A DNA stretch of 40,734 bases from Octopus bimaculoides. Taxonomy: Eukaryota. This document shows, piece by piece, positions 1 through 40,734 of the stretch (the stretch's first letter is position 1; each line of letters begins with the position of its first letter). The notes beneath the pieces were generated by a model. It did no database searches, was not told the DNA's origin, and worked only from the letters and a program-made list of their open reading frames with translations. The DNA is taken from positions 7,667,519 to 7,708,252 of the forward strand of contig NC_069003.1 of assembly GCF_001194135.2 (NCBI RefSeq). The letters run 5' to 3'. The position numbers and the translations under genes are program-made.

Positions 1-31
<31 letters not shown>

Positions 32-33
<2 letters not shown>

Positions 34-198
34 GACGAGTTTCTTTCAGTTTCCGTCTACCAAATCCACTCATAAGGCTTTGGTCGGTCTGAGACTATAG
101 TAGAAGACACTTGCCCAAATTGCCACGCAGTGGGACTGAACCCAGAACCATGTGGTTGGTTAGCAGGCTACTTACCACACAGCCACTTCTGTGCCTAT
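32..198 (-). mobile_element. SINE family B, 5' module (tRNA-like head plus CORE-like segment) running into a (TA)n tract
   Basis: Near-identical to 4970-5125. The minus strand has GGTTCTGGGTTCAGTCCC (B-box-like) and TTGGGCAAGTGTCTT (CORE-like). Confidence 0.85.
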
Positions 199-679
199 GT
201 ATACATACATGTATGTTGGTGCGTTCGTAGACTTCACTATACCAACAACAATAACGGTACTCAAGCCAGAAGTCGAGAGGTAATTACTTGTTGTAAATGC
301 TGATCTAGCTCTCCGTTGCTAGTCCGATCATCACCAGTAACATCGCTAGTATCACCACAGATGTAAACTGAATTAAAAAGTACAGCGTATTTTGTGATAA
401 TTTACACAGACATGGGCGGTGTTTGAATTAGAACGCAGTGGGCAATCGTTATAACATGTAAGAGGCATAATGAAAAAAATGGGACTCGGAGCAATAACTT
501 AAAATGGAAAGGAAATAGGAAAAAAAATATATAAGGGAAACTTAATATACATATATAAATACTTGAATGATAAAACAACAAAGATCGTATGTTGACGGAT
601 GTACACACGCACACATGCATATATTTGTGTGTGCATACCAAGTCAAACACACAAATATACACATCAACACATGTAAAAT

Positions 680-960
<281 letters not shown>

Positions 961-1242
961 CCCGTACACAAGCAAATACAGGCCTACACTGAAGTTAACC
1001 GAGCTACATGAATCCGTAGCTAACACTCTTATATCATCAGCTCCTCACCAACGCATATACAAAACCTCCACCACAGACAGCATAAACATGTACAGAATTC
1101 TATACCTAAATCTACACACTTACATCGTACACAGACAGACAGACACACACACACACACACACGCACGCACACACACAAAACAAAAACGCAATACTATGAC
1201 GTATGACGAATACGGTGTTAGTTTAAATTGAAATAGCCTATC

Positions 1243-1281
1243 ATAAAGTATTCCGGATGATAGTCCTTCGTCAGAGGAATA
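1243..1281 (-). ncRNA. Degenerate Penelope-type hammerhead relic
   Basis: Minus strand reads CTGACGA-A-GGA-CTATCA-TCC-GGAAT. The core and a 3-bp stem II are present, but GAAA is altered and stems I and III are unconvincing. Confidence 0.3.
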
Positions 1282-1447
1282 GAAACATAGGAGAATAATT
1301 AAAAATTAAAAATTAATTTAAAAAGTAGAAAAAATTACTAAAATGAAATAAGAAAACTCCTATGTGTATAATATAGATAAATATATAGTTATTTATTTGA
1401 AAGCCTTAGATGTGATGATTACAGATGGCATGAACTAAATGTTCATA

Positions 1448-1760
1448 TATGACGTGGTATCAAAAAGTTCCCGGACTCGTTCTGTAGCACGTCAATAGAT
1501 GAGGACACACGGTTGCGTGCGCAGTGAGAGCTAGCAGTGAGCTTCATGAGGCAGTGTGCCGAGAGGCATTGCTATGTTTACTTCGCAAGTTGTGAAATTT
1601 GTGTTTCTGTGATCACAAGTATGCTGTAGTCTACGATTTTTTTCATGGACAAGGATAATGGAACAAAGAACCAACATGAGAATTTGCGTTAAACTAGGGA
1701 AGTCTACTACAGAGACATTGGGCATTCTTCAGCAAGCTTACAGCAACGAAGTAATGGGTC
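1448..1760 (+). mobile_element. Mariner (Tc1/mariner) 5' fragment: TIR, 5' UTR and start of transposase
   Basis: TIR-like GGTATCAAAAAGTTCCCGGACT near 1456. ATG at 1658 gives MEQRTNMRICVKLGKSTTETLGILQQAYSNEVMG, matching the mariner N-terminus pattern MEQRxxIKFCxKLGKSATETxxxLQQAYG; truncated after that. Confidence 0.8.
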
Positions 1761-3049
1761 TTGAAGAAGAAGAAAAATAACGCTCTGATAATTAGCCGCC
1801 TGATACAACTATGTTAAATCAAAGTGTGTGAGGATTGAAGTGACATCGAGTAGATCTTAGCACAAATGTAGCGACTTGTAAGTTAGTGTCTAGCTCAGTC
1901 TACAAATGATGAGTGGCTCAACTACGCTTGCAACAATTTCAGGTGTTCTTATGAGATATGTCAAGAAACTACTGTTGGTTAATGATAGAGAAAAATATCT
2001 TACTATATACGCATGTATATAAAACTATAGCAATGCTAATCGAAAAGGGAAATACATTCAAATAATTAAGAAGGCGATCATTTATGATCATAGCCAATTA
2101 TATCAGATGTTAGAATATATGTTCACAGACGTTTCACTAAGTCTCTGGACAAGACTCATTATCCATACGTTTCTGGTCATTGCGATAATCAGAACTGATC
2201 AGGTTACAGTCAGAAGAATGATATATCTAACATCTGGAAATATTATAAAAGAGGAAATTTAAGTATTATCTTAGTCTTTCATTTAGACATTTTATACTCC
2301 TTGTTTTACCGTTTCACTAACAGAGCAATGTAGAACTCTGTACAGACGTGATGCGAACGCACAACTTTTTCTGCGAAGAATCCGATACTGTTTGTCAATT
2401 CGATCTTTGCGACTCCTCATAAATGCACTTTAAAAGAGGTCGTCCACAGCAGTACACTTATGTGGTGAAGTACGAAGAAGTGTCGAAACACTTACGTGCC
2501 TTGGAAACCCAGACAATGTTGTTTTAACGAGATTCTACGCTAGACAGCTTCGGCTTATCTTCTTAACACGCGTCTGCCTTTAAAGATAGAAATGTTAATA
2601 ATGACGAAAGCCAATCAATAGAAAGCTTTCCACACACATATCTTGGCAAATAAAAACGGTAAGACGATGATAAGCCATTGTGATCTTATCAAACAGATAC
2701 AGTCGCTTTTCACAAAAAAACAATAGGAATTGTGGAATTTCAACAGAAGCCATATATTAACTGAATTAAGATTTATTGCTTTTTAGAAACTTGGACAGCA
2801 AGATGATTGTGGCAAGAGAACGGAAGAATTGATGTTGCTTCTGTACATTATTGTTCTGAGACCAACTTTTAATCGAGCTGATTTTCCCCTGGAATCGTTG
2901 AAATTAGTTATATACTGGTGGAAGGATAAATTTCAGAGGGTTAAATCTGCTTCTACTGGTACAGTTGATATAATGCTTTAAAATACCCCTAACATTTTAC
3001 TGATTTCAACTCTAATTTTGTATTGTTGCAAATCTTATTAAGCGCTTGG

Positions 3050-3168
3050 AGAAGGGATTAAGTTGATTACATTGATCTCAGTGTACATCTGGTACTTATT
3101 TTATCGACCCCGAAAGGATGAAAGGCAAGTCGACCTCGGCGGAATCTGAACTCAGAACGTAGCGGCAC
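3050..3168 (-). mobile_element. SINE family A fragment
   Basis: Matches the family A body (TTCATCCTTTCGGGGTCGATAAAATAAGTACCAG on minus), with the tail variant also seen at 32324-32545. Confidence 0.8.
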
Positions 3169-3214
3169 TCAGTGTATGTATGTATGTATGTATGTATGTA
3201 TGTATGTATGTGTT

Positions 3215-3408
3215 TCTCCGTCTGCCATCGCTCCCAGTGTTGATATGTTCACCGATGGTCTTCCATACTATTTCTAACAAAATTCACTGACAAGACACTG
3301 GTCGGTCCGAGGCAATTAGTAGCACACACTTACCCTAGATGTTGCGCAGTGGGGTTGAACAGAAAACCACGTGGTTGCAAGGAGAGCCTCTCAACCACAC
3401 AGACATGA
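3215..3408 (-). mobile_element. SINE family B, diverged copy
   Basis: Recognisable but mutated match to 4970-5125. Confidence 0.65.
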
Positions 3409-3445
3409 ATACTACTACTACTACTAATAATAATAATAATAATAA

Positions 3446-3637
3446 TCCTTTCTACTATAGGTACAAGGCCTGAAATTTCGGGGGAGGGGATTAATCAATT
3501 ACATCGATCCCAGTACTCAACTGGTACTTATTTCATCGATCTTGAAAGGATGAAGCAGACCACGGCGGAATTTGAACTCAGAACGTGAAGACGGACGAAA
3601 TACCGCTTAGCATTTCGGTCGGGGCACTAACGATTCT
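3446..3637 (-). mobile_element. SINE family A with (ATT)n tail
   Basis: B-box-like GAGTTCAAATTCC on minus; (AAT)n/(ACT)n tail at 3410-3446. Confidence 0.85.
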
Positions 3638-3715
3638 GATTGTTTTATGATATATATAAATATCTCTTTCTCTGTCTCTCACCCCCTCTCTCTGCACACA
3701 CACACACACACACAC

Positions 3716-4498
3716 NNNNNNNNNNNNNNNNNNNNNNNNNNNNNNNNNNNNNNNNNNNNNNNNNNNNNNNNNNNNNNNNNNNNNNNNNNNNNNNNNNNNN
3801 NNNNNNNNNNNNNNNNNNNNNNNNNNNNNNNNNNNNNNNNNNNNNNNNNNNNNNNNNNNNNNNNNNNNNNNNNNNNNNNNNNNNNNNNNNNNNNNNNNNN
3901 NNNNNNNNNNNNNNNNNNNNNNNNNNNNNNNNNNNNNNNNNNNNNNNNNNNNNNNNNNNNNNNNNNNNNNNNNNNNNNNNNNNNNNNNNNNNNNNNNNNN
4001 NNNNNNNNNNNNNNNNNNNNNNNNNNNNNNNNNNNNNNNNNNNNNNNNNNNNNNNNNNNNNNNNNNNNNNNNNNNNNNNNNNNNNNNNNNNNNNNNNNNN
4101 NNNNNNNNNNNNNNNNNNNNNNNNNNNNNNNNNNNNNNNNNNNNNNNNNNNNNNNNNNNNNNNNNNNNNNNNNNNNNNNNNNNNNNNNNNNNNNNNNNNN
4201 NNNNNNNNNNNNNNNNNNNNNNNNNNNNNNNNNNNNNNNNNNNNNNNNNNNNNNNNNNNNNNNNNNNNNNNNNNNNNNNNNNNNNNNNNNNNNNNNNNNN
4301 NNNNNNNNNNNNNNNNNNNNNNNNNNNNNNNNNNNNNNNNNNNNNNNNNNNNNNNNNNNNNNNNNNNNNNNNNNNNNNNNNNNNNNNNNNNNNNNNNNNN
4401 NNNNNNNNNNNNNNNNNNNNNNNNNNNNNNNNNNNNNNNNNNNNNNNNNNNNNNNNNNNNNNNNNNNNNNNNNNNNNNNNNNNNNNNNNNNNNNNNNN
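3716..4498. other. Assembly gap; other N runs at about 7407-8192, 11911-12252, 14828-14837, 19668-19677, 26374-26782, 32547-32556, 33156-33992, 35214-35394, 37261-37371
   Basis: N characters, many next to microsatellites. Confidence 0.99.
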
Positions 4499-4719
4499 CC
4501 CTTGCAATTGAAGTAGTAGGTTTATAACAACGCATATTATAAACTGTTTTTTATCGATTAAGAGTTGGTATTTACTCTGGTTACCAAGTGTATTTCTGAG
4601 TTCTGTTGCCTGTTGCAAAATTGCATATTTTTTGTTCGCTGCAAGAAATGATATTTGAAATTTGTACGTATGTGTATAGGTATGTGTGTGTATAGTTGTG
4701 TGTGGTGTGTGTGTATATA

Positions 4720-5125
4720 TACTCTTTACTCTTTTACTTGTTTCAGTCATTTGACTGCGGCCATGCTGGAGCACCGCCTTTAGTCGAATCAAATCGACCC
4801 CAGGACTTATTCTTTGTAAGCCTAGTACTTATTCTATCGGTCACTTTTTGCCGAACCGCTAAGTTACGGAGACCTAAGCACACCAGCATCGGTTGTCAAG
4901 CGATGTTGGGGGGACAAACACAGATACACAACATATACACACATACACATATATATATATACATATATACGACGGGCTTCTTTCAGTTTCCGTCTACCAA
5001 ATCCACTCACAAGGCTTTGGTCGGCCCGAGGCTATAGTAGAAGACACTTGCCCAAGGTGCCACGCAGTGGGACTGAACCCGGAACCATGTGGTTCGTAAG
5101 CAAGCTACTTACCACACAGCCACTC
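4720..5125 (-). mobile_element. SINE family B, full-length young composite copy (head/CORE-like module, internal AT/AC microsatellite, 3' module ending in (AAAGAGT)n)
   Basis: Complete structure visible; close to the copies at 34102-34447 (-) and 14237-14612 (+). Confidence 0.9.
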
Positions 5126-5182
5126 ATACATAATATATGTATATATTTTTTCCTTTATTTGTTTTAGCATCGCCTTTAATCG

Positions 5183-5300
5183 AAAAAATCGACCCCAGGA
5201 CTTATTCTTTGTAAGCCTAGTACTTATTCCATCGTTGTCTTTTACCGAACCGCTAAGTTACGGGGACATAAACACACCAACATCTGTTGTTAAGCGATGG
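5183..5300 (-). mobile_element. SINE family B, 3' module fragment
   Basis: Repeats 4790-4905 (ATCGACCCCAGGACTTATTCTTTGTAAGCCTAGTACTTATTC). Confidence 0.8.
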
Positions 5301-5425
5301 TAGTCGTCGTGGTCGTCGTGGTCTTCGCAGCAGCAACAGTAGCAGTAGTAGTAATGGAAATGGCTGTACTAATAGCAGCAGTTGCAATAATAGTGGTAGC
5401 AGCCGCAGCAGCAGCAGTAGTAGTA
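5300..5425. repeat. Degenerate (GTA/GCA/GTC)n trinucleotide tract
   Basis: Read directly; explains the poly-T/poly-A ORF 5290-5610. Confidence 0.85.
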
Positions 5426-5516
5426 ATGCCGATTCGGTGCCGAGGAGGAGCGTGAAAAAATGACACTATAGGTAGATATTTGCAATCTAAAGTAATCAGG
5501 GAGTCACCTCCTCCGT

Positions 5517-5547
<31 letters not shown>

Positions 5548-5572
5548 TCCTCTTGCGCTGCCTGTCTGTCTG

Positions 5573-5605
<33 letters not shown>

Positions 5606-6082
5606 AACACTTCACACTGGCTAAGTTCGGATTAGCTGTTCCATATATTCACAGCAAGAATTGTCTGTCTTAGATTACACAAATAAACCTCTTTGAATCA
5701 GGATTGAGTGTGTATACGTACGTGTGTGTGTGTGAGTGTGCGCGCGAGTGAGTGTGGGTGTGTGCGAGTGTGTGTGTGCGAGTGTGTGCCTGCGAGTGTG
5801 TGTGTGTGTGTGATGGGAAATGTAGGGTGTTGTTCCTTATATATAATACTTTTAACCCGCTGATCTAGAGTAAAGTGAAATTTAAGCTGCTGCTCCTCTA
5901 AGTGGGATCGATTCCAGGTCTTTTGATACCCACTATCAGATTTCTTGGGAATTAACACTATCACTTGTTATGAATTCTAAACATGGTGACATACACGGAC
6001 AAATGTGTTATTTCACACACTTACACAGACAGACACACATACATATACATACACATTTGTATGTATGTATATGTTTGTGCTA

Positions 6083-6394
6083 TGTTATAACATGGCTCCT
6101 CGTCCACTTGTATGCTGTCGTCGGCACTGTAATATTCTTGTCGACACTATTATGTTGTGACAGTATTCCGCGTCTTATTATCTTTGACTCGTCTGTCGTG
6201 CTATCGTTGATAGCTCCGCAAGACAACCACTTCGTAGCGTCTCCCTTGACGGTAACTCGGACTCGTATAGATCACGAAACTGACACTGACTCCAGCTGAG
6301 AACTCGTACGACTCTACTACTACTGACTGACTTTATAGTGGCTTGTCATACCACTTTGTCACGTGGGAAGAAGTGTACCATTTTCACTACAACA
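6083..6394 (-). mobile_element. 3' LTR of a Ty3/Gypsy retrotransposon (312 bp)
   Basis: On minus it begins TGTTGTA directly after the purine tract AAAAGGGGAGA and ends TATAACA (6/7 terminal inverted match, TG...CA). It lies downstream of the integrase remnant. Confidence 0.8.
6331..6365 (-). promoter_or_regulatory. Candidate LTR U3 promoter: CACGTGAC E-box and TATAAAG box
   Basis: Minus strand reads CCCACGTGACAAAGTGGTATGACAAGCCACTATAAAG inside the LTR. Confidence 0.45.
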
Positions 6395-6407
6395 TCTCCC
6401 CTTTTAG
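6395..6407 (-). other. Polypurine tract (PPT) of the Gypsy element
   Basis: Minus-strand CTAAAAGGGGAGA abuts the LTR's TG. Confidence 0.75.
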
Positions 6408-6499
6408 TTTTCTTTTTTTTTTCTTTGGGAAGCAACTAATTTTATTTTACCTTATTCCACCCTCCTCTCTTTTTAGCGATTTTTCCCCAACTTAATATT

Positions 6500-7240
6500 T
6501 TTTTCTTTTTGGCGTCTATTTGGTACCTTGAGTGTCATACAGCCATTCCATAGATTATTATAATCTGTCTGGTTCATGTTCTATGAATCTCTTCTTCAAT
6601 TGGTTTCTGTGTCTTTTTTCAATATCTTTTCTGCTTTAAATTTCGCAGATCATTTTTCCTATGTGCTTTGTAGTTTTTCCTTCTTCCGAGTATTGTTTTC
6701 CGTTTTTATACGACCTCATGTACACCTTATCACCAATTTTGAAAAAAATTTGTATTGTCTTTCCTAGTATTTTTTCTTTCCTCTCCAGGTAACAGTTTAT
6801 CAAAAACTGATTTCACCCCTCCCCCTCGCGAACATCAGTTAAGCTGGTGAGCTTCCTGTTGGTGTATTGGGATTCGGTGTCACCCTGCATAATGAGAACA
6901 GTAAAATGGAACTGCGAGCTTTGGGGGGCTCGTAAGCCATTACATCCTTTCATTGTTTAATATTTCATTTCGTATTTCATCATTCGTTTTATGTACTCCA
7001 CGTTTTGTGTTGTCTGCATACCCTTAGGAATTGCTGCAGAGCGACTTCGTCTTGTTTGCTTTTCCAAAGTTCTTCTAAAAATGTCCACAAAACGTTCTGT
7101 CTGTCCATTTTATCTGAGATGGTAAGGCGCTATCGTTTTATGTTCTACTGTGAACATTTCACAGAATTTTCTAAATTCACTGGACACAAATTGTGTTCCA
7201 TCATCAGATACAATTACGTTAGGGATGCCAATTTCTACAG
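6500..7240 (-). pseudogene. Gypsy integrase (rve core plus C-terminal region), decayed by stops, frameshifts and one insertion
   Basis: Minus-strand translation GIPNVIVSDDGTQFVSSEFRKFCEMFTVEHKTIAPYHLR*NGQTERFVDIFRRTL...DEVALQQFLRVC[insertion]RVTPNPNTPTGSSPA*LMFAR...KSVFDKLLPG...KRHRNQLKKRF fits the retroviral-type integrase SDNGxQF / PYHPxSNGxAERF motifs. Confidence 0.9.
6892..7013. mobile_element. 122-bp insertion in the integrase, flanked by a 7-bp direct repeat CTGCATA
   Basis: CTGCATA at 6885-6891 and 7014-7020; removing the insert and one repeat restores the in-frame LRVCRVTPN. Confidence 0.8.
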
Positions 7241-9736
7241 GCAATTTCTACACGTTAGAAGACAGTCAAAATGACCGAAAACCACAAAAAAAAGAAAACA
7301 ATTTCAAAGGGAAAGAAAAAATAAAAACTTTTTGAAGAGAATTTGCCTAATAAATTATTTTATTTACTAAAAGAATTCGAAACCCGTAAGTCTAACCGTG
7401 AAAACANNNNNNNNNNNNNNNNNNNNNNNNNNNNNNNNNNNNNNNNNNNNNNNNNNNNNNNNNNNNNNNNNNNNNNNNNNNNNNNNNNNNNNNNNNNNNN
7501 NNNNNNNNNNNNNNNNNNNNNNNNNNNNNNNNNNNNNNNNNNNNNNNNNNNNNNNNNNNNNNNNNNNNNNNNNNNNNNNNNNNNNNNNNNNNNNNNNNNN
7601 NNNNNNNNNNNNNNNNNNNNNNNNNNNNNNNNNNNNNNNNNNNNNNNNNNNNNNNNNNNNNNNNNNNNNNNNNNNNNNNNNNNNNNNNNNNNNNNNNNNN
7701 NNNNNNNNNNNNNNNNNNNNNNNNNNNNNNNNNNNNNNNNNNNNNNNNNNNNNNNNNNNNNNNNNNNNNNNNNNNNNNNNNNNNNNNNNNNNNNNNNNNN
7801 NNNNNNNNNNNNNNNNNNNNNNNNNNNNNNNNNNNNNNNNNNNNNNNNNNNNNNNNNNNNNNNNNNNNNNNNNNNNNNNNNNNNNNNNNNNNNNNNNNNN
7901 NNNNNNNNNNNNNNNNNNNNNNNNNNNNNNNNNNNNNNNNNNNNNNNNNNNNNNNNNNNNNNNNNNNNNNNNNNNNNNNNNNNNNNNNNNNNNNNNNNNN
8001 NNNNNNNNNNNNNNNNNNNNNNNNNNNNNNNNNNNNNNNNNNNNNNNNNNNNNNNNNNNNNNNNNNNNNNNNNNNNNNNNNNNNNNNNNNNNNNNNNNNN
8101 NNNNNNNNNNNNNNNNNNNNNNNNNNNNNNNNNNNNNNNNNNNNNNNNNNNNNNNNNNNNNNNNNNNNNNNNNNNNNNNNNNNNNNNNNNNNNTATATAT
8201 ACTTTTTATTGATATTTTCTTTTAAAATTAGATTTTAATGACATCATGTTTGAAATTTTAAGCTTTGTCCCTTTTTGTCAAACCCGAGAACAAAATACCG
8301 TTAACTTCCGGTATTCTCAAATCACTCGTCATCCTCTTTCAGGCGTAGTTCTAGCTTATTTCTACATTTTCTTTTCTCTTTATCTCGCCTCTCATTAAAT
8401 TGCTATATATTAACTATCTTGCCTTATCCTTTCATACTTATTCCATTTAATTAGAACATCTACTAGATTTAGCATGCACACAGAAAAATAAAAGTTCTTT
8501 CTGTTTATTTATATATTTATTCATTTATATATTTATTAGTTCTTATCAGCTCATCGTAGCTTATCTTCCGAAGCAATTCTTTAACACTTTCCAGATAGTT
8601 CGCTGTCATCGTTGATACATCTTGTCGTCTTTATCTTTTACAATCTTTCCAGTTTTGGTCGGCCAACCTCTCTCTATTTCTCCCTCTCATTCTGTTTGCC
8701 TGCCTCTTTCTTTCTCCCCCCCTCTCTCTCTGTCTTTGCCTCTCTCTATCCCTCCTTTTCTCTGTTGTTTGTGTGTGGACCAAACTGCATCCCCCACCTC
8801 ACTCATTGGGCTAATGCTAGGAAGGAAGAAGACAGCCGGAAGATGATATACTCTTTATGTCTCCTTAATCTCGGCTGTAGAGTCCTTGTGGCGGCAACTA
8901 TTATTAAGTACTGATTAACCTGTAACACTGAATCTAATTTCATTGACCCTCACGCACACGAAAAACATAACTTATTTAAATATCGTTTGTCATCACAATC
9001 GACAACAACGCCATCGGCGTTTATCATCTTTATAGTTACAGACGTTAAAGACTTCAGAGTAAAACCTCGTTAAAACCAGAGAAACCACTGACAATTGAAA
9101 GCGGGGAAATGGCAAACGTTTACGATACAAGAAGATTTTAGTTAGATTCATCCTCTTTTCTATTTCTTCAAAAACAATGTCACATTTTAAACTTTTGCAT
9201 ATTTTCACTCTTTCACTTCCATATTGTATCTGAATTGTGCGACTTGGTTGATTTCTTTTTCTGAAAATCCTACCTCATACGGATTGTCACTTAGGCATTT
9301 ACTCACAAAATCAAGCGCACCAATTACACTCCATAACAAAATGAAAGTTTCTTTAGCAAGATACAATCAACGTGATTTCAGCCAATTTAAGGCTGTTCTT
9401 TCTGAATATGAAATCAGTTTTGCTCCATCACATCTAGATTTTGATCTACAGGGCATACTTATATATCAAATTTACCGAAATATAATGTAGCATGCCGTAC
9501 GCCAAGCGTTCCTATTTGGTTTTAAAGATAGCGCTTGATTGTTCTTTTTGTGATAACCTTTAACGAGGGAGCTGTAAAAGTAGCTATAACACATATTAGA
9601 TCATGTCTATTTTTCGGACACTTTGATTTAAATGTGTGTTTCGGGTGTTATTGTGACTTTTATCAAATTAGTAATTGTTCTGTTCAACGTGGACTGCTGT
9701 TTGTTTTTTTCTCCGCTTTAATTTGCTTCAATTTGC

Positions 9737-10120
9737 ATGCCTTCAAGACATGTATGCCGCAATGACCCAGATCACATTTGCTACATCTGTGGGAAATATG
9801 CCTTCAAGGACTGTGGGAGAAACATCACGCCATTCATAAAGGCAAAATATAAGGTTACTTCAAAATGAAACTCGGAGACCAGTATAAATGTTTTGCATCC
9901 ACATATTGTATACAAAGTTTACAGTGATCTGCTTTCCATGTCTAGTGGCAAGCAGATGTAAATACCATTTGCCACTGAAATGGTATGCCAAAAACAAAAC
10001 AACCATTCCACTGACTGCTGCTTTTGTATTTCAAATGTTAAGGAGTTCAATAAGAAAACTGCAAAGTATATCAAGCATCTTAATTTGTCATCTGCCATAA
10101 GACTACGGCCATATGAAGAT
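9737..10120 (+). pseudogene. DNA transposase N-terminal zinc-finger region, probably CMC/Chapaev3-like, frameshifted
   Basis: MPSRHVCRNDPDHICYICGKY...YFKMKLGDQYKCFASHI...MVCQKQNNHSTDCCFCISNVKEFNKKTAKYIKHLNLSSAIR follows the CYICG...LGDQDKxWAPH...NHxxDCYFC...YPNLPSAIRP pattern. The family name is from memory, not from a search. Confidence 0.75.
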
Positions 10121-10229
10121 GAGGGATCAGTCTCACCGTCTGGTGAAGATTTAGAGATCAGTCTCACCATCTGGTGAAGTCTTAATCCGCCATCACGCCG
10201 GTTGCTGTATAGAAAGAAAGAAAGAAGTG

Positions 10230-10510
10230 GTTTCCGGGAGATGTATGATCCTTCTAGCTCCTACGCGGATGACCGTGTCAAGTGACTGTATCTCCGACTA
10301 CCCTGCCTCCCCCAAGGTCGATAACGGTCCTATTTGGTGGCCGTTCTCGGTGGGGGAGGTGAAAATTAGTCGGAGACAAATGAATACTTCCTCAGCGGCG
10401 GGTCCAGATGGACTTACTATTGGTGAGATTAAGTCCATGGACCCCTGTATCCTCGCAAATATATGTAACTGCATGTTGCTGGCCGGGAAAGTTCCCGACG
10501 TCCTGAAGCA
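10230..10510 (+). pseudogene. Non-LTR retrotransposon ORF fragment just upstream of the RT core (R2/NeSL-type)
   Basis: ORF 10227-10541: WWPFSVGEVKISRRQMNTSSAAGPDGLTIGEIKSMDPCILANICNCMLLAGKVPDVLK, containing the SAxGPDG motif and the FNxxLxxGxxP-like segment of LINE RT domain 0. Confidence 0.7.
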
Positions 10511-10574
10511 CTTCATATTCGAGGCTCCGATGAGTCTATAGGGTGTTATTCAGGCACTTATATAAGGGTCCCTG

Positions 10575-10803
10575 AGTAACTCCCTATAATAAAGGTTTCA
10601 AATTTTGGTTCAAGGCCAGCAAGTTCGAGGTAAGGGGTAAGTCGGTTATATCGACTCCAGGGTTCATCTGGTACTTACTGTATCGACCTATAATGGATGA
10701 AAGGCAAAGTCGGCTCCTGCGGAATTTGAACTCAGAACGTAAAGATGAACGAAATGCTGCTAAGCATTCAACTCGGCTTCCTAACAATTCTGACAGCTCG
10801 CTG
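10575..10803 (-). mobile_element. SINE family A, diverged full-length copy
   Basis: Head, B-box and tail recognisable. Confidence 0.8.
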
Positions 10804-11057
10804 TGTTAATATTATATATAATATAAATGTATGATATATATGCATCTCTCTCTGTCCCCCGCTTTCTCTCTGTGTATACCCCCACACATACACACACATT
10901 ATTTACTACTTATCGATATCTTGCCAAAATCTCGGATATATAAACGCATTTCCTTTTCCCCATATTATTGGGTCAACTGCACTGCTTTGGTACACACACA
11001 CACACATATACATATATGTGCTCCAGCATGGCCGCAGTCAAATAAAATAATAAAAGA

Positions 11058-11089
<32 letters not shown>

Positions 11090-11443
11090 GACTGCTATAT
11101 TGGTACAATCATGACAGTACTATTAGTCAGTCCTCCTTGCCTTTCAACCTAATTAGGATCGATAAAATAAGCATAGAATGCCGAGCGCTAGGGCGTTTGT
11201 TCTTAATATTGCCTTTTGAATTATTTTTTTCGTTAAACACTCATTACTTTCGTTTTAGAATAAGGTTGATTTCCTGAGTTCGCAGCACGGTTCCCTCTTA
11301 TTTGGACAAGTCTTATTTCTAAATATCGTGGAATATTTACGTCGCAGCAAGTCATGATGTTTCTTGTTGTGTTGATTCTTGATTTAGCATCAGGCTGAAT
11401 GAGTTTATATAACAACTACAACAACAATAACAACAACAATAAT

Positions 11444-11656
11444 CATTTCTATTATAGGTATAAGGCTTGAAATTCCGGGGAGTGAGATAGTCGATTACAT
11501 CGACCCCCCCACCTCAGCACTCAAACTAGTACTTCGACCCCGAAGGGATGAAAAACAAAGCCGATCTTGGCGGAATTTGAACTGGGAACGTAAAAACGGA
11601 CGAAATGCCGCTATGCCTTTTGCCCGGAGTACTGACCATTCTGCCAGCTCGCCGCC

Positions 11657-11658
<2 letters not shown>
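11444..11658 (-). mobile_element. SINE family A, full-length
   Basis: GGCGGCGAGCTGGCAGAAT head on minus, with AAC/AAT tracts on both sides. Confidence 0.85.
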
Positions 11659-11700
<42 letters not shown>

Positions 11701-11704
<4 letters not shown>

Positions 11705-12402
11705 TAGAAAGGATTGAGGTAACTCCTCCTGAAGATATAGAGTCAAAATTAAAAGAAGAGTGCCATTTGTTATCTAGTGAACGATATTTCGACATCTCGT
11801 GTGTCTTCAACTGGTTCAAAAAATAAATTTGTCAATCTACTTCATTTTGGTTAATATAGAAAGGATTGAGGTAACTCCTCCTGTAGATATAGAGTCAAAA
11901 TTAAAAGAAGNNNNNNNNNNNNNNNNNNNNNNNNNNNNNNNNNNNNNNNNNNNNNNNNNNNNNNNNNNNNNNNNNNNNNNNNNNNNNNNNNNNNNNNNNN
12001 NNNNNNNNNNNNNNNNNNNNNNNNNNNNNNNNNNNNNNNNNNNNNNNNNNNNNNNNNNNNNNNNNNNNNNNNNNNNNNNNNNNNNNNNNNNNNNNNNNNN
12101 NNNNNNNNNNNNNNNNNNNNNNNNNNNNNNNNNNNNNNNNNNNNNNNNNNNNNNNNNNNNNNNNNNNNNNNNNNNNNNNNNNNNNNNNNNNNNNNNNNNN
12201 NNNNNNNNNNNNNNNNNNNNNNNNNNNNNNNNNNNNNNNNNNNNNNNNNNNNGATAACAAATGGCACTCTTCTTTTAATTTTGACTCTATATCTTCAGGA
12301 GGAGTTACCTCAATCCTTTCTATATTAACCAAAATGAAGTAGATTGACAAATTTATTTTTTGAACCAGTTGAAGACACACGAGATGTCGAAATATCGTTC
12401 AC

Positions 12403-12404
<2 letters not shown>
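11701..12404. repeat. 152-bp unit: about 1.4 tandem copies (11701-11910) and one exact inverted copy (12253-12404) across a gap
   Basis: AATATAGAAAGGATTGAGG at 11701 and 11853; 12253-12404 is the reverse complement of one unit. Confidence 0.9.
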
Positions 12405-12435
<31 letters not shown>

Positions 12436-12448
12436 TGATAATGATAAT

Positions 12449-12572
12449 CCATTCTACTGAAGGCACAAGACCTGAAATTTGTAGGGAGGGGACTAGTCGA
12501 TTACATTGACCCCAGTGTTTCACTGGTACTTAATTTATCGACCCCGAAAGGGTGAAAGGCAAAGTCGACCTC
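12449..12572 (-). mobile_element. SINE family A, 3' half
   Basis: Tail and body match; joined to a family C copy. Confidence 0.8.
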
Positions 12573-12574
12573 AA

Positions 12575-12856
12575 GGGAGGACTCTCCCGTTCAGCTTTTG
12601 CCAAATGACCTGCACAAATGATTTGTTTATGGTGATCAAATGTTCGTGTCACATATCAGGTCACTCTCTCCCCATTAAATCGAGGTTGCCTGAACAGGTG
12701 CACTGTGTACCTCACGTCAAGTGTCGATGTGATCGCAGAGTAACGTGAAATGAAGGGCTTTGCTCAAAAACACAACGCACTGCCCGGTCAAGAAATTGAA
12801 ATCACGATCGCTACATCGTGAGTACGACACCCTGACCACTAAGCCATCTGTCCTCA
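12575..12856 (-). mobile_element. SINE family C (tRNA head plus CORE-like domain), subfamily with a distinct 3' part
   Basis: Minus strand GGCTTAGTGGTCAGGGTG...GTGCGTTGTGTTTTTGAGCAAAGCCCTTCATTTCACG. Confidence 0.75.
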
Positions 12857-12963
12857 TTATAAATAGCACCATATGCGGATTGCCGTAGTAATAACAGGAA
12901 AATTTAGCTAGCCAAAATCTATTTCTACAGAGTGCTTCGTCTGGATATATATAATCTCTGTGT

Positions 12964-13011
12964 TCCTTCATGTGAGTGGATTTGGTTGGCGGAAACTGAA
13001 AGAAGCCCGTC

Positions 13012-13080
<69 letters not shown>

Positions 13081-13205
13081 TATAAAGTATGTGTGTGTGT
13101 GTGTGTGTGTGTCCCACCACCGCTTGCCAGCCGGTGTTGGTGTGTTTACGTCTCCGTAACCTAGCGGTTTGGCATAAGAGACCGACAGAATAAGTATCAG
13201 GCTCT
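12964..13205 (+). mobile_element. SINE family B, 5'-truncated, with expanded internal (TA)n(GT)n
   Basis: GAAACTGAAAGAAGCCCGTCG, then microsatellite, then the 3' module. Confidence 0.85.
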
Positions 13206-13232
13206 ACAATAATAATAATAATAATAATAATG

Positions 13233-13266
<34 letters not shown>

Positions 13267-13267
<1 letters not shown>

Positions 13268-13445
13268 CCTTTCTACTATAGGCACAAGGCTTGAAATTTG
13301 GGGACAGGTGACTAGTCGATTACATCGACTCCAGTACTCAACTGATACTTATTTTATCCAACCCGAAAGGATGAAAGGCAAAGTCGACCTCACCGGAATT
13401 CGAACTCAGAACGTAAAGACGGAGGAAATGCCGCAAAGCATTACT
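13267..13445 (-). mobile_element. SINE family A with long (AAT)n tail
   Basis: Family A body match. Confidence 0.85.
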
Positions 13446-13894
13446 AAGATTCAAATTAATTGGACCTGCTAAAAAAGTGGGTGGCTGGGAGATCCTCACA
13501 ATGTACTCAGTTAATAGCCGGATAATAATAATTGGCCAGACCGGTTGATCGTTAGCACTGACAAAACATCGTACAATAAAATAATGCTTTCAAAGCATTA
13601 TTTTACGTAAAATTCTTGCTAAAAGTAATCAAACCCAGCGTAATAATAAAAACAGACAAATAAGTACACAGCCTCCATCCTTTCATGCTGTTGGTATAAG
13701 CTTTATCTTTTCATTTTGTCTTACTTATTTTTATTTTATTTTACTTATTTATTCATTTGGTTGGTTCAAAACATCTGTTGATCATATCAACTAGATAAAA
13801 TAAGGACAGCAAAAAATAGGTTTATCACCCAACGGAGACTACTACTGTTACTACTACTACTACTACTACTGATGACGACGACTATGATGATGAT

Positions 13895-14135
13895 GACGGT
13901 TTCAAATTCTAACGCAAGGCCGGCAATTTTGCGGGGAAGGGTTAGGACGAAAGGCAAAATTGACCAAGGCGACATTTCAGCTCAGAACGGTAAAGATCTG
14001 GAAGAATTGCCTCTAAGCAATTTGTCCGACGCGCTAACGATTCTGCCAGATTACTGTCTTTTTTATGATTTCAAATTTTGACACAAGGCTTGCAATTTTG
14101 ATGGGAAGGAATGAGTCGATGATATCGATCCCTGT
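13895..14135 (-). mobile_element. SINE family A fragments (deleted copy 13895-14050 and a tail at 14075-14135)
   Basis: Diverged family A head and tail segments. Confidence 0.6.
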
Positions 14136-14236
14136 GCTTGGCCGGAGGTCAAACGATTCTGTCTGGGCGAATCTTATAAAAGTCATCGCTAACGTCATGG
14201 TTTTTGGTGTACTGATTGGCGGCAAATTAATTTGCT

Positions 14237-14612
14237 GGCTGTGTGTTAAGAAGCTTGCTTCCCAACCACATGGTTTTGGGTTCAGTCCTACTGCGTGGCA
14301 CTTCGGGCACGTGTCTTCTACGATAGCCTCGAGTCGACCAAAGCCTTGTGAATGGATTTGGTGGACAGAAACTGAAAGAAGCCCGCCGTGTATATGTATA
14401 TATATATATATATATACGCGCGTGTGTTCCACCTCCGCTTGAGAACCGGTGTTGGTGTGTTTACGTCCCCGTGACGTAGCGGTTCGGCAAAATGAACCGA
14501 TAGAATAAGTACTAAGCTTTAAAATGTCCTGTGGTCAAGTTGTTCGACTAAAACTCTGCAAGGCATTGCTCCAGCTTGGCCACAGTCAAGTGACTGAAAC
14601 AAGTAAGAAAAG
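14237..14612 (+). mobile_element. SINE family B, near full-length
   Basis: All three modules present. Confidence 0.85.
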
Positions 14613-15988
14613 AAGATATAAAAAATAGATAAGTGAATGAATGAATAAATAAATAAATAAAAAGGTGTGACTTAAGAGGAAGTATTTACTGAGGTGTGTT
14701 TCAAACTGCACCAGGGTGGTTTAGCGTTGGATCTCTTGAGAGCCAAGTGTAACGCGGTCATTGGGTTTAGAGGTAGAAAAGATCAGTGAAGTAATTACAT
14801 TGAAGCATGAAAATTAAAGATCGGAAGNNNNNNNNNNAATAGAATAGAATTGTCAGGGGTCTGCGATGTTTCTGTTGATCATCTTTGGTTTTCTTTACCT
14901 TTTTTTTTTCTGTTCACGTTAGCAGTTTTATGGATTTGCAATAGTATTAAATATCGCAAAAACTGGGTTAGTGTAATGCTCATTTTTAAAATATAATGTA
15001 CCCTGTTTGCTGACTTAAAAGATACTCGGGCGTATTAGACGCACCCCAATTACACTAGCGCGTGTTCTAGAAAAAAGATTGTAATGTCATGAAGCAGGGA
15101 CAAAGTTAGCTTATAGGGATAAGATGTGGTTGTATATTTCAATTATATGAATTGACTTTCCAAGAATAGTGTCTTCTTTTAGGTACGGGATTCAAGGGAT
15201 TTTCTTTCTGCTTTTTTTTTTTCCTTTTCCTTTTCTTTTGTTTCATTCTATGTTGGTTCCACCCTCCGCAAACGAGTTGAAAATAAGATGCAGCGGCACT
15301 GATCATATATGTTTATCTTGAATATCAGCATATGATTTTTTTGTCTTCTCACATGTACAACAGTTCCTCTGCTACAGATATTAGCGCTTGTCTCACGGGC
15401 GTATGGAAATGCCTACAACAGAATTAGAGCCACAAACCATAAACTGGATGCCCAATAGTTTACCTACTCCGTCATTTGTTTTATCACCCTTGTAAAAATA
15501 TAGAATGAAAAACAATGCAGCAAAAAACAAAAGACGATCCTTTTCGGATAAAAACCAACGTGGCAGCTAGGGATTGTAACAATTTGGGAGGTGCAGTGAA
15601 ACTATGTCAGTGACCAGGTTGCACTTGGTGCGACAAAAATCTTGACACCAAATAGGTGAAGTTAACAGTTTTTGTGTGCTTTTGAATGGTAAATGTGTGG
15701 TTTCCATGCTGTAATTACGAATCTGTATTGAGTTTTAGAGAAAGTGATCAAAAAATCAATAAGAGAATGCAAACAATGACCTAAGAAAACTGCACATTGG
15801 TTTTATTTAGAATATCACTGATTGTATTCTATGATGGAGATATAACTGATAATTGCTCTGCCTTCTGTTGGGTATTCAATCCCTTAATGGAGTCGTCGGG
15901 ACACTAACATAACATGGCATATCTTGGCCATCTTTTAAACTTCACGCAGCCTACTTCTGGGTCTGATCAAAACCGATTTCTTCTCGAT

Positions 15989-16248
15989 CAGTGATTCTCA
16001 ACCGGGCTCCATATGACCACTGGGGGTTCATATTAGATTTTGTTGCTTAAGTTTATGTGCAATAAATTGATTATATTTCTACAATACACAAATTATTTTC
16101 ATTTTTTTAAAAATACAGTTCCAAATAATGTTTAATTATAAAATATAATAGGATTTGTAAAACGTCGAATGGCTGTAGGGGTGCAGCCGAGTAAAATAGA
16201 ATTCAAAGGGGGTCCAGTGATTAAAAAAAAAATGGTTGAGAAGCTCTC
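15989..16248. mobile_element. hAT-type MITE (about 260 bp)
   Basis: TIR CAGTGATTCTCAACC...GGTTGAGAAGCTCTC; flanks TTCTCGAT/TTCTGGAG (6/8 TSD); homologous to 21383-21644 and 29523-29757. Confidence 0.8.
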
Positions 16249-16261
16249 TTCTGGAGAGCCA

Positions 16262-16425
16262 GTCAGAAAGAAAGAGTGAGGGATAGAGAAGAATCGATCC
16301 TAGTACAAGACTGCTATTTTGTTTATCGACTGAAAGGAGGGAAAAGAAAAATTGACGTTGACAAGATTTGAACCTAGAACGCAAAGCAGTACATTTGACG
16401 CTCTAACGAGTCTGCCAATCCACCG
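16262..16425 (-). mobile_element. SINE family A, old diverged copy
   Basis: Residual body and head match. Confidence 0.55.
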
Positions 16426-17354
16426 TCTTTGTATTATAATTATCAGCTTATATTCTTTGACCCCTGATAAATAAAAAAACAATTCAAAAGAAGACCTAAT
16501 CTAGTCAGTTTACTTACCAAATAATACGGCTGAGATGGACCAGAAAAAGAACTTAGTATAAAGTACAACACAAATCTAATTTAATTAAATCTAAATAGCA
16601 GCATCTCTTTAAGGAAGTTATGGGTACAGGTTTGGAACCGAATAGCGTAGAAGCAAACAAACAAACCACAAAGCAAAATTTACTGTTGCTAACCATATTT
16701 ACGACAAATGAACAATTATTTAAAACGATTAAATATCGCAAACATGCGCTGTAAATGTTGTGGAATGTGAATATAAGTCTACCGTTGCTGATTAATGAAG
16801 CAGAGTCGCGTATTGAGATGAAAGACGTTCAGAAGAGCCATTATACACCGTCTTAAGAAAATATTTACACTCTTGGAGAAACCAAAACACAAGTTCTTCC
16901 AGAAGATATAGCAATAATTTGATCAAGCTATCCTGCTGCCTGCTTGTCTGCTTGTCTGATAGCTTAGTCTGTCTGCCCAAAGTAAATGGAGTTTGTATAG
17001 TTTTTAGATCATTAATTCAATACCTCCGTTATTCACTGAGCTGCGTTACAGAACACACACATATTCTTTAGTTTCAAACTTCGAGACAAATTACTATCAA
17101 ATTAGTTAAAGGTACAGTTGATAATATATAATATAATATATAATACAGTGCGGTCTCTATATGCGAATATAATTCATTCCGGAGCCCCGTTCGTTAATCA
17201 AAATTGTTCGTTACATGAGTAATTGAAATAAAGGTAATACGTTTCTAACCACACCCAAACTCCACATAAAGGCATGAAATGATATTTCATTCGTTCGTCT
17301 ATGAATAGCAAACGCATAGACATACATGCGTGTGCGTGTATGTCTGAGTCTGTG

Positions 17355-17635
17355 TACCCTGCCACCGCTTGGCAACCGGTGTTGGTGTGTTTACGTCTCC
17401 GTAAATTAGTGGTTCGGTAAAAGGGTCCGATAGAACAAGTACCAGGCTTGAAATACTTGGTGTCATTTCTTCCGGATTTACGTTCTGATTTCGAATTCCA
17501 CCGAGGTAGACTTCGCCTTTCATCCTTTCGGAATCGATAAAATAAGTACCAATTGAGCACTGGGATCGATATAATCGACTACCCTCCCCCCTCCGAATTT
17601 TAGGTCTGTGCCTATAGTAGAGAGGATTATTTTCT
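17355..17635 (+). mobile_element. SINE family B 3' module (17355-17460) followed by a family A body and tail (17470-17635)
   Basis: Direct similarity to other copies in the window. Confidence 0.8.
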
Positions 17636-17658
17636 ATATAAAATATAGACATTAATAT

Positions 17659-17873
17659 TCTTTTCTACTCTAGGCACGAGGCCCGAAATTTTGGGGGAGG
17701 GGGCCGGTCGATTAGATCGATCCCAGCACGCAACTGGTACTTAATTTATCGGCCCTGAAAGGATGAAAGGCAAAGTCGACCTCGGCGGAATTTGAACTCA
17801 GAACGTAACGACAGACGAAATACCGCTAAGCATTTCGCCCAGCGTGCTAACGTTTCTGCCAGCTCGCCGCCCT
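17659..17873 (-). mobile_element. SINE family A, young full-length copy with a 19-bp TSD
   Basis: AAAATATAGACATTAATAT (17640-17658) and AAAATATAGAAATTAATAT (17874-17892) flank the element. Confidence 0.92.
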
Positions 17874-17904
17874 AAAATATAGAAATTAATATGGACGTTA
17901 GCGA

Positions 17905-18455
17905 ATCGTTTGCTTACTAGGGTCGATCTAATCGACTGTCCCCGTCCCCCAAAATTTCGAGCCTTGTACCTAGAGTAGAAAAGATTATGTATTGTTGGTA
18001 AGGCGGCGAGCTGGCGGAAACGTTAGCACGTCGAGCGAAATGCTTAGCAGTATTTCGTCTGGCTTTACGCTCTGAGTTCAAATTCCGCCGAGGTCGATTT
18101 TGCCTTTCATCCTTTTGGAGTGGATAAATTAAGCACCAGTTGCGTAGTGGGGTAGATCTAAGCGACTGGTTCCCCCACCCAAATTTCGGGCCTTGTGCCT
18201 AGAGTAGAAAAGATTATGTATTGTTAGTACGGCGGCGAGCTGGCAGAAATGTTAAAACGCCGCGCGAAATGCTTAGCGGTATTCCGCCTGTCTTCATGTT
18301 CTGAGTTCAAATTCCGCCGAGGTCGATTTTGCCTTTCATCCTTTCGGAGTCGATAAATTAAGTACCAGTTGCGTACTGGTGTCAATCTAATCGACTGGCC
18401 CCCTCCCCCAAAATTGCGGGCCTTGTGTCTAGAGTAGAAAAGATTATGTATTGTT
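17905..18455 (+). mobile_element. Tandem SINE family A array: a tail plus two full-length copies, period about 230 bp
   Basis: The junction AGAGTAGAAAAGATTATGTATTGTT starts at 17972, 18201 and 18431. Confidence 0.9.
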
Positions 18456-18861
18456 GGTTTGTGGTTAAGGGGGCGTTGTTATTACATTCATTCTTTCCAA
18501 TAATTGTAGTGGTGGAGGAGGTCAGTGTTTGCTTCCTCTATTTGTACAACCTCTAAAAGTTCTGTATGTTAAAATGTTGTTTTTCATACATATGTCGCTA
18601 AACACGTGCCTAATTGCCTTTGCGGTTTTCTGAAGGCATTTTTCAGGCTGACTATATATAATCTAAAATTGTTTCGCTGACGTACTTATGTGATGTATTG
18701 CGTTCTGGTCAGTGTTAGGTATCAAAGAGACTGATGAGATAACTGTTATTTACTGGGCTTACAGCTTCTGCGTTGTGTTTGTATTTTGAGGTGCTAAATT
18801 TTTTTTTTGGGGGGGGGGGGCAATTAAAATTATTTTAAAAAAGATAATGAAGAACAACAGT

Positions 18862-19003
18862 TTCGATCTACCAAATTCACTCTCAAAGCTTTGGTCGACC
18901 CGAGGGTATAGTAGAAGACACTTGCCCAGGACGTCAAGCAATAGGACTGAACTCGGAACCATGTGGTTGGGAAGTAAGCTTCTTACTACACAACCACGCC
19001 TGC
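18862..19003 (-). mobile_element. SINE family B, 5' module
   Basis: Matches 4990-5125. Confidence 0.85.
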
Positions 19004-19404
19004 ACTAAAATATGTCGTCAATATTATCGCCCAAAATACTGGAAGTCGGACAGCTATCCAGTGTATGGTGGCTGTCCTATGTTTGAAATCATCAAAACAA
19101 TACAAGAATATTGCTTGGGGGTACAAATAGTTGGGTAAAGGAGAAAGAGAGAGAGAGAAGGCAAGAGAGAGGGCGGAAAGAGCGGGAAGGAGAGGCCTAG
19201 TACTGAATGGAGGTAGGAACAGCTGACAGGATGTGTTTCCAACCGAGGTTCTGTGTAACTGTGTTTATTTAGTATTTTCAGCTCCACCTGTCCGTTTCGT
19301 GGTTGGTCATATTTTCGCAATCATAAGGGTAAAAAAAAAGTAGAGGAACCGAGAGACCGGTGGAAAGGGAGTAAAAAGAAGCGAATTGTAACTACCATCC
19401 AACC

Positions 19405-19455
19405 ATCAATATATGTACACACTAACATATGAACACACACACACACATATATATG

Positions 19456-19487
<32 letters not shown>

Positions 19488-19813
19488 TACATATGTGCGT
19501 GTGTCTGTGTGTGCGCATGTATGTATGCATATACGTGTATATGTATGTATGCATACATATATACTTATGCACGTATGCGTGTGCGTATGTTTGTACATGT
19601 GTGTGTAACTGCATGTATACACACACACACACACACACAGATATATATATATATATATATATATATANNNNNNNNNNAGATACATATACACAAAAATAGA
19701 TAGATGCTTAGATCCATACCCTTACAAATACATACATACATATATACCCATGCATATATATATTCAGGGATACTCGTACATACGCACACATACACAGCAC
19801 ACACGTACACGCG

Positions 19814-19850
<37 letters not shown>
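19405..19850. repeat. Compound (AT)n/(AC)n/(GTAT)n microsatellite field; similar fields at 20300-20870, 23400-24190, 24550-25700, 26180-26373, 30590-30825, 36240-36440, 37225-37610
   Basis: Read directly; source of the many YI/VC-rich ORFs. Confidence 0.95.
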
Positions 19851-20319
19851 CGGTAAACACAAAACATAGAGAGCAGCGATAAACAGACCAACGCTTCCTT
19901 TAACAAACCCAGAAATATGAAAGTGCTCGGGTTCAGCGCATGTGTTTGATGTTCTGAAACCAGACCCACTGTGTGGTTCAAGAGGAAATGTTAAAAGGCC
20001 TTCCTTTTTTTGTTGTTGTTGTTGTTGTTGTTTGTCTTTTACTGTTTTGTTACAAATAGCTTATTGAATATTTTATGTTGAGGGTTATTGAGTGCGTTGG
20101 CGGTGTTGATTTCAAATATTATCGTTTCGACAGATATTCGCAGAATCATTTTTCTTTTTTTTTTTTCGGCTTCCAAGTTTCCTTCCTTCTTCCTTGTTTT
20201 GTCAGAGCATGTAGGCAGGCACACGCACCACACCTTTAATAACATACACATATCTTGTATGTTTTAAATGTGTAGACATGAGAGAAATTGGATAAAATAT
20301 ATACAAATCTGTATAAATT

Positions 20320-20352
<33 letters not shown>

Positions 20353-21044
20353 TAAAAGAGATTTCCATAACTTTAAGTATATATGTACATGTATATGCAT
20401 GCATATATGCATGCATGCATGTATGTATGTATTTATGTATTATGAATATATGTATGTATATATGTATTTATGTATGTATGTGTATATACATGTTTATATA
20501 TATATATATGCATATATATATATATATAAGCTTACGTATGTGTGTATGTACATGTACATGTATGAATGTATATATGCATGTACATATATATGTGTGCATA
20601 TACATCATACATATATAGTTATGCATACTTATACACACACACACGCACACATAAATGTCTGTATATGTGTGTGTGAGTGTGTGTGTGTGTATACACACAT
20701 ATATACGTAGCAATGCATTAAAGGATTTAGGAATTTCCATCCAGTTCTTGTTCTTACTATATACGTATATATGTATGTATAAATACACACGTACTTGCGT
20801 GTATGCATGCATGTTCATATGTATGTATGTTCATATGTATGTATGTTCATATGTATGTATGTATGTGTATAAACACGTTTTGATGCGGCGGTTTTGATAT
20901 TTCTGTAAATATAAGAATGAGTGATTAAATACAAAGTTATGTTTGTTTTCATTCTCTTGTGGGGATTGGTACACATTTTTGGTGTATGGGTCTACCATGA
21001 ATCCAGGTTAGTATCCGGGTAGATGTTATTTGAAATTTGTGAAC

Positions 21045-21155
21045 TGTACCCAATGGGACTTCGTCCAATAAGGAGCGCCTCCATTCGCCATTTTACACAG
21101 TCCTCACGTGACACGAAGCCACTGATTTCTTCGTCGCTTTGTAACCAATGAGGAT
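21045..21155. promoter_or_regulatory. Candidate promoter-like cluster: three CCAAT boxes and one CACGTG E-box
   Basis: CCAAT at 21050, 21065 and 21145 (AACCAATGAG), CACGTGAC at 21105, in a CpG-enriched patch. Confidence 0.3.
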
Positions 21156-21382
21156 CTCCGAACACACTCGGAATAACATCCATACGGATACAGGCGGCAA
21201 AAAGAGAAAATTGCTAGCGATTCATTGATAGGGGTTTCGAAAATTAGTATTCCTGTTGTTTATTCAATTTATCGAATCATCATGAGTGGTTGCGTATTCC
21301 AAGGACACCTGTACTCATGTGGTAATCTTCTTGCCGAATCAGTATGACACAGTGTATAACAAGACTGGGATTTGAAGTAAAG

Positions 21383-21644
21383 CAGTGGTTCTTAATCGGG
21401 CTCCGTATGACACTTGAGGGTACATATAACCATTGGGGATCCATATAAAGTTTTGCTCTCAAAATCTATCTCCAATAAATTGGTCATATTTCTACAATAC
21501 ACAAAATATTTTAACAATTTTTTCTCATAATTCCTAATAATATTTAATAAAATTGTAAATAGGATTTTTCAAACATCAAATGGTCTACTTAAGAAAAATA
21601 GGAATCAAAGGTGTCCATAGGTAAAAAATGGTTGAGAACCTCTG
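21383..21644. mobile_element. hAT-type MITE, same family as 15989-16248
   Basis: TIR CAGTGGTTCTTAATC...GGTTGAGAACCTCTG; flanks AAGTAAAG/AAGTACAA (6/8). Confidence 0.8.
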
Positions 21645-21789
21645 AAGTACAATACAATCGGATGGGTTTTTCAATTTCACTGACAAAAATATTTCATGAC
21701 AGGCTTCGACAATTTTCTCATCTGAACATTTAGAGAGATTTGAAATCTGAAATCATTCATGCAAACTGTCGAAATACACATTTAATCTT

Positions 21790-22300
21790 TTACATGTTTC
21801 AATCATTGAAATTCGACCATACTGGGGCATCGACTTGAAGGTGTTTTGTCGAGCAAATTGACCTCAGTATTTAATATTTTAAAAGTCTGGTAACTTATTC
21901 TATCAGTTCGTTTTTTTCCCGTCTCGCTAATTTACGGGAACGTAAACAAACCAGCATCGGTTGTCAAATGTCGGTGGGAAGGAGAAACAAACACAAAAAC
22001 AAAGATACGCGCGCACACAAAGGGTTTTTAAACTCAATATTTACAAGCTGTTGTTTATAGCTATATCTGCTTCGAGATTCATCGTCCTTAAAAGAATTTT
22101 ATCTATTTATCTATCGATCGATCTATCTGCCTATCTATCTATACGACGGGCTGCTTCACATTTTGTGTCTACCAAATCCACTCACAAGGACTTTATCGAC
22201 CCGAGGCTTGTAGTAGAAAACATTTCCCAAGTGCCGCTGTCTGAAACTGAACCCGAAACCGCGTGGTTGCAAAGTGAGCTTCTTAAACACATAGCCATGT
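21790..22300 (-). mobile_element. SINE family B, old full-length copy
   Basis: 3' module at 21790-21980, (TCTA)n inside, 5' module at 22142-22300. Confidence 0.75.
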
Positions 22301-23651
22301 CTATCTTAACGCTTACTGAGCTCCCATATTTATTAGGTTGTTAGCTGTATCTATCTTACTGTTCGTATTTATAGCTTTTTAAGATTATTGGAGAGGAGGG
22401 AGAGAGAGAGAGAGAGGGAGGTTGACCTTGTAGATTAACATTTTTATATAAAATGAATAAATCAGTTTTATTATTATTATTTATTTTTTATGCATGAAAA
22501 CCAAATGAATCAGGCGAATAGAATCAGTTATGCAAAACAGCCGACTTTATTAATGTAATAAATATGTGATGGCCAACTTTATTTGAGTTTTTAAAATCTG
22601 GTTTAAATCTTGATACGTTTTTAAATACTTTCTTTACAACGTTCCTTTATATTGCCATTTATTCTACATCTCTACATCTCAACATCTCTGCAAAGAACAT
22701 TCATTATTATATGATGATATTATTTCTGGAGAATGAATATTTATGTAAAGTACGTGAAATAAAATATACGATACTATTTTAATTTATATCTATTTTTATA
22801 ATTTTTTTTTTTGTATTTGAACGCTGTAAAATGTTTCATTGATTGATTGATTGATTTTATTTCATTCCGCGGCATGTTTAATTTCTATCCATTTTTAATT
22901 TTCCGCCATACTTAATTTGACCACCATATATTATTTTTTCCTCCTTTTTCCGCCATAGTTAAATTTACCGTTAGCGCCCGAATCAGTAAAGGTACATTTT
23001 ACAACTAGGTTATTTATCTCTGATGTAGTTTTAATAGAATATCGGGATGTATATTTTTAAATTTAAATTAAAAACAAAACAACAATAATAATAATAATGA
23101 TAAATAAAATCGTTAATATAACACTTGCATCATTTCTATCTGACATGACAAACGCAAAAAGGATATAAAAAAAGAGAAGATAACTATTTCTGCATGAGCG
23201 CAGAGGCAAAAGAAATTGCCATCTTGGAACTATTAAAACGAAACGTTCGGGGGAAAAATCGATATTATTTTTACATCAAAAGAAATCCAAATATAAAAAC
23301 TAAAATGGGAGAGAAACAAAATTGAGTATTTTATACATTTATTATGTAGCCACCATTAAACATCCTCTCCTTGTCTCTGTGTCTCTTTCTCTCTGTATGC
23401 GGTGTGTATATGTGTGTGGTGTATATATATATATTTATATATATGTGTGTGCGTGTGTATTTATGTATGTATGTATTTATGAATGTGTGTTTAATATGTA
23501 GCTGCCATTAAACCTTCTCTCCTTGTCTCTGTGTCTATTTCTCTTTGTATATATTGCGTATGTGTGTGCTGTATATATATGTCTGTATGTATGTTTATTA
23601 TATAGCCTCCATTACACCCTCTCTTCCTATCTCTGTCCTCCCTGTATCTAT

Positions 23652-23702
<51 letters not shown>

Positions 23703-23943
23703 GTTTGTATGTTGTTTGTATCTGGAAATGGAGAAAATTTACTCAATATAGAGTTTATGTGTATATTTTAGAACTTTGTGGAATGGTAACTGTTTCACAG
23801 TTCGTTCCGATTGCCCGTCCGCATGCATACATACATACATAATACATATGCACGTACGTACGTACATACGTACACACATACATAAATACATACATCATGC
23901 ATGCGTACATATATAAATATTATATTATGTTGCATATTACGTG

Positions 23944-24042
<99 letters not shown>

Positions 24043-24140
24043 ATACACATATATATGTGTGTGTGTGTGCGTGTATATATATATAATATATCAGATACAT
24101 ATTTCATTTGTGTATATCAAAATGAGACATGAGAAACAGT

Positions 24141-24194
<54 letters not shown>

Positions 24195-37499: not shown

Positions 37500-37723
37500 A
37501 TATATGAGTGTATATGTATGTATATATGTATGAATATGTATACATTATGAATGTATATACATAAACCTATATACGTGTGTATATATATACATATATATAT
37601 ATATATATCGCTCAGAGATTTAACATAACGTCTCTCTCTCTCTCTTTTACGAGATCAGCGACCGTGAGTCGCTAGAAAAGTATATAGTAATTTGCGAGTG
37701 GAATGAACTTCCATCACTAGCTA

Positions 37724-37782
37724 GTGATTAACACATGCTGAGGACGGGTAACCACCCAGAAACTCGAGTCCGTGTGTATCAC
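37724..37782 (+). ncRNA. Type I hammerhead ribozyme, minimal/dimer type, predicted cleavage after C37770 (GUC)
   Basis: Stem I ACACATG(37731-37)/CGTGTGT(37771-77), plus a 2-nt bulge and GTGAT/ATCAC; core CTGAGGA 37738-44; stem II (C.A)GGGT-AACC-ACCC; GAAA 37759-62; palindromic stem III ACTCGAGT; GTC triplet. Confidence 0.88.
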
Positions 37783-37850
37783 GTAAGGCTAGAGATGGGA
37801 GCGATGACCTCACCTCGCAAATACTAATCGGACACAGACTGTGTGTCATT

Positions 37851-37924
37851 AGAACGTAAAGACGACCGAAATGCCGCAAAGCATTTTGGCCAGTATGCTA
37901 ATATTTCTGCCAGCTCGCTGCCTT
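37851..37924 (-). mobile_element. SINE family A head fragment
   Basis: GGCAGCGAGCTGGCAGAAATATTAGCA on minus. Confidence 0.75.
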
Positions 37925-37956
37925 AATAATAATAATAATAAGAAGAAGAAGAAGAA

Positions 37957-38306
37957 GAAGAGCACTCAGAGAGCGCAAACCTGCGCCATGGCAACACCAA
38001 TGTCCTCTCAACGATTAGCTAGAGATGATTTTTTAAATGAGAATATCTGAAATAAATTCGACTGCTCTCACAAACGAGAATACTTAAAATGAACCCGACC
38101 GCTCTCAAAAATTGATTTAAAAAATAGGAGAAATCATCCAGATTGATCCCCAAATCTAATTAGTTCGTGCCAGTTACGAGGCCAAACATCCCTGAAAGTT
38201 TCATCCGAATCCATCCAGCAGTTCTTGAGATATCATGTCCACGGATAAACAAACAAACAAACACGACTGAAAACAATACCTCCGCCTTCGCTAGGGCGGA
38301 GGTAAT
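37957..38306 (+). mobile_element. Non-autonomous Helentron-type element (HINE-like) with a 3' stem-loop
   Basis: 5' ACCTGCGCC (37979-87); internal (AAAC)n; terminal perfect 10-bp hairpin TACCTCCGCC-ttcgctag-GGCGGAGGTA (38277-38304); inserted in an AAT/AAG tract. Confidence 0.65.
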
Positions 38307-38311
38307 AATAA

Positions 38312-38531
38312 TCTTTCTTCTCTAGGCACAAAGCCTGAAATTTTTGGGAAGAGGACTGGTTGATTACATTGACCCCAGTGCTCGACTGGTACTTATCTTA
38401 TCTTTTTTGTCGACCCCGAAAGGATAAAAGACAAAGTCGACCTTAGCGGAATTTGAACTCAGAACGTAAGGACGGATGAAATGTCTCTAAGCTTTTTGCT
38501 TGGCGTGCTAACGATTCTGCCAGCTCGCCGC
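38312..38531 (-). mobile_element. SINE family A, full-length
   Basis: Family A head, body and tail. Confidence 0.85.
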
Positions 38532-38713
38532 TTTTGGATACACAACAATTAATAATGTCAATAGCCGTAACAATAATAATAATAATAATAAGTATACAGC
38601 AACAAATAAATTCACAACAGCAATAACATATACATAACAACGATCCGCTACGAACAGCAGACTCACTAACATCGACAGCTGCAACAACAACCGCAACAAC
38701 AACAACAACAGCA

Positions 38714-38754
<41 letters not shown>

Positions 38755-39223
38755 AGGCAGTTGTAAACCACCCGTGTTATTATCTTCAGATAACTCCAGA
38801 AAAAAAAAAATCTAAAATTCTTTGTCAAGAAACTGGATCAAGAATTTAGTAAGAAATATTTTTGTGAACTGAACAAAATACTTCTTGAAATTATGAAATA
38901 TTTGGTCTATCCCAGGTATCAACTGAGATTATTCCATAATTCCTTCAGCCAAAGAGAGCGCCTCTACGTAGTCATGGAACTGCTAGATATAGCAATTAAA
39001 TATGCCTCAAATTATAGCGCACGGTCTCTGGTTCGGCTAGTAATAGCAGCCAGTTTTCTCTCAAAGTCACATCCTATTCTGGGAAAAGAACACAATATCT
39101 ATCTATCTATCTATCTATACACATATGCGTGAGTCGTCTAAGAGACCATAAGTCAGGGAAAAGATGCGCTCCTATATCTGTCAGTAGAGTAGGTATATTA
39201 TTCTAAATGTTTAGTATTAAATA

Positions 39224-39331
39224 TCCATCATGGCTGATCTTACCAATCTGTTTCGCGTAAAGAATACAATGGAGTGTTTGGTAACAAACCGATTATATAA
39301 CCTTACGCTCATCAGAGTTAGCCGATATGGA
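39224..39331 (-). ncRNA. Type I hammerhead ribozyme with extended stem II, predicted GUA cleavage between 39241 and 39240
   Basis: Minus strand: TCCATATCGGCTAACT-CTGATGA-GCGTAAGG-[38 nt]-CTTTACGC-GAAA-CAGATTG-GTA-AGATCAGCCATGATGGA. Stem I pairs as 2+4+5 bp with internal loops; stem III is weak and pseudo-palindromic. Confidence 0.72.
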
Positions 39332-39380
39332 AGGGAATATAGCGACTAGTCTCCCTTCCATATCGGCTAATTCTGATGAG
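39308..39380. repeat. 29-bp inverted repeat with a 15-nt loop; each arm carries a CTGATGA hammerhead core
   Basis: CTCATCAGAGTTAGCCGATATGGAAGGGA (39308-36) versus TCCCTTCCATATCGGCTAATTCTGATGAG (39352-80); one difference, a G.U pair on plus. Confidence 0.95.
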
Positions 39381-40279
39381 TTAAAGTGGTAACAAAAGCA
39401 GGATTGTAAGAATAAAATAGCAAAAACAAACGTTGAGGGTTGTTAAGCCATAACGAGGTGAAGTGTTGAACGCTGGAGAAAGGAGCTGTGACAAGAGACA
39501 GGCAAAAGTAGGTCTTATCTCTTATAAAGCAAGGGGGGAAAAACAACGGTAGCCGCTGGTCGCGTGTGAGTAACGAGAGTCACGGATGAAGAGTGAGGAA
39601 TTCCCCTTCACCGTTCTCTTTCTCTCCGTCTCTCTCTCTCTCTCTCTCACTCTTCCTCCTTGGTAATGAGAAGGATGGAGGAGCAGGGGGGGGGGAGGTG
39701 GGTCCATCACGGGTCGACCGCGTTCGAGTAAGGCTGATAATCAGTTATTTTTTAAAGAATATTTACAACTACACACATTATCCAAAGTGTCTTTTCGTTT
39801 TTTGTTTTTGTCTTTCCAATGACGATTAGGTATGATTTAAGAGAAGATTTAGATGTCAATTCTCACGACTGAATCGATCTCACAGAAACTCACCTCACAC
39901 GATGCTTTTATCGATGTTACTGTTGTTTTCTTCTGATTCCGGCTGTTGTTGTCAATTGTGTTGTTGCTACAACCGATTTTGAGAAAAACCAATTTCAAAT
40001 AAAAACTTTCGAGATTTTCTGCACCCTTTCATCCATTACTATCGTTGGAAATAGTTTTATAGAATCAATATAATAGAATCGATATATAAATAATATCGTT
40101 TGTAGTAACTGCCTTAGGACACAGTGGTTCTCTTTCTAAAACAACATACTGAAATGGCAGAGGAATCTAAGGTAATATAGTGCAATAGAAAGCAATGCAG
40201 CGTAGTAAAAAATCATATAGTATCGTTTAGTAGAAAGTAGTGTAATATAGCATGGTAGAATGTGGTGTAATGTAGCGGA

Positions 40280-40510
40280 AGGACTGTTTTTTCGAAGTCG
40301 CGTCTTGTCCTAACCTTCGAAAAGCAGAGTAGATAAAACAGGGGACAACTGACGAAGGGATTGTTCTTTATGTTGCTCGTCTCATTTCTCTATTTGTTTC
40401 TTTCGTTGTCCCCAAAAAAGTTCGTTTTCCATGTTTTTTTTTTATGTCCTCGTTTTTCATTTTGTTCACGTTTTTTTTGACGCCCTGTACCCACATATGC
40501 ATGTATAAAT
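40280..40510 (+). repeat. Interspersed repeat shared with 32940-33075, with an upstream CTGACGAAGGG segment
   Basis: Direct similarity between the two copies; the Penelope-like assignment is only an inference. Confidence 0.6.
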
Positions 40511-40594
40511 ACATATATATGTAGGTATGTACATATATGTATGTATATTATATACATACATACATATATATATATATATTCTTTAGATATATAT

Positions 40595-40701
40595 AATTAT
40601 ATAAATGCTTTATATATATATGTATATAATGCTTTATATATATATATATACATGCTTTATATATATATGTATATAATGCTTTATATATATATATATACAT
40701 G

Positions 40702-40734
<33 letters not shown>
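40595..40734. repeat. AT-rich minisatellite of (TA)n blocks punctuated by ATGCTT
   Basis: ATGCTTTATATATATA recurs five times. Confidence 0.85.

What the first reader, a model, noticed from the sequence alone, without database searches (positions are those of the whole stretch)
37640..37850. Near-intact hammerhead ribozyme capping a viroid-like rod: candidate octopus retrozyme
Seen in sequence: every conserved hammerhead core base is present (CUGAGGA, GAAA, GUC). Stem I has 7 bp, a 2-nt bulge and 5 bp; stem II has 4 bp plus a C.A; stem III is the 8-nt palindrome ACTCGAGT, which leaves no room for a stable monomer loop. Beyond stem I the flanks keep pairing: TTCCATCACTAGCT (37709-22) with GGCTAGAGATGGGA (37787-800), 13 of 14 pairs, and TAGTAATTTGCGAG (37685-98) with CTCGCAAATACTA (37814-26), one bulge. 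So 37685-37826 folds as a rod capped by the ribozyme. Small hairpins sit on each side (AGCGAC/GTCGCT and GACACA/TGTGTC). Established: short type I hammerheads with a palindromic stem III occur in Penelope-like elements and cleave as dimers, and metazoan non-LTR retrozymes are short, highly base-paired hammerhead repeats that yield circular RNAs. Inference: this ~200-bp non-coding unit is a retrozyme monomer or Penelope pLTR derivative that may still self-cleave.
Basis: partly seen in the sequence, partly recalled or inferred. Interest (0 to 1): 0.88.

Follow-up and report, generated by a model that had tools for sequence, protein, structure and literature searches.

The report
Relic hammerhead ribozyme repeat in octopus
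The hammerhead self-cleaving RNA motif is really there and belongs to an old dispersed repeat family, but this is a lone, cut-off copy of a well-known kind of animal mobile-element ribozyme, not a demonstrated retrozyme.

Summary
Window 37731-37777 (+) has every invariant hammerhead core base, a 7-bp stem I, a 4-bp stem II and the palindrome ACUCGAGU. It caps a 49-bp hairpin (37685-37826; z about -5 against shuffles). It is the only such motif in the window and is not expected by chance. Rfam gives only a sub-threshold hit to Hammerhead_1 (18 bits against a cut-off of 34).

The unit occurs once in 40 kb and is not tandem. No Penelope-like reading frame lies nearby. Four homologous copies in three public contigs, two of them near-identical (64-79% identical to each other and to the window), show a dispersed family of about 310 bp with the ribozyme in the middle. 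The window copy loses homology at about 37852, where it abuts a fragment of an abundant octopus SINE on the opposite strand.

The relatives have damaged cores or stems, and their hairpins are no more stable than shuffled sequence. The window copy is simply the least decayed (6% from the majority sequence).

The predicted monomer fold hides the core; a dimer through the palindrome could expose it.

Verdict: a new member of a known kind, a solo relic. Cleavage is untested. Interest is modest.

The parts
37611..37634 (+). 5' block of the repeat family (CGCTCAGAGATTTAACATAACGT), directly after a (TA)n microsatellite
   Evidence: Homologous to L114 copy A (BLAST from 37602; alignment; nhmmer from 37615).
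37635..37650 (+). (CT)8 tract; the relatives have a T/C-rich tract here (TTCCTCACTTTT, or T10)
37657..37673 (+). Left hairpin, AGCGAC / GTCGCT
   Evidence: Folds. L116 keeps it with three changes on both sides. It is also the only helix of the named structure that RNAalifold predicts.
37685..37730 (+). Left arm of the rod
   Evidence: Pairs with 37778-37826. Rod z = -5.15.
37731..37737 (+). Hammerhead stem I, 5' strand (ACACAUG)
   Evidence: 7 bp with 37771-77. The family majority is ACACACG; the window has a CpG to TpG change that keeps the pair as G.U.
37738..37744 (+). Core box CUGAGGA (C3 to A9)
   Evidence: Intact as CUGAAGA in both L114 copies; CUGCAGA in L116.
37745..37758 (+). Stem II: C, then GGGU-AACC-ACCC, then A (4 bp, a 4-nt loop, flanked by a C.A)
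   Evidence: The flanking C...A is present in the window and both L114 copies; L116 has G...A.
37759..37762 (+). Core box GAAA (G12, A13, A14, A15.1)
37762..37769 (+). Helix III palindrome ACUCGAGU (2-3 bp plus a palindromic loop within one molecule; 8 bp between two molecules)
   Evidence: The same helix III sequence occurs in real type I hammerhead families from metagenomes.
37770..37771 (+). Predicted cleavage site, 3' of C17 (C37770)
   Evidence: Inferred from the position of the motif; not tested.
37771..37826 (+). Stem I 3' strand (CGUGUGU) followed by the right arm of the rod
37831..37847 (+). Right hairpin, GACACA / TGTGTC
   Evidence: 83% of cells are paired across the four copies.
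37847..37853 (.). Breakpoint. Family homology ends here and SINE homology begins; the two share the letters AGA(A)C
   Evidence: The relatives continue for about 70 nt that the window lacks.
37851..37925 (-). Positions 1-75 of an abundant tRNA-like octopus SINE, cut just before its B-box-like GAGTTCAAATTCC. It is a neighbour of the hammerhead element, not part of it
   Evidence: 81% identity to a full copy. There are 15 copies in the window.
37924..37961 (.). (TAA)n(GAA)n microsatellite next to the SINE head

Best explanation
The window holds one solo copy of an old, dispersed, non-coding repeat family of about 310 bp in octopus-like genomes. The founder of that family carried a standard animal type I hammerhead ribozyme at the tip of a long hairpin.

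Shown:
- The motif is present and is not due to chance.
- Homologous copies exist elsewhere with the ribozyme in the same central position.
- This copy is the least diverged of those seen.
- Its 3' end is missing. It abuts a SINE fragment lying on the other strand.

Inferred:
- The family spread by retrotransposition as a whole unit, probably borrowing the enzymes of a Penelope-like element, as proposed for animal hammerhead repeats.
- A later deletion with a few bases of microhomology joined this copy to a nearby SINE.
- If transcribed, a single RNA mostly folds into an inactive rod in which CUGAG pairs with CUCGAG.
- Two RNAs could pair through the 8-nt palindrome to form a double hammerhead that cuts after C37770.
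- With one site per transcript, cleavage would split the RNA and could not release a circle.
For: The motif is real:
- Motif and statistics.
- It is the only Rfam match to the slice. RF00163 aligns over the full model 1-45 at 18 bits.
- That score is comparable to a clearly real 20-copy metagenome family, which reaches only 19.6 bits on HH9.

A family exists:
- An exhaustive protein search with the antisense reading frame found two Logan reading frames.
- Their DNA gives four copies at 64-79% identity. L114 and its near-identical twin L115 carry two copies; L116 carries one.
- All copies have the same order of parts: 5' block, pyrimidine tract, left hairpin, left arm, hammerhead, right arm, right hairpin.
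- The three copies outside the window share about 70 nt of 3' tail ending ...TCCTTTATAGGA, after which they diverge.

The founder was probably intact:
- The majority sequence has CUGAAGA, GGGU/ACCC and GAAA, and a helix III that can pair. Its stem I is ACACACG with one tied position, against CGUGUGU.
- Helix III is kept with different letters: C-G and U-A here, C-G and U.G in copy A, U-A and C-G in L116.
- 8 pairs have changes on both sides; only 10 of 500 shuffles reach that, and slid controls give 1-5.

This copy is a relic:
- It differs from the majority at 9 of 141 sites, against 17-30 of 141-150 for the others.
- An intact 12-base core is therefore expected without selection (0.936^12 is about 0.45).

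Dimer dependence on thermodynamic grounds:
- The active monomer fold is about -14 kcal/mol against a monomer minimum of -20.8.
- The domain-swapped double hammerhead is -43.9 against 2 x -20.8.

Literature:
- Animal type I hammerheads typically have helix I of 6 bp, helix II of 4 bp and helix III of 1-2 bp with a palindromic loop, and act as dimers (PMC4209133).
- Solo monomer copies of retrozyme families are common (10.64898/2026.07.22.740005).
Against: - Only four copies could be compared, from three contigs (two of them near-identical). The species behind two of the source samples is unknown.
- No reverse transcriptase partner, target-site duplication or tail was identified, so retrotransposition is inferred only from dispersal and the shared 3' end.
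- The two copies in L114 lie head to head, as Penelope-like insertions often do. However, they are less alike (72%) than either is to the window copy (78%), so they are not products of one insertion event.
- The rod is strong only in the window copy. An unbiased consensus fold does not recover it.
- The extra C and A flanking stem II separate G10.1-C11.1 from the core and may weaken catalysis.
- The Rfam score is below the curated cut-off.
Confidence: 0.6

Rival explanations
1. It is the terminal repeat (pLTR) or 3' end of an autonomous Penelope-like element, and the solo copies are 5'-truncated insertions.
For: - Animal hammerheads sit in Penelope-like pLTRs, and most occur as single motifs thought to be truncated elements (PMC4209133).
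- Retrozyme families are sister to pLTRs (10.64898/2026.07.22.740005).
- O. vulgaris has Penelope-like elements, with an expansion at JC distance about 0.2 (PMC13282606).
- The copies share a 3' end without a poly(A) or microsatellite tail.
- One copy is 5'-truncated and inverted against another.
- There is an extra nucleotide between A9 and G10.1, as reported for Penelope-like hammerheads.
- The window copy starts at a (TA)n microsatellite, a preferred Penelope-like target.
Against: - No RT or GIY-YIG signal in reading frames from 34.2 to 40.7 kb, and nothing recognisable by eye elsewhere in the window.
- None in L114 or L116 either.
- The helix sizes are those of the canonical animal motif, not of the 'minimal' Penelope-like one (helix II 6-8 bp, helix I 4-5 bp, no helix III).
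- Three copies extend to the same 5' region, where variable truncation points would be expected.
- No Penelope-like sequence from octopus could be fetched for comparison.
Confidence: 0.2
2. It is a member of an active non-LTR retrozyme family. Elsewhere in the genome the unit stands in tandem, is cut at each hammerhead and is ligated into a circular RNA of about 300 nt. This copy would be a stray monomer.
For: - The unit size of about 310 nt, the GC content of 45%, the type I hammerhead and the highly self-paired fold all fit the published description (PMC7229834).
- Monomer derivatives are known for such families.
Against: - No tandem copy in the window, in L114/L115 or in L116.
- All copies seen are old (pairwise JC distance 0.25-0.5) and the others have damaged cores.
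- Every copy has the same termini with the ribozyme in the centre. Copies made from cleaved or circular monomers should be permuted or should end at the cleavage site.
Confidence: 0.1
3. It is a chance hammerhead look-alike inside an inverted-repeat (foldback or MITE-like) element. The arms supply 'stem I' for free and there was never a ribozyme.
For: - Both strands fold equally well.
- Only 4 of 49 pairs are G.U, so there is no strand asymmetry.
- The Rfam score is sub-threshold.
Against: - The core boxes, stem II and a pairing helix III are shared by the family majority sequence.
- Helix III co-varies.
- The family termini are not inverted repeats.
- Even with stem I given for free, a 33-nt centre carrying 11 fixed core bases plus two helices is expected in about 1 in 10^8 to 10^9 inverted repeats. 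This is my own estimate from base frequencies.
- 0 of 300 shuffles match the strict descriptor.
Confidence: 0.05
4. It is the body of a chimeric SINE. The tRNA-like head at 37925-37851 (minus strand) would drive Pol III transcription through the unit, comparable to the hammerhead-bearing Sm-alpha SINE of Schistosoma.
For: The SINE head abuts the unit exactly, with no spacer.
Against: - The head is on the opposite strand, so such a transcript would carry the antisense of the ribozyme.
- The head lacks the B-box-like segment.
- None of the three related contigs has the SINE head at that junction; they continue with the family's own 70-nt tail.
- The junction shows microhomology typical of a deletion.
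Confidence: 0.03

Closest known systems
Canonical metazoan type I hammerhead ribozymes (Rfam RF00163), as in newt satellite 2, the Schistosoma Sm-alpha element, and coral and mussel repeats
   Same: - All invariant core bases are present.
- Stem I has a 5'-strand bulge followed by a second helix.
- Stem II is 4 bp.
- Helix III is very short and palindromic, which implies action as a dimer.
- The Rfam consensus helix III is itself a loopless palindrome (ACGcgCGU).
- The identical helix III, ACUCGAGU, occurs in real families from metagenomes.
   Different: - A C and an A flank stem II, so G10.1-C11.1 is not adjacent to the core.
- Stem I is 7 bp before the bulge, where 6 is usual.
- The score is 18 bits against the cut-off of 34.
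- No loop-loop contact could be assessed.
Non-LTR retrozymes of animals (Cervera and de la Pena 2020, PMC7229834)
   Same: A short non-coding unit (about 310 bp in the relatives) with moderate GC, a type I hammerhead and a strongly self-paired predicted fold in the window copy.
   Different: - It is not tandem in any of the four copies seen.
- The copies share fixed ends with the ribozyme in the middle.
- The family looks old and decayed.
- There are no expression or circularity data.
Hammerheads in the pseudo-LTRs of Penelope-like elements (Cervera and de la Pena 2014, PMC4209133)
   Same: - Dispersed single motifs.
- An extra nucleotide after A9.
- A palindromic helix III.
- Neighbouring microsatellites.
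- One inverted, 5'-truncated neighbour copy in L114.
   Different: - No RT or GIY-YIG frame nearby.
- The helix sizes are canonical, not 'minimal'.
- The inverted pair is not a sister pair.
Viroid-like rods of Avsunviroidae and plant retrozyme circles
   Same: In the most stable fold the hammerhead sequences are sequestered in a long, imperfect hairpin.
   Different: - This is genomic DNA of an animal.
- There is one ribozyme, of one polarity.
- There is no evidence of a circle or of RNA replication.
- The rod is not stable in the homologous copies.

Membership tests
Hammerhead ribozyme, type I (Rfam RF00163) | Invariant core: C3 U4 G5 A6 N7 G8 A9, G12 A13 A14, A15.1-U16.1, H17 | tested here: met
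   37738-44 is CUGAGGA, 37759-62 is GAAA, U37769 follows, and C37770 is H17.
Hammerhead ribozyme, type I (Rfam RF00163) | Three helices around the core, with helix I open-ended (type I topology) | tested here: met
   Stem I is 7 bp, stem II is 4 bp, and helix III is 2-3 bp or an 8-nt palindrome. The descriptor hit is unique in the window.
Hammerhead ribozyme, type I (Rfam RF00163) | Covariance-model score at or above the curated gathering score (34 bits) | tested here: not met
   No hit at gathering score. 18.0 bits, E = 0.028, over the full model 1-45, and only in an 81-nt slice. As yardsticks, the tandem L003 motif scores 34.9 bits and a real 20-copy family reaches only 19.6 bits on HH9.
Hammerhead ribozyme, type I (Rfam RF00163) | A G10.1-C11.1 pair stacked directly on the core | tested here: inconclusive
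   G37746-C37757 exists but is separated from A9 and G12 by C37745 and A37758. An extra 5' nucleotide here is described for Penelope-like and some canonical hammerheads, and axolotl HHR_Amex2 has a U.U at this place. The flank is present in the window and both L114 copies; L116 has G...A.
Hammerhead ribozyme, type I (Rfam RF00163) | Site-specific self-cleavage | not testable with these tools
   Only energy models are available. The active monomer fold is about 7 kcal/mol above the minimum, and the double hammerhead is competitive.
Non-LTR retrozyme | Head-to-tail tandem repeats of about 170-400 bp, each with a hammerhead | tested here: not met
   One copy in 40.7 kb, of which 3.5 kb is N. L114 has an inverted pair and L116 a solo copy. 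The genome as a whole could not be searched.
Non-LTR retrozyme | Expression as linear and circular RNA of unit length | not testable with these tools
   No RNA data could be reached.
Non-LTR retrozyme | A stable, highly self-paired unit with GC below about 50% | tested here: inconclusive
   The window copy has z = -4.7 to -5.15 and GC of 45.5%. The relatives give z = +0.5, +0.7 and -0.6, and the consensus fold lacks the rod.
Penelope-like element pLTR | Flanks an ORF with a telomerase-like RT and a GIY-YIG endonuclease, usually as two direct repeats about 3 kb apart | tested here: not met
   No Pfam domain in reading frames from 34.2 to 40.7 kb. No second copy in the window. No ORF in L114 or L116. 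Degraded remnants cannot be excluded.
Penelope-like element pLTR | 'Minimal' hammerhead: helix II 6-8 bp, helix I 4-5 bp, no or minimal helix III, extra base after A9 | tested here: not met
   Helix II is 4 bp and helix I is 7 bp. Only the extra base and the palindromic helix III agree (compared with PMC4209133).
Penelope-like element pLTR | Sequence homology to the termini of Penelope-like elements of the same genome | not testable with these tools
Hammerhead-bearing SINE (Sm-alpha type) | A Pol III (tRNA-like) head on the same strand, upstream of the ribozyme | tested here: not met
   The only tRNA-like SINE head lies downstream, on the opposite strand, and is truncated before its B-box-like segment. 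It is absent from the homologous copies.

The most novel reading that the evidence does not exclude
Cephalopods carry a distinct class of hammerhead retroelement. It would be a unit of about 310 nt that transposes whole, not as a ribozyme-cut circle. A dimer-dependent type I hammerhead caps a selected long hairpin. A few young copies, of which this would be one, still cleave and process host or read-through transcripts.
Probability: 0.12. Interest if true: 0.55.

Novelty: new member of a known kind. Interest (0 to 1): 0.3.

Why it matters
Type I hammerheads in animal repeats have been known since 1987 and are counted in thousands to over 100,000 per genome in some species. One more copy is therefore not surprising.

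The modest value is threefold. First, no paper in the searched library describes a hammerhead in an octopus. Second, this family keeps the ribozyme in the middle of a fixed-ended, dispersed unit and not in tandem arrays. That bears on the open question of how retrozymes, Penelope-like elements and solo hammerheads are related. Third, the window copy is a ready test substrate for dimer-dependent cleavage.

It does not open a new question.

Tried and rejected
- Rfam at gathering score over the whole window found nothing. A 501-nt permissive scan returned only AT-rich microRNA look-alikes from the flanking microsatellite, which I rejected as low-complexity noise.
- An exact look-up of the 52-aa antisense ORF, and later of two neighbouring ORFs, found no record.
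- A word-indexed protein search with the 58-aa frame found nothing. A control search with an abundant octopus repeat returned only 3 proteins. That database therefore says nothing about the copy number of non-coding repeats.
- A metagenome scan with a family-specific pattern gave 0 hits. A viral-contig scan gave 0 hits.
- The generic core plus helix III pattern matched 113 metagenome stretches. About 25 are real hammerheads, but none is homologous to this unit in stem I or the flanks. None of the hammerhead-bearing loci I checked has a Penelope-like ORF that could have served as a seed.
- A profile search (nhmmer) of the four-copy alignment found no further copy in the window, in the metagenome loci, or in 40 kb of O. 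vulgaris.
- A literature search for the two SRA run numbers gave no hit, so the species of L114-L116 is unknown.
- The idea that the SINE was inserted into the element was rejected. The rest of the SINE is not on the other side, and a possible resumption of the family tail at about 37985-38012 is too weak to call.
- The MITE reading was rejected because the family ends are not inverted repeats.
- ARAGORN finds no tRNA in the window.

Full report
**1. The observation**

I read 37400-38100 and checked each claim. The core boxes are CUGAGGA (37738-44), GAAA (37759-62) and GUC ending at C37770.

- Stem I is ACACAUG (37731-37) with CGUGUGU (37771-77). A UA bulge follows, then 5 bp.
- Stem II is GGGU/ACCC with loop AACC. 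It is flanked by C37745 and A37758.
- Helix III is the palindrome ACUCGAGU (37762-69).
The minimum-energy fold of 37680-37830 has 49 pairs, of which 4 are G.U.

The 211-nt unit folds at -74.5 kcal/mol (z = -4.7; 0 of 200 shuffles as stable). The opposite strand folds at -72.7 (z = -4.6).

A hammerhead descriptor finds one hit in 40.7 kb on both strands, and it is this one. Dinucleotide-preserving shuffles gave 0.013 relaxed hits per window and 0 of 300 strict hits.

**2. Rfam**

Nothing reaches the gathering score. A 501-nt permissive scan shows only AT-rich microRNA look-alikes in the neighbouring microsatellite.

An 81-nt slice gives a single match: RF00163 Hammerhead_1 at 37732-37776 (+), full model 1-45, 18.0 bits (cut-off 34), E = 0.028. 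The model treats stem II as a local insertion, because the extra C and A displace it from the core. The Rfam consensus helix III is itself a loopless palindrome.

A tandem metagenome hammerhead with the same helix III (L003) scores 34.9 bits. An obviously real family of 20 or more copies reaches only 19.6 bits, on the HH9 model. The sub-threshold score therefore weakens the case but does not exclude it.

**3. What kind of hammerhead**

According to PMC4209133, most animal type I hammerheads have these features:

- helix I of 6 bp;
- helix II of 4 bp;
- helix III of 1-2 bp capped by a 2-4-nt palindromic loop;
- poor activity as a single motif, with cleavage as a dimer.

The 'minimal' motifs of Penelope-like elements differ. 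They have a long helix II (6-8 bp), a short helix I (4-5 bp), no helix III, and an extra base after A9.

The window motif has the canonical helix sizes plus that extra base.

Energy models agree with dimer dependence. The active monomer fold is about -14 kcal/mol. The monomer minimum is -20.8 and pairs GCUGAG with CUCGAGU. A domain-swapped double hammerhead with an 8-bp intermolecular helix III is -43.9, against -41.6 for two monomers. These are predictions, not measurements.

**4. Surroundings**

The window is repeat-rich, 33% GC, and has ten runs of N. I saw no convincing gene.

The unit occurs once in the window. Immediately to its right, 37851-37925 matches positions 1-75 of a SINE of about 222 bp that has 15 copies in the window. 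That fragment has three notable properties:

- It lies on the minus strand.
- It stops just before the SINE's B-box-like GAGTTCAAATTCC.
- It is followed by (TAA)n(GAA)n.

To the left of the unit lie (TA)n and (CT)8. Reading frames from 34.2 to 40.7 kb have no Pfam domain, so no Penelope-like reverse transcriptase or endonuclease is nearby.

**5. Organism**

A repeat-derived ORF from the window hits only Octopus vulgaris and O. bimaculoides predicted proteins. The same SINE recurs seven times in 40 kb of O. vulgaris chromosomes. The 'octopus' label is supported.

**6. Relatives**

Direct DNA scans of metagenomes and viral contigs with a family-specific pattern found nothing.

An exhaustive HMMER search with the 58-aa antisense reading frame (37897-37724) found two reading frames, at 74% and 56% identity. 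Both come from Logan assemblies. Their contigs, L114 and L115 (near-identical, 1.1 kb) and L116 (1.8 kb), carry the element:

- L114 copy A aligns to window 37602-37852.
- L114 copy B aligns to 37707-37853. It is 5'-truncated and lies head to head with copy A.
- The L116 copy aligns to 37714-37850 by BLAST, and over the full length by profile.

Pairwise identities are 64-79%.

All homology to the window stops at about 37852. The three outside copies, however, share about 70 further nucleotides ending ...TCCTTTATAGGA. The family unit is therefore about 310 bp, and the window copy lacks its 3' tail.

The element and the SINE share AGA(A)C at the junction. The simplest reading is a deletion with microhomology that joined a full element to a nearby SINE of opposite orientation. 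The SINE is a neighbour, not a part of the element.

**7. What the relatives say about the ribozyme**

The majority sequence is ...ACACNCG CUGAAGA C GGNU AACC ACCC A GAAA CUCNGGUC CGUGUGU..., where N marks a position tied two against two among the four copies. Both tied positions include the base that would complete the pairing, so an intact hammerhead founder is likely.

The C...A around stem II is present in the window and both L114 copies; L116 has G...A. It is probably ancestral.

The individual relatives are damaged:

- Copy A has an A.C in stem II and a mismatch at the base of stem I.
- Copy B has lost helix III and two stem I pairs.
- L116 has CUGCAGA and AAAA in place of the core boxes.

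Helix III is kept with different letters in three of the four copies.

On the structure I named, 81% of cells pair, against 32-50% in slid controls. Eight pairs change on both sides, which 10 of 500 shuffles reach. That structure was derived from the window sequence, so these numbers lean towards it.

Against conservation of the rod:

- The relatives' own folds are no better than shuffles (z = +0.5, +0.7 and -0.6).
- Consensus sequences fold only weakly (z = -0.6 to -1.75).
- RNAalifold recovers the left hairpin but not the rod or the hammerhead.

The window copy is the least diverged, at 9 of 141 differences from the majority against 17-30 for the others. At that divergence an intact 12-base core is expected by chance about 45% of the time. 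The intactness therefore needs no selection.

Several differences are CpG decay. For example, the majority ACACACG became ACACATG here and ACACACA in two relatives.

**8. Mechanism**

Most likely the element is a dead or dying copy of a non-autonomous retroelement whose founder carried a working dimer-dependent hammerhead.

All copies keep the ribozyme central between the same ends. The transposing form was therefore the whole unit, not a ribozyme-cut monomer or a permuted circle.

A link to Penelope-like elements is plausible for four reasons:

- The literature ties animal hammerheads and retrozymes to pLTRs.
- O. vulgaris has Penelope-like elements.
- The copies have no A-rich tail.
- Microsatellites lie next to the window copy.

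It is not shown, however. The head-to-head pair in L114 is not a sister pair, because its two copies are 72% identical while each is 78% identical to the window copy.

A lone site cannot release a circle. At most, cleavage would split a transcript after C37770.

**9. Comparison and novelty**

This is a new member of a known kind: animal type I hammerheads in repeats. I found no paper describing one in an octopus.

It fails the defining tandem test for a non-LTR retrozyme and the ORF-adjacency test for a Penelope-like pLTR, as far as these could be tested here. The genome as a whole could not be searched.

Interest is modest. Both are real in this copy, but they are adequately explained by a young-looking survivor of an old family.

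Noticed in passing
window 3062-3167, 3440-3638, 10613-10801, 11438-11659, 12444-12572, 13261-13442, 13944-14049, 17450-18447 (five adjacent copies), 32314-32465, 37851-37925, 38306-38531: An abundant SINE of about 222 bp with a tRNA-like head (B-box-like GAGTTCAAATTCC) and an (ATT)n tail: 15 full or partial copies in 40 kb, including a cluster of direct and inverted copies at 17.4-18.4 kb. The same family occurs in O. vulgaris chromosomes (L117 and L118). ARAGORN and Rfam do not call it a tRNA.
   Followed up: partly
window about 76-300, 4878-5096, 14037-14534, 28401-28649, 28872-29054, 34238-34429: A second interspersed repeat whose translation (...HQIHSQGFGRLEAIVEDTCPKCHAVGLNP...) recurs on both strands. 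It has been annotated as 'hypothetical protein' in O. vulgaris and sits inside an O. bimaculoides UBC-domain protein model. That is probably repeat contamination of gene models.
   Followed up: partly
window about 6960-7250, minus strand: A fragment of a retroviral-type integrase core (Pfam rve, 28.6 bits, below the cut-off of 32.6) split over two frames. It is a decayed LTR-retrotransposon remnant.
   Followed up: partly
window 11799-12380, either side of the N run 11911-12252: The same ORF text (MCLQLVQKINLSIYFILVNIERIEVTPP.DIESKLKE...) reads inward from both strands across the gap. This is an inverted duplication or an assembly artefact at the gap.
   Followed up: no
window about 26850-27280 and about 35400-35700: Two copies of another repeat (translation ...VECSATCTLISRAGCSVD(Q/R)INW...). 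The second borders the N run 35214-35394.
   Followed up: no
loci L014, L016, L021, L023, L039, L043, L050, L054, L065, L075, L084, L092, L107, L108, L111 and L068 (metagenome samples Ga0126336 and Ga0126342): A dispersed family of canonical type I hammerheads (GGAGCAA CUGAUGAG GUUC-ACUGAA-GAAC CGAAACUCGAGUC UUGCUU) with more than 100 nt of conserved flanks on each side and one motif per contig. Rfam gives it only 19.6 bits, on HH9. It presumably comes from an invertebrate host in those samples.
   Followed up: partly
L003 267-310 and 929-972 (minus strand): Two identical type I hammerheads 662 nt apart in direct orientation on a 1.3-kb metagenome contig. They are the only motifs seen here that reach the RF00163 gathering score (34.9 bits). 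The contig looks like a tandem retrozyme.
   Followed up: partly
window 37961-37982: GCACTCAGAGAGCGC, just after the microsatellite, shares the 8-mer CTCAGAGA with the 5' block of the hammerhead element (37613-37620). It is too short to tell whether it is a remnant of a second copy or chance.
   Followed up: no
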